Source: Bdellovibrionales bacterium (GTDB taxonomy: Bacteria > Bdellovibrionota > UBA1018 > CAIMNF01). Taken from it: a stretch of 64,000 nucleotides of DNA. The position numbers and the translations under genes are program-made. The first letter of the stretch is position 1; each line of letters begins with the position of its first letter. Where the stretch lies: positions 10,580-74,579 of the forward strand of contig CANHQK010000001.1 of assembly GCA_947462765.1 (NCBI GenBank), read 5' to 3'. The notes under the pieces are model-generated. The model was given only the letters and a program-made list of their open reading frames with translations, was not told where the DNA came from and did not search any database. Of this stretch, positions 1 to 64,000 are shown one piece after another.

Positions 1-362
1 TCCGAGAGCGTGAACATCCCGTCCGCGGTGGTCTCGCCACATGCGATTCCAAGCTTCCGCTCGGCATAGCTCATCAGCTCATCCGCCCCCCTGAGACAGC
101 ACGCCACATTGGTGCAGATCCGGAGATGGTTTTTTCCGACCGGCTTCAGATTGTACATGGTGTAGAAGCTGGCAACCTCACGGATCTGGGCCTCATGCAC
201 ACCGATGTATGCGGCAATCTCTGCCAGGATTTCTGGAGGAAGCCAACCACACTCGGCCTGCGCCTGATGAAGTGCAGGGAGAATCAGTGCTTTTTTATTC
301 GGATATCTCGGCTCGAGATTCCTCATGGCATCATAAAACTTTTGAGTCAGCAGCTTTTCCAT
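1..362 (-). CDS. nuoE: NADH-quinone oxidoreductase subunit E (NuoE, 24-kDa type), N-terminal part; the 3' end runs off the window
   Basis: Absent from the ORF track because there is no stop in the window. My translation of the minus strand from the ATG at 362..360 gives MEKLLTQKFYDAMRNLEPRYPNKKALILPALHQAQAECGWLPPEILAEIAAYIGVHEAQIREVASFYTMYNLKPVGKNHLRICTNVACCLRGADELMSYAE..., which looks like NuoE. The start forms an ATGA overlap with the nuoD stop, and the gene follows nuoABCD. Confidence 0.8.
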   Translation of the reverse strand, partial: MEKLLTQKFYDAMRNLEPRYPNKKALILPALHQAQAECGWLPPEILAEIAAYIGVHEAQIREVASFYTMYNLKPVGKNHLRICTNVACCLRGADELMSYAERKLGIACGETTADGMFTLS

Positions 363-1642
363 CAGCGATCCAGCTCCCCTGCGATGACATTGATGCTTCC
401 GAGCGCCGCGACCAGATCCGCGATGTATTCACCCCGGATCATCGGGTCGAGCCCCTGATAGTGCCAGAAGGAAGGTCCACGAATGCGCATGCGATGCGCG
501 GCGGGTCCGCCCTTGCTGACAATGTAAAAACCGAGCTCTCCATTCGCCGCCTCGAAAGAGGTGTAAGCCTCCCCCGCCGGAACATTGAACCCGGTCATGA
601 AAAATTTGAAGTGGTGAATCAACCCTTCCATCGTGTTGTAAACCTGGTCCTTCTCAGGAATGCGAGTTCTCTTGTCCTCGGACCAGATCGGCCCGCGCTT
701 GATGCGGTCCGCACACTGGGTGAGAATATTCAAGGATTGGCGCACCTCTTCGAGTCGGACATAATAACGATCGAACACGTCGCCGGTCTGGGCAACCGGC
801 ACATCAAAGTCCACCTGGTCGTAAAACATGCAGGGCTGGTCTCTGCGGAGATCAATATCCACACCGGCCGCGCGAGCGTTCGGTCCCGTGAAGCTGTACT
901 TGAGACAGTCTTCTCGATTCATAATGGCCACACCCTTGGTTCGTTTGAGCCAGATCCGGTTCTCGGTCAGGAGACGATCCATCTCGTCCACTACGGCGCG
1001 GGTTTCCTTGACCCAGTCTTTCACTTCCTTTTCCCAGCCTTCCGGGGCATCGGCCATCAGTCCGCCAATCCGGGTATAAGAAGTAGTGAGCCGGGCTCCG
1101 CAAAGTTTTTCGATCAGCGTGTAGGCTTTTTCGCGCTGGTGGTAACCGTAGAGAAAGTACGAAAATGCGCCCAAATCGACGGCGTTGATCCCCACGCAGA
1201 TCAGGTGATCGATCACGCGAGCGAGCTCGGCACACATCATCCGGATCCAGATCGCCCGCTCCGGGACTTCAATTCCCATCAAGCGCTCGACCGCCATGGC
1301 GTAAGTCACGTTATTGATCAGTGCCGAACAATAATTCAGGCGATCGGTGTACACCACAAACTGATGGTAAGTCCGGTTTTCACCGAGCTTTTCCTTGGCC
1401 CTGTGGGTATACCCGAATTCGCAGTAGGATTTTTCGATGATTTCCCCATTGAGCCTCGCCATACAGCGGAAGGCTCCGTGCATCGCCGGGTGGGTGGGAC
1501 CGATGTTAACCAGGACCTTTGAGTCCTCGAAAATGTCGTCCGTATCCCGCTTCACCGTGACATCGTATGTGGAGGGGATTCCCCATCTAGCAACGTCGAG
1601 GGGAAGGTCGGTTTTGAAGCTTTTCGGATTGGAATCACTCAT
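362..1642 (-). CDS. nuoD: NADH-quinone oxidoreductase subunit D (NuoD, 49-kDa)
   Basis: 426 aa. Motifs GPTHPAMHGAFR and YTDRLNYCSALINNVTYAMAVERL, with C-terminus INVIAGELDR. Position is after nuoC. Confidence 0.95.
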   Translation of the reverse strand: MSDSNPKSFKTDLPLDVARWGIPSTYDVTVKRDTDDIFEDSKVLVNIGPTHPAMHGAFRCMARLNGEIIEKSYCEFGYTHRAKEKLGENRTYHQFVVYTDRLNYCSALINNVTYAMAVERLMGIEVPERAIWIRMMCAELARVIDHLICVGINAVDLGAFSYFLYGYHQREKAYTLIEKLCGARLTTSYTRIGGLMADAPEGWEKEVKDWVKETRAVVDEMDRLLTENRIWLKRTKGVAIMNREDCLKYSFTGPNARAAGVDIDLRRDQPCMFYDQVDFDVPVAQTGDVFDRYYVRLEEVRQSLNILTQCADRIKRGPIWSEDKRTRIPEKDQVYNTMEGLIHHFKFFMTGFNVPAGEAYTSFEAANGELGFYIVSKGGPAAHRMRIRGPSFWHYQGLDPMIRGEYIADLVAALGSINVIAGELDR

Positions 1643-2202
1643 TTTAATAACTCCGGATCGAGAGGCTCGGGGGTCAGAAACACCTGATATCCCCTGAGCG
1701 GGTAGTCTTTTCTTAAGGGATGCCCCTCCCAGCGCATATCCATGAGGATCCTGCGCAAATCGGGGTGACCCTCAAATCGGATTCCGAACATGTCATAGAT
1801 CTCGCGCTCAGCCCAGTTGGCCCCTTCCCAGACCGGGATGAGCGTCGGAGAGGTTTCCTGGTCCGCAATGCGCACCTTCACTCTCAATCGGGCCTTGGTT
1901 GTGGGATTCATCAATTGAAGAACCAGGCGGAATCTCGGTTCCGACTCCTCGTCGGTTGCGGTGTAATCAGTCAGAAATGAAAAGCCCAATCCGTCCTTGA
2001 GGCGCCCGAGAACCGCCAGCATTCCGGATTTCCGCACATGAATCACCGGCACATCCGTCGCCGCCTCTCGCGGCATCAGGATCTCCTCGATGAACTCGGA
2101 AAAATCAACCCTCAGCGCTTCAATCACCGCAGTCCACTCGGTGAGATACTTGTCGTAATGTCCGCCATAGATGGTTTTGACCGGCGTGTTGATATCCATC
2201 AC
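1639..2202 (-). CDS. nuoC: NADH-quinone oxidoreductase subunit C (NuoC, 30-kDa)
   Basis: 187 aa with [29 protein letters not shown], typical of NuoC. 4-nt overlaps with nuoB and nuoD. Confidence 0.93.
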
Positions 2203-2699
2203 ACTTCTCCCCTCAGCGCCCGCTCACGTCGCTGGGAGTGAGTCTCTCCTTCCGCGATCATTTCTTTCAGGCGCAAAAGTGCGTTCAACAGACCCTCCGG
2301 GGCAGGCGGGCAGCCTGGAACATAGACATCCACCGGAACCACGGTATCGATCCCCTGGGTGACGCTGTAGACATTGAAGATCCCGCCCGAAGAGGCACAC
2401 GCCCCCATGGAGATCACCCACTTCGGATCAGCCATCTGGTCATAGATGTTGCGCAACACCGGGGCCATCTTGAGGTTCACGATCCCGGCGACAATCAGGA
2501 GATCGCTCTGCCTGGGCGAGAATCGAACCACCTCGGCACCGAATCGCGCCATGTCGTAACCGGAAGCCAGAGTCGACATGAGCTCGATCCCGCAACAACT
2601 GGTTCCGAAAGGAAGCGGAAACAGCGAGTGCTTCCGCGCCCAGTTGATCATGTCATCCAGCTTGGTCGTGAAAAAATCTGAAGATCCGTCCTTGCCCAT
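2199..2699 (-). CDS. nuoB: NADH-quinone oxidoreductase subunit B (NuoB, 20-kDa, N2 cluster)
   Basis: 166 aa. Motifs [20 protein letters not shown] and VPGCPPAPE give the four N2 cysteines, including the tandem CC. Confidence 0.95.
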
Positions 2700-2702
2700 G
2701 AT

Positions 2703-3065
2703 TTACTCCCACTCCAGTGCGCCACGACGGATGACATAAATGTATCCGACGAGAAGAATGAATACGAACACCATCATCTCGATGAGAATGAACTCGCCCG
2801 TGGTTAAGAACCGCTTGTAGACAACCGCCCACGGATAGAAAAACACCGTCTCGATGTCGAAGAGAAGAAAGAGGATGGCAACTAGGTAGAACCGGACCGA
2901 GACCCGGTGCTTTTTTGTCGGGCCGGATTCACCCACTCCGCACTCGATCGGAGAATCTTTTGTTTTGTTCGGAAGCTTCGGTCCGAGCCAGGTGGTGATG
3001 AGGAGGACGGCTCCGCCGATGCACACCCCTGCGGCCATCATGACCAGTACAGGAAGGTATTCCAT
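2703..3065 (-). CDS. nuoA: NADH-quinone oxidoreductase subunit A (NuoA)
   Basis: 120 aa with 3 TM segments and FDIETVFFYPWA. Lies directly upstream of nuoB. Confidence 0.85.
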   Translation of the reverse strand: MEYLPVLVMMAAGVCIGGAVLLITTWLGPKLPNKTKDSPIECGVGESGPTKKHRVSVRFYLVAILFLLFDIETVFFYPWAVVYKRFLTTGEFILIEMMVFVFILLVGYIYVIRRGALEWE

Positions 3066-3103
3066 ACACTTGTCCTTTCCTTGTGATTTTCTTTTTTAGA
3101 ACC

Positions 3104-4468
3104 TTACCACAAATTCAGGAGCGGGTGCTCTTTTAATAGGGAATAGAGGTCCGGGCGCAAGAGTGTCAAACCGATGACACAGAGAAGATAAAGCCCGATA
3201 AAGAAGACCTCACCCCGCTGGAGAGCGCGCAGTTCTTTCGCGCCGTTTCTCGCCAGAAGGACAGTTCCCATCATCCTGATCACCGCCAGCACCAGCGCGA
3301 ACCAAGAAACGATCATCAGGACGCCTGCGACCCAGTTTCCGCCAATGACGATGTCGTGGATCAACCGGTAGTATTGGTCGCCCAGCACAAGAGGCGGAAC
3401 CCCCATCAGTGCAATGAGGGCCCCCGTTATGAAGCCTTTCTTCCGGTAGTTCTCATCCAGGAAGGCATGTGATGCGAGCGCAACCGTCAGCAAGAGCGAA
3501 AGAGAGATCGAGAAAAATGCCGGGAGGATCTTATCGGCCGGTAGGAGACAAAGGAAGAAACCCAATCCAAGCAGGACCGGGAGCGCGGCACTGAACCACC
3601 GGTGATGCTCCTTTGCCCTGACCGCTTGATAAGCATAACGGAGCGTGAAGGCTCCGAACACGAGCGCGATCATCAATTGCGCCTGCTGTTTTCCGAGAAA
3701 AGCGGCCTTACTGAAAAAAGGCACGCCCACCCTGAGCCAAAAAACCTGGATCATCAGGTGCATTCCAAAGTAGAGCACCCCGAGACCCACCGGAGCCCGC
3801 CCCGGATGCGGTAGAGCCTCCAGCAGAATCACAGACCCCAACAGAATCAGAATCGCGGGAAGCCAGACCCCGGCCTCGGTTCCAGAATAGGATTCGAGTC
3901 CGCTCAGCCAATCCCCGAGCAACTGTGAGCCCGAGAGAAAACTGGAGAGGACAACCAACAAGGACAATACTGCGATCCAGCTTCCGAAGATCATGCTTCT
4001 CGAGCGAATGAGACGGACCCAAGCCTGGCTTTTTCCTGATTCAATCAGAATGAGGCTGGTGGAACAAAAATAAATTCCGACCGCGGCACCGAGAAACAGC
4101 ACCAAGTGGTTTGCTTGAAGCAGAAGGGAAACGAAGGCGGAGAGGAAGAGCGTGAACAAGGTGGTCAGTTGCTTGTCGCGCACACTCAGCTCACTGTGAA
4201 AATAAAAGCCCATTGAAAAAACGGAGAACATGACCAAAGACAAGAGACGGCCGAAATAGGACAGGGCATCAGAGTGAAGAACCTTGACGGGCGATTCGAA
4301 ATAGGCCAGATCGGGCCGGAAAGCGAAATACCCGAGAACAATCGCCGACGACAACGCGGCAACGGGCGCAATGGATCTCACGGTCAGGACCCTAAAGTTA
4401 ATCAGGACCAACGTCACAAACAGCATTCCAAGAATAGCCAACTCCGGCAACCAATTGAGCATCGTCAC
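3104..4468 (-). CDS. Polytopic membrane protein, divergent NuoN/antiporter-like subunit of the complex-I-like module
   Basis: 454 aa with about 13-14 hydrophobic segments. The N-terminus HSDALSYFGRLLSLVMF resembles NuoN. LPHPGRAPVG sits where antiporter-like subunits carry H-W-x-P-D-x-x-x-G-A-P. 4-nt overlap with the upstream gene. Confidence 0.6.
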   Translation of the reverse strand: MTMLNWLPELAILGMLFVTLVLINFRVLTVRSIAPVAALSSAIVLGYFAFRPDLAYFESPVKVLHSDALSYFGRLLSLVMFSVFSMGFYFHSELSVRDKQLTTLFTLFLSAFVSLLLQANHLVLFLGAAVGIYFCSTSLILIESGKSQAWVRLIRSRSMIFGSWIAVLSLLVVLSSFLSGSQLLGDWLSGLESYSGTEAGVWLPAILILLGSVILLEALPHPGRAPVGLGVLYFGMHLMIQVFWLRVGVPFFSKAAFLGKQQAQLMIALVFGAFTLRYAYQAVRAKEHHRWFSAALPVLLGLGFFLCLLPADKILPAFFSISLSLLLTVALASHAFLDENYRKKGFITGALIALMGVPPLVLGDQYYRLIHDIVIGGNWVAGVLMIVSWFALVLAVIRMMGTVLLARNGAKELRALQRGEVFFIGLYLLCVIGLTLLRPDLYSLLKEHPLLNLW

Positions 4469-5448
4469 TTAGCACCTCCGAGAAGGAAGAACCCGACACC
4501 CGCGGCAGCCTGGACCAGCACCACCAGCAAAAAGCGAATCCGCGTGGTCCGACCGGGAGCCGAAAGACCATACCCGGGAAGCGCCACGAGCGTGACCACC
4601 TGGAGCAGGAACCCTGCGAGAAGTGCCGCGATCCAGACCGGATTCATGGAAATCGCCATCTTCATCGAAAAAAAGTACGCGGTGAAACCGGCCATTCCGG
4701 GCAATGCCACCACGGCTACTCGCGAGAATGCACTGAACCGCTCGCCCATCTGGTCTCCCAACGAGAGCAATGCCGCGCCACCGATCGCAGCAACTGAAAG
4801 GGCCCAAAGAGTGGTACGCCCGAGGACATCCTGGTCGATCACCAGGATGAAGAGAGCCAGGCCCAACTGCGCGAGGGCCAGGTGCATGATGGACGACTTC
4901 ATCCTCAGTCGCAAGGTCGACATCAGGCTGCCGTAAAGATAGGTGAACAACCCAACGAAAGAAAGTGCAACGTCCCAGAGCTGGCCGTTTTCCGCCTTCA
5001 TTTCACTCCGGATCTTGAGGAGGATCTCGATCCCTGAAAGGGCTGGAATGATGACCGACCCGAGGAACGAAGCCAGGGTCTGGCGTTCATAGAGCCTGCT
5101 GAAGAAGAAGAGGTGCGCACCGGTTGGGATGGACAGCAACAATCCCGAAAAGATCAGGAGGGTGGCCTGGGGGTGCTCTCCCAGGGAGGCGCCGAATATG
5201 GCAACGAAAATGCCTGCGATTGAAATGAAGTGGTGCTTCTGGACAATCGGATGATCGGCCCGCCTCGAGCCACGGGTGGACTGGAGAAATCCGATCATTT
5301 GCAGGGTCAGCAGGAACAGCAGACTGACCGGCACCGACTTGGAAAAGAAAATCGCGGCCGCAAAGGGAACCGAGAGCCAGCTTGCCGGGGGCAGGCAAGG
5401 CAACCAGGAAAGCGCCACCAATGCCGAGGGAAGGCTGAATTCCAGCAT
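4465..5448 (-). CDS. Polytopic membrane protein, truncated NuoM/NuoL-like (antiporter-like) subunit
   Basis: 327 aa and hydrophobic throughout. KSSIMHLALAQLGLALF resembles the conserved K..AYSSi.HmG segment, and LPGMAGFTAYFFSMKMAI resembles the P.l.GF.sKf segment of Mrp/NuoLMN-type subunits. Confidence 0.5.
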   Translation of the reverse strand: MLEFSLPSALVALSWLPCLPPASWLSVPFAAAIFFSKSVPVSLLFLLTLQMIGFLQSTRGSRRADHPIVQKHHFISIAGIFVAIFGASLGEHPQATLLIFSGLLLSIPTGAHLFFFSRLYERQTLASFLGSVIIPALSGIEILLKIRSEMKAENGQLWDVALSFVGLFTYLYGSLMSTLRLRMKSSIMHLALAQLGLALFILVIDQDVLGRTTLWALSVAAIGGAALLSLGDQMGERFSAFSRVAVVALPGMAGFTAYFFSMKMAISMNPVWIAALLAGFLLQVVTLVALPGYGLSAPGRTTRIRFLLVVLVQAAAGVGFFLLGGAK

Positions 5449-5451
5449 GAA

Positions 5452-6294
5452 TCAAAGCCCTCCCTTAATTGCCAGCATGAACAATCCGAAAAATGCCAAA
5501 GCACCAGAAACCAGATAGAAAACCCTGTCCAGTGCCGATCCGGGAGTGGGAACCGCATAAACCGGTTCCTCACCACCCCATGCCCGCCGTCCGTCGACCA
5601 AGCGGGCGCCGAAAGTGAGTGCCCGAAGACCGCTGGTTCGGAAAGCGACCAGACTGCGGCGGAAGCTATCGAGGCGCCACTTCGTCCACGCAAATAGCGC
5701 GGCCGCAACAAACAAGAGGGCGGAACCGAGGGCGATCACCATGTTGTTCTCCGACCACCTTTCGAACTCCCCTGAGAAGCCCTGTAAAATAGTGGCCACG
5801 CCAACGAGCTCGAGAATGGTGAGCACCCGCTCCTCGTTTTCCGACTTGAACCATCTGAAAGATTCCGCCGCAACCCAATAAATGCCGGCCGCAACGAGAG
5901 CGATTTCCGGGCGTTCAGGCTGCGGATAGTACTGGCGATACAACAAGAGCGCAGGGAGTATCCCCAGAAACCCCTTCCCGAAACTCAGGGAAACCAAGAG
6001 CACCCCGATGAAGGCGAAGAACTCTCCGAAAGGAGCGGGAGATATGGCCCCTCCCATGATGAGGAATATCCCCAGAAAGTCCTTCAGCTGGACCCAGGTT
6101 TCGGCCTTCCGATCGATGCGGTGCCAGATCATGAGCCCCGCCACCAAGGCGGCCACCATAGGCCCGTGCAAAAGGGATCCGAGGATGACCATCACAAAAG
6201 GAAGTGCGCGCCTCTCTCGAATGAGTCCTACGGCACTGAACAGGAAAAAAAGGATCGTGGTCTGGTCGGGCTGACTGAGTTCAAGATTCATCAT
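5452..6294 (-). CDS. Polytopic membrane protein of unknown function (complex-I-like module)
   Basis: The ORF track gives 5452..6336. I prefer the internal MMNLELSQ start at 6294 or 6291 because it reduces overlap with the upstream gene. About 8 hydrophobic segments and no motif I recognise. Confidence 0.55.
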   Translation of the reverse strand: MMNLELSQPDQTTILFFLFSAVGLIRERRALPFVMVILGSLLHGPMVAALVAGLMIWHRIDRKAETWVQLKDFLGIFLIMGGAISPAPFGEFFAFIGVLLVSLSFGKGFLGILPALLLYRQYYPQPERPEIALVAAGIYWVAAESFRWFKSENEERVLTILELVGVATILQGFSGEFERWSENNMVIALGSALLFVAAALFAWTKWRLDSFRRSLVAFRTSGLRALTFGARLVDGRRAWGGEEPVYAVPTPGSALDRVFYLVSGALAFFGLFMLAIKGGL

Positions 6295-6523
6295 TTTCGA
6301 GTTGAACCTCCCCACGCGAAACCGCCAGTAGCGCAATCGACAGAACGGCGAACAACATCACCGCTCCAGGCAGAAGTGGAATCGACGACTCCCGCGAGGA
6401 CACCACCCCCAGCAAGGAGAGTGAAACCCTCAGCATGGCACCCGAAAACTCCAGAACATCAGATGCGGTGAAGAGCGTGTAGAGCGAAAAAACCAGGAAA
6501 AATAAAAATGCAGCCGCTATCAT
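6281..6523 (-). CDS. Small 3-TM membrane protein in the NuoK position
   Basis: 80 aa and hydrophobic (MIAAAFLFFLVFSLYTLF...LEFSGAMLRVSLSLLGVV...). ATGA overlap with the upstream gene. The NuoK-like assignment rests on position and size only. Confidence 0.45.
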   Translation of the reverse strand: MIAAAFLFFLVFSLYTLFTASDVLEFSGAMLRVSLSLLGVVSSRESSIPLLPGAVMLFAVLSIALLAVSRGEVQLENDES

Positions 6524-6870
6524 CGTTTCCTCTTTTCAACGGCCAAACCGACCATCATCGCTGCAGAAAGCAGGGAGATCAGGATCACCACCGGAAGGAA
6601 GTGGCTGTACTCGATCTCGGCCGGACCCTGGCCGGAGGAGTCCTGGATCATCGGAAACAGTGTCGCAGAAAGAGCCAAAGACAGAGCCAGGGCACGAACA
6701 CGCCTTCCCGCCGGAAGACTCTCGGACCCACCTCCGAGCAGCAACCGCATACGGAAAAGCTGAATCCGGATCAGCAAGCCGAGGACCAGAACCACCACCC
6801 CCGAGAAAGGGGAGCGGGTTGCCACAAAGCCCGAAACCATCAAAAGGAAAATCAGATCGAAAACCCTCAT
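6520..6870 (-). CDS. Small membrane protein in the NuoJ position
   Basis: The ORF track extends to 7074, but the Arg/Cys-rich N-terminal part overlaps the NuoI-like gene. The internal start MRVFDLIFLLMVSGF at 6870 forms an ATGA overlap with the NuoI-like stop. 116 aa, 3 TM. Confidence 0.5.
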   Translation of the reverse strand: MRVFDLIFLLMVSGFVATRSPFSGVVVLVLGLLIRIQLFRMRLLLGGGSESLPAGRRVRALALSLALSATLFPMIQDSSGQGPAEIEYSHFLPVVILISLLSAAMMVGLAVEKRKR

Positions 6871-7277
6871 GTGAGCTCTCCCCTGCCGAAGCTCATCTTG
6901 AGGTCTTTGGGATCGAACACGGCCGCTTGCACTTCTTTGGTTTGAATGAGGGAGTTCGGCTCGCAGACCTCGACACACAAGCCGCAAAAGACACACTTGG
7001 AAAAATCGATTTCGAAACGCGATACCCAAGGGCGATTGTTGCGTGCATTGACACTCGCTTCGACCTCGATGCAAGACGACGGGCAGACCCGTGCACAGTC
7101 ACCGCAACCCGTGCATTTTTCGATCTCATTGAAGAGCAAGCCCCGGGCCCGCGCAGGAAAGTCGTCTTTCCCACGAGACGAAACCGGGTCCGGATAGAAC
7201 TCGGTATCGATCTTGCGCATCTCGTTCTGATTCAGGAAGTGTCCGACGATCTTCTTAAACATGGGGACCCCCTCCAA
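6867..7277 (-). CDS. NuoI-like 2x[4Fe-4S] ferredoxin subunit
   Basis: 136 aa with two CxxCxxCxxxCP-type motifs: CTGCGDCARVCP and CVFCGLCVEVCE. An alternative start MFKKIV lies at 7262. Confidence 0.85.
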   Translation of the reverse strand: MEGVPMFKKIVGHFLNQNEMRKIDTEFYPDPVSSRGKDDFPARARGLLFNEIEKCTGCGDCARVCPSSCIEVEASVNARNNRPWVSRFEIDFSKCVFCGLCVEVCEPNSLIQTKEVQAAVFDPKDLKMSFGRGELT

Positions 7278-8061
7278 TTACGCCGAACCAAAGCATGGCC
7301 ATGAGCCAGAGCGCTCCCGTGATGGGAAACAGATAAATGATCGAGATTCTGAGCAAGTCCTTCTGATGGAATCCGGGAAAATAGATTCCGAAAATTCTCG
7401 ACCCCAGGTACAAGACCGCCGCCTTAAAATGAATATCGAAGAACCACTCTCCCCCACCCAGAAACAGCTTGGCAGTGAGCAAGGACCACACATAGAAGCG
7501 GGCCGACGGCAACCAGCCGCTTTTCTCGCTCATTCCCCGGAACGGATGCTCCCCGAACAGGATCATTCCGCACAGCTGAAACGGGATGACAAAGGCCAAG
7601 AGGACCGGACTCCAGACAACTCCACTCATGTCCGTGGTCCGGGAGCAGGTGAAGCACACGAACAGACACAGGAGCGCAATGGCCCCCGCAATTGAAAAGC
7701 GGACCTGTTGTCCATCCGCACGGATCCTGGACACCACGCTTTGGGTTCCCAAGGACATCCAAACCAACAGGAAACCGATCAAGGCGATATAAATGAACAT
7801 CAGGTATTCGACCCGGATCCCCAACAGGAACACCATCGATAACTGGAAGAGATAGAGTAGCCAGGTGCCGGGTTCGGTCTGCGTCCTCAACTCCATCCTG
7901 GCGTCGACCCAGGTCTGCCAGATAAATCCGACCCATCCGACCTGCTTCCCGACCCGGGATTCATGTCGGGCAATCATCCGTTCGCTGATCGCATACATCA
8001 GGAAGGAAACCGGGAAAACCGAAGCCAATCCGGAAATCATCACCAGCAACGCCTCGATCAT
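7255..8061 (-). CDS. NuoH-like (HycD/EchB-type) membrane subunit, short form
   Basis: 268 aa. AISERMIARHESRVGKQ matches the NuoH aERk..a..Q.R.GP segment. FGEHPFRG sits where NuoH has the E..PFD loop. About 7-8 TM. Confidence 0.75.
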   Translation of the reverse strand: MIEALLVMISGLASVFPVSFLMYAISERMIARHESRVGKQVGWVGFIWQTWVDARMELRTQTEPGTWLLYLFQLSMVFLLGIRVEYLMFIYIALIGFLLVWMSLGTQSVVSRIRADGQQVRFSIAGAIALLCLFVCFTCSRTTDMSGVVWSPVLLAFVIPFQLCGMILFGEHPFRGMSEKSGWLPSARFYVWSLLTAKLFLGGGEWFFDIHFKAAVLYLGSRIFGIYFPGFHQKDLLRISIIYLFPITGALWLMAMLWFGVIGGGPHV

Positions 8062-9065
8062 CGGTCGATCTCCGAGATAGAAAATGAAAGACTCTCTAGA
8101 ACGACCGCCAGATCCTCGAGAGACTCGCCCTCCAGCGCCGGTCCGATTGATTTTACAATCGAAGAAGAGGGCGAACGCAATTCAAGTTCGGTGACAGCAC
8201 CCTCAGAGTCGAGGCCCAAAGCGATACCCCAGGCGCCCCGTAAAGTGTCTCGCTCGTGTGAGATTCGCCCCGCCTTCGAGACGAAAGCGCCGAAGTATTC
8301 TCCTTTGGGTCCCCGTCTCAACAGTTCCTGCATTTCACCCGCCATCTCCCTGCAGTTTTGCAGGGAATAGATGAGGCGCGACTCCACATGACTGACGAAT
8401 CCATACCGCGTGCTTTCAATCGAGGCCTCGCTGACAAAGCCGAACTCACCTCGGTCGAGGACCTGCCCGAGGTTTCGCATGCGGTTCTGGAAAACATGCG
8501 TCCACCGGAAGAGCGCCTCGATCCTCGGAAAATCCTCTACGAAATTCCTGCTCCAGGTGTCCAGACGCTCCTGGAAGCCCTCAGTGATGTCATACCTGGC
8601 ACCCCCGGGAATCAAGTAGTAGTAACCGTACCGGGACCCCGACAACAACTCGAGAAGATCAAGCAAGGACTCGCGGTGCTTCAAGATCGAGTGAAACAGG
8701 ATTTTCACCCCGAGCCGCCTCGACATGTTGGCCAGGTACTTGAGCTGGAAGTTCAGCTCTGAAAGACTCGTGGTGATGTCACGGATCCAGCGAATCCGGT
8801 CGCCAGCCTCGACTCCGGAGATCTTCTCGACCGCTTCACTGAAGACCCGATCCAAAAGGAGCGCACTCTCGGGCTCCACCCGACCGACAGTGAGCTGGGC
8901 TCGCCGGTGATGCTGTCCAAGGGCCTTTTTCTCGATCTCACGTGACGCATAACCGAATCTCGCGTCCACGCTGATGATCCGATCACCACTCATGCCCAAG
9001 CTGAGCTTCATCGGGCCGGGAAGCCACTCGTGGATCGGCCCGATTTCGATCGTCTCCTGGATCAT
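8058..9065 (-). CDS. NuoD/[NiFe]-hydrogenase-large-subunit-like protein lacking metal-ligand cysteines
   Basis: 335 aa. IGPIHEWLPGP aligns to GPTHPAMHG of the canonical NuoD. GRVEPESALLLDRVFSEAVEKI aligns to DRLNYCSALINNVTYAMAVERL. The C-terminus SFSISEIDR aligns to AGELDR of NuoD and to DPCxxCxDR of hydrogenases. There is no Cys at either [NiFe] motif. Confidence 0.75.
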   Translation of the reverse strand: MIQETIEIGPIHEWLPGPMKLSLGMSGDRIISVDARFGYASREIEKKALGQHHRRAQLTVGRVEPESALLLDRVFSEAVEKISGVEAGDRIRWIRDITTSLSELNFQLKYLANMSRRLGVKILFHSILKHRESLLDLLELLSGSRYGYYYLIPGGARYDITEGFQERLDTWSRNFVEDFPRIEALFRWTHVFQNRMRNLGQVLDRGEFGFVSEASIESTRYGFVSHVESRLIYSLQNCREMAGEMQELLRRGPKGEYFGAFVSKAGRISHERDTLRGAWGIALGLDSEGAVTELELRSPSSSIVKSIGPALEGESLEDLAVVLESLSFSISEIDR

Positions 9066-9439
9066 GTCTGAACCTCGCGGAGCGACAGGATCCCGTTCAT
9101 GATCGCTTCAGGACGGGGAGGGCAGCCCGTGACATAAATATTGACGGGAAGTCGCGGGTCTCCGGGAGTCGGGAACAATCCTCCCCCGCAAGCACAAGTT
9201 CCGATCGCGATCACATACTTGGGTGACCTCATCCGGTCAAAATGGGCAACCGCCTCTTCGAACAGCACCCGGTTGAGCGTTCCCTGGACCACCAGCAGGT
9301 TGGCATCCTCCGCGTGTTCCGACGCGACACACCCGAGCCGCTCCAGATCGTACCGGCTGGATTCGGTCTGGATCCAATCATCTCCGCAACAGGTGAGACC
9401 CACCCGCACGTATTTCAGTGTGGGCTTAAACTTCGTCAT
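9062..9439 (-). CDS. NuoB-like small subunit with a complete [4Fe-4S] cysteine set
   Basis: 125 aa. Motifs GLTCCGDDW (tandem CC), IGTCACGGG and VTGCPPRPE. 4-nt overlap with the NuoD-like gene. Confidence 0.85.
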   Translation of the reverse strand: MTKFKPTLKYVRVGLTCCGDDWIQTESSRYDLERLGCVASEHAEDANLLVVQGTLNRVLFEEAVAHFDRMRSPKYVIAIGTCACGGGLFPTPGDPRLPVNIYVTGCPPRPEAIMNGILSLREVQT

Positions 9440-9650
9440 CTGCGTCCTTTTTGAGGTAATGTTGGGTCGCCAGAAAGAATGACAAAAACACTACCATCAT
9501 CACGAGAATCGCGATTAAATACGGGATGATCCTGATCTCGCTCGAGATGAATAGAGGGAGTGCCACCAATAGGGGGATCCACAGGTAAAGTATGACCTGC
9601 GTAAGCTGTGTCGTCTTGATTTCAAAGGGCAAAATCTTCCTAGGATCCAT
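9426..9650 (-). CDS. Small 2-TM membrane protein, first gene of the complex-I-like module
   Basis: 74 aa with two hydrophobic spans (VILYLWIPLLVALPLFI and IIPYLIAILVMMVVFLSFFLA) and an acidic tail. 14-nt overlap with the NuoB-like gene. Confidence 0.5.
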   Translation of the reverse strand: MDPRKILPFEIKTTQLTQVILYLWIPLLVALPLFISSEIRIIPYLIAILVMMVVFLSFFLATQHYLKKDADDEV

Positions 9651-9691
9651 GGATTCATGAAAAGGCTAATTGAAGGTGAAGGGGTGAGTCA

Positions 9692-12600
9692 ATGCCTGCC
9701 GGTCCGAGCGAGATAAATTTATCGCCACTTCTCGCAAGAGCCGCCGCCGCCTGGTTCGCGACCCCTGGTGCGGACACCCGCATCCAGGTTCATCTTTTTC
9801 CTGAACAGGAACGGGCGGACGAGTTCGCCGACCTTCTGCGTAGCTTTGCCGAGGCCGACCCCCGAGGTGATCGTGTCGAGATCGCCATGTGGACCGCTTC
9901 GGAGCACGCGCCATTCTCGCCGGTCTCCCCCTCTTTGTCCCAGCGGACCGCTCGGCTCAGGACTCTCGCCCTGCTCCACTCTTCCCCGCACAAGGTCATC
10001 CTGATCGGAACCGCTGGGTCCTGGCTCCAGCCGACTCTTCCCGCCCAAGTGCGTGCCGAGTCGAAGCTGGTGCTCGAATGCGATCGTGACTCTGGTACAC
10101 GCGACGCACTCCGCTCCAAAATGAGGGCACTCGGATATGTTCCATCAGATCTGGTACAAGAGCCCGGACAATTCGCGTTCCGTGGCGAGATTCTCGATTT
10201 TTTCCCACCCGAGAACGAGCGCCCTTTCAGAGTGGGGTTCTTCGATACCGTCCCTGAAAGCATCCGGGTTTTCCATCCTGAAACCCAAAGAACCCTGGCT
10301 GAGCCGGCTGGACTCTTGCGAATCGAGGCCGGTCCGGCGGAGGAGGCCCTTCTGCCGTGGGGTCGGATCGAGCCGGTGCTCGAGCGAATCAAGGAATACT
10401 GTGACCACCATCAGATTTCGAGGAAGATCCGGGATCCGGTGTTCGAGAATATCAGGGCCGGTTTCATGCCGGACCACGCCAGGACCTGGATCCCGTTTCT
10501 CTACGGAGCGACTGCCGGCCTGAGCGATCACCTGCCTGAGAATGCTCCGGTTTACATCCATGAGCGGCAACGCTTCGAATCCTCATTTAATGAGCATCTG
10601 GCTTGGCTGAAGAAAGAGGAGGCTCGCTACACTGAGCGCCACTGGATCACCCCCGACTTCGGAATGCTGTATCCGCGCGCGGAATCTAAAATCGAAGAAC
10701 TGCGTCATCGAGCGATAGATCCGAGGGCGGAAGTTCTGGACCCCCTGGAAAATCCTCGAGTCGGAGAGCAGGAGATTCTCGAGTGGCTCGATGACGGTTT
10801 TTCCGTATGGATCGGAAGCCGGGGCCCCTCTCACCAGGACCGGATCCGGCATCATCTGAAGCAGGCCACCCGCCATCCCGGTCTCCGACTGCTCTCATCC
10901 GATCCCGAGGAATCGGGGGTGTTTCCGGTCAGGAAAACGGTGGTGCTCTCCGAACGTGCGATTTTCGCAGGGGAGAGTGGAGGAAAAACCGCCTCGAAGG
11001 CCCGCCATCCCAAATTCGAGAAGAACCCGGCCCTCGCCTTTCAACGGCTTGAGGATCTCGCTCCTGGCGACCTGGTCGTCCATTCACTCCACGGGGTCGG
11101 ACGGTACCTCGGCATGCAGGAGCTTCGGTCAGGCGCTCAAGGCTCCGGTGAATACCTGCTGATCGAATACGCCTCGGGTGACAAACTTTATCTGCCGGTT
11201 TACCGCCTCAACAACATCCAGCGCCATGCCGCAGGCGGAGCGAGCGGAGGACTCGACCGTCTCGGAAGCGGTCAGTTCGATCGGGCCAAACAAAAAGCTC
11301 GTGAATCCGCGAGGAAACTTGCGATCAACCTGGTCGAGATCTACGCCAAGAGAGCCTTATTGAAGGGTCCTCGCTTCGACCCCCCTTCGGACGACTATTT
11401 CAGCTTTTGCGAAAAGTTCGAGTTCCAGGAAACCGATGGTCAAATGAATGCGGTCCGGGACATCCTTCACGATCTCGAGTCGGCCAAATTACTCGACCGC
11501 CTGGTGTGCGGGGATGTGGGCTTCGGCAAGACCGAGGTCGCTATCCGTGCCGCCTTTCAGGCCGTTCAAAACGGGTACCAGGTCGCGGTCCTGGTTCCCA
11601 CCACCTTGCTCGCATTCCAACACGAACAATCCTTCAAAAACCGGATGCGTGACTTCGCGGTACGAATCGAGTCGATCTCCAGGTTCAAGACCCGGACGAT
11701 CCAGAACACCCTTTTGAAGGAACTGCAGGATGGTAAAATCGATATTTTGATCGGCACACATCGACTGCTTTCGAAAGATGTTCGCTGGTCGAATCTCGGC
11801 CTATTGATCGTTGATGAGGAACACCGCTTCGGAGTCGAACACAAGGAAAAGATCAAGGCCATCCAGGCCGATACGCACACCCTCACTCTGACCGCGACCC
11901 CGATTCCGCGAACGCTCAACATGGCTCTTTCGGGACTGAAAGACATCAGCGTCATCCAATCTCCGCCAACCAACAGGCAGCCGATCCAGACCCATGTTTC
12001 CGCTTGGTCCCCGGAACTGGTGAAGAACGCCATCGAGACCGAGCTCGCGCGCGGTGGACAGGTTTTTTATCTGCACAACAAGGTTCAAAGTATTCAGCAC
12101 CATGCCAACGAGATCCAGAAGCTGGTCCCGTCCTGCAAGGTGATTGTCGCCCACGGCCAGATGTCCGAGACCGAAATCGAAGAAAAAATGCTCGAGTTCT
12201 ACCGCGGGCAGGCCCAGGTGCTCGTCTGCACCACCATCATTGAGTCTGGAATCGACGTCCCGAACGCCGGGACCATTCTGATCGATCGGGCCGATCAACT
12301 CGGCCTGGCCCAACTCTATCAGATCCGGGGAAGGGTAGGCCGGAGCCACAGGCGCGCTCATGCATACCTACTGGTCAGAGAAGAGGGGGCGCTCACCGAC
12401 GAGGCCAAACAACGCCTCGATGCACTCCAACGCTTTGTCGAGCTGGGCAGCGGTTTTCAAATCGCCTCACTCGATCTCGAGATCCGTGGTGGAGGAAACG
12501 TACTCGGAGGAGAGCAATCCGGGCACATCGCCTCGATCGGGCTCGATCTTTACACGGAGATGCTCGAGGAAGCGATTCAGGAGCTACGAGGCAAGAAGAT

Positions 12601-13096
12601 CGATATCGAGGAAAGACGATTCGAGCCGGAACTGCAGGTTCCCGCCCTCTGTGAAATCCGCGCCTCACTGATCCCCGACAGCCGTCTCCGACTCTCGCTC
12701 TACCGCCGGCTCTCAAGAGCGCAGACGGAAGCCGAGATCGCTGCCCTTGAGGAGGAATTCCGTGACCGCTTCGGAGAAGTCCCCGAGGAAACCTCCAACT
12801 TGTTCTGGCTGATCCGTCTCAAAAGCCTCCTGAAACACGTGGGAATCGAGCATTTGTCCGCGAACCAGGAGCGGGTCGCCTACACCGTCAGAAAATCGAC
12901 ACTGGTCGATCCGGACGAGGCCATGAAGGTGGTGGCGGGGCCCAAGAACATTCGTGACCCTCGCGTTCAAATCACACCGGATTCGAAAATTGTTCTGCGA
13001 TCACCGTTTCAAGACATGAAGACACTGGTCTTTGAAACGGAAACCCTCTTGAAGCGGATCGCTCCCAAAGCATTTGAAAACGGAATCGCCGGCTGA
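9692..13096 (+). CDS. mfd: Transcription-repair coupling factor Mfd
   Basis: 1134 aa. Motifs GDVGFGKTEVA (Walker A), VDEEHRFGV and LTATPIPRTL, plus the C-terminal TRG/D7 region. Confidence 0.95.
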   Translation: MPAGPSEINLSPLLARAAAAWFATPGADTRIQVHLFPEQERADEFADLLRSFAEADPRGDRVEIAMWTASEHAPFSPVSPSLSQRTARLRTLALLHSSPHKVILIGTAGSWLQPTLPAQVRAESKLVLECDRDSGTRDALRSKMRALGYVPSDLVQEPGQFAFRGEILDFFPPENERPFRVGFFDTVPESIRVFHPETQRTLAEPAGLLRIEAGPAEEALLPWGRIEPVLERIKEYCDHHQISRKIRDPVFENIRAGFMPDHARTWIPFLYGATAGLSDHLPENAPVYIHERQRFESSFNEHLAWLKKEEARYTERHWITPDFGMLYPRAESKIEELRHRAIDPRAEVLDPLENPRVGEQEILEWLDDGFSVWIGSRGPSHQDRIRHHLKQATRHPGLRLLSSDPEESGVFPVRKTVVLSERAIFAGESGGKTASKARHPKFEKNPALAFQRLEDLAPGDLVVHSLHGVGRYLGMQELRSGAQGSGEYLLIEYASGDKLYLPVYRLNNIQRHAAGGASGGLDRLGSGQFDRAKQKARESARKLAINLVEIYAKRALLKGPRFDPPSDDYFSFCEKFEFQETDGQMNAVRDILHDLESAKLLDRLVCGDVGFGKTEVAIRAAFQAVQNGYQVAVLVPTTLLAFQHEQSFKNRMRDFAVRIESISRFKTRTIQNTLLKELQDGKIDILIGTHRLLSKDVRWSNLGLLIVDEEHRFGVEHKEKIKAIQADTHTLTLTATPIPRTLNMALSGLKDISVIQSPPTNRQPIQTHVSAWSPELVKNAIETELARGGQVFYLHNKVQSIQHHANEIQKLVPSCKVIVAHGQMSETEIEEKMLEFYRGQAQVLVCTTIIESGIDVPNAGTILIDRADQLGLAQLYQIRGRVGRSHRRAHAYLLVREEGALTDEAKQRLDALQRFVELGSGFQIASLDLEIRGGGNVLGGEQSGHIASIGLDLYTEMLEEAIQELRGKKIDIEERRFEPELQVPALCEIRASLIPDSRLRLSLYRRLSRAQTEAEIAALEEEFRDRFGEVPEETSNLFWLIRLKSLLKHVGIEHLSANQERVAYTVRKSTLVDPDEAMKVVAGPKNIRDPRVQITPDSKIVLRSPFQDMKTLVFETETLLKRIAPKAFENGIAG

Positions 13097-13108
13097 TAAA
13101 CTCGGGTT

Positions 13109-13924
13109 ATGAAAAAAATCCTCGCCCTTTCCTTGCTGAGCTGTCTGGTCCTGGCGTCGCCCGAAGTCCATGCTGTCACCGAGGCTGCCCGGGTCAATGA
13201 TCATGTGATCACCCAAGAAGAGGTGAATGCCAGACTTCTTGAAATCAGCCGCGCGAATCCGGCCGTCGCACCGACCCGTAAACTGATCATCGAAGAGTTG
13301 ATCAAACGAGAAGTCGCGATCCAGGAGGCGAAAAAACTGAAGCTCGACCAGGATCCGATTGTTGTGGAGCGCATTAACAATGTGCTCTATCTCGCTCTCA
13401 TCGAAAAAAACCTGGGCGCGGAATTCGAGAGAATGACCATCAGCGACTCGGAGGCCAAGAGCTGGTACCAGAAAAACCCCGAGATTCGCACCAGCCATGT
13501 GTTCATCGCACTTCCACCCCAAGCGACACCCGAGGAGGAAGGTCGTGCATCGAAGCGTCTGATCGAGATCCAGAGTGAGATCAAATCAGGAAAGATCTCT
13601 TTCGCTGAAGCGGCCCAGAAATATTCAGAGGACCCCAGCGCCGCGCTTGGCGGTGATCTGGATTACCGGATGAAAGACCGCCTGGATCCGGCCTACTTCA
13701 GAGCTGCGATCAAGCTCGCCAAACCCGGAGACACCTCGGCTCCGGTGAGGACCCCTTTCGGCGTTCATTTGATCCGACTGACCGGGAAGCGCACCTGGGT
13801 CGAATCAGACCGGACACAAGTGAAGCGCCTCATACTTGAGGAGCGCCGCCAAGAAAAGGTTTCAGAATTTCTGGGCAAACTGCGTCAAAGGGCTAAAGTC
13901 AGCATCTCTGATCGGGCACTCTGA
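13109..13924 (+). CDS. Secreted parvulin-type peptidyl-prolyl isomerase (PpiC/PrsA-like)
   Basis: 271 aa. Signal peptide MKKILALSLLSCLVLASPEVHA. Parvulin core SHVFIALP...FAEAAQKYSEDPSAALGGDLDY...PFGVHLIRL. Confidence 0.8.
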   Translation: MKKILALSLLSCLVLASPEVHAVTEAARVNDHVITQEEVNARLLEISRANPAVAPTRKLIIEELIKREVAIQEAKKLKLDQDPIVVERINNVLYLALIEKNLGAEFERMTISDSEAKSWYQKNPEIRTSHVFIALPPQATPEEEGRASKRLIEIQSEIKSGKISFAEAAQKYSEDPSAALGGDLDYRMKDRLDPAYFRAAIKLAKPGDTSAPVRTPFGVHLIRLTGKRTWVESDRTQVKRLILEERRQEKVSEFLGKLRQRAKVSISDRAL

Positions 13925-13987
13925 CGCAGCCCTTCACGCCCGGCATTGTCGTTGGATTCCTCTTGGATTCATGAGAAAAACGTGAGG

Positions 13988-14941
13988 ATGAAACTCTCCC
14001 TCCGGCTCGTTCTTTTGTGTGCCGTCACCCCGGCTTTCGGGTCCCTCTCTGTACGGGCAGAAGTCGTCGAGCAGGTTGCGGCAGTGGTGAACAAGAAAGC
14101 GATCTACAAGTCAGACCTTTCGATCTTCAGAAACACGCTCCCGCTCCGGTCCAAGGTTGATCCGCTGTTTGCAGGTGAGGCCCTGGCGAAGAAAGCCAAT
14201 CCATCGGATCAGGAGATCCTCGACTTCCTCATCAATGAGACCATGATTCTCGAGAAGTTTCCGGCCTCGGACGGGGATGTTGAGCAGGAGATCAACAGCA
14301 TCCAAGCCAACATGCGGATCAATCGCGATGCCCTCAAAGCTGCGATACGCCGTGAGGGCTTCCGATTCGAGGACTACTTTCGCCTGATGCGCTCCTCGAT
14401 TTCCAAACGACTTCTCATCGAGAGGGAAATCAGGAACAAGGCCGCTGTGTCAGAGGATGAGATCCGGACCGAATACAACCGGATCAATGCCGGTTCGAAA
14501 ACATTCAGAGGTTCTTTCCGTCTGCACCTGATCCGGATCGACAAGAAGAACTATCGCACACCGACCCTGGCCCGTGAGGCTGCCAGTGAAGCTTTAGCTG
14601 CCTTGAATAAAGGGGAGTCCTTTCAAGATGTCGCCTCGCGCACGCATGTGGATGGCGGCTCCGGAGATCTCGGATTCCTCTCTTACTCGGACATGCAGCC
14701 CGTGATCCAGCAAGAGGTTCGTCGACTTGGAACAGGAAAAACCGGAGGTTTGATCGAGGACGCTTCCGCATTCATGATCGTCAAAGTTGGAGAAGTCCGT
14801 GCCGAGACGGACTCCGGTCTTGATCGAGAGCGAGAGGGCATCCGGGCACGCCTCATGGATGCTGAGTTCCGTCATCAATTGCGGCTTTGGCTTGATCGCG
14901 AGCGATCCAAGAATCTGGTGAAAGTGAACCTCCGCTCATGA
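13988..14941 (+). CDS. surA: SurA-like periplasmic chaperone/PPIase
   Basis: The ORF track starts at a TTG at 13946. The ATG at 13988 gives the signal peptide MKLSLRLVLLCAVTPAFGSLSVRA. There is a SurA-N-like helical region and a parvulin-like segment FRLHLIRID. The surA-pdxA synteny is conserved. Confidence 0.72.
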   Translation: MKLSLRLVLLCAVTPAFGSLSVRAEVVEQVAAVVNKKAIYKSDLSIFRNTLPLRSKVDPLFAGEALAKKANPSDQEILDFLINETMILEKFPASDGDVEQEINSIQANMRINRDALKAAIRREGFRFEDYFRLMRSSISKRLLIEREIRNKAAVSEDEIRTEYNRINAGSKTFRGSFRLHLIRIDKKNYRTPTLAREAASEALAALNKGESFQDVASRTHVDGGSGDLGFLSYSDMQPVIQQEVRRLGTGKTGGLIEDASAFMIVKVGEVRAETDSGLDREREGIRARLMDAEFRHQLRLWLDRERSKNLVKVNLRS

Positions 14942-15864
14942 GCCCCCTCGAAATCGTGATCACCCCCGGTGATCCGGAAGGAATCGGACCGGAAGTGACC
15001 CGCAAGGCTTTGCGCCTGCTGAAGGCGGAGCTGAAGAATGTGTCGATCATCCTGGTGGGCTCTTCCTCCCGGTTTCCAAAACTTTCCGGTGTGCGCTTCA
15101 TCGAGCCCCCCGGAAGGGCCAGTCCCGGTTACCAGTCGGGCTGGGCTGTCGAGGCCGCAACCCGATATGTGATGGAGTCTCCGGCAAATCGCGCTCTCGT
15201 CACCGGGCCGATCAGCAAAGAACGATTGAAGAAGGCCGGATTTCCCTATCAGGGGCATACCGATTTCCTAGCCTCCCTGACGTCGACCCGGGGAGTGACC
15301 ATGATGTTGGCGAACGAAACCTTCCGGGTCTGTCTGGTCACCAATCATTGCCCACTTTCGGAGGTTGCGGCAAAGATCACCCCGGGCGCTCTCGAAACCG
15401 CCCTCCTCCATGCGAGAAAGTTTTGTCATGATCTTCTCGGAAAGAAAAACCCGAGGATTGCAGTACTCGGACTCAATCCCCACTCGGGCGAGGCGGGGCT
15501 TCTGGGGGCGGAGGAACAAACCGTCATCCGTCCGTGCCTGAAGCGCCTTTCAGCCCGTTATCGCGATTGCGAGATTTCCGGACCGCACCCCGCAGACTCT
15601 TTCTTCGCAGTGGAGGCCTCGCGGAAACCGAGAGACCGCCACGACGTGATTCTAGCCATGTATCATGATCAAGGGCTGATCCCGGTCAAACTGTCCGGAT
15701 TCAGCGAAAGCCTCAACATGACCCTCGGGCTTCCGATCATCCGCACCTCCGTGGATCATGGCACTGCCTTTGATATCGCGGGCAAGAATCTCGCGGACGC
15801 CGGGAGCATGGTCTATGCGATCCGGAAAGCCATCCAGTATCTCAAAAAAAGGAGCACGACATGA
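14938..15864 (+). CDS. pdxA: 4-hydroxythreonine-4-phosphate dehydrogenase PdxA
   Basis: 308 aa. Motifs ITPGDPEGIGPE, NPHSGEAGLLG, YHDQGLIP and SVDHGTAFDIAG. Confidence 0.9.
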   Translation: MSPLEIVITPGDPEGIGPEVTRKALRLLKAELKNVSIILVGSSSRFPKLSGVRFIEPPGRASPGYQSGWAVEAATRYVMESPANRALVTGPISKERLKKAGFPYQGHTDFLASLTSTRGVTMMLANETFRVCLVTNHCPLSEVAAKITPGALETALLHARKFCHDLLGKKNPRIAVLGLNPHSGEAGLLGAEEQTVIRPCLKRLSARYRDCEISGPHPADSFFAVEASRKPRDRHDVILAMYHDQGLIPVKLSGFSESLNMTLGLPIIRTSVDHGTAFDIAGKNLADAGSMVYAIRKAIQYLKKRSTT

Positions 15865-17252
15865 ATCCAGCCATTTTCAGGGAGTACGACATTCGCGGGA
15901 TCGCGGGAAAAGACCTTTCAGCCGATTTTGCGAGAGAACTGGGAAGAACCTATGCCGAATGGGCCTACCGGAAAACCGGCGCAAGCTCGATGACGGTCTC
16001 GGTAGGACGGGACTGCCGCTTGACCAGTGACGAGTACGCTTCGGCATTGATCGCGGGACTCCGCGAGTCGGGGGTGTCGGTGATTGACATCGGGACCTGT
16101 CCGACCCCTCTCACCTATTTCTCGGTTCATCACTTCAAAACCGACGGTGCCATCATGATCACCGGATCGCACAATCCGTCCGAGTACAATGGTTTCAAGA
16201 TCGGCATCGGCAAGGACACTCTTCACGGGGAGCAAATCCAGGAATTGAAGCGGGTCATGCAGGACGGTCGCTACACGCCCCGTGCGCAGGGGGGGTATCG
16301 GCAGGAGGAGATCATTCCCCACTACCTCGACTATGTCGCATCAAGATCACATCCCGTCCGCAAACTGAAGGTCGTGCTGGATGCGGGCAACGGAACCGCC
16401 TCAACCGTAGCACCCGAGCTATTCAAGCGCATAGGTGCCGACGTCATTCCCTTGTTTTGTGAACTGGACGGGCGATTTCCGAACCATCATCCCGATCCGA
16501 CCGTGCCGAAGAATCTGACCCATCTGATCGAAGCCGTGAGACGCAACGGTGCGGACTTCGGAATCGGTTACGACGGTGATTCCGACCGGATCGGAGCGGT
16601 GGACTCCGCCGGCCGGGTCATCTACGGAGACGAACTGATGGTGATCTTTTCCCGTGAGGTTTTGAAGGAACACCCTGGCGCGACCATCATTTCTGAAGTG
16701 AAATCAAGCCAGCGACTCTACCAGGATATCGAGAAGAACGGTGGCAAGGGGATCATGTGGAAGACCGGGCACTCCCTGATCAAGTCGAAAATGAAGGAAA
16801 CCCGTGCCCACTTGGCGGGAGAAATGTCCGGTCATATCTTTTTTGCGGACCGCTGGTTCGGATTCGACGATGCGATTTACGCCTCCCTCAGGCTTTATGA
16901 AATCGTGGCAAAGGAGGGCCCCCTCCACACCCTGACCGCCGATCTGCCTGCCGCGCACAACACCCCGGAAATTCGGATCGATTGCGAGGAGGAAAAGAAG
17001 TTCCGTCTGATCGAGGAGGCCGCAAAGCTGCTCCATGATCCTGAGGCCCGATTGACCACCATCGACGGTTTACGGGTTGACTATTCAGACCGCTGGGGCC
17101 TCATCCGTGCTTCCAACACTCAACCGGTGATTGTCATGCGCTTTGAGGCGCGGACAGAAGAACTCCTACACGGCATCCAGAAACGTTTCGAATCGGCCCT
17201 TCAGCAGGCCGCAAGGATCTGCGGACATGGCGAATTCGGAACCGGACACTGA
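15861..17252 (+). CDS. Phosphomannomutase/phosphoglucomutase (alpha-D-phosphohexomutase)
   Basis: 463 aa. Active-site loop TGSHNPSEYNGFK, metal loop GYDGDSDR, and GEMSGH. Confidence 0.9.
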   Translation: MNPAIFREYDIRGIAGKDLSADFARELGRTYAEWAYRKTGASSMTVSVGRDCRLTSDEYASALIAGLRESGVSVIDIGTCPTPLTYFSVHHFKTDGAIMITGSHNPSEYNGFKIGIGKDTLHGEQIQELKRVMQDGRYTPRAQGGYRQEEIIPHYLDYVASRSHPVRKLKVVLDAGNGTASTVAPELFKRIGADVIPLFCELDGRFPNHHPDPTVPKNLTHLIEAVRRNGADFGIGYDGDSDRIGAVDSAGRVIYGDELMVIFSREVLKEHPGATIISEVKSSQRLYQDIEKNGGKGIMWKTGHSLIKSKMKETRAHLAGEMSGHIFFADRWFGFDDAIYASLRLYEIVAKEGPLHTLTADLPAAHNTPEIRIDCEEEKKFRLIEEAAKLLHDPEARLTTIDGLRVDYSDRWGLIRASNTQPVIVMRFEARTEELLHGIQKRFESALQQAARICGHGEFGTGH

Positions 17253-19797
17253 AATCCGCGTCCGGGGTGCCCGGGTGCACAACCTCAGGAATGTCACCGT
17301 CAGGATCCCGCACGGATCCCTGACCGTGATCACCGGGCCCTCAGGTTCGGGAAAATCCTCTCTTGCCTTTGATACCATCCACGCCGAAGGCCAGAGGAGA
17401 TACATCGAGACTTTCTCGACCTATGCGCGGCAGTTTTTAGAACAGGTGGAAAAACCGGATGTGGACGAGCTGTCCGGACTTTCTCCAACCATCGCGATTC
17501 TGCAAAAGACCACCTCCCACAACCCGCGTTCGACCGTGGGGACTGCGACCGAGATCTACGATCACTTCCGCCTGCTTTACGCGAGGATTTCCACCGCGCA
17601 TTGTCCCGATTGCGGGGACCCGATCGAATCGCTTTCCACCCAGCAAATCGTCGAGATGCTCGCCAGTTGCACCGAAGGAACACGGCTCACACTGCTCGCT
17701 CCGATTGCGAGAGAGAAAAAGGGAGAGTTCCAGAAGGAATTCCTGAGTCTTAGGCAAAAGGGCTTTGCTCGAGTGAGAGTAGATGGCGAGATACGGGACC
17801 TTTCGGAGACGATCCGGCTTGAGAAGAACCTGAAACACACCATCGAGGTGCTCATCGATCGCATCATTGTCAAAAGGGGTGACGATGCTCTACAAAACCG
17901 TCTTTACGAAAGCGCCGAGCTGGGACTGAAGCTTGCCAAGGGATCCCTCGGATTGATCGAACAGGCCCCGGGAGGCAAGCCCGTCGAGCGCGTGCTCTCG
18001 CAGAACTTCGCCTGTTCCAAGTGCGACGTCTACCTGCCCGAGCCTGAACCCAGGATATTTTCATTCAACAGTCCGCTGGGTGCCTGTAAGCGTTGTGACG
18101 GAATCGGCTTCGAATCCTTCACGGAATCAAGCGAGCGCGAAGATGAGGCTGACGAGAACGTTTCGTATGACTATAAAGAACCGTGCCGCGATTGCGGCGG
18201 CGCACGCCTGTCGAAGGAGTCCCGCGCATTCAAGATCCGGGGGGTCGACCTCTCCGAACTGTGCTCAAGACCGATTGATGAACTGGATGAATTCCTTTCC
18301 GGTCTCGAGCTCGACGACCGCCAATTGAAGATCGCCGGGACGCTGATCAAAGAAACTCGTGAACGTGCCGGCTTCCTGACCCGAGTGGGGGTTGGCTATC
18401 TTTCTCTGGATCGACCGCTGTTTTCACTGTCCGGAGGGGAATCCCAAAGAATACGGCTCGCTTCCCAGCTCGGGAGCTCCCTGGTTGGCATCACCTACAT
18501 CCTCGATGAGCCGTCGATCGGGCTCCACCCCCGTGACAATCGCCTGCTGATTGAGAGTTTGAAACGCCTCAGAGACCTGGGCAATACGGTGATCGTGGTC
18601 GAACACGATGAGGAAACGATGCTCGAGAGCGATCATTTGATTGATATCGGTCCCGGAGCCGGGATCCATGGTGGCGCTGTCGTAGCAGAGGGCGTCCCGG
18701 GAGAGGTGATTTCGAATCAGTCTAGCATCACCGGGCAATATTTGGCCGGAAGACTCCGGGTGAACCCACCGGCCTCCCGACGTAAGCCAGAACCGAAACG
18801 CAGCCTCGAGCTTTCGAAGGTCAACCTCCACAATTTGAAGGATGTTTCTGTTTCAATCCCGATCGGACTCTTCACTTGTGTCACCGGCGTTTCAGGGAGC
18901 GGGAAAAGCTCCCTCATCATGGATACGCTTTACCCACTGCTTTTGAAGCATTTTCATGATTCCGATATTCCACCCATGTCGGCCAGGATCACCTCGGGAC
19001 TCAAGGATCTCGATAAGGTGATTCAAATCGATCAGAATCCGATCGGAAGAACCCCCCGCTCGAATCCGGCCACCTATACCGGAATATTCAGCCCCATTCG
19101 TAGCCTCTTTGCCCAATTGCCGGAATCCCAGCTCCGGGCCTTCACGCCCGGGCGTTTCTCATTTAACGTGAAGGGCGGCCGCTGCGACGAGTGTGAGGGA
19201 GACGGTGTGAAGCGCATTTCAATGAGCTTCATGGCAGACGCCCATGTTCCCTGTGAGACTTGCGGGGGTTCCCGCTTCAAGAGCGACACCCTCCGGGTTC
19301 GCTACAAGGGTAAGAGTATCGCAGAAGTTCTCGGCATGTCAGTGGAGGAAGCTCTCGGGTTTTTCGAGAACATTCCACAGGTGAGAGAAAAACTACAGGT
19401 ACTGAACGATGTCGGTCTGGGCTACCTCAAGCTCGGCCAATCGGCCACGACACTCTCGGGTGGAGAGGCTCAGCGAATCAAACTCGCCCGTGAGCTTTCG
19501 AAGCGATCGACAGGCAAGACACTCTACATCCTGGATGAGCCCTCGACCGGATTGCATTTCGACGACATCCGGAAACTGCTCGGCATCCTTCATCGTCTGG
19601 TCGAGCAGGGGAACACCGTGGTGGTGATCGAGCACAATCTCGACATCATCTGCTCCGCGGATCACCTGATCGACCTCGGACCCGAGGGTGGCAAGGCCGG
19701 CGGGAAAATCCTCGCTTCCGGAACACCTGAAAAACTCGCCAAGATGAAGGGGCCACGCATCGCACCGTTTTTGAGAACGAAACTCGGCCTCAAATGA
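17227..19797 (+). CDS. uvrA: Excinuclease ABC subunit A (UvrA), short form
   Basis: The ORF track starts at 17131. I prefer MANSEPDTEIRVRGARVHNL at 17227. Two Walker A motifs (GPSGSGKSS, GVSGSGKSS), two ABC signatures (LSGGESQR, LSGGEAQR), and zinc-module Cys pairs. Confidence 0.95.
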   Translation: MANSEPDTEIRVRGARVHNLRNVTVRIPHGSLTVITGPSGSGKSSLAFDTIHAEGQRRYIETFSTYARQFLEQVEKPDVDELSGLSPTIAILQKTTSHNPRSTVGTATEIYDHFRLLYARISTAHCPDCGDPIESLSTQQIVEMLASCTEGTRLTLLAPIAREKKGEFQKEFLSLRQKGFARVRVDGEIRDLSETIRLEKNLKHTIEVLIDRIIVKRGDDALQNRLYESAELGLKLAKGSLGLIEQAPGGKPVERVLSQNFACSKCDVYLPEPEPRIFSFNSPLGACKRCDGIGFESFTESSEREDEADENVSYDYKEPCRDCGGARLSKESRAFKIRGVDLSELCSRPIDELDEFLSGLELDDRQLKIAGTLIKETRERAGFLTRVGVGYLSLDRPLFSLSGGESQRIRLASQLGSSLVGITYILDEPSIGLHPRDNRLLIESLKRLRDLGNTVIVVEHDEETMLESDHLIDIGPGAGIHGGAVVAEGVPGEVISNQSSITGQYLAGRLRVNPPASRRKPEPKRSLELSKVNLHNLKDVSVSIPIGLFTCVTGVSGSGKSSLIMDTLYPLLLKHFHDSDIPPMSARITSGLKDLDKVIQIDQNPIGRTPRSNPATYTGIFSPIRSLFAQLPESQLRAFTPGRFSFNVKGGRCDECEGDGVKRISMSFMADAHVPCETCGGSRFKSDTLRVRYKGKSIAEVLGMSVEEALGFFENIPQVREKLQVLNDVGLGYLKLGQSATTLSGGEAQRIKLARELSKRSTGKTLYILDEPSTGLHFDDIRKLLGILHRLVEQGNTVVVIEHNLDIICSADHLIDLGPEGGKAGGKILASGTPEKLAKMKGPRIAPFLRTKLGLK

Positions 19798-19841
19798 AAA
19801 AGCCCCCGGGCACGGAATGTACCCGAGGGCTTTGATTTCTT
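19798..19841. terminator. Bidirectional rho-independent terminator between convergent uvrA and atpE
   Basis: AAAGCCCCCGGG (19798-19809) pairs with CCCGAGGGCTTT (19821-19832) with one mismatch and an 11-nt loop. The hairpin is flanked by an A-run upstream and GATTTCTTT downstream. Confidence 0.6.
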
Positions 19842-19851
19842 TCCGGCAAGA

Positions 19852-20178
19852 TTACTTGATCTTGAGGAACGCGATTACGAATGCGTACAGAACGAGCGAT
19901 TCGATGAGCGCGAGACCGATAATCATCGGAGTGAACACTTTGTCAGAAGCCGCAGGGTTGCGGGAGATGCCTTCCAGAGCGGAAGCGGCAGTCTTGCCTT
20001 GCCCCATAGCTCCACCGAGAGCTGCGAGACCGAGGCCGAGACCTGCGCCGAGACCGGCGAGATCCATTCCGCCAGTGGTGGCAGCCGCAGTTGCTGCCGC
20101 GTGGGCCGCTTCTTCTGCGAAAGCCGCGGTGCTCATGAACAATCCTGCTACTGCCATCATTACGCTTTTCACTTTCAT
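19852..20178 (-). CDS. atpE: F0F1 ATP synthase subunit c with an N-terminal signal-peptide-like extension
   Basis: 108 aa. The C-terminal ~70 aa form a typical c-subunit hairpin ([20 protein letters not shown]...RNP...[19 protein letters not shown]). The N-terminus is [23 protein letters not shown]. Confidence 0.9.
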
Positions 20179-20229
20179 CTATCGTTTTCCTTTCATTGAG
20201 TTGATTGAGACGAAACCTTCATTATTGCT

Positions 20230-20940
20230 TCAGTGATCGTGGCTGGCTGATAACGAAATGTACACCATGGTCATCAGACAGAACACAAACGCTTGAACCA
20301 AAGCCACAAACAGACCGATCCCGTAAAAAATGAACGGGATGCCAATCGGCACGAGGTCGTTAAAAATTCCCAGTACGACGTGGTCGCCCATGATGTTCCC
20401 GCGCAGACGCAGCCCGAGGGAAATGGGACGGAACACATGTGATGCGATTTCGACAATCAACATCAATGGAGCGAGCCAAAGGATGGGGCCTGCAAAGTGC
20501 TTGAGGTAGGCGAGCCCGTTTTCACGCAAGCCGACATAATTGTAATAAAGAAACACGAACAAACCGAGAGCGAAGGTGGTGTTCAGGTTATCGGTCGGAG
20601 GAAGGAGTCCCGGAATCATTCCAATCAAATTCGAAAGGAAGATGAAGATGAACAGGGCTCCGACGATCGGAAAATACTTCTCAGCCCCGTGCTTGCCCAT
20701 GACATTGACGGCAAGCCCGTACAGCTTCTCGGCAAGGATCTCGAAAAGATTACGGAAAGTGAGGTTTCCATCGGGAATCAGACCTTCGTCGTCTCTCTTT
20801 TTAGCGGCGTTGAGTTGAACCTTTGCCATCCAGGCACCGATCAAGACCAGTACCGCGACCACCACTGCCATCAAAACGTGACCGTGTGCATGGACATCGA
20901 ATCCGGGTATCAAACTGAGCCAATTAAAGCCGTGTTCCAC
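20230..20940 (-). CDS. atpB: F0F1 ATP synthase subunit a
   Basis: 236 aa. Contains SLGLRLRGNIMGDH with the essential Arg, and the C-terminal helices FVALVQAFVFCLMTMVYI. Confidence 0.92.
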   Translation of the reverse strand: MEHGFNWLSLIPGFDVHAHGHVLMAVVVAVLVLIGAWMAKVQLNAAKKRDDEGLIPDGNLTFRNLFEILAEKLYGLAVNVMGKHGAEKYFPIVGALFIFIFLSNLIGMIPGLLPPTDNLNTTFALGLFVFLYYNYVGLRENGLAYLKHFAGPILWLAPLMLIVEIASHVFRPISLGLRLRGNIMGDHVVLGIFNDLVPIGIPFIFYGIGLFVALVQAFVFCLMTMVYISLSASHDH

Positions 20941-20952
20941 TGTAAATCCCCT

Positions 20953-21339
20953 TCACTGATGCTTTCGATCAATATTGCCGTACAAAACCGCTGAAATCAG
21001 GGGGCCGATACCCATGAATCCGATCCCGAAGAGGACGGCTTGATCCGGAGCATTTCTTAATCTTTTCAGCGTTATAGCCAAAAAGCCGAGACAAACCAAC
21101 TTAAAAGTGAGGAAAATCACGGCGCGAACGGCCTTGCTGCGGAGAGTCGGCGGAGGAAAGAACAGTGTCCAGAACAAGAGCACAAGAAAAAGCAAATCCG
21201 CGAGCGTGAGGAGGAAAACCTTCAAGAAAACGGCGCGTGCCACAGGTGAGGACGAGAACCAGCCCAAGCCGGAGACCAACCAAAAGAATGCCACACCGGA
21301 CAGAATTCTTAAGAAAAGCTTACTTTTTTCCGGATTCAT
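20953..21339 (-). CDS. AtpI-like small membrane protein (ATP synthase protein I candidate)
   Basis: 128 aa, 4 TM, immediately upstream of atpB. The assignment rests on position and topology only. Confidence 0.5.
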   Translation of the reverse strand: MNPEKSKLFLRILSGVAFFWLVSGLGWFSSSPVARAVFLKVFLLTLADLLFLVLLFWTLFFPPPTLRSKAVRAVIFLTFKLVCLGFLAITLKRLRNAPDQAVLFGIGFMGIGPLISAVLYGNIDRKHQ

Positions 21340-21550
21340 TCTTTTTCATCCGTTTTTGAATCAAAGCCACCCGATAGAATCCGACAATCAATCCGGCAAG
21401 TGCGGCAATGAATACGGCCAAGTTTCGGAACGACTGGTCCCGAAACAGCCAGTACACCCCGCCCGCCAGGACAGTCGGGGTCACCACCACTTCCGCGAGA
21501 ATCAGGGTGAACAACGCCAGCTGTTTGTAACGTTCATCCGGCTCGCTCAT
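21320..21550 (-). CDS. AtpZ/AtpR-like small 2-TM protein
   Basis: 76 aa, 2 TM, with a basic C-terminus (KRMKKNESGKK). It overlaps the AtpI-like gene. Positional assignment. Confidence 0.45.
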   Translation of the reverse strand: MSEPDERYKQLALFTLILAEVVVTPTVLAGGVYWLFRDQSFRNLAVFIAALAGLIVGFYRVALIQKRMKKNESGKK

Positions 21551-22401
21551 TTTCTTTTCTTTTTCATCCTTTCGCTCAGGCGGACCATGCGGATCTTGAT
21601 CACATTCGGTGCCGGATAGTCGTTCTCGATCGTTTTGAATAGATCATGAGCCTCTTCGAGCTTGTCCAACTCTTCCAGGGTCGACGCTTCGTTGAAGACC
21701 GCCTCGACAAAGACCCGGTGCTGGCGCCCCCGGGTCCTTGCCTTGAGATCCTGGAAAATCTTCAGCGCTTTCGAAAATGCGGCTCTTTCCTGGTCACCGA
21801 GCGCATACCAAGCGCTACCCAGGTCGGACATGGCCCTCGGTATCCAGGATGAGTTCGGGAATCTGGCCATCATTTTCTCGTACCATTCGATCGATTTCCG
21901 GATCCGGTGGAGGTGAAAGTGACTCCGGGCGACCCGGTAGTGAAAAAGAGCCTTGTCTTCTTCACGGAACCCGGGAGATTCGATCAGTTTTTCGTAGTGC
22001 TCGATGGCGCGTGCGTATTGATTCAACCTGGAGAAAAGGATCTCCCCCATTTCGAGCAGGGCTTGAGGTGCGAGTTCCGAGTTGGCCGCACGCTGGATAA
22101 AAAGCTCGAATCCCTTCAGAGCCTTCTGCGGCTCATTGAGAAACAAAGCCTGTGTCATGGAGGCGCGCCAGAGTGCCTGGAGTCCGATGGCGGATTCGGG
22201 TGACTCCTTGACCACCCTCTCGAACTCCGCCACTGCTGCCGGATAGTTTTTTTCGGACCAGAGCTTCTCGGCAGTCAGGTAATGGTTTGAAACGGACGAC
22301 TGTGCCGTACATCCGACCCAAACCAGAAGCACAGGTAGGAAAACACCCGAAAGACTCCTGGAAAATCGATCACTGGACCGTTTCTGTCGCAGTGCCATCA
22401 T
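21547..22401 (-). CDS. TPR-repeat lipoprotein (BamD/YbgF-like)
   Basis: 284 aa. Lipobox LLVWVGC, followed by repeated TPR-like helices ([44 protein letters not shown]). The start overlaps the gyrA 3' end by 32 nt. Confidence 0.6.
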
Positions 22402-24844
22402 CCGGAATACTCTCCACGGCGACGACCTTCTCGTTGCCCTCCACGGTCATGAGCCTCACCCCTTGGGTGTTGCGGCTTTGTTCACTGATCTCACCGATGC
22501 GGATCCGGATCAGTTTACCCCTGCTCGAGAAGAGCATGAGATCATCACTCTGAGTGACCTGACGTGCAGACATCAGTTTTCCGGTCTTATCCGTCACTTT
22601 CAGGGTGATGATTCCTTTTCCGCCGCGGCTCTGAACACGATACTCCGAGACAGGAGTCCTCTTTCCGTATCCGCATTCCGAAACCACGAGAATTTCGTTC
22701 GAGCTGTCATTCGGATGGATCAGATCCATGCCCACCACGGTATCGCCATCTTCCAGCGACATACCGTAAACGCCATAAGCGGTCCGTCCCATCGGGCGGA
22801 CGTCTTTTTCGGCGAAACGGATACTCATCCCGTTGGCTGAAGTCATGAAGATCTCGTTTGTACCGTCCGAAATCCTTGCCCCGATAAGCGCATCGCCTTC
22901 CTCGATCGAAATGGCATTGATGCCTGTGGTCCTGACATTTTTATATTCAGACAGGGCTGTTTTCTTGACGATTCCGGACTTGGTCGCCATGACGAGGAAA
23001 TTGTTATCGTCGTAATCCTTGACCGGCAGGATCATCATGACTTTCTCGTCGGCTTGGAGGGTGAGCAAATTCACAATCGCCTTGCCCTTCGAGGTCCTGC
23101 TTCCTTCGGGAACTTTGTAGACCTTCACCACATGGAGACGCCCCTTGTCGGTGAGGCAGAACAATTGGCTCAAAGTGGTGGTACTGAAAATCTGGGTCAC
23201 AAAATCTTCGTCATCGGTGTTCATCCCGATGATTCCTTTTCCTCCCCTGCCCTGGGACTTGAACTGGCTCGGATCCTGGCGCTTGATGTAACCGCTCCGG
23301 GTGATACTCACCAAGGTGGGCTCATCGGTGATGAGCGACTCGATGTCGATTTCCGAGCTTTCATCGAAAGTGATCTGAGTGCGCCTTTCGTCTGCATAGG
23401 TCTCACGGATTTCCTGGAGTTCGCTACTGATGATTTCGTAGACACGGACCTCTCTCGAAAGAATATCCTTCAGGTCGGCGATGATTTTCAAAACCTCGTT
23501 GAACTCCTCGATGATTTTCTCGCGCTCGAGACCGGTGAGTCTCTGGAGCCTCATATCGAGAATCGCCTGGGCCTGGAGCTGACTGAACTGGAAACGGCTC
23601 ATCAAACCGAGAAGGGCTTCTGGCGCGTTGGCGCTTCCGCGAATCAGGGCGATCACTTCATCGAGGTTCTCGACGGCACGCTTGAGCCCCTCCAAGATGT
23701 GGAGCCTGGCCTCGGCCTTACGGAGATCAAACACGGTCCGGCGGATCACAACATCCTTCCGGTGTTCGATGAAAGCCTGGATCATGTCCCGGAGATTGAA
23801 AAGTTTGGGCTGATGATGGTCGATGGCCAGCAGCGCGATCCCGTAGCTGTCCTGGAGTTGGGTCATCTTGTAAAGGCGGTTCAACACAACGCTTGAGCTT
23901 TCGCCTTTTTTGATTTCGATCACGACCCGCATGCCGGTCCGGTCGGATTCGTCGCGGATGTCGGAGATTCCTTCCAACTTGTCCTCGTTCACCAGGTCGG
24001 CGATCCGTTCGATCAATTTGGCCTTGTTCACCTGGTAGGGAAGCTCGGTGACGATGATCCGCTCCCGGTCGTTCTTGAAGGTCTCAATCTCGGTCTTAGC
24101 CCGGATCGTGATCACCGCACGGCCCGTCTTGTAGGCCAATTTCAAGACGTTACCGCCGAAAACGATCCCGCCTGTCGGGAAGTCCGGCCCTTTCACGTAC
24201 TCCATCAATCCATCCACGTCCAAGGAAGGATTCTTGATCAGTGCAAGTGTGGCATCGACGATCTCACCCAGATTGTGGGGTGGGATGTTGGTCGCCATTC
24301 CAACCGCGATTCCTGTCGAGCCATTGACAAGAAGATTCGGGATCCGGGTTGGCAGAACCAAGGGTTCCTGCAGGGAGCCGTCATAGTTCGGTCCGAAGTC
24401 GACAGTCTCTTTTTCGAGGTCGGCGAGAATCTCGTCGGTGATCTTCTCCATACGGATTTCGGTGTAACGCATGGCCGCTGCCGAATCTCCGTCGATCGAT
24501 CCGAAGTTGCCCTGACCGTCGATCAATGGATAGCGTAATGAAAAATCCTGGGCCATCCGAACGATGGTGTCGTACACGGCACTGTCGCCATGAGGGTGGT
24601 ACTTACCGATGACATCACCGACGATACGCGCGGATTTTTTGTACGGCTTGTTCCAGACGTTCCCGAGGTCGTACATCGCATACAGTGCACGACGATGGAC
24701 AGGCTTGAGCCCGTCACGTACATCTGGAAGAGCGCGCCCGATGATCACGGACATCGCGTAATCGAGATACGCTCCGCGCATCTCCTCTTCGATATTCACC
24801 TGGACGATGGACTGGTTGTCAGACGGTGGATTAGATTGATCCAT
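22370..24844 (-). CDS. gyrA: DNA gyrase subunit A
   Basis: 824 aa. Contains [10 protein letters not shown] (catalytic Tyr), the HPHGD QRDR region, and C-terminal beta-pinwheel repeats with GRGGKG/SRGGKG. Confidence 0.97.
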
Positions 24845-24855
24845 ATTGCATCACC

Positions 24856-25866
24856 TTAAAAACGATAGACTGCGGATCCCCAAGTGAATCCGCTACCGAA
24901 AGCAGCCGAGGCCACCAGCATTCCGGGTTTGAGTTTTCCGGCACGGACCGCTTCATCCAGACCGATCGGGATCGTGGCGGCCGTGGTATTGGCATATTTT
25001 TGAATGGTGTTGAACACCTTGTGCTCGGGAATCCCGAATTGCTTGGCGATCATATCGTTGATCCGGAGGTTCGCCTGATGGAAGACGAAAAGGTCGACCT
25101 CCTCCATGGTGATTCCGTTTTGTTTGAATGCGGTTTCCAGGGCTTCGGGCATTCTCTTCACCGCATTCATGAACACGAGCTTTCCATTCATATGCGGATA
25201 ATGGAGCTTCTTTTCGAGGTCATCTCCCCCGATCCGGTCGGCCGAATTGGCGCTTCCGGGGGCTGCCACCCAAAGTTCCTCGGCAAAAGTTCCGTCGGCG
25301 TAAAGGTGGGTCGATAGCACATGGGGATCCTTCTTCGGATCCTTCACTTCGGTCGCGGTCATGACCACCGCCCCCGCACCGTCTCCGAAGAGTACGGCGA
25401 CATCGCGGCCATTATCATTCTTTTCGAGGCCCTTCGATTGGAGCTCAGCACCGACCACGAGGATATTCCGGTACATTCCTGTCCGGATGAATTGGTCGGC
25501 GATGGACATCGCATAGATGAACCCGGTGCACTGCTGGCGAACATCGAGAGCCGGAATTCCCGGCACGCCGAGTTTGCGTTGAAGAAAACAGGCTGTTCCG
25601 GGGAATTCATGATCCGGCGACAGGGTGGCCAGGATGATCATATCGAGCTGTGATTTGTCCATTTTCGCATTCTCGAGCGCCTTTTTCGAGGCTTCGAAAG
25701 CGAGTTCGGATGTGGATGAATCATCAGCGGCCCAATGACGCTGTTCAATCCCGGTTCTCTGACGGATCCATTCATCCGAAGTATCCATGATTCCCGCGAG
25801 ATCGTTGTTGGTGACAACCCGGGGTGGGACGTACATTCCGGTGGCGATGATCTTTGAACGTAGCAT
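24856..25866 (-). CDS. fabH: 3-oxoacyl-ACP synthase III (FabH-type KAS III)
   Basis: 336 aa. Motifs QQCTGFIYAM (active-site Cys), FHQANLRI and YANTTAATIPIGL. Confidence 0.88.
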   Translation of the reverse strand: MLRSKIIATGMYVPPRVVTNNDLAGIMDTSDEWIRQRTGIEQRHWAADDSSTSELAFEASKKALENAKMDKSQLDMIILATLSPDHEFPGTACFLQRKLGVPGIPALDVRQQCTGFIYAMSIADQFIRTGMYRNILVVGAELQSKGLEKNDNGRDVAVLFGDGAGAVVMTATEVKDPKKDPHVLSTHLYADGTFAEELWVAAPGSANSADRIGGDDLEKKLHYPHMNGKLVFMNAVKRMPEALETAFKQNGITMEEVDLFVFHQANLRINDMIAKQFGIPEHKVFNTIQKYANTTAATIPIGLDEAVRAGKLKPGMLVASAAFGSGFTWGSAVYRF

Positions 25867-25881
25867 GTTTCGAATCTCCTC

Positions 25882-29488
<3,607 letters not shown>

Positions 29489-29494
29489 AGAGGA

Positions 29495-30598
29495 CTAGAT
29501 CCTCATCGGCATGATCACGTAACAGTGATTTTTGTGACGTGCGGATTGAATGAGGCCGGGCTTGGTTTTGTCTTTGAAGTTGAATTCGATTTCGTCGTCA
29601 TTCATGACTTCGAGACAATCCAACATGTACTTGGCGTTGAATCCGATTTCGAACGAATCGCCCTGGTATTCAAGATTGATCTCGTCCCTCGCCTCACCCA
29701 TATCAGGATTGGAAGAAGCCACGGTCATCAGGCCGGGTTGGATATTCAGCTTCACACCCTTGCTCTTTTCATGGGCCATCAAGGATACTCTTTTCAGAGC
29801 TCCGAGCAGGTCATCGCGTTTCAGTCGTGCCGTTTTGTCCAGGTTTTGCGGAATGACCTGGCGATAATCCGGGTAATCGGCTTCGATCAGTCGGATAAAC
29901 AGGAAGGAGTTCTCGGTCTTGGCATAAAGGTAGCCCTTTTCGAATGACATCCCGATATTTTTTGTTCCCTGAATGAGCTTGTGAAGTTCAGTGAGCCCTT
30001 TTTTCGGAATGACCACTCCCCGCTTCAATTCAATCACTTTGTTGAACACTTCGTGATCGATATAGGACAAACGGTGTCCGTCGGTCGCAGTCATGCGGAT
30101 CAGGCCCTCTCCGAGCACTTCAAAATAAACCCCGTTCAGATGGTAACGGGTCGCATCGGTTGAAACCGCAAATTCCGTCTTGTCGATCATCTCGCCCAAG
30201 CGATCGGAATTGGCATAAACGTAATTCTTCTCTTCGAAATGTGGGAGGCCGGGAAAACCTTCTGCTGAGATGCTGACCACATTGAATCTGGCTTTGTTAC
30301 AATTGATCTCCACCCAGTGATTCGGTTTGAGATGGAAGTGCATCACCTGGTTCGGAAGCTCTTTGGTGATGTCCAGAATGTGTTTGGTCGAAAGGGTCAG
30401 TTTGCCCGTTTGTTCGACTTTCGCATCCAGACTCATCTGGATTCCGACTTCGAGATCCGTTCCACTGAGAATCAATTGATCTGTTCTCGCATCGAACAGA
30501 ATGTTTCCCAGAATTTCCATGGTGTGTTTCTTTTCAATGACGGAAGCGATTTTCTGGAGAGCTGATAAAAGTTGGTCTCGTTGAATACTGAACTTCAT
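29495..30598 (-). CDS. dnaN: DNA polymerase III beta sliding clamp
   Basis: The ORF track extends to 30667. I prefer the start MKFSIQRDQLLSALQKI at 30598, which is preceded by a GAGGTGGG Shine-Dalgarno sequence. Length is typical at 367 aa. Confidence 0.93.
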   Translation of the reverse strand: MKFSIQRDQLLSALQKIASVIEKKHTMEILGNILFDARTDQLILSGTDLEVGIQMSLDAKVEQTGKLTLSTKHILDITKELPNQVMHFHLKPNHWVEINCNKARFNVVSISAEGFPGLPHFEEKNYVYANSDRLGEMIDKTEFAVSTDATRYHLNGVYFEVLGEGLIRMTATDGHRLSYIDHEVFNKVIELKRGVVIPKKGLTELHKLIQGTKNIGMSFEKGYLYAKTENSFLFIRLIEADYPDYRQVIPQNLDKTARLKRDDLLGALKRVSLMAHEKSKGVKLNIQPGLMTVASSNPDMGEARDEINLEYQGDSFEIGFNAKYMLDCLEVMNDDEIEFNFKDKTKPGLIQSARHKNHCYVIMPMRI

Positions 30599-30681
30599 GA
30601 ATTCACCCACCTCGGATGAGGAAGAGTTCTCATAAAAAGACTTATATATAAAGATCATAGTCGTCATAGTGTTGTGAAGCG

Positions 30682-31016
30682 GGTGGAAAACCCGATAAAC
30701 ACCTGAAACAAATCATTAATTCTTATTTTTTGGCGTGGAGAACCCCCTGGGGACAAAAACTCGATTTTGGTGGAAAACCACCTGATCGGGACAAGCTTTC
30801 AAAAAAGGGGACTTTTCAACCCGTTCATCCACCAGGGTGAATTCAGACCAGGGGTCATTTTGTCCCAGGAATGAGCACCCCATGAATCCATCCACCAAAA
30901 TCATCCACCTGAGCGGTGAATACATGGTGAATCGATGGTGGAAAATAGGGGCACAGAAGGGCTGCGGTGGTGGAAAAAAATCTATCTATTTGAAAACAAT
31001 AGATATTTTTTCCACC
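30682..31016. other. Putative oriC core: cluster of eight DnaA-box-like 9-mers with AT-rich tracts
   Basis: GGTGGAAAA (the reverse complement of TTTTCCACC) occurs at 30682, 30769, 30937 and 30969. TTTTCCACC occurs at 31008, TCATCCACC at 30825 and 30901, and CCATCCACC at 30888. All lie in the 445-bp non-coding gap upstream of dnaN. AT-rich stretches lie at 30630-30660 and 30974-31012. Confidence 0.6.
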
Positions 31017-31043
31017 AAATATTTGACGGTCACTGGGGGATCG

Positions 31044-33857
31044 TTAGCGTCCCGCGTCTGACCCGATCAGGATTTGTTGAGGTCGACACTCTGGCCCGGC
31101 GTCGATCTCAAGCTGACGAGTCCCGTTTTGATCGACCACCCGGTACTGAGTCTGTTGATTCAGGTCGAGTCTCGTCTTCACTTCGTCCAAGGCTGCTTCT
31201 TGGGCATTCTTGCCTTTGACGGTTTTACCCATGGCTTCATCCAACAAAGCTTGATCGTTTTTGCTGAAATCAGCCACTTTGGTTTTCTTGCGGCTCAGGT
31301 CATGCAGTTCGACGGTGCCTTTCTCGAGATCCCGCACGACGGCCATCCGTCCGTCTTGATAGGTTTCCACCACGACATTCGAATTTTTGCGCAGAGGGAG
31401 CTCGCGAACCTCACCTGCCCGTGTTTCGAATTGGATCGAATTCTTCTCGGGGATGATCGTGGTCTCCACAGCACGTGACTCGTGAATGCCATCGAGATGC
31501 ACCGGCTTCACCCGACCGCCTTTCGAAAGTTGGGATTTGGCCGCGACAGATGAGCCCGAGATCTCTCCGGTTTCCTTCAAGACCCTCAACGACTCGACTT
31601 CCTGTAATGCGATCTTGGTGGCCTCCTCACCTTTTCCAGACTGACGCAAATCCTGCATTCTGGCCGAAGCGGTGTGATTCAGTTCATCTCCTTCGGGTAT
31701 ACCCGCTTTCGATACCGGGCGGTTCCATTCAGGATCCTTCAGGTTCGTGATGGGATATCCCTTCTTTTGCCAGCGGGAGACCTCATCCGCACTCACTTGG
31801 GAGGCATCGAGGACTTCAATCGTTCCGGTTTCAGTGTTCTTGACGACGATCTCCCCTTCGTTTCCGACTTTGATGCCTTTGGCACTCAGACCGTTAGGAT
31901 CGAGAGGGACAGTCGCACGAGGGTGTTCTTTGGTCGTGAAGACCGCTCCGTCTTCACGGAGTTTCCCAAACTCTTCTGCACTGATGGTTTCGACCTTTCT
32001 TTCAACGACCGTGGACCCTTGTTTGATCACAACGGTTCCGTCAGATCCGATCGGGATACCGAGTGCATTGGTCCGGGTGGCATATTTCCCGGCCTTGAGC
32101 TCCTCGAAGGTTTTGGTCGGAACCCTCAGGATCAACTCACCCTCCGAGGAAATCTCATCGATCCGCACTCCCGCCCGTTTGAACTGGGCCAATTGTTCGG
32201 ACGGGATTTCAGATGCGGAGACTCTGAATACCTGGTTTCCGTTCTTGTCGACACGGGTTGCGCCTTCAGCGACCTTGGACTTCCCGCCCAAATCGACATA
32301 CATCCGAGCGATTTCGGTTTTGCTCATTCCGATTCCGGCTGTCCGGAATGAGTTCGCCGAGGCCATTGCCCCTTTTTGGAACACGACATTGTCGAACTCG
32401 ATGTAAGATTTCACAAGATTCTTCGCACCACGGAAAGGCGCGATGATTACTTTGCCAGGAACCGAATTCGCTCCCTTCACAGCGAGTGTCTTGACCCCGT
32501 CGAGTGCCCGGGAGTAATCGGGCTTCATGATGAGTTGGTAGGCTTTGGTGGATTTGAAATTTTTCCAGCCTTTCACAACGGTCCGTGAAATCGCCTTGGT
32601 CGACTTCACTGCCGTTTTTCCAGCCCACTTTACAGGCTTTTTGACAGTGTTACCGACGGTTTTCAGGACCTTGGATCCTGAGCCTCCCGCCTTGGGCAGC
32701 ACCTTTGCTGTTTTAGCGATCAGATCGGCCACCTTCGGTCCGAATTTGGTTACGGCGGTTTTCACGGCCGCATAACCGGCACCCATGGTGAAGGTGAAGC
32801 CGACCAGATCGGAAGCGACCCGCCCGCCGATCTCACACATCAGCTGTCCCTTTTGGGCGCAATTCATGCACTTTGATTCACGTTCGAATAGACCCACATA
32901 AACGAGTTCCTTCAAGAAGCCCAAAATTGCGTCGAATTTGCGTTTGAGCCAGCCACGCTTGTCTTTTTCGAAGGACTCCACTTCTTTTTTGTTGGCTTGG
33001 GATACGGCGTGAGCATTGCTGGAGGTCTTGTTCTCAGTCTTAACCCAGGCGTCCCAGAACAGCCACTTCACGCCTTGCTTGACCTTGTTGGCACACCATT
33101 TCAAACCTTCCCAGACGAGTTTTGCCAGTCCGGTGATCGCCTCCCAGATCCCCTTGATGAGGCCTTTGATCATGTTCATCGCACAGGATGCGGTGGATTT
33201 GGCCAGGTTTTGTTTCGGGCAACCGTCGTTGCCCCCGGTGAACGCGCTGACGAGCAAAGCCCCCATTCCCGCTGTGACTGCCGAGATGGCCGGTTTCCAC
33301 AGGCAGTAGGTGTTACAAGGCTCTTTCTTGAATCGGGCTTGAGCCTCCAGTGAACAGGACTCGCCCGGTGGAATGAACTCCTGTTCCGTTTTCTGGAGGG
33401 CTTGGGGAACCGAGCAATTGTCACACTGGGCGGTTTCGAGGTCGATGTCGTATTCAGCCACCAGCTCGTCCGCGACCCGGTTCATGTGGAAGAGTTTTTC
33501 GCGTTCCTGGGCGCAGTTCTTCACATTCATGTCAGCGTAGGCGACATCATCCGAGAGCATGAATGCGCGCTTCGGATCGATTTCCCCCGATCCGGTCAGA
33601 CACTGTTCAGAGAACATTTTGTTCTGGGCCATGGTCGAGGAGACATAGCGTTCCGCCTCAACCGCGGTATCGATCTGTTTTTCCTCAGCCGTTCGTTTCT
33701 CGCGGGACAGTTCGCGGTTTGCCATCCGCCCTCCCGTAGCGACGGTCGCTCCGGTGGTGATCAGATCTGTAACGGCCAGAGCGGGTTGCGCGACTGGACC
33801 GATGAGGAGTTCGAAACAGAGGATGCCGGCAAGGACCCGGGTGAATAAGGGGTTCAT
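31044..33857 (-). CDS. Large secreted protein of unknown function (937 aa): Cys-rich N-terminal part, Lys-rich linker, repetitive C-terminal half
   Basis: The ORF track starts at 33899. The ATG at 33857 (MNPLFTRVLAGILCFELLIGPVAQPALA, a signal peptide) forms an ATGA overlap with the upstream gene's stop. I recognise no family motif. Confidence 0.7.
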   Translation of the reverse strand: MNPLFTRVLAGILCFELLIGPVAQPALAVTDLITTGATVATGGRMANRELSREKRTAEEKQIDTAVEAERYVSSTMAQNKMFSEQCLTGSGEIDPKRAFMLSDDVAYADMNVKNCAQEREKLFHMNRVADELVAEYDIDLETAQCDNCSVPQALQKTEQEFIPPGESCSLEAQARFKKEPCNTYCLWKPAISAVTAGMGALLVSAFTGGNDGCPKQNLAKSTASCAMNMIKGLIKGIWEAITGLAKLVWEGLKWCANKVKQGVKWLFWDAWVKTENKTSSNAHAVSQANKKEVESFEKDKRGWLKRKFDAILGFLKELVYVGLFERESKCMNCAQKGQLMCEIGGRVASDLVGFTFTMGAGYAAVKTAVTKFGPKVADLIAKTAKVLPKAGGSGSKVLKTVGNTVKKPVKWAGKTAVKSTKAISRTVVKGWKNFKSTKAYQLIMKPDYSRALDGVKTLAVKGANSVPGKVIIAPFRGAKNLVKSYIEFDNVVFQKGAMASANSFRTAGIGMSKTEIARMYVDLGGKSKVAEGATRVDKNGNQVFRVSASEIPSEQLAQFKRAGVRIDEISSEGELILRVPTKTFEELKAGKYATRTNALGIPIGSDGTVVIKQGSTVVERKVETISAEEFGKLREDGAVFTTKEHPRATVPLDPNGLSAKGIKVGNEGEIVVKNTETGTIEVLDASQVSADEVSRWQKKGYPITNLKDPEWNRPVSKAGIPEGDELNHTASARMQDLRQSGKGEEATKIALQEVESLRVLKETGEISGSSVAAKSQLSKGGRVKPVHLDGIHESRAVETTIIPEKNSIQFETRAGEVRELPLRKNSNVVVETYQDGRMAVVRDLEKGTVELHDLSRKKTKVADFSKNDQALLDEAMGKTVKGKNAQEAALDEVKTRLDLNQQTQYRVVDQNGTRQLEIDAGPECRPQQILIGSDAGR

Positions 33858-34438
33858 TGTTTTTTCTCCCGGGATTTCTGGGCCACGGTTTTGGTGCATT
33901 TGAGAGTTTTCAGGGTTTCATCGACAATTTTATTGTCCGTTTTTTCCTGGTCAGTCGGGACCAAGGATTTGACGTGGTAGAGTCGACGACCGTTGCAAAG
34001 GATGAAAATCGAACGCTCGTAGAATTTTCCGGTGGGCAGGGAGTAGTGATAGCCGAGGGTGTGCGCCTCTTCGATGCCTTCCCACTTGGTTTTCTGATAG
34101 GAGTCGTAGGAGATGGACTTGCCGTCGAATTGCTCGAGCCAGGCTTCCCGGCCCGCAATGTAGGCCTTGATGTCTTTGTCACCTTGATCGAATACCTTCT
34201 CATCGTCCGACGCTCCGGCGGGCGTGATCCCGATCACCGTGCGCCGACCTTCCGCAGTATCGGGTCCGATCAGAGAAACAGGAAAACCGTAGAAATCGAG
34301 AGGACTTTGCCAGTCTTTCGGAACATCGATGGTGAATCGATCCTCTCCGATTTTGAATTCTTTGATGGCAGCATCCGCTTCAGTGATCGGAAAAATAGCG
34401 AAGACGTAGGCAAACAATAGGGTCTTGAGAAGAAACAT
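33854..34438 (-). CDS. Small secreted protein of unknown function (194 aa)
   Basis: Signal peptide MFLLKTLLFAYVFAIFPITEADA. The rest is soluble and beta-rich, with a basic tail. Translationally coupled to the 937-aa gene. Confidence 0.7.
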   Translation of the reverse strand: MFLLKTLLFAYVFAIFPITEADAAIKEFKIGEDRFTIDVPKDWQSPLDFYGFPVSLIGPDTAEGRRTVIGITPAGASDDEKVFDQGDKDIKAYIAGREAWLEQFDGKSISYDSYQKTKWEGIEEAHTLGYHYSLPTGKFYERSIFILCNGRRLYHVKSLVPTDQEKTDNKIVDETLKTLKCTKTVAQKSREKKQ

Positions 34439-34523
34439 GATTTTTGGGCATCCTTTCCCGGAAATCTCTCATTCTAGGATGCGGTCAATCAGTCCGGTTT
34501 TCAAGCCGTCAAAGTATTGGAGT

Positions 34524-35951
34524 TCAGAGCTGTTCCCGAATGGTCTCGATATTTTTGCGCAGTTCGGGGTCAGTCTCGATTTCAGCTTCTATTTTCTGGT
34601 GAGCATGCACCGCTGTGGAGTGATCTTTGCCAAAAATTTGACCAATTTCCCTGAACCCGAGGTTGGTGTACCGGCGGATCAGAAACATGGCAATCTGGCG
34701 CGGGAGGGAGAAGTTCTTTGCCCGGGAAACGCCTTTCAGATCCTTGATCTTCAAGTTGAAGTGCTTGGAGACGGCACTCATGATCATGTCGACCGTGTAT
34801 TCCTGGCCTTCTTCGGGAATCGAGCTCTGCAGCACCTGTTTGGCGAGTTCCAAGGTGATCTCGGAGCCGGTCAGGGATGCGTACTGCTGGAGTTTCACCA
34901 AGGCGCCCCGGAGGCTTCTGGCGGTGTCCCGCACGTAGGTTCCGATGAAAGTGGCCACTTCGTCCGGAAGATAGATGTCATCGGACTCGGCCATGGCTCT
35001 CAGGATCGCGATCCGGGTTTCGATCTCCGGTGTCCGGATGTCGGCGACAAGCCCCATCTCGAACCTCGTACGAATCCGTTCTTCTAGTCCGTCGATGTCC
35101 TTCGGGGCCTGGTCCGAAGTGAGGACGATCATCTTTTTCATGTTCACCAGCGTATTGAAGGTGTGGATGAACTCTTCTTCCGAACGGTCCTTCCCGACGA
35201 TGAACTGGACGTCGTCAATCAATAGGAGGTCGACGTTTTCCCGGTATTTCGAGCGGAATGCGCCCGGTTGTTTGTGCTGCAGGCTTTCAATGAACTCATT
35301 GACGAAGGCCTCAGCGGAAATGAAATAGGCACGCAGGTGAGGGTTCCGCTTCTTGATGTGATTTGCAATCGCATGGAGCAAGTGCGTTTTTCCCACAGCA
35401 GGGGGACCATAGATGAAAAGGGGGTTGAATTGAATCGCCGGGTTCTCGGCTGTCGAAAAGGCAGAAGCGTAGGCGAATTGGTTGGAGGGGCCAACGATGT
35501 AATTATCGAAAGTGAGGGTCGAATCGACGTTGTCCTGAATGGGATGGTTCCTGTGGTCTTTTTGTGGGGCCTGCGAAGAAGAGACCGGGCTCCGGTCGAT
35601 TTCGCCAGCCGATGGAGGTGCAAGGGGGTCCCGATCCGGGGAGACGGACGGCAGGGAAGCGGATTCGGCTCCGTCCGGGGCAGGGCCTTCCCGGCTCACC
35701 TCGAGTAAAAGCTCGCAGACCTCCCCGAGTATTTTCCCTGCGGCGATTTCGATGTCCTGTTTGAAGGTGGTTTCGATGAACTTCAGGTAGTAGTTGTTCG
35801 GCGCAGTCAGGCAAACGCGGACCTTCCCGGGGCCTAAACGCTCGGCTTTACCCCAGCTTAATGCGTCGAGCCAGAACTTGACGGCATTGGCATCGGGGTG
35901 GTCTTTCAAGATCTGGCTATAGGTGCTGGCCCAGAGGTTCTGCTGATTCAT
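34524..35951 (-). CDS. dnaA: Chromosomal replication initiator DnaA
   Basis: 475 aa. Walker A GPPAVGKTHLLHAI, Walker B LLIDDVQF, and the C-terminal DNA-binding domain ...GKDHSTAVHAHQKIE. Confidence 0.97.
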   Translation of the reverse strand: MNQQNLWASTYSQILKDHPDANAVKFWLDALSWGKAERLGPGKVRVCLTAPNNYYLKFIETTFKQDIEIAAGKILGEVCELLLEVSREGPAPDGAESASLPSVSPDRDPLAPPSAGEIDRSPVSSSQAPQKDHRNHPIQDNVDSTLTFDNYIVGPSNQFAYASAFSTAENPAIQFNPLFIYGPPAVGKTHLLHAIANHIKKRNPHLRAYFISAEAFVNEFIESLQHKQPGAFRSKYRENVDLLLIDDVQFIVGKDRSEEEFIHTFNTLVNMKKMIVLTSDQAPKDIDGLEERIRTRFEMGLVADIRTPEIETRIAILRAMAESDDIYLPDEVATFIGTYVRDTARSLRGALVKLQQYASLTGSEITLELAKQVLQSSIPEEGQEYTVDMIMSAVSKHFNLKIKDLKGVSRAKNFSLPRQIAMFLIRRYTNLGFREIGQIFGKDHSTAVHAHQKIEAEIETDPELRKNIETIREQL

Positions 35952-36033
35952 CGAGTAATTCCTGTGAAAATCGGGGAAGGAGGAGGGTTAACATGAAGTC
36001 TGCCGGCTGACAATGCCCTGGTGGATAGCTTGG

Positions 36034-36062
36034 TTGACAAGTCGTGTTTGCTTCTGTACAAC
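36034..36062 (+). promoter_or_regulatory. Candidate sigma70-type promoter of rpmH
   Basis: TTGACA (36034-36039), a 17-nt spacer, then TACAAC (36057-36062). An AAGGA Shine-Dalgarno lies about 9 nt before the rpmH ATG. A DnaA-box-like GGTGGATAG lies at 36020-36028, just upstream. Confidence 0.4.
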
Positions 36063-36099
36063 TGTTGCTCAACAAATTTTGGCCAAAGGAATCTGAAGT

Positions 36100-36249
36100 A
36101 TGAAACGCACTTTCCAACCTTCCCGCAAAAAGAGAACGAAGACCCACGGCTTCCGCTCACGCATGGCTACGGCAAATGGACAAAAGGTCCTGAACAAGCG
36201 CCGCGCCAAGGGCCGCAAGCGCCTCGTTCCGACCGTCGCTTCGAAGTGA
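36100..36249 (+). CDS. rpmH: 50S ribosomal protein L34
   Basis: Below the ORF-track size cut-off. My translation is [49 protein letters not shown]. It is followed by rnpA. Confidence 0.95.
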
Positions 36250-36268
36250 TTCTGAAGCCCGATCACGG

Positions 36269-36607
36269 ATGGATTTTCCCAAAACCGCGCGGGTTCGCTT
36301 CCGCTCCGAGTATTTGAAGTTCTTCGAGGGCAGCGAAGTCAGGCGCCTCGGGGTCTGCACTCTTTTCCGTCTTGCCGGAGCCGGCTCCGGTGCCAGGCTT
36401 GGGATTACCGTCAAGGCCAGGGTGAATAGCGTTCAGCGCAACCGGCTCAAGCGGCAAATCCGAGAGAGCTTTCGTTTGAACCGCTCCAGACTTCCGGTAG
36501 CGGACTATAATATCGTCGTCCCTGGCGGAGTACGCGTGGGCTACAAGACCGCCCGGATCTTGAGAAGCCAGCTCGACACGGCTTGGTCCCATGCGAATCC
36601 TTTTTGA
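36269..36607 (+). CDS. rnpA: Ribonuclease P protein component
   Basis: 112 aa and basic. Contains [27 protein letters not shown]. It sits in the conserved rpmH-rnpA-yidD-yidC context. Confidence 0.85.
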
Positions 36608-36821
36608 TTTTTACCGCAGGGTGCTGTCTCCCGTCCTTCATTCTTTTTCCAAAATCCTTGGCGGAAACCCCTATTCCGGATGTAAGTTCTACCCCACATG
36701 TTCCGAATACAGTGAAGAGGCCCTGCGCAAGCATGGACTCCTGAGGGGCGGGTGGAAATCCCTTCTCAGGATCTGTCGCTGCCATCCCTTTTCCAAATCA
36801 GGAGGCTATGATCCCGTATGA
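36591..36821 (+). CDS. yidD: Membrane protein insertion efficiency factor YidD
   Basis: 76 aa with [15 protein letters not shown]...[13 protein letters not shown]. Confidence 0.9.
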
Positions 36822-38236
36822 AAACCACCTTGTTCGCCCTCGTCCTTGCCGGAATTTCCGGATCCATTGCCCGTGCAGACGTTCAGACACTTCTTCTTCC
36901 CGGTTCCAAGGTCGTTCTGGATGAGGGGCCCGGTTGGGTCCAGTCCTGGGGCTTGAAAGAGCCTTCCGGAATCGATCTTGCCACGGTGACCGATGCCTCG
37001 AACGCCTTTCTCGGAATGAGTTTCTCCGGTCAGGATTTCGGTTATTTGATGACCCAGAGAGCGCAGAAGCTCACGGCACTTCCGGATGGATCATATGAAT
37101 GGTCTCTCTCGGATAACAAGGTGGACTACCGTAGGATTTACAAGGTCGACGGCGAAACCCTCGTCATCGAAGTCCGGATGAAGTTCAAAGAGAAAGCGCC
37201 TGATTGGGCATTCGTGAACCTTGCCAGTCGCGGTCTCAAAGACGAACATGAGCGCGCCCGTCAGGAGATGCTCCATTTCACTGAAGGAGAGATCGCCCGC
37301 GAGACACTCGACGAGAAGATCAGTCCTTATGAGGTGAAGACCCCGGTGAAGTGGTTCGGAGCCGGGAGCCATTATTTTGTTCTGGCGGTTTTCCCGGAGG
37401 GGATTTCAGGCGAAAAGCTCGAAGTCAAACCTGCTGACACCTGGACTGCCCAGTCATCCCTCCACATTCCGGTGAAGAACCAGGAGTTGAATGCCCGGTT
37501 CAAAGTCGCCTTCGCCCCGAAGCGGCTGGATGTCCTCCGTGGTATCGATAAGAGCCTCGACACCACGCTGAATCTCGGATTTTTCACCATGATCGCTTAT
37601 CCGATCCTCTGGTTGCTCAAGTTCATTTACAAGTACACGGGTAACTATGGCTGGGCCATCATCCTTCTGACTCTGATTGTGAAACTCCTGACCTTCCCGC
37701 TCGTGGTGAAGAGCATGAAGGGAATGCGGAAGATGGCCGAATTCCAGCCCAGGATGAAGGCGCTTCAGGAAAAGTACAAGGACGACAAGGCCCGGCTCAA
37801 TGTCGAAATGATGCAGTTGATGAAGACCTCGGGCTACAATCCAATGGCGGGATGCCTGCCGATGCTGCTCCAGATGCCGATTTTCTTCGCGCTCTATTCG
37901 GTTCTCGATTCTGCTGAAGAGCTGTATCGCGCACCTTTCGCACTTTGGATCCAGGATCTTTCCGCGAAGGATCCCCTCTGGATCACGCCTGTGTTGATGT
38001 CGATCGTGATGTTCATCCAGCAGAAGCTGACACCGCCGTCTCCCGGTATGGACCCGGCCCAGCAGAAAATGATGACCTTCATGCCGCTCATCTTCGGCGC
38101 CTTCATGCTCACGACTCCGGCAGGACTTTGTGTGTACATGCTGGTGAATGCCGTTTTCAGTGTGATTCAACAGCAATACCTCAACAAGAAGCTGGGAGTT
38201 CCGGGGCATGCAGCCAACATGGCCAGCAGCTTCTGA
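36818..38236 (+). CDS. yidC: Membrane protein insertase YidC
   Basis: 472 aa. A periplasmic domain is followed by [18 protein letters not shown]...MQLMK...[20 protein letters not shown]. Confidence 0.93.
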
Positions 38237-39644
38237 TGCCACACAGGCCGATCCATCAGGGTACCTTTCTGAAAGGACCATTGCGGCACCTTGTACTCCT
38301 CCCGGAGGTGCGATCGGAGTTTTGAGAGTTTCCGGTTCGGAAGCGCTCAAGATCGGCTCGGTATTGACCGGCCGCGAGCTCAGGCGCGAGGATGACCGTA
38401 GAGCCTTGTTTTCCAGGCTCAGGCAGGAATCGGGTCAGGTGCTGGATGAAGCGGTGGTGACGCCTTATTTCGGACCGAGATCTTACACAGGAGAGGATTC
38501 GCTCGAAATCGCCGTTCATGGCAGTCCCCGCATCATGGAGCGCGTTCTCGATGCCGTATTTTCGCTCGGTGCACGTTTGGCACTCCCCGGGGAGTTTTCA
38601 TTTCGTGCAGTGAAGAACGGGAAGATGTCTTTATCTCAAGCGGAAGCGGTCAGGGAACTGGTGGCTGCGGAGAATGATTTCGCTCTCGAGCTCGCACTCG
38701 AGAAACTCTCCGGCAGTCAACACCGCCTCGTCGCGGGGATCCGTGATGATCTCATGCAACTGTGTGTGCTTTCCGAGCTTGGGATCGATTTCGCCGATCA
38801 GGATGTCGATGAGGTCTCTCTTCCGCGCTTGAAGGGTCGCTTGTCGGCATTGAGGGAGATGCTGACGGAGCTGGTCGGAAGTTTTGATCGGGGAAGCAAG
38901 CTGGCCGAGGGTGTTCCGGTGACCATTTTCGGATTGCCGAACGCTGGAAAAAGCTCGTTTTTCAATTCTCTTCTTGGAGAGGACCGGTCCATCGTTTCTC
39001 AGGTCGCAGGGACCACGCGTGATGTGATCCGTGAGAGACTCAACCTTCGCTCAGCCGGGAAGACGGTGACGCTCCGTCTTTCGGATACGGCCGGACTCCG
39101 TGCCGAAGCCGATCAGATCGAAGCGATCGGGATGGAGCGTACCTTGAAGTCCGCGGTCGAGTCGGATCTTCTGGTGGTCGTGATCGATGGCGCCGAACCC
39201 GCTTGGCAGAGCCTTCTTCCTTATCTTTCGCGTATCGACGTCGAAGCAAAAGAGTGCCTTTTCGTTCTTTCGAAATCGGACTTGATGACACCAGCGGAGC
39301 GGTTGCGGCTGAGCGACGAGGTTCGCGCTCGATTCGGAGCGGAGGGTCTCTGGGTTTCCAGTGTGACCCATGAGGGTGTGGTCGCGGTGGCCGAGGCCTT
39401 GGCTGCTGCCGCCATCCGGAGGATCGATCGGGGAAGCAACGAGGTCGTTCTGACCCGTGTTGAGCATGTGCGTGCGGTCGAGGGGGCGATCCGGTGCCTG
39501 GATCGCGCGCGTGACGCCTCGGATCTGGTGCTGTTCGCCACCGATGTCCGGCATGGAATGAGTGAGCTCGGTCCGCTCATCGGTGAGACGCTCCCGGATG
39601 ATATCTTGGGCAAGATTTTTTCAGATTTTTGCATTGGTAAGTGA
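38208..39644 (+). CDS. mnmE: tRNA modification GTPase MnmE
   Basis: 478 aa. G1 motif GLPNAGKSSFFNSL, DTAG, and the C-terminal FCIGK motif. The exact start is uncertain because it overlaps yidC by 29 nt. Confidence 0.92.
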   Translation: MQPTWPAASDATQADPSGYLSERTIAAPCTPPGGAIGVLRVSGSEALKIGSVLTGRELRREDDRRALFSRLRQESGQVLDEAVVTPYFGPRSYTGEDSLEIAVHGSPRIMERVLDAVFSLGARLALPGEFSFRAVKNGKMSLSQAEAVRELVAAENDFALELALEKLSGSQHRLVAGIRDDLMQLCVLSELGIDFADQDVDEVSLPRLKGRLSALREMLTELVGSFDRGSKLAEGVPVTIFGLPNAGKSSFFNSLLGEDRSIVSQVAGTTRDVIRERLNLRSAGKTVTLRLSDTAGLRAEADQIEAIGMERTLKSAVESDLLVVVIDGAEPAWQSLLPYLSRIDVEAKECLFVLSKSDLMTPAERLRLSDEVRARFGAEGLWVSSVTHEGVVAVAEALAAAAIRRIDRGSNEVVLTRVEHVRAVEGAIRCLDRARDASDLVLFATDVRHGMSELGPLIGETLPDDILGKIFSDFCIGK

Positions 39645-39659
39645 ACGAAGGAGGATCAA

Positions 39660-40511
39660 ATGGAGATGAAATGTTTAGCGGTGATCGGAGCCGGGCAGAT
39701 GGGTCAGGGAATTGCCCAGACCGCTGCTCAATCCGGATTCAGCGTTTGTTTGGCGGATGTGAACCTTGAGGCCGCGGAGCGCGGGGTTTCCAAGATCAGC
39801 GCCCAGCTGACCAGGCAGGTGGAAAAGCAGAAAATGACCGCCGCTCAGGCAGAAGCCGTGATGGGCAATTTGAAAGCGGTCGGAAGTTTGTCTGAACTCG
39901 GGAACTGCGATCTGATCATCGAAGCGGTTTCGGAGAGTGTGGAACTCAAGAAAAAGATCTGGGCCGAAGTGGATCGGGTGGCCAAGCCGGGAGCCCTCTT
40001 CGCTTCGAACACCTCGTCGATCAGCATCACCGAGCTTGCTGCGGCAACGAAGCGGCCGGAAAGCTTTGCCGGGATGCACTTTATGAATCCTGTTCCGGTG
40101 ATGAAGTTGGTGGAGGGGATCCGCGGGATCCAGACATCCGATTCGACTTTCCAGAGGATCCGCGCCACCGCTGAGAAAATGGGCAAAACTTTCGTGGAAG
40201 CCCGTGACATGCCGGGCTTCGCGGTGAACCGGATCCTGATGCCCATGATCAATGAGGCGGTATATGCGCTTTATGAGGGCATCGCGAGCGTGGAGGACAT
40301 TGATACTGCGATGAAGCTCGGGACCAACCAACCCATGGGGCCCTTGACCCTTGCTGATTTCATCGGGCTTGATACCTGCCTGGCCATCATGGAAGTGTTG
40401 CACGAAGGACTGGGTGATACGAAGTACCGGCCTTGTCCGCTCCTCCGGCAATATGTGACAGCGGGGTGGTACGGGAAGAAAACCGGAAGGGGCTTTTACA
40501 GATATGAGTGA
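39660..40511 (+). CDS. 3-hydroxyacyl/3-hydroxybutyryl-CoA dehydrogenase
   Basis: 283 aa. Rossmann motif VIGAGQMGQGIA, plus FMNPVPVMKLVE and PGFAVNRIL. Confidence 0.88.
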   Translation: MEMKCLAVIGAGQMGQGIAQTAAQSGFSVCLADVNLEAAERGVSKISAQLTRQVEKQKMTAAQAEAVMGNLKAVGSLSELGNCDLIIEAVSESVELKKKIWAEVDRVAKPGALFASNTSSISITELAAATKRPESFAGMHFMNPVPVMKLVEGIRGIQTSDSTFQRIRATAEKMGKTFVEARDMPGFAVNRILMPMINEAVYALYEGIASVEDIDTAMKLGTNQPMGPLTLADFIGLDTCLAIMEVLHEGLGDTKYRPCPLLRQYVTAGWYGKKTGRGFYRYE

Positions 40512-41301
40512 AAAGACGAACGACCTGGTCCGATTGAATCGGCTGGATGCGGGTGTGGTGGAACTGGTGATCGATCGACCCGAGGCATTGAATGCGCTCA
40601 ACATCCAGGTGTTACTCAGCCTGAAGGCCGCCCTTGAGACTTTGGCCTCCGATGCATCGGTTCGAGTGATCCTCCTGCGTGGGGCTGGCGAGAAGGCATT
40701 CGTTGCCGGGGCTGACATCCGCGAGATGCAGACCATGGGTCGATCGGATGCCGCGCAGTTCTCGAGGCTCGGGCACTCGGTGTGCCTGCTTTTGGAATCG
40801 ATGCCCAAGGTGACTGTTGCCGCTGTCCATGGCTTTGCACTCGGGGGTGGCACCGAGTTGGCATTGGCCTGTGATTTCATTCTGGCATCGGAGAAGGCCC
40901 AGTTCGGCTTGCCTGAGGTGGGCTTGGGGGTGATTCCCGGTTTTGGGGGTACCATCCGCTTGGCCCGCACATTGGGCTTGGCCCGCGCGAAAGAGCTGGT
41001 ATTCAGCGGCGAGCGGATCGGTGCTTCGGAAGCGGTTCAGCTCGGCTTGGTCCGGAAGGCCCTTCCGCAAGACGGATTCTTCGATGAAGTCCGGAAGCAG
41101 GCAGCGAAAATCGCCCGCAACTCACTTTCAGCCGTTTCGGCAGCCAAGTCTTTGATGAACGAGTTCGAGGAAACGTCCGGTGTCCACCCCAAGGTGGATG
41201 CCGAGATCCAGCGATTCTCATCCCTCTTCGGTACGCATGATCAGAAGGAAGGCATGGTGGCTTTCTCCGAAAAGCGCTCTGCGCGGTTCGAGGGGCTTTG
41301 A
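40504..41301 (+). CDS. Enoyl-CoA hydratase (crotonase family)
   Basis: 265 aa. Motifs GAGEKAFVAGADI and GFALGGGTELALACD. Confidence 0.88.
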   Translation: MSEKTNDLVRLNRLDAGVVELVIDRPEALNALNIQVLLSLKAALETLASDASVRVILLRGAGEKAFVAGADIREMQTMGRSDAAQFSRLGHSVCLLLESMPKVTVAAVHGFALGGGTELALACDFILASEKAQFGLPEVGLGVIPGFGGTIRLARTLGLARAKELVFSGERIGASEAVQLGLVRKALPQDGFFDEVRKQAAKIARNSLSAVSAAKSLMNEFEETSGVHPKVDAEIQRFSSLFGTHDQKEGMVAFSEKRSARFEGL

Positions 41302-41345
41302 AAACACCGTACCCTGTGGTTTGATCTCAAAAAAAAGGAAAATGT

Positions 41346-42506
41346 ATGGACTACTCGAAATCCTGGCCCGGACTGGATGATTCTCAAAAAATGCTGATGG
41401 ACTCGATCCATCAGTTTGCGAACGAAGTGGTCGCTCCGAAGGCGGCTCATCATGATGAGACCGGGGAGTTTCCGGTTGAGATCGTCAAACAGATGGCCGA
41501 GATGGGGCTCATGGGGATGATGGTTCCTGAGAAGTGGAACGGGGCCGGTCTTTCTGCCGTCGATTATGCCATGGCCATGGAAGCGATTTCCGCTGCGTGC
41601 GCGTCGAGCGGAGTCATCATGTCGGTGAACAACTCACTGGTGTGTTACCCGATCGATGCTTATGGCAATGATTCCCAGAAAGAGCGATTCCTGAAACCTC
41701 TCGCATCAGGACAGAAGCTCGGGTGTTTTGCGCTCTCTGAGCCCGGGCACGGCTCCGATCCTGCCGGGCTCAAGTGCCGTGCAGAGAGGGTTCCGGGCGG
41801 GTACAAAATCAACGGTTCGAAGAACTGGATCACAAACGGACGCGAGGCCGATTATTGCATTCTGTTTGCGACGATCAACCCCGAACTCAAACACAAAGGC
41901 ATCTGCGCCTTTGTGGTGGATACTAAAAGTCATGGTTTCAGCGTGAACAAGCTCGAGAACAAACTCGGGATCACAGCTTCGTCGACGGCCTCTTTGTTTT
42001 TCGATGATTGTTTTGTTCCAGAGGATTGCCTGCTCGGGAAAGAAGGTGATGGATTCAAGATTGCCATGAGCACCCTCGACGGGGGGCGGATCGGGATCGC
42101 GTCCCAAGCGCTCGGGATCTCCACCTGTGCGGTGGAAGCTTCGAAAAAGTTCGCCATGGAGCGCGAGCAATTCGGAGCGCCGATCGCCAAGCTTCAGGCC
42201 ATCCAGTTTTATATCGCCGAAATGACCACCCGGCTTCAGGGAGCGCGGCTGTTGACCTGGTTCGCAGCTCAGCGAAAGGATCAGGGTCTACCTTTCACGC
42301 GCGAAGCCGCAATGGCGAAGCTCGCGGCGGCCGATGCCGCCATGTGGATCACCACCAAGGCCATCCAGGTCCATGGCGGTTATGGCTACACCAAGGAATA
42401 CGTGGTGGAGCGGAATTTCCGCGATGCCAAGATCACCGAAATCTATGAGGGGACCAGCGAGATCCAGAAGCTGGTGATTGCGGCGCAAGAGTTGGCCAAG
42501 CGTTGA
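41346..42506 (+). CDS. Acyl-CoA dehydrogenase (short/medium-chain type)
   Basis: 386 aa. Motifs CFALSEPGHGSDPAG, QVHGGYGYTKEY and YEGTSEIQKLVIA. Confidence 0.92.
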   Translation: MDYSKSWPGLDDSQKMLMDSIHQFANEVVAPKAAHHDETGEFPVEIVKQMAEMGLMGMMVPEKWNGAGLSAVDYAMAMEAISAACASSGVIMSVNNSLVCYPIDAYGNDSQKERFLKPLASGQKLGCFALSEPGHGSDPAGLKCRAERVPGGYKINGSKNWITNGREADYCILFATINPELKHKGICAFVVDTKSHGFSVNKLENKLGITASSTASLFFDDCFVPEDCLLGKEGDGFKIAMSTLDGGRIGIASQALGISTCAVEASKKFAMEREQFGAPIAKLQAIQFYIAEMTTRLQGARLLTWFAAQRKDQGLPFTREAAMAKLAAADAAMWITTKAIQVHGGYGYTKEYVVERNFRDAKITEIYEGTSEIQKLVIAAQELAKR

Positions 42507-42518
42507 TGCTCCGGCGGC

Positions 42519-43559
42519 TCATTTGCTGATCAGGTCAACGAGTGCTCCTGGGTTCAGGGCGAGAGTCTTTCTGAAGCGATCGAAACCGATCGGATCGCGC
42601 CGTCCAAGTGCATCGAGAGTTCCGATATAGGCCATGTACAAGTCACGATACCTGTATTCCCAGCCCGGCTCGACCACGAGTGTTCCGTCCCGGTTTTGTC
42701 GCGCAGTCGGCTTCAGGGGAAAAAGGATGGTTTTCACGTAACTGTTCCGGCCGTGGGCCTGCTTGTAGATGAGTGACATCAGTGTCGGTAGTGCCCGGAT
42801 GACCCTTGCGATGAGTTGGGTATCCCCCGGATTTTTTTGCTCCAGGTTCTTTCCAGCCTGGACCAATTGCTGAGTCAGGGTCCTGGGCAGATAGTAATAA
42901 TAGAGCTTGTCGTTGAAGTGAGCTTTCAGCAGCATGGCGAAATCCGGATAGGCCTCGACTTCACCGATCAAGGAGGATGGGTCGTTGGTTCGGATCAGGG
43001 TCAGGATTTTTTCGAGGTCATTCACCAATGAGGGTGGGATACCCCATGCGGGTGCTTTCTCCCGGATGAGGATCAAGTGAAGGGGGAGGTCGGGGCGGGC
43101 GGGATTGAAGGAGTTGTCCTGAAAGAGTGTGGCCATCGCATCCGCGGCGAGTTCGGTGGAGCCATAAGCCTCGACACAGGTTCGAAACAAAGGAAATCGA
43201 GTGCTTCGAACCGGTAAAGACCGGAAGTTTTCGAGATCGGCTCTCAGGCTTTTCAAAAATTGGGGAGTTCTGGGGTCTAGCAGGATTCTGCGGGTGTCCC
43301 GGCTGGCAATAAGCAGTCCACGGGTTTTCTTGTTCCGTTCTGGATCGAGTCCGTCGACCATCGCCTTCGAGAGATCCGAACAAATCGATCCGAGGCGGTT
43401 CCGCTGATCTGGATTCACCTGAATGAAGTTGGAACAACGCGCGCTCAGCGACACCCGGAGCACCCGGGGGGCAAGTTGCCCTTTCCAGTCGAAGGCGTGG
43501 GCTCTTGTCCCGGAGTTGCTGAGAAGCAGGAGTGCTGAGAGAATTAGCGGTCGAAGCAA
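42519..43559 (-). CDS. Secreted protein of unknown function (346 aa)
   Basis: Signal peptide MLRPLILSALLLLSNSGTRAHA. I recognise no motif. 16-nt overlap with the upstream gene. Confidence 0.6.
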   Translation of the reverse strand: MLRPLILSALLLLSNSGTRAHAFDWKGQLAPRVLRVSLSARCSNFIQVNPDQRNRLGSICSDLSKAMVDGLDPERNKKTRGLLIASRDTRRILLDPRTPQFLKSLRADLENFRSLPVRSTRFPLFRTCVEAYGSTELAADAMATLFQDNSFNPARPDLPLHLILIREKAPAWGIPPSLVNDLEKILTLIRTNDPSSLIGEVEAYPDFAMLLKAHFNDKLYYYYLPRTLTQQLVQAGKNLEQKNPGDTQLIARVIRALPTLMSLIYKQAHGRNSYVKTILFPLKPTARQNRDGTLVVEPGWEYRYRDLYMAYIGTLDALGRRDPIGFDRFRKTLALNPGALVDLISK

Positions 43560-44758
43560 AGCATGTCCTCGAATGCGATCAAATTCACGGACAAGCCGTG
43601 CCGGGCATTTGCAGTGCGGGCGTCCATCCTCAGGATCGGCCGACTTTGAACTCCGTTTTGTCCGGGAGCGATGAATGCGGCATTTCCGGATGCGTCGATA
43701 ACTGCGACAGCTTCAAGCTTGCCAAAAGGGAGCGTGGCCGGGCGAAAGCTGCCCTGCCATCCGGCGCGGGTGATTTTAAATTTCGAGATCGGGGTGTACC
43801 CGAGGTCGCGACCCGGTCCGGTGTTGGTGCGGGTCAATTCGATCTCGGTATATCCCTGGTATCGGATATCCCGGGATTCGTTTGAAGGATTCAAGAGGGC
43901 GTTCGCGCCTTGTACACAGCGCAATCTCCTCAGGGATGTGCCATCCGGCATCGGGCCGGTTTTGGTGCGAAGGTGGTTCATGTCCCGGAGAATGCCCATG
44001 ACGTTGACGGGCGTGTAACGGGAGAGAGACTCGATTGCGAGTCGATGGGATTGTTCTGACCTCAGATCGAGCAGATCGACCTCGCCTGTTTGAGGATGCA
44101 GCTCGGTGATTTGGAGGAGCGCTCCCGAGGGATCGATCAGGAAATTGGCCTCGATGTTTTCACGAAGGGCCGAGGGGTGGCCGCTCAGCGAAAGAAAGAG
44201 CTCTTGTTTGAGCCGAGCACGAATCATTTTCCGGATGGGTTCAGCCTCAGTCCGAGCGCAACGACCTTCGGCGCGGGTCCGTTTGGAGATTCCAAAGGTG
44301 GTTTCCGCGCCATCAATGAAAAGAGTCTTGAGCGACAGGGTTGCCGGGTCGAGAGTCATGCGCAATTCCCGGGTCCAATCCTGTGCGCCGATTCCGTACC
44401 AGGGATCACCCCCCGAATAGTGGTGGGTGAGGTGGGTCAGGACAATGCTGGAATTTTTCTTTTCAGCACGCAGATTCTGAGGCCCCTTGTTCGTCAAGAG
44501 GGTCCAATTTCCATTCGTGGAGTGGAGACACAGGGGGCGCCCTGCCTGGCAGGAAAGGAGAGTGGGTGTTCCGCTCAGGCCGGCTTTTTGTGCAGCTTCT
44601 TCGACCTGTGCGCTCAGGTCGAGCGGTGAAAGGTTCCGCTCCCGCGCTTCGTTTTTCTGGAAGAGGAAGTGCTGGGTCGCCCGGGTGCAGGCGTCCTCTG
44701 CCAGGGCGGGGATTGAGAACAGTATGCCGGTGAATAGGACAAGGCTCGAGCGGTTCAT
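43544..44758 (-). CDS. Secreted protein of unknown function (404 aa)
   Basis: Signal peptide MNRSSLVLFTGILFSIPALA. Several Cys residues. I recognise no motif. Confidence 0.6.
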   Translation of the reverse strand: MNRSSLVLFTGILFSIPALAEDACTRATQHFLFQKNEARERNLSPLDLSAQVEEAAQKAGLSGTPTLLSCQAGRPLCLHSTNGNWTLLTNKGPQNLRAEKKNSSIVLTHLTHHYSGGDPWYGIGAQDWTRELRMTLDPATLSLKTLFIDGAETTFGISKRTRAEGRCARTEAEPIRKMIRARLKQELFLSLSGHPSALRENIEANFLIDPSGALLQITELHPQTGEVDLLDLRSEQSHRLAIESLSRYTPVNVMGILRDMNHLRTKTGPMPDGTSLRRLRCVQGANALLNPSNESRDIRYQGYTEIELTRTNTGPGRDLGYTPISKFKITRAGWQGSFRPATLPFGKLEAVAVIDASGNAAFIAPGQNGVQSRPILRMDARTANARHGLSVNLIAFEDMLCFDR

Positions 44759-44851
44759 GCGCGCAAGTTAGCACGCCTTGTGCGCGGCGTCAAATTTTGA
44801 CCGCTTGGCGCTGCCGTTGATCGGGGAGGGCTTGTCGGCTATGATTCCGGC

Positions 44852-46531
44852 ATGGCAAACGACCCAGGCAAGATCGAAGCAATGCAGAATCACTGGCAGA
44901 AGAAGCTCACCGAATCTTTGAAAAAGGTTCCGGAGCGCCCGGTCCGTTTCACCACCTGGAGTGATCTCGAGGTCCCCCTGCTGTGCACACCGAACGACCT
45001 GGATCGTATCGGGTTTGATTTCGAGAAGGATCTCGGTTTCCCGGGAGAGTATCCCTTCACCCGCGGGGTGCAGCCCAATATGTATCGGGGCAAGCTTTGG
45101 ACCATGCGCCAGTTCGCAGGCTTTTCTTCTCCTGAGGAGACCAATCAGAGGTTCAAACTCTTGCTTGAGAAAGGTCAGACCGGCCTATCGACGGCGTTCG
45201 ATATGCCCACTTTGATGGGTTATGACTGTGATTCGCCGATGGCCTTGGGGGAAGTGGGCAAGTGCGGGGTTTCGGTCTCCTCGCTCGAGGACATGGAAAC
45301 CCTGTTCGAGGGCATTCCCCTCGACGAGGTGACGACCTCGATGACCATCAACGGTCCGGCAATCGTGATTCTGGCCATGTACTATGTGATGGCTGAAAAA
45401 CGAGGAATTCCCCGGGAAAAAGTGAGAGGAACGCTACAAAACGATATTTTGAAGGAGTACATCGCCCAGAAGGAGTGGCTGTTTCCGATTGCTCCGGCAG
45501 TGAAGTGCGTGATCGATACGATCGAATACGGAACCCGGCATTACCCCAATTGGAATACGGTTTCGATTTCGGGCTATCACATCCGTGAGGCTGGAGCGAC
45601 GGCCGTGCAAGAGTTGGCGTTCACGATCGCCGACGGGATGGCTTATGTTGAAGAGTCCTTGAAGCGCGGGCTTCAGGTGGATGAGTTCGCCCCTCGGCTT
45701 TCGTTCTTCTTTGATGTTCACAATGACTTTTTCGAAGAGATTGCCAAGTTCCGGGCGGCGCGCCGGATTTGGGCCAAGTTGATGAAGGAACGTTACGGGG
45801 CCAAGTCGCCGAAGTCCTGGATGCTCCGGACGCATGCCCAGACTGCGGGGGTTTCGCTCACCGCCCAGCAGCCGATGAACAACGTGGTTCGTGTAGCGAT
45901 CCAGGCCATGGCCGGCGTTCTCGGAGGGGTGAATTCCCTTCACACCAACTCCATGGACGAGACCCTGTCTCTTCCCACGGACGAGGCCGTATTGGTTGCC
46001 CTTCGGACCCAGCAGGTCTTAGCCGAGGAAAGCGGAGTGGCCAATTTCGCCGATCCGCTCGGCGGGTCGTATCTGGTCGAGTACATGACCCACCAAGTGG
46101 AGACTGCCGCTTGGGAATACATTCATAAAATCGATGAGATGGGTGGAATGGTCGCCGCGGTTGAGAATGGGTTTCCGCAAGCCGAGATCGGGAATAGTGC
46201 TTATCACTTTCAACGACAGCTCGAAAAGAAAGAGAAAGTCATGGTGGGCGTAAACCGCTACACCATGGAGGAGAAGAAGCGGGCGATCGAGACCCTGTAT
46301 ATCGACCGTGCGGTTGAGGGACGTCAGGCGCAAAAGCTGAAGGCCTTGAAGGCCCGTCGGGATGGCGCTAAAGTCCAGGCCTCATTAGAGGGAGTCCGGT
46401 TAGCCGCCCAAAAGGGCGACAACCTCATGCCGTCGATCATGGAGGCTGTTCGGGACTGGGCGACGCTACAAGAGGTTTGTGATACGCTCCGTTCCGTATA
46501 TGGAATTTATCGCGAAGACGGGAAATTCTAA
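44852..46531 (+). CDS. Coenzyme-B12-dependent acyl-CoA mutase, large (substrate-binding) subunit; isobutyryl-CoA-mutase-like specificity residues
   Basis: 559 aa. Motifs [50 protein letters not shown] and LHTNSMDE. Phe88 and Gln206 sit where methylmalonyl-CoA mutase has Tyr89 and Arg207. Confidence 0.88.
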
Positions 46532-46597
46532 CGTAGAATCAGGTGTTTAAACTGAAATCGTTGATTTTCATTACAGGGTCAACGGGAATGGTCGAGG

Positions 46598-47020
46598 TTG
46601 GGAATGTTTCAAGGAAATCCAGAGCGTAACCGGATTCGAGTGCTGATCGCCAAGCCAGGACTGGACGGTCATGATCGTGGCGCGAAGGTGATTGCGCGTG
46701 CTCTTCGGGATGCGGGGTTCGAGGTTGTCTACACCGGACTTCATCAGACCCCTGAAATGATCGTACAGGCCGCGATCCAAGAGGATGTTCATGTGGTCGG
46801 GATCAGTGTGCTGTCGGGCGCTCACAATGCCCTGGTGCCGGAAGTGATCCGTGGCGTGAAGTCAGCGGGCCTTCAGGATGTGTTATTCCTGGTTGGCGGA
46901 ATCATTCCAGAAGAGGATTTTGAGGGTCTGAAGCAGGCGGGTTGCCAAATGGTGTTCACTCCCGGGACCTCGCTGGAAGAAATCATCAATTATATCGACA
47001 AAAACGCTCCGGCGCGCTAA
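46598..47020 (+). CDS. Acyl-CoA mutase small subunit (B12-binding domain)
   Basis: 140 aa. Contains the DxHxxG cobalamin motif (LDGHDRGAK), plus [10 protein letters not shown] and GGIIP. Confidence 0.9.
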
Positions 47021-47033
47021 AGTCCGCCGCCTG

Positions 47034-48944
47034 ATGCGTCACTACGATGTTTTGGTCATTGGAGGCGGACACGCCGGTTGTGAGGCTGCGCATGCAGCGG
47101 CACGGCTCGGGGCTCGTACTGCCATGCTCACACTGGACCGTCTGAAGATCGGGGCCATGTCGTGCAATCCGGCGATCGGCGGGTTGGCCAAGGGGCAGCT
47201 GGTAAAAGAGGTCGATGCTTTGGGCGGGGTAATGGGGCGGATCACAGATTTGGCCACTATCCAGTTTCGGCGCCTGAATTCAAGTAAGGGACCGGCGGTC
47301 AGGTCTTCCCGGGCCCAGTGCGACAAAAATCGTTATGCCCGGTTCATGCAGGATTTGTTGGCCACTGTTCCCGGGCTCGAACTCCTCGAGGGCGAAGTCA
47401 TCGGATTGATCGTGGAGTCCGGTCGGGTGGTTGGGGTGCGGACTGGAGCGGATGAGATCCGGGCCAGGAGTGTGGTGATCACTTCGGGGACCTTTCTCAG
47501 GGCAATCATGCATCGAGGCACGGTTCAGGAGGAAGGGGGGCGCTTGGGTGACAAGTCAGCCAATAGTCTGAGTGCTGATCTGCTCGGGCTCGGGTTGCGT
47601 TTGCGCCGGCTCAAAACGGGAACCCCCCCGCGTTTGCACAAGGATTCGATTGATTGGTCCCAGACCATTCCGCAGCCGGGCGATGAACGGTTGATTCCTT
47701 TCTCGTTTTATCACCGTCCCGACCCTTATCCCTTTTTGCCCCAGGTTCCTTGTTTTCTCACCTACACCAATGCGCAGACCCACGAGATCATCGAGAAGAA
47801 TCTCGGAAAGAGTGCCATGTACAGTGGCGCGATCACGGGTGTGGGACCCCGTTATTGCCCCTCTATTGAAGACAAGATCAGTCGTTTCCGGGACAAGGAT
47901 CGGCACCAGTTGTTTTTAGAGCCTGAGGGCTTGGATGTTGATGAGATCTACGTCAATGGAATTTCCACCTCCCTTCCGGTGGAGGTTCAGGAAGAGTTTG
48001 TCAGGACCATCCCCGGACTTGAGCGTGCGCGGTTCATCCGCTACGCCTATGCCGTCGAGTACGATGCCTTGGATGCCCGCCAACTGCGTGCGTCCCTTGA
48101 GTGCAAGGACGTGCCCGGTTTGTTTTTTGCCGGTCAAGTGAATGGAACATCCGGGTATGAAGAGGCTGCAGGGCAAGGCTTAGTGGCGGGAGTGAACGCC
48201 GCCCATGCCGCACTGGGTCGTGATCCTTTTGTGGTCAGTCGCCTGGACGGATATATCGGTGTGATGATCGATGACTTGATCTTGAAGGGTTCGGATGAGC
48301 CTTATCGGATGTTCACTTCACGTGCTGAGTACCGCCTGCTGCAGAGGGAAGATAATGCTGATCTGCGCCTGAGCCCCAAGGCGATTGAGATCGGTCTTCT
48401 GGATGGCCACTCGGCGCAGCGCTTCCAAGAAAAACGCACAGGCGTAGCGGCCCTTCAGGCTGATTTGGAGTCGTTTTATTTTTATCCGAACCCGGGGACC
48501 TTGGAAAGATTCGGGCACTTGGGGCTTTCTCCCATCAAGGACCGGGTCAGTGCAGAGGCGCTGATGAGGAGGCCCGAGGTTGGATTTTCAGAGCTGGGTA
48601 GTCTCGGGTATTCAAGCCCCATTTCCGATCCGGATATCCGTGAACAGGTGGAGATTCAGGTTCGATATCGTGGCTACATTGAGAATGACATGAAGCTATT
48701 GGAGGGTGTTCGCAATGCCGAGGGAATGTTGATCCCCGGCACTCTGGACTATGACTCCGTCGCCGGTCTCTCCAATGAGATCAAGGGCAGGCTGAAGGAG
48801 GTTCGTCCAGAGAACATCGGGCAAGCCTCGAGGATTCAGGGTATGACTCCGGCTGCGGTTGCGAATTTGATGATTTACCTTAAGAACAAGAGGCGCGCTC
48901 CGATCAGTGGAGGAAAGGCGCCCCATGACCCCTTCTCTGGCTGA
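47034..48944 (+). CDS. mnmG: tRNA uridine 5-carboxymethylaminomethyl modification enzyme MnmG (GidA)
   Basis: 636 aa. Motifs VIGGGHAGCEAA, GPRYCPSIEDK and FFAGQVNGTSGYEEAA. Confidence 0.97.
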   Translation: MRHYDVLVIGGGHAGCEAAHAAARLGARTAMLTLDRLKIGAMSCNPAIGGLAKGQLVKEVDALGGVMGRITDLATIQFRRLNSSKGPAVRSSRAQCDKNRYARFMQDLLATVPGLELLEGEVIGLIVESGRVVGVRTGADEIRARSVVITSGTFLRAIMHRGTVQEEGGRLGDKSANSLSADLLGLGLRLRRLKTGTPPRLHKDSIDWSQTIPQPGDERLIPFSFYHRPDPYPFLPQVPCFLTYTNAQTHEIIEKNLGKSAMYSGAITGVGPRYCPSIEDKISRFRDKDRHQLFLEPEGLDVDEIYVNGISTSLPVEVQEEFVRTIPGLERARFIRYAYAVEYDALDARQLRASLECKDVPGLFFAGQVNGTSGYEEAAGQGLVAGVNAAHAALGRDPFVVSRLDGYIGVMIDDLILKGSDEPYRMFTSRAEYRLLQREDNADLRLSPKAIEIGLLDGHSAQRFQEKRTGVAALQADLESFYFYPNPGTLERFGHLGLSPIKDRVSAEALMRRPEVGFSELGSLGYSSPISDPDIREQVEIQVRYRGYIENDMKLLEGVRNAEGMLIPGTLDYDSVAGLSNEIKGRLKEVRPENIGQASRIQGMTPAAVANLMIYLKNKRRAPISGGKAPHDPFSG

Positions 48945-49572
48945 TTTTTTACGTGAGATTCACTCCAGCGACCTTCCGTTGGACGAAAAGCAGGCCGAGG
49001 CCGCTGCCCGGTTTGCTCATATTCTCCATGTTGAGAATGAAACGCAGAACCTAACCCGGATTCTGGGTGCCCGCGAGTTCGTGGACGGTCATTTGCGTGA
49101 CGCCGTTGAGCTTTTGGGGTCACCCACTTTGGGCAGACGCATTCTTGACGTTGGCTCCGGTTCTGGCGTCCCCGGCCTTTTGGCGGCGGCCCTATGTGCG
49201 GATTCCGACCGCGTTTGGTTTTTGACCGACAGTGAAAAGAGCAAGGCCGACTACTTGGGGCGCGCAGCGCGCGAGCTGGGCTTGCAGCGCGTGGCGGTCC
49301 TGGGGAAGAGAACCGAAGAGGTGATTGATCTGGTGAAGCCCGACACCGTGATAGCCCGAGCGGTGGGCCCCGTGGACCGAATTGCTGCATGGATCTGGAA
49401 TTGTTCCACGTGGAACAATCTCATTCTGTTCAAGAGCAAAGGCTGGGAACAAGAGTGGAAAGAGGCGCAGACCAGCAGGTATGGCAAAAAATTGACGGTT
49501 ATTCATACTCATGAATATTCCTTCGAGGACAAAAAGAGGCTTCTGATTAGCCTAAAAAGAAAATCGGGCTGA
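48925..49572 (+). CDS. rsmG: 16S rRNA m7G527 methyltransferase RsmG (GidB)
   Basis: The ORF track starts at a GTG at 48907. The ATG at 48925 gives MTPSLADFL. SAM motif ILDVGSGSGVPGL. The gene follows mnmG. Confidence 0.9.
   Translation: MTPSLADFLREIHSSDLPLDEKQAEAAARFAHILHVENETQNLTRILGAREFVDGHLRDAVELLGSPTLGRRILDVGSGSGVPGLLAAALCADSDRVWFLTDSEKSKADYLGRAARELGLQRVAVLGKRTEEVIDLVKPDTVIARAVGPVDRIAAWIWNCSTWNNLILFKSKGWEQEWKEAQTSRYGKKLTVIHTHEYSFEDKKRLLISLKRKSG
49402..49417. promoter_or_regulatory. parS centromere-like site (perfect palindrome) inside rsmG
   Basis: TGTTCCACGTGGAACA matches the consensus TGTTNCACGTGNAACA. It extends to an 18-bp palindrome TTGTTCCACGTGGAACAA (49401-49418). It lies about 400 bp upstream of parA. 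Confidence 0.75.
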
Positions 49573-49685
49573 TTAATCTTTTTAGTTGATATTCAGGCTA
49601 ATCAGGATAACCTGTCTCCAACAACAGATTTAGGCATTGCAGATTTGTTCTCCGCCGCAACCACACAACGCGACTGAACAATCTG

Positions 49686-49737
49686 AAAAGGGGGAAATAA
49701 CGCGCCTGGCTGCGATTCCCCCTTTTTTATTTTTTTG
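49686..49737 (+). terminator. Rho-independent terminator downstream of rsmG
   Basis: AAAAGGGGGAA (49686-49696) pairs with TTCCCCCTTTT (49716-49726), with internal CGC/GCG pairing in the loop. It is followed by TTATTTTTTT. Confidence 0.6.
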
Positions 49738-49789
49738 ACTTGGGGTATAAATCCCGGCCTGTAGCAAGCAAGCCGGAGGATCGAGTTTC

Positions 49790-50617
49790 ATGGGAAAAAT
49801 CATCGCGGTAGTGAATCAAAAAGGCGGAGTGGGAAAAACCACCACCACTGTAAATCTGGCGGCCTCTTTATCCTTGGCTGACCAAAAAGTCCTTTTGGTC
49901 GATTTTGATCCTCAGGGGAACGCTTCGTCGGCGGTGGGGTTGGCTCCCTCGCTCGGCGGAGACCAGGCGACGATCTACCAGGCCCTGTTGGGCGAGGTGG
50001 CGATTTCTCAGGTGATCGTGGAAACGGGAATCGATCACCTCTCTTTGGCGCCAGCGAACCCGCATTTGGCGGGGGCCGAGATCGAGCTCGTGGGTGCGTT
50101 CGCCCGCGAGGGAAAGCTTCGTGCGGCACTGTCCGAAATCAAGCACCGCTACGACTATGTCTTTATCGATTGTCCTCCCACGCTGGGGCTTCTTACGGTC
50201 AATGCGCTTACGGCCGCAGACTCGGTGATTGTTCCCCTGCAGGCCGAGTACTTCGCGCTCGAGGGCCTGGGACAGTTGATGACCACTATCGACCTCATCA
50301 AGCAGAGTGTGAATCCGTCACTCGCCATCGAGGGGATTGCGCTCACCATGTTCAATGGTCAGCTGAAGTTGAGTCACGAAATCGAAAACGAAGTCCGACA
50401 ACACTTTGGAGACAAGGTTTTCAAAACAGTGATCCCCCGAAACATCAAGCTGAGCGAGTGCACCTCTTTCGGAAAGCCCATCGTTCTATATGACGTCAAC
50501 TCGAAAGGCTGCGTGGCCTACCTCGATCTTGCGCGGGAGCTCCTTGAAAACTCTAAAAAAGCCAGACAACAACAGCAGGCCCCCGCACCGGGCCGTTCAG
50601 CCGAAATCGGAGGATAA
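49790..50617 (+). CDS. parA: Chromosome partitioning ATPase ParA (Soj)
   Basis: 275 aa with the deviant Walker A NQKGGVGKTTTT, plus FIDCPP. Confidence 0.95.
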   Translation: MGKIIAVVNQKGGVGKTTTTVNLAASLSLADQKVLLVDFDPQGNASSAVGLAPSLGGDQATIYQALLGEVAISQVIVETGIDHLSLAPANPHLAGAEIELVGAFAREGKLRAALSEIKHRYDYVFIDCPPTLGLLTVNALTAADSVIVPLQAEYFALEGLGQLMTTIDLIKQSVNPSLAIEGIALTMFNGQLKLSHEIENEVRQHFGDKVFKTVIPRNIKLSECTSFGKPIVLYDVNSKGCVAYLDLARELLENSKKARQQQQAPAPGRSAEIGG

Positions 50618-50620
50618 TCC

Positions 50621-51580
50621 ATGAGCACGCTTCAATCGAACAAGTCCGTACTGGGAAAGGGTCTTGCGTCCTTGTTGCCACAGGCGCCCCAAGAAGGCTC
50701 GGGTGCGCAACTGAATACTGCGACCCTGGGTCGCCCCATGACCATCCCCGGAGAGCAGCCGGGCATGAATCGGGATCGGCATCCGGGTATCGCTGTTCTG
50801 GACATCAACGAAATCCGGGCGAATGAGTTCCAGCCACGTCGCGATTTCGATCAGGGCGCTCTCGAGGAGTTGGCGCAATCGATTCGGGAGAACGGGCTGA
50901 TTCAGCCACTCGTGGTCCGCAAAACCGGAGAGGGCTATGAGCTCATCGCGGGAGAGCGCCGCCTTCGCGCCAGCAAGATCGCCGGCCTCAAGATGGTTCC
51001 GGTGGTGATTCGAAAAAGCACCGACCGTGAGTCGCTCGAGCTTGCCATTGTTGAAAACATCCAGCGTGAGGACCTGAACTGTGTGGACGAGGGTTTGGCC
51101 TATTTCCAGCTGATGCAGGAATTCCAGCTCTCTCAAGAAGAGCTCGCCAAGCGAATGGGAAAAGACCGGGCCACCATTGCAAATGCACTCCGGGTCCTGA
51201 AGCTGTCCGACACCATCCTGGTCGAGCTCAAAAAGGGAACCCTTTCGAGGGGGCACGCAAAAGCCCTTTTGTCGGTCGACGACGCCGCCGAGCGTGACCG
51301 TCTGGCAAAAGAAATTCTGGAAACAGGAATGAGTGTCCGCCAGGCCGAAAAGGTCGCTCAGGAGAAAAAAACGCAAAACGCTAAATCTGCTACGCCCACC
51401 GCAGCGTCTGCGGGCGCCCCAAAAATCGACGCGGAGCTGATGAAACTCACCCAGGACCTGACTCGTCGCTACATGTCCAAGGTCGAAATCAAGGGGACCA
51501 AAAAGTCGGGCCAAGTCGTAATTCGCTATTCATCCAAGGATGAGCTGGCGCGAATCTTCGGCCAATTGATGGGTGAATGA
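50621..51580 (+). CDS. parB: Chromosome partitioning protein ParB (Spo0J)
   Basis: 319 aa. ParB box LIAGERRLRASK, HTH region QEELAKRMGKDRATIANALR. Confidence 0.95.
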   Translation: MSTLQSNKSVLGKGLASLLPQAPQEGSGAQLNTATLGRPMTIPGEQPGMNRDRHPGIAVLDINEIRANEFQPRRDFDQGALEELAQSIRENGLIQPLVVRKTGEGYELIAGERRLRASKIAGLKMVPVVIRKSTDRESLELAIVENIQREDLNCVDEGLAYFQLMQEFQLSQEELAKRMGKDRATIANALRVLKLSDTILVELKKGTLSRGHAKALLSVDDAAERDRLAKEILETGMSVRQAEKVAQEKKTQNAKSATPTAASAGAPKIDAELMKLTQDLTRRYMSKVEIKGTKKSGQVVIRYSSKDELARIFGQLMGE

Positions 51581-51941
51581 CATGAATTACCGTCTGGACA
51601 GCTTCCCCGCACCCGAGGTCGTGTCGACCCAGATCACGGGAGTCCTCGAGTCGGCCGTTGAGTTCCGGGGCAACCTTGCCTACAGCGGATGTTTCCATGT
51701 GAACGGCGTGGTTCACGGAAAAATCAGCACCCCGGACATGTTGGTGGTGGGGGAGACGGGGCGGGTCACGGGAGAGATCACTGCGGGAGTGGTGATCATT
51801 TTCGGAAAGGTCGAGGCCATCATCCAGGCCAAGCACCGCGTCGAAATCCGGAAGCCAGCCGTTTTCAAGGGCGAGATGAGCACCCCGAGTCTGAAGGTGG
51901 AAGAGGGCGTCATCTTCGAGGGCACCAACAAAATGCTATAA
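51573..51941 (+). CDS. Bactofilin (polymer-forming cytoskeletal protein, DUF583)
   Basis: 122 aa. It shows the repetitive beta-helix pattern typical of bactofilins: FRGNLAYSGCFHVNGVVHGKI...LVVGETGRVTGEI...VIIFGKVEAIIQA..VEIRKPAVFKGEM...LKVEEGVIFEG. 8-nt overlap with parB. Confidence 0.85.
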   Translation: MNDMNYRLDSFPAPEVVSTQITGVLESAVEFRGNLAYSGCFHVNGVVHGKISTPDMLVVGETGRVTGEITAGVVIIFGKVEAIIQAKHRVEIRKPAVFKGEMSTPSLKVEEGVIFEGTNKML

Positions 51942-52037
51942 CGCCCTTGACCGGATTTCTGGCTGCGTGTTAGCACATGGGTCAACCCAAAAACCGACGC
52001 GCAATTCAAAAAGCTCAATCAAAAAGGGCGGATAGAC

Positions 52038-52478
52038 ATGAGCCAGATTCTCGAGCAATTGGAGATCAATCAAACTTTCTTCATTCAGTTCATCCTGTTC
52101 GGAGTTTTTTTCTTCGTTCTCTCCGAGCTTTACCTGAAGCCCTTTCAGCGCCTCATTGAAAAGCGCCAACAGAAGCTCACTGACGATCTCCAGGGTTCTG
52201 CCGAGCTTCTCAAGACCGTTGAATCAAAGCTGGCGGACTATGAAAAGTCGCTCGCAAGTGCGCGCTTGGAGGCGGCCAAGCAGTATGATTTGGCGCTCGC
52301 CGAGGTGCGGGCTCGCGAAGAGGCGGAAATTTCGAAAGTAAAAGACCAAGTGAAACAAGAATACCTCGAGGCGAGCAAGGCGCTGCAAGCCGAGCGCTCC
52401 AGGGTTGAGGCCGAGCTGAAGGCTCAGGTGGAAGCTCTGTCCGATTCGATGGTGAACAAAGTATTAGCGGGGAACTGA
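52038..52478 (+). CDS. F0F1 ATP synthase subunit b' (second b-type stalk subunit)
   Basis: 146 aa. One N-terminal TM (FFIQFILFGVFFFVLSELY) followed by a long charged coiled coil. It is the first gene of the stalk/F1 operon. Confidence 0.75.
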   Translation: MSQILEQLEINQTFFIQFILFGVFFFVLSELYLKPFQRLIEKRQQKLTDDLQGSAELLKTVESKLADYEKSLASARLEAAKQYDLALAEVRAREEAEISKVKDQVKQEYLEASKALQAERSRVEAELKAQVEALSDSMVNKVLAGN

Positions 52479-52482
52479 ATTC

Positions 52483-52962
52483 ATGTTGAAGCTCATCTTG
52501 CCGGCCATTCACCTTTTCGGCCTTGTTGGGTTCATCCTTTACAAGACCAGGAGTCCTTTCTTTCGGTTCATGAAAGACAGACAGCGCGAAATTTCGGATG
52601 GGCTCAATCGCTCGAAAACACAAGCCAGCGCCGCAGCCGAGAGAAAAAAAGAAATTGAAGCCAAGTTGGCAACGCTTGAGAGCGAGAAGGTCTTGATCGC
52701 CAAAGAGTGGGAAGAAAAGCGCCTGAAGCAAGCGCAGGTGATCCAGGAGTCGGCGGCTCGCGTGATTGCACAAACCCGCCGTGAGGCCGAGCAGAATCGA
52801 GTTGCTCTTGAGGCGTCGGTGGCGTCCGAGGCTTTGGCGGGTTTCAGGCGGGCGGTTTTGGTCCGAGCGATGGAAAAGATCCGCGGATCATTGAGTGCCG
52901 AAGTTCAGGCGCGCCTCCAGAAGCAGTTTCTGAACGAAATCTCCGGCGGAGGTGCTCGATGA
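52483..52962 (+). CDS. atpF: F0F1 ATP synthase subunit b
   Basis: 159 aa. An N-terminal TM followed by a charged helix. It precedes atpH with a 4-nt overlap. Confidence 0.75.
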   Translation: MLKLILPAIHLFGLVGFILYKTRSPFFRFMKDRQREISDGLNRSKTQASAAAERKKEIEAKLATLESEKVLIAKEWEEKRLKQAQVIQESAARVIAQTRREAEQNRVALEASVASEALAGFRRAVLVRAMEKIRGSLSAEVQARLQKQFLNEISGGGAR

Positions 52963-53492
52963 AGGCAGTCAGGTTGTACGCGCAGGTTCTGGTGGATGTG
53001 GCGCTTGCTCCCCAGTCGGGAGTCGATCTCGGCAGGGTGATTCGCGAGTTGTCCGCTTTTTCGGCCTCCTTTAGTGAGTCGGAAATCGCACACAAGGTAT
53101 TCGAGAACCCGGCGATCACCGAAGAGGAGCGCCAGAAGGGGCTGAAGGCGCTGACCTCGAAATTCGATTTGGGAGCCACTTCTGAACGGTTTTTGGCCAT
53201 TCTCTTGCGCCGCGGGCGGTTGAATTTGCTGGCCGAAATCATCCGCGAGGTGGAGTGGATCGAAATCGAAAGACGCGGTGGAGTCATGGGTGAGGTGGTG
53301 AGCGCTGTGGCGCTCGAGCCGGCGACTCTGGCCGGAATTGCCGAAGCCCTCGGTAAGCGCCTGAACAAGCCCGTTCAGCTGAAGCAAAAGACCGATCCGG
53401 CCCTGATCGCCGGAATGCGTGTGACCGTCGGGGGGATTACCTACGATGGGTCGGTCAAAGGCAAGTTGGACAAGTGGTCCGAACTGAACTGA
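52959..53492 (+). CDS. atpH: F0F1 ATP synthase subunit delta (OSCP)
   Basis: 177 aa. It lies between atpF and atpA. The C-terminus LIAGMRVTVGGITYDGSVKGKL is typical of delta. Confidence 0.85.
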   Translation: MKAVRLYAQVLVDVALAPQSGVDLGRVIRELSAFSASFSESEIAHKVFENPAITEEERQKGLKALTSKFDLGATSERFLAILLRRGRLNLLAEIIREVEWIEIERRGGVMGEVVSAVALEPATLAGIAEALGKRLNKPVQLKQKTDPALIAGMRVTVGGITYDGSVKGKLDKWSELN

Positions 53493-53529
53493 ATAAAAAA
53501 CTTTTTGAATTGAACTTTAGGAGAACAAA

Positions 53530-55035
53530 ATGAGCCTGAAAGCAAATGAGATCGCAGAAGTCCTGAAAAGCCAGCTTGCCAACCTCGATAGCAAGCTCGA
53601 TGTGTCAGAAACCGGTACCGTCCTCGCCGTCGGTGACGGCGTTGCCAAAATTTACGGCCTCGAAAAAGCCATGGCCGGTGAGTTGGTCGACTTCGGAAGC
53701 GGCGTGAGCGGAATGGTTCTCAACCTCGAGGAAATGGCTGTCGGCGTGGCAATCCTCGGTGACGAAACTCTCATTAAAGAGGGCGCGACTGTGAAGCGGA
53801 CCGGGAAGATCGTTCAGGTTCCCGTCGGCAAGGAACTCCTTGGCCGCGTGGTGAACTCCCTCGGTCAGCCGGTCGATGGATTGGGAGAAATCAAAGCAAG
53901 CAAGTTCAGCCGCGTGGAAGTCAAAGCTCCCGGTATCATCGAGCGGAAGTCGGTCCATGAGCCGCTCCAAACCGGCCTGAAGGCGATCGACGCCATGATT
54001 CCGATCGGCCGCGGACAGCGCGAATTGATCATCGGTGACCGCCAGACTGGCAAGACCGCGATTGCGATCGACACCATCATCAACCAAAAAGGCAAAGACG
54101 TGTTCTGCATCTACGTTGCCATCGGACAGAAGCAGTCGACGGTTGCACAGGTGGTGGATCGCCTCAAGAAGGCCGGCGCTATGGACTACACCATTGTCGT
54201 CGCGGCGAACGCCTCCGAGCAGGCACCGCTTCAGTTCCTGGCCCCCTACACCGGCGTGACCATGGGTGAGTACTTCCGCGACAACGGGATGCACGCCCTG
54301 ATCGTGTACGATGACCTGACCAAGCAGGCGCAGGCTTACCGTCAGCTTTCCCTTCTGCTCCGTCGTCCTCCGGGCCGCGAAGCTTATCCGGGAGACGTGT
54401 TCTATCTCCACTCCCGTCTGCTCGAGCGCGCAGCAAAGTTGTCTGACAAGCTCGGTGCCGGCAGCTTGACCGCCCTGCCCATCATTGAAACCCAGGCGGG
54501 TGACGTTTCGGGGTATATCCCCACTAACGTGATTTCGATCACCGACGGACAGATCTTCCTCGAGAGCGACTTGTTTTACAGCGGTGTCCGTCCGGCGGTG
54601 AACGTCGGTCTCTCTGTTTCGCGGGTGGGTGGTGCGGCCCAGATCAAGGCGATGAAGCAAGTGGCCGGAACTCTCCGGATCGATCTCGCCCAGTACCGCG
54701 AAAAAGCGGCATTCGCCCAGTTCGGTTCCGACCTCGACCCGGCCACCCAGCGCCAGCTGGCCCGCGGACAGCGACTGGTCGAAATCCTGAAGCAGGCGCA
54801 GTACCAGCCTCAGCAGGTGGAACAGCAGATCCTGATCATTTTCGCAGGCGTGAACGGATTCCTCGACAACACCCCGACCAACCGTCTGGGTGCATACGAG
54901 GCCCAGCTCAAGGACTACCTGGCGAAAAATCACGCTGACATCGCTGAAACCATCGCCACCAAGAAGGCGATCGATGACGCGACCAAGGCCCAGCTCATGG
55001 ATGCCCTGAAGGCCTTCGAGAAGGTGTTCAGCTAA
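53530..55035 (+). CDS. atpA: F0F1 ATP synthase subunit alpha
   Basis: 501 aa. P-loop GDRQTGKTA, plus [42 protein letters not shown]. Confidence 0.97.
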
Positions 55036-55898
55036 TGCCAAGTATCAAGGACCTGAAAAGCAGAATCGGGTCGACCAAGAACACCCAGCAGACCACCAAG
55101 GCCATGAAGATGGTCTCGGCAGCGAAGCTCCGCCGTGCCACGGAAGCGATCATGAGTCAGCGTCCGTACGCGAAAGAGATCGCCAGGATGATGGGGGTGC
55201 TTGCGGCCCAAGGTGCCGGACCCGCTGAGCGCGCGGCTGCAAAGCCCGTGACGCTGGTGGTGGCCTTCAGCTCCGACCGCGGACTCTGCGGTGGCTACAA
55301 TGGATCGGTGATCCGCGCCACCCTGAACTGTCTCGGACAGAGGGCGGCCGAAGGCAAAGCCGTGAAGTGCGTGTTCGTTGGCAAGAAGGCGTATGAGGGT
55401 GTGAAGATCCGCTCCAAGGTGGACCTCGCCCATTACGAGGAATTCGGCGCCAAGATCACTTTCCGCAAGGCCGGCGAGCTTTCGAAGAAAATCCTTCCCC
55501 TCTTCGAGTCCGGAGAGGTCGACGAGGTGATCTTCATTTACAACGAGTTCAAGAATGCGATCAGTCAGGTGATCCGCACCGATTCGGTTCTTCCCCTGGC
55601 GCTCGAGGCTGGCAGTGCGGATCCGAAATCGGATCTGCTCATCCTCGAGCCTTCCAAGCAGGAGCTGTTCGAATCTTTGTCCTCGAAGTATTTCGTGATC
55701 CAGATCTTCAAGGCACTGCTCGAAGCCCAGGCTTCGGAGCACGGCTCCCGGATGAGTGCCATGGAGAATGCGACGAAGAACGCCGGAGACATGATCCGGA
55801 AGCTCACCCTCCAGTACAACAAACAGCGCCAAGCGGCGATCACGAAGGAACTTCTCGAGATCATCGCCGGTAGCGAATCGGCCAAAACCCAAGCGTAA
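55035..55898 (+). CDS. atpG: F0F1 ATP synthase subunit gamma
   Basis: 287 aa. N-terminus [35 protein letters not shown] and C-terminus ITKELLEIIAG. Confidence 0.95.
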   Translation: MPSIKDLKSRIGSTKNTQQTTKAMKMVSAAKLRRATEAIMSQRPYAKEIARMMGVLAAQGAGPAERAAAKPVTLVVAFSSDRGLCGGYNGSVIRATLNCLGQRAAEGKAVKCVFVGKKAYEGVKIRSKVDLAHYEEFGAKITFRKAGELSKKILPLFESGEVDEVIFIYNEFKNAISQVIRTDSVLPLALEAGSADPKSDLLILEPSKQELFESLSSKYFVIQIFKALLEAQASEHGSRMSAMENATKNAGDMIRKLTLQYNKQRQAAITKELLEIIAGSESAKTQA

Positions 55899-55905
55899 CC
55901 TTTAA

Positions 55906-57342
<1,437 letters not shown>

Positions 57343-57356
57343 GGAAGGGCGGAATC

Positions 57357-57761
57357 ATGCAAACTTTCAGTTTGAGCATTTTCGCTCCCGAACGCCGACT
57401 CACCCAGGATGAGCAAGTCAAATCGCTCATCCTCACGACGGCAAAGGGTGAGGTGGAGATCCTGCCCGGTCATGCGGACATGATCTCCCGTCTCGAGACC
57501 GGACGCTTTGCTTTCCAAGCCGATGGAAAGTCACTAGTGACCGGAGTGATTTCGAGCGGATTCGTCAGCGTCGAGAACGGTAAGGTCAAAGTGATCGCTG
57601 AGACGCTCGAGCTTCCGCACGAGATCGACAAGTCGCGGGCGCGCAACGCCCAGATCAAGGCTGAGAAAATGCTGAGTGATGCTTCGCTCGACGAACACAG
57701 CTTCAAGAAGTATCAGCTCAAGCTCCAGAGATCGATCATCCGTCAATCCATTGGCGTCTGA
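57357..57761 (+). CDS. atpC: F0F1 ATP synthase subunit epsilon
   Basis: 134 aa. An N-terminal beta-sandwich (GEVEILPGHADMISRL) with a C-terminal helical hairpin. It follows atpD. Confidence 0.9.
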   Translation: MQTFSLSIFAPERRLTQDEQVKSLILTTAKGEVEILPGHADMISRLETGRFAFQADGKSLVTGVISSGFVSVENGKVKVIAETLELPHEIDKSRARNAQIKAEKMLSDASLDEHSFKKYQLKLQRSIIRQSIGV

Positions 57762-57781
57762 ATCACAAGGTAGATGAATCG

Positions 57782-57821
57782 AAAGGGCCGCGGGGGTTCC
57801 CCGGGGCCCTTTTTCTTTCTT
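57782..57821 (+). terminator. Rho-independent terminator of the atp stalk/F1 operon
   Basis: GGGCCGCGGGG pairs with CCCCGGGGCCC (one mismatch, GTT(C) loop). It is followed by TTTTTCTTTCTT. Confidence 0.7.
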
Positions 57822-57892
57822 ATTGTCAGCCCTTGCGCTTTGTCCCATACTGGGAACATCGCGATCCGACAAAGGATGTCGGAAAAAATGAA

Positions 57893-59500
57893 ATGAACGG
57901 AATCGTTTCCGAGAGCGCATCACGCAGTATCTCCGGAGTGTCGCAGTGGGTCTCCCTCGGGGGTGTGCTTTCCTGTCTCATGGGGGGCTTTGTTTTCGGT
58001 TACCACACGGATCCCGTTTCGCTTGCGGAAATCGAATCGGATTGGGCCGAAGCCACCAGCTGGATTCATACGATTACGGGCAAACTCTCTTCTCCCTCTC
58101 TGAATAGCCAAGGAATGCGAGGTCCTGTCTTGGCTAACCAGACCAGGGCCGCCGGAATTGAAGCCCCACAAGAAACCTTGACCTGGAGCCGGAGTTCGAC
58201 CGAGGTCGATCCGGAAGCAACCGTCACCCTGGCAAAAGGTCTGAACGAACAACAGCGACATCAGCTCCAGCAGATTCTCATTCGAGCGGGGGTCGCTCCC
58301 CGCGCGGTCAGAAGTGCGCGGGCTCCGGTGCGACCCGATCCCAAAGTCTGGGATCCGGTCGAAAGCACGTCTGACGAGATGGCGTTGGCTTCAGAGCCGG
58401 GAACCGATCCCTGTAAGCTCGGCTTGAATCATGAGTTCCTTCATGCAGGGCGCGCGCATTGTCCGGAGCGTGCCACAGCGCTTTCACGCAACCACCGAGC
58501 CGAAGGTTGGGTGAAGGTGGAAGGATCAGGTCATTTGCCCTCCATCGTGCATCAGCCCGCCCCGAATGGGGGGGCGTCTTTGCTCCTCGACTCGAGTGAG
58601 CTGAATGATCTTGCTCTCCGGGCTGGAATCGGGATCGTCAAGGGTGCCGGTGTGATTGTCGGTCCTGCACAAACCGGATACCGGATCAGTTTTGCCGGGC
58701 GATCAGAGGAGCCTGAATGGTTCGAATCCGGAGGAAAACGATACTTCGCGATTTTGAATGCCGAACCCGGCGCCGGAGTGATCGAGCTGGCCAAGGAAAA
58801 CGATCCGACCGAAATCGCAACGGTGTTCGTACCGGTGCTCGGAGACTTGATCACCTATGTCGATCTCGCGCCGCCGGTCAGAACCGATCTGTCGGTCAGA
58901 GTGGTCAAGACCGGAAGGCTCGAGGACCCCGACACCACCGGGTTGACAGTCGGTTGGTCGATGCACCAAGGGATCCGCGCCATCACACGGAATTCAGGAT
59001 TCGCCGAACTGAAGGGGGTTCATATCGTGCCGGGATTCCCCGCATTCTTGGATATCCAAAGCCGGCGCGGGGAAGAGCCGGGATTCGTCCACCGCTACGA
59101 GATCCGGAACCCGGCAGACGGGCAGCTCCACCTCCTACCCCAAATCCCCGAACCGCAACTCTCCAAATGGCTCGGACAAGTGCGGACTGGCCTGAGTGAC
59201 CAATCCGCGATGATTGTCGGGAGTATCCGGCCGAGCCGCATCAACCCGCAGGGCCCGCCCGTGACGGCATCGGTCGAGCCCTTGACTGAAAAATACGGAC
59301 TCGAACCCCTGACCTATACATTGCTTTGGGATGGAAAAATCAGCTCCCAAGCCCCGCTCGACCCCAAATCCCCCCGATTCATGGTGGTTCAGATTCCGGA
59401 GGGTTTGAGCCAAGTCAGAATCGGGACCGATCAGACAACCCCGGCGATCCTCGGACTTCTTCCTGTTTCGCCCCGGGTGATCCATGTGATAACAGAATGA
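57893..59500 (+). CDS. Membrane-anchored protein of unknown function (535 aa)
   Basis: The ORF track starts at a TTG at 57833. The ATG at 57893 gives MNGIVSE... with a single TM (VSLGGVLSCLMGGFVFGY). I recognise no motif. The stop overlaps the xseB start (ATGA). Confidence 0.6.
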   Translation: MNGIVSESASRSISGVSQWVSLGGVLSCLMGGFVFGYHTDPVSLAEIESDWAEATSWIHTITGKLSSPSLNSQGMRGPVLANQTRAAGIEAPQETLTWSRSSTEVDPEATVTLAKGLNEQQRHQLQQILIRAGVAPRAVRSARAPVRPDPKVWDPVESTSDEMALASEPGTDPCKLGLNHEFLHAGRAHCPERATALSRNHRAEGWVKVEGSGHLPSIVHQPAPNGGASLLLDSSELNDLALRAGIGIVKGAGVIVGPAQTGYRISFAGRSEEPEWFESGGKRYFAILNAEPGAGVIELAKENDPTEIATVFVPVLGDLITYVDLAPPVRTDLSVRVVKTGRLEDPDTTGLTVGWSMHQGIRAITRNSGFAELKGVHIVPGFPAFLDIQSRRGEEPGFVHRYEIRNPADGQLHLLPQIPEPQLSKWLGQVRTGLSDQSAMIVGSIRPSRINPQGPPVTASVEPLTEKYGLEPLTYTLLWDGKISSQAPLDPKSPRFMVVQIPEGLSQVRIGTDQTTPAILGLLPVSPRVIHVITE

Positions 59501-59733
59501 TCATGGACCAGACGAACCCCTTCGAATCCGCACTTGCCCGCCTCGAAACGATCGTCAAGAATATCGAAGCAGGAAATCTGCCTCTCGAAGAATCTCTCAC
59601 GGCTTTTCAAGAGGGTGTCGGTCTGATTCAACAGTGTCAGACCCTGCTGTCGCAAGCCGAGCAAAAGGTCGAGATGCTCGTTAAGGCCGGAGCATCCGGA
59701 GTCGAGACGAAGCCGCTTCGCGATCCGACATGA
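59497..59733 (+). CDS. xseB: Exodeoxyribonuclease VII small subunit
   Basis: This is the internal part of track ORF 59326..59733. MIMDQTNPFESALARLETIVKNIEAGNLPLEESLTAFQEGVGLIQQCQTLLSQAEQKVEML is typical of XseB. Confidence 0.85.
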   Translation: MIMDQTNPFESALARLETIVKNIEAGNLPLEESLTAFQEGVGLIQQCQTLLSQAEQKVEMLVKAGASGVETKPLRDPT

Positions 59734-60470
59734 GCCGGGAGCCGCGTCGTCTGGATCAGGCGCTCGTGGAACTCGGCCTCGCCCCTACGCGAACGCGCGC
59801 ACAAGAATGGATTGAGGCCGGTCGTGTGAGTGTCCGTGGAAAAGCAGCCCTGAAGCCTTCGCTGAAGGTGGCCGAAACCGAGTCCATTGAGGTGGATTTT
59901 CCGGAGACACAATGGGTCTCCCGGGGTGCGCATAAGCTGTTGGCAGCCCTGGATGCTTTCCGAATCGATCCCAGTGGCAGGATTGCCTTCGATATCGGGG
60001 CCTCCACCGGCGGCTTCACCGAAGTGCTGTTATCAAGAGGGGCGGAAAAGATCCACGCGGTCGATGTCGGACACGGACAGTTGGCTTCGAAATTAAGGCA
60101 AAATCCGAAAGTGAATCATGTTGAGGGATACCACGCCCGGAACTTGAACCCGGACGACTTCGACTCACTGGCGTCCTTGTTGGTCATGGACGTATCGTTC
60201 ATTTCGGTTCGATTGGTGCTCCCGGCGGTCCTTCGCGCACTCACCCCGGGGGCGGACCTCATCGTGCTCTTCAAACCCCAATTCGAAGTGGGACGTGAGT
60301 TTCTCGGATCCGGAGGAGTCGTTCGTGATGCGGATGTTCGAGAACGGGCCTTGCGAGAGGTGCTCGAGTGGTCGAAAAGCCAGCCCTTGTTGCATCGCGG
60401 AACGCTGGAGTCCCCCATCATCGGAGGAGACGGAAATCACGAATACCTGATCCATTGGACAAAAAGTTGA
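59730..60470 (+). CDS. tlyA: TlyA-family rRNA 2'-O-methyltransferase (S4 domain + FtsJ-like methyltransferase)
   Basis: 246 aa. S4-like N-terminus RLDQALVELGLAPTRTRAQEWIEAGRVSV, and SAM motif FDIGASTGGFTEVLL. Confidence 0.88.
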   Translation: MSREPRRLDQALVELGLAPTRTRAQEWIEAGRVSVRGKAALKPSLKVAETESIEVDFPETQWVSRGAHKLLAALDAFRIDPSGRIAFDIGASTGGFTEVLLSRGAEKIHAVDVGHGQLASKLRQNPKVNHVEGYHARNLNPDDFDSLASLLVMDVSFISVRLVLPAVLRALTPGADLIVLFKPQFEVGREFLGSGGVVRDADVRERALREVLEWSKSQPLLHRGTLESPIIGGDGNHEYLIHWTKS

Positions 60471-60522
60471 CAATATATTGACCGTACCGGGAGAGATGCC
60501 GGAGTGCTAAACTGAGGGGCAC

Positions 60523-63054
60523 ATGAATCTCCTCCGGAAAATCAAGGCAAGCCTCAAGATCCTGGTCATCGGAGCGGTTGCCGGGGTCATCGCACTCGGC
60601 GGAGGGATCTGGTACGTGTACCAGAGCATCCAGAAAGACATTCCTGAGATCCGGAAGGTCTCCGACTACCGTCCTCCCGGTGTCACTCAGATTCTCTCAC
60701 TGGAGAGCAAGTCGACCAAAGTCATGGCGGAATTTTATAAAGAGCGCAGGTACCTGACGCCCTACGATCAGATCCCGCCTCAGCTCGTCTCGGCGTTCTT
60801 ATCAGCAGAAGACGCAACTTTTTTTGAACACCAAGGAGTGAACTTCGTCGCGATCACTCGCGCAGCGATCGCCAACTTTCTTGCCGGCCAGGTGGTTCAA
60901 GGCGGCTCGACCATCACCCAGCAAATCGCCAAATCGCTTTACTTGAGCCCGGAGAGAAACCTCCTCCGGAAACTGAAAGAGTTCTTTATCGCATTCCAGC
61001 TCGAGAAGAATCTGAAGAAAGAGGAGATCCTCTATCTTTATCTGAACCAGATTTATCTCGGGAGCGGAGCGTACGGGGTTCAGGCGGCTGCGAGGACCTA
61101 TTTTCACAAAGAACTGAAAGCCCTGACCCTTGCCGAAATGGCACTAATCGCAGGTCTGCCAACCGCACCTGGAAAATACTCCCCCCTGTTGAACCCGAAA
61201 AAGGCGAAGGAGCGGCAGCTCTACGTGCTCAAGCGAATGAAGGAGAATCGTCACATCTCCGAGACCGAACAGAGGAACGCCGCGGCCGAGCGGATCCGGA
61301 TCTTTATCAATGATGGAACCGCGAAGACTATCGCCCCGCACTTCGTGGAGTACCTCAGGCGCCACATGATCCAGAAATACGGCGAGAAAATGCTTTATGA
61401 AGATGGCCTCACGGTCACCATTCCGTCTGCTGCGAAGTATTCGACCTATGCACAGGAGGCTCTCGAAGAGGGGCTGGAAGAGATCGATCAGAGGAAGGGG
61501 TACCGCGGCCCGGTGGCCCGGGTGGAGCAGAAAGATTGGGCGAACAAGCAGGCGGAATTGAGAAAGCAGATTACGAACGAGGCATTCCCGTTCCGCTTCC
61601 TGACACCCGAAGGAGCGCTCGATCTCGAGGCGGCCATTGCGGAGTTCGATCCCGGTCACGAAAAAGCCGTGAAGGGAAAGCGATTGCAGGCCCTGATCAC
61701 CCAGATCGCGCCGGACAAGAAATCGGCAATCGCCTCCATCGGCCTCGATACGGTCGTGCTTCCGCTTGAAGGGATGAAGTGGGCTTATCCAGCAGGCCAA
61801 GCCAACCGCCCCCCCAAGGCCGTGACCGAGGTTCTTCAGCCGGGAGACCTCGTTTGGGTCAAGCCCCAAGTCTATGGATCGGGGATGTGGAAAGCCAACC
61901 TGACTCAAGAGCCCGAAATCGAGGGTGCTTTGTACTCTGTAGACGTGCAGACCGGACAGATTCTCGCGATGGTCGGGGGGTTCAACTACGCCAAGTCCGA
62001 GTTCAACCGGGCGGTACAAGCCAAGCGCCAGATGGGCTCGACTTTCAAGCCGATCATTTATTCCGCGGCAATCGAAAAGGGCTACACTCCGGTGAGCATC
62101 ATTGTCGATGCACCGATTGTTTTCGAAGACAAAGACAACGGGACTTGGAAGCCAGAGAATTACGAAGAAAAGTTCTATGGGGACACGACTTTCCGTCAGG
62201 CCCTCATCAACTCCCGAAACATTCCAACGGTGAAGATTGTCCAGGACATCAAGGTTCAATCGGTGATCCGTCAGGCAAAGCGTCTGGGGATCGAGACCGA
62301 GTTCAATCCGGACCTGTCCATCTCATTGGGGTCCGCAGTCACGACGGTTCAGGACCTGGTCCATGCCTTCACGGCCTTTCCTTTGTTGGGCCGGCCCTTT
62401 CGCGCCAACGTCTTTCAAACGATCTCGGATCGTGACGGACGGACTCTCGAAACGGCAGCGGATCTCCCGGCAGAGAGGGGAGAGGTCAAGGAAACCACTG
62501 AAATGGACACCGCGCCCTTCGCGCCACTGGTGCCGGGTCTCCGGCTCGATCCACGGGTGGCCTATGTGATGACCCATCTGATGAAAGAGGTCGTCCAGTT
62601 CGGAACGGCGGCCAAGGCCAGTGCGCTCGGTCGTCCGATTGCCGGAAAAACCGGAACCACCCAGGATTTCCGCGACGGCTGGTTCATCGGGTTTTCGCCC
62701 CAGGTCGTGACCGGGGTTTGGGTGGGATATGACGACCAGCGTAGCATGGGCCGTGGCGAAAGCGGCGCCAATACAGCCCTGCCCATCTGGGTCCGCTACA
62801 TGAATCAGATCCTGAAGGATTACCCGGTGGTAGACTTCGACGCTCCGCCGGGGATCACCTATGTCCAAGTCGACCCCAAGACCGGAAAGCAGCTATCCGG
62901 GGGCAGGGGGACGCGCGAAGCCTTCATTTCCGGCACCGAACCGGGCGCCCGTGACGCGGAGCCCGAGGTGGATCCGGATGAGCCCAAGCGCCCGAAAAAA
63001 GGCCCGATCAAGATCGAGCAGGTCGATGACGACGTGCTCCGCGAAGACCGCTAG
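60523..63054 (+). CDS. mrcA: Class A penicillin-binding protein (PBP1A; glycosyltransferase + transpeptidase)
   Basis: 843 aa. N-terminal TM. GT51 motifs EDATFFEHQGV and GGSTITQQ. Transpeptidase motifs STFK, SRN and KTGTT. Confidence 0.93.
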   Translation: MNLLRKIKASLKILVIGAVAGVIALGGGIWYVYQSIQKDIPEIRKVSDYRPPGVTQILSLESKSTKVMAEFYKERRYLTPYDQIPPQLVSAFLSAEDATFFEHQGVNFVAITRAAIANFLAGQVVQGGSTITQQIAKSLYLSPERNLLRKLKEFFIAFQLEKNLKKEEILYLYLNQIYLGSGAYGVQAAARTYFHKELKALTLAEMALIAGLPTAPGKYSPLLNPKKAKERQLYVLKRMKENRHISETEQRNAAAERIRIFINDGTAKTIAPHFVEYLRRHMIQKYGEKMLYEDGLTVTIPSAAKYSTYAQEALEEGLEEIDQRKGYRGPVARVEQKDWANKQAELRKQITNEAFPFRFLTPEGALDLEAAIAEFDPGHEKAVKGKRLQALITQIAPDKKSAIASIGLDTVVLPLEGMKWAYPAGQANRPPKAVTEVLQPGDLVWVKPQVYGSGMWKANLTQEPEIEGALYSVDVQTGQILAMVGGFNYAKSEFNRAVQAKRQMGSTFKPIIYSAAIEKGYTPVSIIVDAPIVFEDKDNGTWKPENYEEKFYGDTTFRQALINSRNIPTVKIVQDIKVQSVIRQAKRLGIETEFNPDLSISLGSAVTTVQDLVHAFTAFPLLGRPFRANVFQTISDRDGRTLETAADLPAERGEVKETTEMDTAPFAPLVPGLRLDPRVAYVMTHLMKEVVQFGTAAKASALGRPIAGKTGTTQDFRDGWFIGFSPQVVTGVWVGYDDQRSMGRGESGANTALPIWVRYMNQILKDYPVVDFDAPPGITYVQVDPKTGKQLSGGRGTREAFISGTEPGARDAEPEVDPDEPKRPKKGPIKIEQVDDDVLREDR

Positions 63055-63114
63055 CCCTGAAATGTGATAGAATTCAGTCAATCGGCGACAGGTTTCTGCC
63101 GATAAGGTCAAAGC

Positions 63115-63927
63115 GTGGAAGTGCGGTTACAAGAAAACTCGATCTACCGGTCCCTGGCGCTGCACTTGGTGCTCGCGCTCCTGATCTGGGTCGGGCTAAA
63201 AAACTCCAAGTGGAGTCCGGAACTGCAGGTGCCCGTTGAAATTACGATCGCACCCAAACCGGTCTCGCCTCAGGACCGTGCCAAGTCGATCGTTCGGTCC
63301 GAAGCAGAGCCAACCGAGGCCGAGCCCAAGCCGGACGCCTTTTTGAGCGATAGGAACCGCGCGACCCGACAGGAGACCGTGGCCCGGAACGAGGGTGGTG
63401 GTGGGGCGGTTTCAGCCATTTCCAAGCCTAAAAGGGTTCCGAAGCTTTCCGATTTGGGAATGAAGATGAGAGAAGAGGCTCCGAGGGAATACACCGAGGA
63501 GCGCCGGTGGGCGAATCCCCAGTTCGGTGAGGCCCTGAAGGGCGGTCAGTACATCCAGGGGGTGCGCGAAGGCGAGGTCACAGCACTCAACACCAAGGAA
63601 TTCGTTTTTTACTCATACTTCGAACGGGTGCGGAAACAGCTCGACCAGGCCTGGCAGCCCCTCGTTCGGCAGAACATTCAGAAGATCCTGAAAAGCGGGA
63701 GAAAACTGGCCTCGAACTCCGACCACGTCACGCGAGCCCTGGTGACTTTGAATCAACAGGGGCAAATCCTCCGGATCCAAGTGCTTGAAGAATCGGGCTC
63801 ACAAGACCTTGATCAGGCGGCGATCGATGCGCTCAACCGGGCAGGACCTTATCCGAACCCTCCACGCGGACTGGTGGACGGGAAGGGAGAAGTCCAGATC
63901 CGTTGGGACTTCATCCTGAAAACCTAA
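63115..63927 (+). CDS. TonB-family protein (C-terminal energy-transducer domain)
   Basis: 270 aa with a GTG start. An N-terminal TM (LALHLVLALLIWVGL), a Pro/Glu/Lys-rich spacer, and the C-terminus SGSQDLDQAAIDALNRAGPYPNPP typical of the TonB C-terminal domain. Confidence 0.7.
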   Translation: MEVRLQENSIYRSLALHLVLALLIWVGLKNSKWSPELQVPVEITIAPKPVSPQDRAKSIVRSEAEPTEAEPKPDAFLSDRNRATRQETVARNEGGGGAVSAISKPKRVPKLSDLGMKMREEAPREYTEERRWANPQFGEALKGGQYIQGVREGEVTALNTKEFVFYSYFERVRKQLDQAWQPLVRQNIQKILKSGRKLASNSDHVTRALVTLNQQGQILRIQVLEESGSQDLDQAAIDALNRAGPYPNPPRGLVDGKGEVQIRWDFILKT

Positions 63928-64000
63928 CTGAAGGAATCAGCCGAGCATGCTTTGCATGCCACGCTTGAGCAGGGCGGTATTCCAGATCGAGCTGGCCTGA

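Follow-up and report, generated by a model that had tools for sequence, protein, structure and literature searches.

The stretch of DNA analysed here (the window; 64,000 nt), from a Bdellovibrio-like bacterium, contains, according to the ORF calls, a minus-strand run of ten translationally coupled ORFs (9650..3104), hereafter E1 to E10, which lies directly upstream of the canonical nuoA-N operon in a head-to-tail arrangement. The initial annotation had described ten tightly packed ORFs with five 4-nt overlaps, and these coordinates were exact (9062-9065, 8058-8061, 6867-6870, 6520-6523 and 4465-4468). E1 and E2 overlap by 14 nt, E4 and E5 by 8 nt (ATG of E5 at 7262) and E7 and E8 by 14 nt (ATG of E8 at 6294); 3 nt lie between E8 and E9. 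From the end of E10 at position 3104 to the nuoA start at 3065 there is the 38-nt gap reported previously. ORFs and Pfam matches identified canonical nuoA, nuoB, nuoC and nuoD (362..3065, minus strand); the operon runs past the window, and a complete A-B-C-D-E-F-G-H-I-J-K-L-M-N operon was seen on contigs from the same organism. Inside the ten-gene module we found no gene for NuoC, NuoE/F/G or hydrogenase maturation (hyp), again as first described, and its NuoD-like protein, E3, lacks the NiFe cysteines.

A conserved promoter-like element, TTGACTCACCCCTTC (9678..9692, minus strand), is located just upstream of E1. Its −35-like TTGACT shares nucleotides with the start codon of mfd, the divergent neighbouring gene, and TAGCCT follows about 17 nt downstream. 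The element occurs once in the window (0 occurrences in 100 shuffles) and once, just upstream of E1, in 24/24 reduced-type loci, and it was found in none of the full-size-type loci described below. We infer that it is a promoter. At the other end of the module, the E10-nuoA spacer (3066..3103, minus strand; 38 nt) carries a ribosome-binding site, AAGGAAAGGA, and no terminator-like or promoter-like site. Across the family the spacer measures 20-47 nt, and its conserved parts are the stop-proximal TAAGGT and the ribosome-binding site only. These features agree with the earlier suggestion of a single transcript: the module and nuoA-N are probably co-transcribed, which would tie the dosage of the module to that of complex I.

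Subunit assignments

E1 (9426..9650, minus strand) encodes a 74-aa protein with two TM helices in the NuoA position, is the first gene at every locus and had no family match in Pfam or NCBIfam. The first gene of the full-size relatives is NuoA-like (hhalign, 92.9%), and the resemblance of E1 itself to NuoA is local only (IRIIPYLIAIL vs VRFYLVAILF). Judged by its position, E1 (dN/dS 0.02-0.04) is probably a truncated NuoA rather than the additional small TM protein it had been taken for. E2 (9062..9439, minus strand) encodes an N-terminally truncated, 125-aa NuoB-like protein that retains the four cluster N2 cysteines, matches Pfam Oxidored_q6 (2.5e-17) and NCBIfam NuoB (6.4e-31, below the cut-off), and is 37% identical to the canonical NuoB of the same organism; its CC...C...GCPP pattern is present in 20/20 family members. 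The NuoD-like E3 (8058..9065, minus strand; 335 aa) has two internal deletions and matches Pfam Complex1_49kDa (3.5e-18) over its N-terminal ~200 aa only. The top PDB match of the E3 family profile was Nqo4 (1.3e-46, aligned at residue level). The quinone ligands of E3 are replaced (His38Pro, Tyr87Pro and Asp139Arg, T. thermophilus Nqo4 numbering).

E4 (7255..8061, minus strand; 268 aa, ~6 TM helices) had no Pfam match, and calling it NuoH-like required profile-profile comparison. It retains the NuoH signature motifs ERxxA..RVG, Q..D, E.PF and LFLGG, aligned with NuoH in hhalign at 96.3% (E 1.5e-9) and 95.7%, and its orthologue at locus L015 was recovered by jackhmmer started from a full-size H′. 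E5 (6867..7262, minus strand) encodes a NuoI-like 2x[4Fe-4S] ferredoxin whose length we corrected to 131 aa, counted from the ATG at 7262. It matches NCBIfam NuoI (6e-20) and the Pfam Fer4 families, keeps all 8 cysteines in 15/15 members, is 52% identical to full-size I′ and, with a dN/dS of 0.007-0.02, is the best-conserved and slowest-evolving protein of the module. Pfam and NCBIfam thus recognised just E2, E3 and E5, all three under the NCBIfam trusted cut-offs; the NuoB-, NuoD-, NuoH- and NuoI-like calls of the initial annotation all stand.

The small TM proteins in the NuoJ and NuoK positions, E6 and E7, were assigned by position only. E6 (6520..6870, minus strand; 116 aa, 3-4 TM helices; dN/dS 0.05-0.12) matched neither J′ nor the other subunits in profile comparisons, and its C-terminus carries a conserved E(K/R)R(K/R)R; in E7 (6281..6523, minus strand; 80 aa, 3 TM helices) the two glutamates of NuoK have no counterpart in what is a weak alignment. 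The three larger membrane proteins had been credited with residual antiporter motifs, a description that held for E9 in its sequence and for E10 in its predicted fold and failed for E8, where nothing was detectable. E8 (5452..6294, minus strand; ~7 TM helices) had been listed at 294 aa, the length of the longest TTG ORF, whereas gene calls and homologues indicate 280 aa, compared with 461 aa for the L015 orthologue and 634-655 aa for full-size L′. Its assignment to NuoL is likewise by position only: no profile match was detected, its AF2 model was poor (pLDDT 58) and gave no fold match, and 4/13 members had sub-threshold HlyIII matches. E8 could be unrelated to NuoL.

E9 (4465..5448, minus strand; 327 aa, ~9-10 TM helices) resembles a shrunken antiporter-type subunit. 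Its match to PF00361 was marginal (E=0.022; 2/10 members match, best 1.8e-5), its top hhalign match was its positional counterpart M′ (77%, E 2e-5), and it retains RMKSSIMHLALAQLG, which resembles the DLKRxxAYSxxxQxG motif; these sequence traits point, more weakly, to a NuoM-like protein. E10 (3104..4468, minus strand; ~14 TM helices) is NuoN-like with remodelled charged residues, and 8 aligned members are each exactly 454 aa long. Its AF2 model (pTM 0.68) matched ND2/NuoN/NdhB/MrpD/NuoL in Foldseek (E 5.6e-6, TM 0.65-0.70), and its top hhalign match was again its positional counterpart, N′ (54%), with collinearity along the entire protein. Several charged residues of E10 are invariant, some of them in predicted helices (E143, R155, R246, R277, R284 and K344). 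The antiporter-type subunits are shrunken and remodelled, not split as the initial annotation had suggested.

Full-size relatives, conservation and catalytic residues

On related contigs from metagenomes and MAGs, a full-size A′-B′-C′-D′-H′-I′-J′-K′-L′-M′-N′ set fills the slot between mfd and nuoA, and these orthologous loci have the same neighbours, PGM-pdxA-surA-surA-mfd to one side and nuoA-B-C-D to the other. Full-size D′ already has Pro38 and Pro87, derived substitutions in common with E3. From sequence comparison, we conclude that the module in the window is a further-reduced descendant of this set, in which NuoC was lost and total protein length is ~34% smaller. One full-size relative, L051, stands alone, apart from nuo, and also lacks NuoC. 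Position, with homology where it could be detected, gives the assignments E1=A′, E2=B′, E3=D′, E4=H′, E5=I′, E6=J′, E7=K′, E8=L′, E9=M′ and E10=N′. Very probably, the ten genes are a lineage-specific, strongly reduced paralogue, placed by nuoA-N, of an 11-subunit (Nuo11-type) complex-I-like enzyme.

The module was syntenic in 11 species representatives and in further metagenome contigs, synteny held in every Bdellovibrionota/Oligoflexia MAG carrying module genes, and gene lengths were nearly invariant across the family. Purifying selection acts on each of the ten genes, with dN/dS values of about 0.02-0.11, similar to those of mfd and nuoC. The synteny and the dN/dS values show that the arrangement is far from chance. 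No frameshift or stop codon was found in any of >20 loci.

The twelve Fe-S cysteines of E2 and E5 are all strictly conserved (20/20 and 15/15, respectively). To follow the pump residues, we compared six full-size relatives with the organism's canonical NuoL/M/N/K, which keep them. In M′ the TM5 Glu is replaced by G/A/S in the six relatives and the TM7 Lys by Arg in 5/6, L051 keeping Lys; in N′ the corresponding residues are Q/L and Q/L/F; in K′, Glu36 is replaced by Q in 5/6 and by Tyr in L050, and Glu72 is replaced too. The loss is seen in the full-size relatives; for E9 and E10 themselves it is read from alignments of low confidence. Given its invariant charged residues, E10 may offer a different ion path.

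Comparison with known systems and proposed function

We found no published description of the module and, like the initial annotation, could match its gene set to no system in the literature. The 11-subunit Nuo11/NDH-1 type is known from cyanobacterial NDH-1, Chlorobi and Desulfitobacterium (PMC3144371, PMC11238625). The resemblance to it lies in the nuo order without NuoE/F/G, seen in the full-size relatives, in the tandem-Cys N2 ligands of NuoB, the two clusters of NuoI, NuoH and the antiporter-like M and N, and in the solved structures that the full-size relatives match best in sequence (Nqo4/NdhH, NdhA and NdhB). By contrast, the module has replaced the quinone ligands, lacks NuoC, has shrunken or unrecognisable counterparts of A, H, J, K, L and M, and is arranged in tandem with a full nuo operon of 14 genes; in its full-size relatives, M′, N′ and K′ have other residues in place of the proton-relay Glu/Lys. 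Cyanobacterial NDH-1MS (PMC6358722) provides a precedent for membrane-arm paralogues repurposed beyond standard proton pumping, but there only NdhD/NdhF are swapped on a shared core, whereas here a whole second core and arm were duplicated and reduced.

The initial annotation correctly recognised a complex-I-superfamily module without electron-input subunits; its Ehr/Mbx-type label was not borne out. Under that label the module would be an ion-translocating oxidoreductase of hydrogenase origin, with ferredoxin or a comparable donor, in keeping with the lack of both NiFe cysteines and an input module. Geobacter sulfurreducens Ehr (GSU0739-45) likewise has a large subunit of the complex-I superfamily without NiFe-binding cysteines and, like the module, no known electron-input partner or function. 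Mbx/Mbs (Pyrococcus furiosus, PDB 6u8y) is a superfamily member that is neither hydrogenase nor quinone enzyme, with acceptor chemistry in a remodelled pocket beside the proximal cluster, a likeness to what we propose below; moreover, full-size D′ strongly matches MbsL in the PDB (204 bits), and one hydrogenase-like sequence with NiFe cysteines, L046, shares the LPGPM motif. The MbsL score nevertheless falls within the range of complex I chains (Nqo4 240, NdhH 238), and the true hydrogenases MbhL (140) and HycE (108) score lower. The Geobacter Ehr set is Ech-like (EhrA/B/C/D/L/S with a HyfE-like subunit; PMC7894505), and Ehr reportedly clusters with the group 4f hydrogenases (PMC10284858), whereas the module derives from a set in nuo order that has NuoA′, J′ and K′ as well as three genes of antiporter-like type. 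Mbs has an Mrp-type module with small Mnh-like subunits in the archaeal mbx order; no Mrp small-subunit family was detected here with Pfam, and E2 retains all four cluster cysteines. Nqo4/NdhH, NdhA, NuoK, NuoM and NdhB are the best structural-sequence matches, and the canonical ion-transfer residues are replaced in the full-size relatives; we rejected Ehr/Mbx ancestry and consider such an enzyme unlikely.

It is conceivable, if rather doubtful, that the module forms an inert complex-I-like body acting as a scaffold, assembly aid or regulator of the canonical enzyme encoded downstream; it might bind to the side of complex I, or use its Fe-S clusters to sense redox state. Loss of quinone ligands, and of pump Glu/Lys in relatives, with a fold kept under purifying selection is the signature of a pseudoenzyme, and the module always adjoins nuoA-N in this lineage, probably within one transcript. 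Twelve invariant Fe-S cysteines and a slowest-evolving E5, however, fit electron transfer better than a pure scaffold, and the full-size L051 exists away from nuo. A plausible single transcription unit with nuoA-N and the absence of an own NuoC and input module would also suit an exchange of isoforms, in which E proteins enter an alternative complex I with canonical NuoC/E/F/G under some condition. This is improbable: the E proteins are only 28-37% identical to canonical B and D, E8 and E9 are far too short for the NuoL and NuoM positions, and NuoC is also lost in L051, which has no nuo operon beside it. Least credible, and in our judgment very improbable, is a dying duplicate retained only through its location in the nuo transcription unit. 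Its progressive shrinkage, loss of catalytic residues and faster evolution than canonical nuo (identities of 36-38% for E8-E10 vs 88-95% for NuoB and NuoD) would be expected of a relic, but the intact reading frames, the low dN/dS, the gap-free, length-invariant alignments and the preserved translational coupling argue against decay.

On balance, we lean towards a remodelled membrane complex with Fe-S clusters, which would be co-expressed with complex I and probably would not pump along the canonical route. A tentative mechanism can be outlined from the sequences. The E proteins would assemble into a small L-shaped membrane complex, in which a peripheral arm of B′, D′ and I′ would hold a three-[4Fe-4S] wire and sit on a NuoH-like heel joined to a membrane arm that is short and remodelled. 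As in other enzymes with 11 subunits, the NuoI-like subunit would receive electrons from a soluble donor of low potential. The N2-type cluster would then hand them on, in a pocket with Pro/Pro/Arg in place of His/Tyr/Asp, either to a non-canonical acceptor or to quinone bound in another way. The canonical Glu/Lys proton-pumping relay would not be used; the NuoH loop motifs kept in E4 have a coupling role in complex I, so some coupling could survive. Alternatively, the role of the Fe-S clusters might be structural or sensory, not catalytic. Expression would start from the promoter-like element upstream of E1, probably as one transcript with nuoA-N. This lineage thus conserves a miniaturised second complex-I-like set that has retained its Fe-S wiring and lost its quinone site, a natural experiment in the work of a complex-I-like machine that reduces no quinone and probably pumps no protons.

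Gene layout and subunit identities

The reduced complex-I-like module comprises ten minus-strand genes, E1 to E10, which in gene order encode proteins of 74 aa (E1, 9426–9650), 125 aa (E2, 9062–9439), 335 aa (E3, 8058–9065), 268 aa (E4, 7255–8061), 131 aa (E5, 6867–7262), 116 aa (E6, 6520–6870), 80 aa (E7, 6281–6523), 280 aa (E8, 5452–6294), 327 aa (E9, 4465–5448) and 454 aa (E10, 3104–4468). The five 4-nt overlaps listed in the initial annotation were all exact upon ORF checking, and the remaining junctions are overlaps of 8–14 nt or a 3-nt gap. The E10 stop codon is followed after 38 nt by canonical nuoA (2703–3065) and then by nuoB, nuoC and nuoD, and contigs from this organism show the canonical nuo genes running on through nuoE-F-G-H-I-J-K-L-M-N, so that E1–E10 and the full nuoA–N set form a single tandem array of 24 complex-I-type genes. 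On the other side of the module, mfd is divergently oriented upstream of E1, the two start codons being 41 nt apart. At 4001–8000 the GC content equals that of the flanks and thus gives no sign of recent transfer. The plus-strand AT skew there is strongly positive (0.27–0.34) because of the T-rich codons of the minus-strand membrane-protein genes. Neither Rfam nor tRNA scans gave a match in the window. The canonical NuoG, encoded downstream of the window on another contig of the same organism (L052, 13026–14444), is only 472 aa long compared with the usual 700–900 aa, and just a weak Molybdopterin-domain match is left in it.

Pfam and NCBIfam recognised just three of the ten proteins, all below the NCBIfam trusted cut-offs: E2 as a NuoB homologue (PF01058, 2.5e-17), E3 as a NuoD homologue (PF00346, 3.5e-18, the match covering the N-terminal half only) and E5 as a NuoI homologue (NCBIfam NuoI, 6e-20). 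For the seven membrane proteins, the same libraries yielded nothing significant apart from a marginal PF00361 match for E9 (0.022; 1.8e-5 for the best family member). E4 had no Pfam match, a search of the PDB with the E4-family HMM was also empty, and profile–profile comparison alone identified the protein as a NuoH homologue, with full-length hhalign matches to NuoH alignments (96.3% and 95.7%) and retention of the NuoH signature motifs. The best profile match of E9 was the NuoM-position protein of related loci (77%). E10 had no sequence-family match in Pfam or NCBIfam; its AlphaFold2 model, built from an 8-sequence alignment (pLDDT 62, pTM 0.68), resembled ND2, NuoN, NdhB, MrpD and NuoL structures over the full length (Foldseek E 5.6e-6, TM 0.65–0.70), and its best profile match was the NuoN-position protein (54%, collinear).

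No sequence or fold method tried gave an assignment for E1, E6, E7 or E8, and these four subunits are placed by position only. The small TM proteins sit at the NuoA, NuoJ and NuoK positions, and none of them gives a profile match. The AlphaFold2 model of E8 was of low confidence (pLDDT 58) and had no fold match. Sub-threshold Pfam matches to HlyIII/PAQR in 4 of 13 E8 members fell below the gathering score and lacked the His motifs, and we do not consider them meaningful; a resemblance of the E8 helix at residues 184–230 plus the last TM helix to a NuoL lateral-helix remnant (best local hhalign match to residues 517–544 of the full-size NuoL counterpart, probability 0.6%) is speculation only. 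Where the initial annotation had described membrane subunits of complex I type, including three with residual antiporter motifs, the sequence and fold searches upheld a NuoH-like E4 and antiporter-like remnants in E9 and E10, by sequence or fold, but found no such remnant in E8 and no match for E1, E6 or E7.

The absences noted in the initial annotation were confirmed. E2 and E3 overlap by 4 nt, leaving no ORF for NuoC between them, and PF00329 had no match within the module. E3 has no NiFe cysteines at the L1/L2 CxxC positions, the module holds no extra ORFs, and no hyp genes were found in it or in its neighbours, out to uvrA and through canonical nuoA–N.

Full-size relatives and the origin of the module

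E3 has approximately 47 close cluster representatives, all of 299–342 aa, with the next relatives only at 30% identity. In one-genome-per-species data the module family is present in 11 species, all represented by MAGs, whose labels are Bdellovibrionales, Oligoflexia, 'Bdellovibrio sp. ZAP7' and unclassified Proteobacteria. Every reduced-type locus (E1–E10-like) that is long enough shows a divergent mfd, E1–E10 and then nuoA-B-C-D; the cluster is syntenic and intact in each.

The next-nearest relatives, the loci L040, L042, L047/L048, L049 and L050, were decisive for the origin of the module. They have the same flanks as the window, with PGM, pdxA, two surA-like rotamases and mfd on one side and nuoA-B-C-D on the other, and in these the slot is filled by a full-size set, A'-B'-C'-D'-H'-I'-J'-K'-L'-M'-N'. 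The complete A-B-C-D-H-I-J-K-L-M-N order without E, F and G is seen in L040, L047, L049 and L050; L042 is cut off upstream and shows C'–N' only. The gene order of the window is this Nuo11 order minus C. A' resembles NuoA (hhalign 92.9%), L' bears a distant resemblance to NuoL (81%) and the other full-size subunits match their own Pfam families; A', J' and K' can be recognised in these relatives. Lengths in the full-size set are 133–149 aa for A', 346–380 aa for D', 335–362 aa for H', 634–655 aa for L', ~490–510 aa for M' and ~470–495 aa for N'. In L049, the stored gene calls miss NuoI' (~12070–12590), but the gene has an uninterrupted frame with both cluster motifs; NuoI' is therefore present in every inspected locus covering the position.

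Since the full-size set occupies the same slot between the same flanks, and since its D' has the derived motifs LPGPM and DPE in common with E3, the window module has descended, by further reduction, from a paralogue in Nuo11 order. Its proteins add up to 2,189 residues, versus ~3,330 for the full-size set; NuoC is gone, and length has been cut in the counterparts of A, H, J, K, L and M. The deepest reduced-type branch, L015, is intermediate (E4 311 aa, E6 150 aa, E8 461 aa), and in BLAST and phmmer comparisons of its proteins with the full-size subunits the sole link was between E4 and H'. NuoC is present in most full-size relatives. A stand-alone full-size locus that adjoins neither mfd nor nuoA (L051, 4818–14046) has the order A'-B'-D'-H'-I'-J'-K'-L'-M'-N' without NuoC, and its NuoD' falls outside the reduced subfamily in a rough NJ tree; NuoC may therefore have disappeared repeatedly.

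Beyond these loci the family is large and highly diverged: in an exhaustive profile search, dozens of 50%-identity clusters had scores intermediate between those of the E3 subfamily and those of canonical NuoD or NiFe large subunits. In the NJ tree, which is too star-like for rooting, the family forms its own long-branched block apart from NiFe and canonical NuoD sequences. Another locus (L046, 682–1815) encodes a NuoD/hydrogenase large-subunit-like protein with the GPYHPALPGPMR motif and NiFe-type cysteine motifs (CGCC...; DLCMAC), which could be a link between the module family and group 4 hydrogenases. Overall, the identity and origin of the module are well supported.

Alignment of the loci, and this alone, also brought out a 15-nt element, TTGACTCNCCCNTTC (9678–9692, minus strand), which lies upstream of E1 and overlaps the mfd start codon. 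Its sequence does not vary, and it occurs once per locus in all 24 of 24 reduced-type loci, and is missing from the full-size loci. The element reads as a −35 box, with TAGCCT next at −10 spacing, and is probably the module promoter, an operator or both, shared with the divergent mfd. Scans with simple promoter and terminator consensus patterns were negative at both ends of the module; in the 38-nt gap between E10 and nuoA they gave no terminator-like or promoter-like match, and only a post-stop TAAGGT and a GAAAGGA ribosome-binding site are kept there across the family. Because the gap lacks both signals and the upstream element is conserved, a single operon from E1 through nuoN is plausible.

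Residues kept and replaced, and selection

The Fe–S ligands are retained throughout. The four N2-type cysteines, including the tandem CC, of the CC...C...GCPP motif are present in 20 of 20 E2 sequences, and both CxxCxxCxxxC motifs keep all 8 Cys in 15 of 15 E5 sequences; E5 and E2 are also the slowest-evolving proteins of the module. At the positions of His38, Tyr87 and Asp139, which are the quinone head-group-binding residues of T. thermophilus Nqo4 in that numbering, the ligands are replaced: His38 and Tyr87 are Pro in every aligned E3, with Arg at the Asp139 position in most (Ala in L014). Pro also stands at both the His38 and Tyr87 positions in the full-size D' of L040–L042.

In the membrane arm, six full-size relatives were compared. 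The TM5 Glu of M' is G, A or S in all six, its TM7 Lys is Arg in five (Lys is kept in L051) and its TM12 Glu is H, G or Q in five (kept in L050). In N', the TM5 Glu is Q or L and the TM7 Lys is Q, L or F. Glu36 of K' is Gln in five (Tyr in L050), and Glu72 is Gln or another residue. The organism's own canonical NuoL, NuoM, NuoN and NuoK, which serve as a control, retain all of those residues. The relay positions of E9 and E10 appear to be changed as well, on low-confidence alignments. The pattern of TM5 Glu, TM7 Lys and TM12 Lys/Glu in three PF00361 subunits was thus not found. A pattern scan also yielded genuine group 4 [NiFe]-hydrogenase clusters from Armatimonadota, Zipacnadia and Clostridiales MAGs (L017–L022 and L027), in which ERVCGICS...DPCFSCTDR occurs alongside genes of NuoB/C/H/I-like and antiporter-like type; these were used as further comparators in which the pump residues persist.

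Module sequences diverge more quickly than those of canonical nuo, with E8–E10 at 36–38% identity where NuoB is at 95%. Nevertheless, dN/dS in close pairs was 0.02–0.11 for all ten E genes, compared with 0.04–0.06 for mfd and nuoC and 0.01 for nuoB and nuoD; no frameshift or internal stop was found in any locus, and the E10 alignment has zero gaps across 454 columns down to 46% identity. These comparisons argue clearly for maintenance of the module by selection, and a decaying relic is a less likely explanation.

Relation to known systems and biological meaning

Among known systems, the nearest is the 11-subunit complex-I-like enzyme (PMC3144371, PMC11238625), but the module lacks several of the features that define it, namely NuoC, the quinone ligands and the residues of the relay. 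The Ehr/Mbx-type label of the initial annotation calls for correction. Ehr is an Ech/Hyf-like set (EhrA, B, C, D, L and S) with a HyfE-like subunit (PMC7894505), and its reported affiliation is to the group 4f hydrogenases (PMC10284858). Like Ehr, the module has no NiFe ligands, but its gene set differs, following nuo order with I', J' and K' and three antiporter-like genes, and it does not appear to share that affiliation. Regarding Mbx and Mbs, no Mnh or Mbh small-subunit Pfam match was found among the ten proteins at E<=1. For the large subunit, PDB scores ranked complex I above MBH and FHL, in a set without curated Ehr references. An Ehr/Mbx-type complex is therefore a less likely reading. 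We found no paper describing this module family, although a 2026 Peredibacter genome paper reports that a 'nuoAHJKLMN' cluster is conserved throughout the Bdellovibrionota (PMC13147790), and this cluster might be related to it.

The module is real and conserved, and adds a new variant to the complex I superfamily. Beyond this, we tentatively propose, as a composite claim falling just short of an even chance, that Bdellovibrionota carry an undescribed complex I paralogue family without the canonical quinone ligands or, judging by the residues, the canonical proton relay, whose Fe–S wire and architecture are under purifying selection, which in a freshwater clade has been miniaturised by about one third, has no NuoC and stands in tandem with nuoA–N, and which is either an enzyme with a new acceptor or a whole-complex pseudoenzyme partner. 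The gene products would form a small complex-I-shaped Fe–S membrane complex, in which I' and B' would carry electrons to a remodelled pocket where B', D' and H' meet, the canonical proton relay would not be used, and expression would be tied to complex I. The main rival to a catalytic role is that the whole complex is a pseudoenzyme partner of complex I. That all Fe–S ligands are strictly conserved speaks to some extent against a pure scaffold, and the existence of the stand-alone L051 against an obligate partnership, but neither is decisive. Isoform exchange, in which the module proteins would substitute for canonical subunits, is less likely.

How electron transfer is coupled to proton pumping in complex I is still debated. 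The module family offers a natural variant in which residues central to the mechanistic arguments are replaced (E to Q, K to R or Q, His/Tyr to Pro) while the architecture and the Fe–S chain are still under selection, in one sublineage with ~2,190 residues in ten subunits. To a specialist, the surprise would be a selection-maintained complex I paralogue with its catalytic and relay residues replaced, and a miniaturised form besides. The family could teach which parts of the chassis serve assembly and which serve catalysis, whether the complex I chassis is usable for another chemistry, and whether whole-complex pseudoenzymes exist. As annotation pipelines name only 3 of the 10 genes, complex I would be miscounted when respiration is reconstructed from Bdellovibrionota MAGs. 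The freshwater clade with the miniaturised form includes a MAG assigned to a named species, Bdellovibrio sp. ZAP7, and experiments may be feasible if an isolate proves to have the module. If the proposal is true, the family would be a new redox enzyme built on the complex I chassis, with another acceptor and without canonical pumping, or else the first case of an entire complex acting as a pseudoenzyme partner to complex I.

Follow-up and report, generated by a model that had tools for sequence, protein, structure and literature searches.

A tandem-cysteine NuoB-like subunit and a NuoD-like subunit lacking [NiFe] and canonical quinone-site residues, encoded in a second nuo-ordered gene cluster adjoining the complex I operon of a Bdellovibrionales bacterium

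Complex I and its hydrogenase relatives have usually been compared across very distant lineages. The Ehr (energy-converting or Ech hydrogenase-related) complexes, whose physiological role is unknown (PMC6349859, PMC7894505), are defined by a large subunit devoid of Ni-Fe ligands that is combined with a small subunit carrying a cluster and with membrane subunits resembling NuoH and antiporters (PMC6349859). Their example from Geobacter sulfurreducens (GSU0739-45) has been described as an Ech-like gene cluster encoding EhrA, EhrC, EhrL, EhrS and other proteins (PMC7894505). The "ancestral" NUO11 complexes of Nautiliales, Desulfurobacteriales and Sulfolobus are devoid of quinone residues: their NuoD lacks His38 and carries non-hydrogen-bonding residues at positions Tyr87 and Asp139, and it is presumed that they do not reduce quinone. 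They are reported to retain the first and third [NiFe] cysteines (Cys 1 and 3) as vestiges, and their cluster site is of the hydrogenase type, with no tandem cysteines; the tandem-Cys N2 site appears together with Fpo and quinone-type reactivity (PMC4758237).

The analysed DNA (hereafter the window) comprises 64,000 nt of a Bdellovibrionales bacterium (assembly GCA_947462765.1, contig CANHQK010000001.1, positions 10,580 to 74,579). It contains adjacent genes for a NuoB-like and a NuoD-like protein, designated B′ and D′, which lie on the minus strand and share a 4-nt overlap. Both are members of a cluster of ten genes arranged in nuo order (A′-slot, B′, D′, H′, I′, J′, K′, L′, M′, N′; no C′), situated immediately upstream of a canonical 14-gene nuo operon and bordered by mfd on its other side. 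The features are as follows:

A′-slot gene, 9426..9650, minus strand: 74 aa, with two hydrophobic, probably membrane-spanning, stretches (ORF translation)
B′, 9062..9439, minus strand: 125 aa, NuoB/PSST-like [4Fe-4S] subunit (profile matches, HMMER alignments)
D′, 8058..9065, minus strand: 335 aa, NuoD/49-kDa-like subunit (alignments, AlphaFold2, Foldseek)
H′, 7255..8061, minus strand: 268 aa, NuoH/ND1-like membrane subunit (hhalign, AlphaFold2 and Foldseek)
I′, 6867..7277, minus strand: 136 aa, NuoI-like ferredoxin subunit with two [4Fe-4S] motifs (family matches)
J′-slot membrane protein, 6520..6870, minus strand: 116 aa (gene order only)
K′-slot membrane protein, 6281..6523, minus strand: 80 aa (gene order only)
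L′-slot membrane protein, 5452..6336, minus strand: 294 aa, or about 280 aa from Met15 (position of NuoL)
M′, 4465..5448, minus strand: 327 aa, truncated antiporter-like subunit (weak Pfam match, hhalign)
N′, 3104..4468, minus strand: 454 aa, NuoN-like subunit (hhalign)
Canonical nuoA, 2703..3065, minus strand: nuo operon gene
Canonical nuoB, 2199..2699, minus strand: nuo operon gene
Canonical nuoC, 1639..2202, minus strand: nuo operon gene
Canonical nuoD, 362..1642, minus strand: nuo operon gene, 426-aa product

The nuoE-N genes of the canonical operon run on past the start of the window. The spacer between N′ and nuoA is 38 nt long and carries a ribosome-binding site, and no terminator was found between these two genes; judging from this arrangement, the primed module and the canonical operon are probably co-transcribed. 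The A′-slot ORF overlaps the start of B′ by 14 nt, and the start of J′ was placed at 6870 instead of 7074 on the basis of the starts of its orthologues. The module contains no NuoEFG-like genes. A search of the 91%-complete genome for pyruvate/2-oxoacid:ferredoxin oxidoreductase (PF01558, PF01855) gave no match, and hence no donor can be proposed. Literature searches revealed no description of this Bdellovibrionota module, and the databases list its proteins under the usual name "NADH-quinone oxidoreductase subunit D" or as hypothetical.

B′ matches the Pfam family Oxidored_q6 (PF01058) with 63 bits (cut-off 27), and scores under the cut-offs of the NCBIfam models NF005012 (107 versus 116) and TIGR01957 (100 versus 143). 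HMMER alignments with solved NuoB chains identified C17 and C18 (9391..9386) as the tandem cysteines, C82 (9196..9194) as the third ligand and C106 (9124..9122) as the fourth, in agreement with the original prediction, according to which B′ possesses all four cluster cysteines, including a CC pair of the complex I type. When B′ was aligned with a small subunit of the CxxC type (L016), only the second residue of the CC pair matched a cysteine. A check of conservation showed that the four cysteines are invariant in every orthologue examined, the comparison covering 13 B′ sequences together with canonical NuoB. Relative to the full-size B′ proteins described below, about 20 N-terminal residues and a loop of 6-13 residues are missing.

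D′, the length of which (335 aa, compared with 426 aa for the NuoD of the same window) had been given correctly, matches the Pfam family Complex1_49kDa with 66 bits. Its scores against the NCBIfam NuoD models are under the respective cut-offs (NF004739, the best, 123 versus 360 bits; TIGR01962, 96 versus 459). The AlphaFold2 model of D′ (pLDDT 96, pTM 0.93) has Nqo4 and the 49-kDa subunit as its best Foldseek matches (TM 0.88-0.91), and by this modeling the protein retains the NuoD fold. In the HMMER alignment with MbhL (6cfw_L), the residues R-V-E-P-E-S are opposite R-M-C-G-I-C and S-F-S-I-S-E are opposite D-P-C-L-S-C, so that all four [NiFe] positions are occupied by residues other than cysteine (E64, S67, S328 and E332). 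This confirms the earlier placement of GRVEPES at the R-x-C-G-x-C site and of SFSISEIDR at the DPCxxCxDR site of hydrogenases, and with it the claimed loss of the [NiFe] site. A conserved Cys column at these sites was also absent from the D′ family of the genus. D′ was rejected as a hydrogenase on account of the missing Ni-Fe cysteines, and the original statement to this effect is well supported.

The alignment of D′ with Nqo4 (2fug_4) places GPIHEWLPG opposite GPQHPSTHG: His34 is kept and His38, the second histidine of the quinone loop, is indeed missing, as had been predicted. The entire triad that contacts the quinone head (Thermus numbering) is replaced in D′: His38 by Pro16 (9020..9018), Tyr87 by Pro65 (8873..8871) and Asp139 by Arg117 (8717..8715). 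The proposed mixed pair, i.e. a tandem-Cys B′ accompanied by a D′ without [NiFe] ligands or the canonical quinone histidine, is therefore correct and is strengthened by the replacements of Tyr87 and Asp139. Conservation of the D′ sites was scored over 47 close and 120 distant protein clusters. The position of His38 is occupied by Pro in all 44 aligned close clusters and in 113 of the 117 aligned distant ones, and that of Tyr87 by Pro in 47/47 close and 118/120 distant clusters. The Pro/Pro/Arg replacements are conserved across these related clusters (approximately 165), which answers in the affirmative the question, raised with the original prediction, of whether the substitutions persist in orthologues. 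The pocket loop GPIHxWLPGPMK and the motif R-x-E-P-E-S are nearly invariant within the genus, with similar sequences in the full-size proteins; two segments present in the full-size relatives are missing from D′.

The possibility that D′ is a recent duplicate of canonical NuoD was rejected, since the two proteins share 23% identity and the canonical NuoD of Bdellovibrionota groups with other NuoD proteins. In the midpoint-rooted D tree, the primed proteins are located outside a supported clade composed of canonical NuoD and the large subunits of [NiFe] group 4. This position alone does not show that D′ descends from a quinone-reducing ancestor. The topology of the tree may be distorted by fast evolution.

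The other subunits adjoining the predicted cluster chain are I′ and H′. Both CxxCxxCxxxC motifs of I′ are present in the 18 I′ orthologues examined and in canonical NuoI. The sequences thus point to three strictly kept [4Fe-4S] binding sites, two in I′ and one, of the tandem-Cys N2 type, in B′. A Pfam scan of H′ gave no match. An hhalign comparison against a profile of the full-size relatives and canonical NuoH gave 97% probability (E 1e-10), and the best Foldseek matches of the AlphaFold2 model (pLDDT 79) are ND1/NuoH (TM 0.70-0.77); on the evidence of profile and model, H′ is a NuoH homologue. The TM5-6 loop, which in NuoH lines the quinone tunnel, is shortened in H′. A complex model of H′ on D′/B′ received a score of 0.77 (best control, 0.28), a mark that 58 of 80 solved complexes attained, as did 2 of 110 mismatched pairs; between runs, at least 94% of contacts agree, with partner pLDDT of at least 77. 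Since solved structures of complex I exist, such a docking result is a sign of likeness and may stem from the model having memorised them.

The HMMs of the genus H′, J′, K′, L′, M′ and N′ families matched no canonical Nuo subunit of their own genome, and hhalign against single canonical sequences produced a signal too weak to use. Profiles including the full-size relatives gave matches for H′, M′ and N′ only. M′, which has a weak Pfam match to Proton_antipo_M, was matched to a profile of full-size relatives and canonical NuoL/M with 81-86% probability (E about 1e-5), and N′ to one of full-size relatives and canonical NuoN with 95.5% probability (E 1.4e-8, 444 columns). In N′ the conserved TM12 Lys is replaced by Tyr and the HxWxPD motif is lost, and several canonical Lys/Glu residues of the proton path are gone from M′ and N′. 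The corresponding comparisons of J′ and K′ were not significant, and hhalign gave no significant support for homology of L′ to NuoL; an Atlas structure search with L′ yielded a weak lead to Proton_antipo_M (TM 0.42, from a poor model). The A′-slot protein is found at the same position in L001-L011 (46-97% identity), and its homology to NuoA was not demonstrable by hhalign (E 0.11). K′ is conserved in close orthologues. Bridging through an intermediate locus (L021) still gave no match for J′, K′, L′ or the A′-slot protein, and these four are assigned by position only.

The arrangement of mfd, the module and nuoA-D is conserved in 11 close loci. In sister families of the same Bdellovibrionota order, a full-size 11-gene cluster (A′B′C′D′H′I′J′K′L′M′N′) is situated at the same place, between mfd and nuoA (L018-L020, L022 and L023), with L021 as an intermediate version. 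In L019, ten of the eleven genes were scanned (L′ was left out), each of which showed the expected Pfam family, A′ lying just under the Pfam cut-off. The version found in the genus of the window is smaller by about one third: it has no C′, and its antiporter-like subunits are reduced from approximately 500-650 to approximately 300 residues (the full-size L′ counterparts have 544-647 aa). As judged from these comparisons, the window carries the miniaturised orthologue of a second, nuo-like cluster of 11 genes that occurs across the order. The pocket substitutions are ancient and not a local peculiarity, since the full-size version already has them. At E ≤ 1e-35, matches were found in 11 of 14 genomes of the genus and in 53 of 58 genomes of family f3, and, in a sample of 400 genomes of the phylum, other orders gave none. 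The module is missing altogether from two congeneric species, which indicates that it is dispensable. The progressive shrinkage fits a fading function.

The primed proteins share 23-38% identity with their canonical counterparts, and the dN of their genes is several-fold higher than that of the canonical genes. The dN/dS ratios, which are rough values given that dS is saturated, range from 0.02 to 0.11 in nine of the ten genes (the A′-slot ORF was left out) and indicate purifying selection, with the lowest values for I′ (about 0.02) and B′ (about 0.03); that of D′ is about 0.04. The possibility that these are pseudogenes was rejected, as more than 11 genomes carry uninterrupted reading frames and the dN/dS ratios are much lower than 1.

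With the Q-module of complex I (Nqo4/NuoD, Nqo6/NuoB, Nqo8/NuoH) the primed module shares the folds of D′ (TM about 0.9), B′ and H′ (0.70-0.77), the tandem-Cys four-ligand site of B′, the nuo gene order and the two-cluster NuoI-type I′; the modeled D′/B′/H′ interface also resembles that of complex I. It differs from complex I in having Pro, Pro and Arg at the positions of His38, Tyr87 and Asp139, in a D′ that is shorter by about 45-90 residues, in a B′ devoid of the N-terminal segment, in the lack of a C subunit and of the NADH-input module, and in much shorter membrane subunits that have lost canonical Lys/Glu residues. Among solved structures, the best match of D′ is MbhL of the Pyrococcus Mbh complex (6cfw; E 4.9e-21); MbsL of the Mbs (Mbx) complex (6u8y) also matches D′ (E 1.9e-13), and MbhJ and MbsJ match B′. 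However, B′ has CC where the hydrogenase-type small subunits have CxxC, and the module has a different gene order and membrane subunit set.

The ligand-less D′, cluster-bearing B′, NuoH-like H′ and antiporter-like subunits together correspond to the definition of Ehr complexes. In contrast to the Geobacter Ehr cluster, compared here by its description, the primed module is nuo-ordered, has 10-11 genes with slots for NuoA/I/J/K/L/M/N, and is placed head-to-tail with a canonical nuo operon. The full module shares with ancestral NUO11 an 11-subunit nuo-type cluster, and the absence of NuoEFG and of His38, Tyr87 and Asp139. The eleven-gene set of NUO11 is found in the full-size relatives (L019) and not in the window version, in which C′ is absent and four slots are assigned by position. 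Unlike ancestral NUO11, the primed module has no vestigial cysteines and has tandem cysteines; it is found in an aerobic lineage, where it coexists with and adjoins a canonical NUO14 operon.

We favor, with moderate confidence, the view that B′ and D′ form the cluster-carrying core of a second, complex-I-derived, Ehr-like accessory complex, which still conducts electrons to an acceptor other than H+/H2 or a canonically bound quinone. To judge from the conserved sequences, this complex is probably still redox-active. A soluble donor would dock at I′ and its electrons would travel by way of the I′ cluster pair to the N2-like cluster of B′, and from there to an acceptor in the remodelled D′/H′ cavity; this acceptor would not be H+/H2, nor would it be a quinone bound in the canonical His/Tyr manner. 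Proton pumping driven by redox chemistry, as in complex I, would be unlikely, or at least altered, since M′ and N′ have lost canonical Lys/Glu residues of the proton path. The quinone site would have been lost secondarily from an ancestor of the complex I/Fpo grade and would not represent a primitive state, as suggested by the tandem cysteines and the complex-I-like C-terminus of D′; the lack in D′ of the vestigial [NiFe] cysteines 1 and 3 of ancestral NUO11 (PMC4758237) also favors such a loss. In a bolder and rather improbable version, the module would be a working, naturally minimised complex-I-type machine, in which the N2-like cluster serves a new, conserved site lined by Pro, Glu and Arg (GPIHxWLPGPMK, R-x-E-P-E-S, Arg117) for a substrate new to this superfamily or as a redox sensor.

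A real, though clearly lesser, possibility is that the complex is a catalytically dead relic heading to loss, in which the clusters are kept for the sake of the B′ and I′ folds and which plays a structural, assembly or regulatory role beside complex I. This would account for the series from full-size through intermediate and miniature to absent modules within one order, and even one genus, for the loss of every known substrate-binding residue, of proton-path residues and of C′, for the failure of the search for a donor system (PF01558, PF01855, in the 91%-complete genome) and for the elevated dN of the primed genes. However, the dN/dS values of nine of the ten genes show that they are not pseudogenes, constraint is strongest on the two Fe-S subunits, and the near-invariance of the pocket loop and of R-x-E-P-E-S within the genus is unexpected for a disused pocket. 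We consider it improbable, to a greater degree, that B′, D′, H′ and I′, alone or along with primed membrane subunits, are an alternative subunit set, exchanged into some complex I together with NuoC and NuoEFG to give an isoform with a different acceptor site. Its attraction lies in the apparently single transcription unit with nuoA-N, the fact that in this genus the module has no C or E/F/G genes of its own, and the complex I type of the tandem-Cys B′ and NuoI-like I′; against it, the full-size orthologues own A′, C′ and a complete membrane arm, i.e. a self-sufficient 11-subunit set, and the lost N-terminal segment of B′ and the low identity to the canonical proteins make mixed assembly doubtful. 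The least probable explanation is that a membrane quinone is still reduced, at a shallower H′/B′ site or with the aid of other D′ residues. The tandem-Cys N2-type site of B′, linked to quinone or phenazine reactivity (PMC4758237), the modeled docking of H′ at the D′/B′ interface and the complete canonical complex I of this aerobic, quinone-respiring lineage would be compatible with it, but none of the three head-group residues is kept and two have become Pro, the TM5-6 loop of H′ is shortened, D′ has lost two segments, and our search of the literature found no precedent for quinone reduction without Tyr87.

For the favored electron-conducting accessory complex, the originally predicted terminal Fe-S cluster feeding an altered pocket gains from the conservation of the B′ and I′ cysteine motifs, these two genes being under the strongest purifying selection in the module, and the H′ docking model would fit it. 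The original interpretation as a whole holds in part: it recognized the mixed pair and its non-hydrogenase character, and missed the wider module, the age of the substitutions, the losses in the membrane arm and the deletions in congeners.

Within a single order and at one genomic position, the locus occurs in three states: a full 11-subunit set, a shrunken version and clean deletions. The N2 signature of tandem cysteines and all three Fe-S sites are invariant throughout, next to a pocket in which the non-canonical residues are conserved. An active complex would represent new acceptor chemistry for an N2 cluster and a minimal scaffold for studying the roles of the tandem cysteines, the beta1-beta2 loop and the NuoH loops without bound quinone; if the site is a novel one, the module would constitute a natural deletion experiment on the dispensable parts of complex I architecture. 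If the complex is inactive, the locus would be a record of the stepwise dismantling of a respiratory machine. In either case, the label "subunit D" is misleading for metabolic reconstructions of Bdellovibrionota.

Upstream of the canonical nuo operon, the window carries a second, nuo-ordered gene module, whose genes are designated by primed letters, B' and D' being the catalytic pair:

9650..9426, minus strand: A'-slot ORF (74 aa), upstream of B' in the mfd-B' spacer, overlapping the start of B' by 14 nt
9439..9062, minus strand: B' (125 aa), matching the Pfam Oxidored_q6 and NuoB models
9065..8058, minus strand: D' (335 aa), matching the Complex1_49kDa and NuoD/FpoD models
directly downstream of D', minus strand: H', membrane protein (268 aa)
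downstream of H', minus strand: I', NuoI-like two-cluster ferredoxin
downstream of I', minus strand: five more membrane proteins (116, 80, 294, 327 and 454 aa, in this order)

The B' and D' ORFs overlap each other, and the scores of both are below the NCBIfam curated cut-offs. The A'-slot ORF falls below the 75-aa minimum of the ORF list. It is present in 11 related loci (46-97% identity) and contains two hydrophobic stretches, which probably span the membrane; homology to NuoA was sought and could not be demonstrated, and the NuoA slot is assigned by position. The last primed gene (454 aa) is separated from the canonical nuoA by a 38-nt gap, which contains a ribosome-binding site and in which no terminator was found. 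The canonical nuoA, B, C, D and E follow on the same strand, and it is probable that the module is co-transcribed with nuoA-N. This operon extends as far as nuoN within the contig, so that all 14 subunits of complex I are encoded in the genome. The canonical NuoD (362-1642, minus strand) has a ~40-residue N-terminal extension, and carries Asn-Tyr opposite Asp86-Tyr87 of Thermus.

Alignment to solved chains, among which complex I NuoB chains were the best sequence matches of B', placed C17-C18, C82 and C106 opposite the four N2 ligands of NuoB, which bears out the original prediction of a tandem-Cys, complex-I-type cluster. The CC pair aligns with a CxxC-type small subunit of a Desulfatitalea MAG (L016:11031-11846) at the second Cys only. 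This latter protein has a ferredoxin-like segment fused ahead of it, and the neighbouring large subunit ends ...NKSFNLSYCGFDL, without a terminal DPCxxCxxR motif. The predicted absence of [NiFe] ligands from D' was likewise confirmed: R-V-E-P-E-S and S-F-S-I-S-E lie opposite R-M-C-G-I-C and D-P-C-L-S-C of MbhL, with no [NiFe] cysteines at these positions. Alignment of GPQHPSTHG of Thermus Nqo4 with GPIHEWLPG of D' revealed that His34 is retained and that Pro16 occupies the position of His38, the second quinone-loop His that had been noted as missing. The alignment also placed Pro65 opposite Tyr87 and Arg117 opposite Asp139, two positions that the original prediction did not include. His38, Tyr87 and Asp139 form the quinone head-group triad of Thermus complex I (PMC4758237).

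The close D' family comprises ~47 clusters (335-342 aa; 51-99% identity) from Bdellovibrionales/Oligoflexia MAGs. An exhaustive profile search revealed a second tier of relatives (330-386 aa) with the common signature GPxHxxLPGPxK, DRxDPExAxF and SLDLSIxEVDR. The orthologue check envisaged earlier covered 47 close and 120 distant clusters and found the substitutions conserved: (i) Pro at the His38 position (44/44 close; 113/117 distant), (ii) Pro at the Tyr87 position (47/47; 118/120) and (iii) at the Asp139 position, Arg in 46 of 47 close clusters and Ala or Ser in the distant tier. Judged from these sequences, the D' substitutions are conserved, and chance is ruled out. The four cysteines of B' are invariant in both tiers and in canonical NuoB, and two CxxCxxCxxxC motifs occur in all 18 I' orthologues examined, as in canonical NuoI.

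The full-size D' relatives (L018-L023; P0206-P0324) contain three Cys columns (LAxCxAVE, RVxxxCxxxxxR and RGxLxCxxxS), 95-100% conserved and missing from both the miniature D' of the window and canonical NuoD, which could constitute a lineage-specific metal or redox site. The database entry of one of these relatives, P0280, assigns it to a Methylotenera sp. MAG, every other named relative being from Bdellovibrionota; the label is probably due to misbinning, or else to transfer. Two Thermoproteota MAGs (L014:9461-11131 and L015:3524-5185) encode a ~555-aa single frame in which a tandem-Cys NuoB-like part runs straight into a NuoD-like part (GPQHPGSGH...) without an intervening NuoC; the frame ends ...FPPECDR.

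Eleven related loci share the arrangement of a divergent mfd, the module and then nuoA; in these, D' identity drops to 42% and that of canonical NuoD is 84-98%. Across 400 phylum genomes, searched at E <= 1e-35, the close D' type was found in 11 of the 14 genomes of the window's genus and the distant type, in the same order, in 53 of the 58 genomes of one sister family; other orders gave no match at this threshold. The sister-family loci contain an 11-gene cluster (A'B'C'D'H'I'J'K'L'M'N') in nuo order at the same mfd-nuoA position. In one of them (L019), a scan of the ten genes other than L' gave the expected Pfam family for each, A' just under the Pfam cut-off.

Sizes (aa) of primed proteins in three forms of the module
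Full-size (sister families): D' 346-380; H' 325-363; L' 544-647; M' ~495; N' ~490
Intermediate (L021, no C'): D' 330; H' up to 302; L' 414; M' 353; N' 389
Window's genus (no C'): D' 335; H' 268; L' 294; M' 327; N' 454

The whole ten-gene module is cleanly missing from two congeners, 92-93% complete (G185:C1:86000-103000 and G157:C9:5000-22000), with mfd and nuoA ~250 bp apart, and is therefore dispensable.

Bridging through the full-size proteins, hhalign identified H' as a NuoH homologue (97%, E 1e-10), the 454-aa N' as a NuoN homologue (95.5%, E 1.4e-8, 444 columns) and the 327-aa M' as antiporter-like (81-86%); J', K', L' and A' take their names only from their positions. Aligned with canonical subunits, the full-size M' is already without the TM5 Glu, the TM8 Lys and the TM12 Glu, and Arg replaces its TM7 Lys; full-size N' lacks the TM5 Glu and TM7 Lys and retains the TM12 Lys. 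In N' of the window, Tyr replaces this TM12 Lys and no HxWxPD motif remains, and the TM5-6 loop of H' has no acidic stretch. Because of these losses from the membrane arm, canonical proton pumping by the module appears unlikely.

The D' model (102-row alignment; mean pLDDT 96, pTM 0.93) had Nqo4 and mitochondrial 49-kDa subunits as best Foldseek matches (query-normalised TM 0.88-0.91). In this model the NuoD fold is intact. Compared with full-length relatives, D' is missing a ~19-residue segment and a further one of ~25-40 residues in the C-terminal half. The H' model (pLDDT 79) resembles ND1/NuoH (TM 0.70-0.77). A three-chain D'/B'/H' model with H' as scored partner scored 0.77 versus 0.28 for the best control; of solved complexes, 58 of 80 attained this mark, as did 2 of 110 mismatched pairs. 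Runs agreed in at least 94% of contacts (partner pLDDT at least 77). The contacting residues belong to D' 118-129, near Arg117, and in H' to loop 31-41 and the TM5-6 loop 172-181, which is shortened. The model supports binding of the three proteins; as complex I structures are solved, it reflects a likeness to the NuoD/NuoB/NuoH junction, possibly through model memory.

Against three close relatives, dN/dS was 0.02-0.11 for the nine primed genes from B' to N', lowest for I' and B'; the values are rough because dS is saturated. They point to purifying selection and rule out pseudogenes, and primed-gene dN is several-fold higher than that of canonical genes. A quick maximum-likelihood tree was rooted at its midpoint, with sequences chosen for their similarity to D', and may be subject to rate artefacts. 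In it the primed D proteins fell outside a supported clade (SH-aLRT 97) uniting canonical NuoD, that of Bdellovibrionota included, with [NiFe] group 4 large subunits, so D' did not arise by recent duplication of the resident NuoD. The tandem-Cys N2 site arises together with Fpo and quinone-type reactivity, and 'ancestral' non-quinone NUO11 complexes retain vestigial [NiFe] Cys 1 and 3 (PMC4758237). The primed pair differs from this ancestral type, since it carries the tandem Cys but none of the vestigial ones; on this scheme, we infer with moderate confidence that it lost the quinone site secondarily.

The module fits a loose definition of Ehr complexes, in which a large subunit devoid of Ni-Fe ligands is accompanied by a small subunit and by subunits in the membrane (PMC6349859); however, the Geobacter Ehr cluster is Ech-like (PMC7894505), whereas the primed module is nuo-ordered, with 10-11 genes. 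Public annotation names these proteins NuoD or hypothetical, and literature searches found no description of the Bdellovibrionota module.

The module contains no NuoEFG-like donor genes, and no PFOR/KOR was found in the 91%-complete genome. That the module provides an alternative subunit set, borrowing NuoC/EFG, seems improbable, and reduction of quinone at a non-canonical site slightly more so. A catalytically dead relic, maintained for a structural or regulatory role, is a more serious candidate, if still rather unlikely. The three-cluster set from I' to B', a putative electron wire, is conserved, as are the non-canonical pocket residues within the intact NuoD fold of D'. On balance, we favour the view that the primed module is a still redox-active accessory complex, whose acceptor site would be neither of the hydrogenase nor of the canonical quinone type and which would pump protons weakly or not at all.
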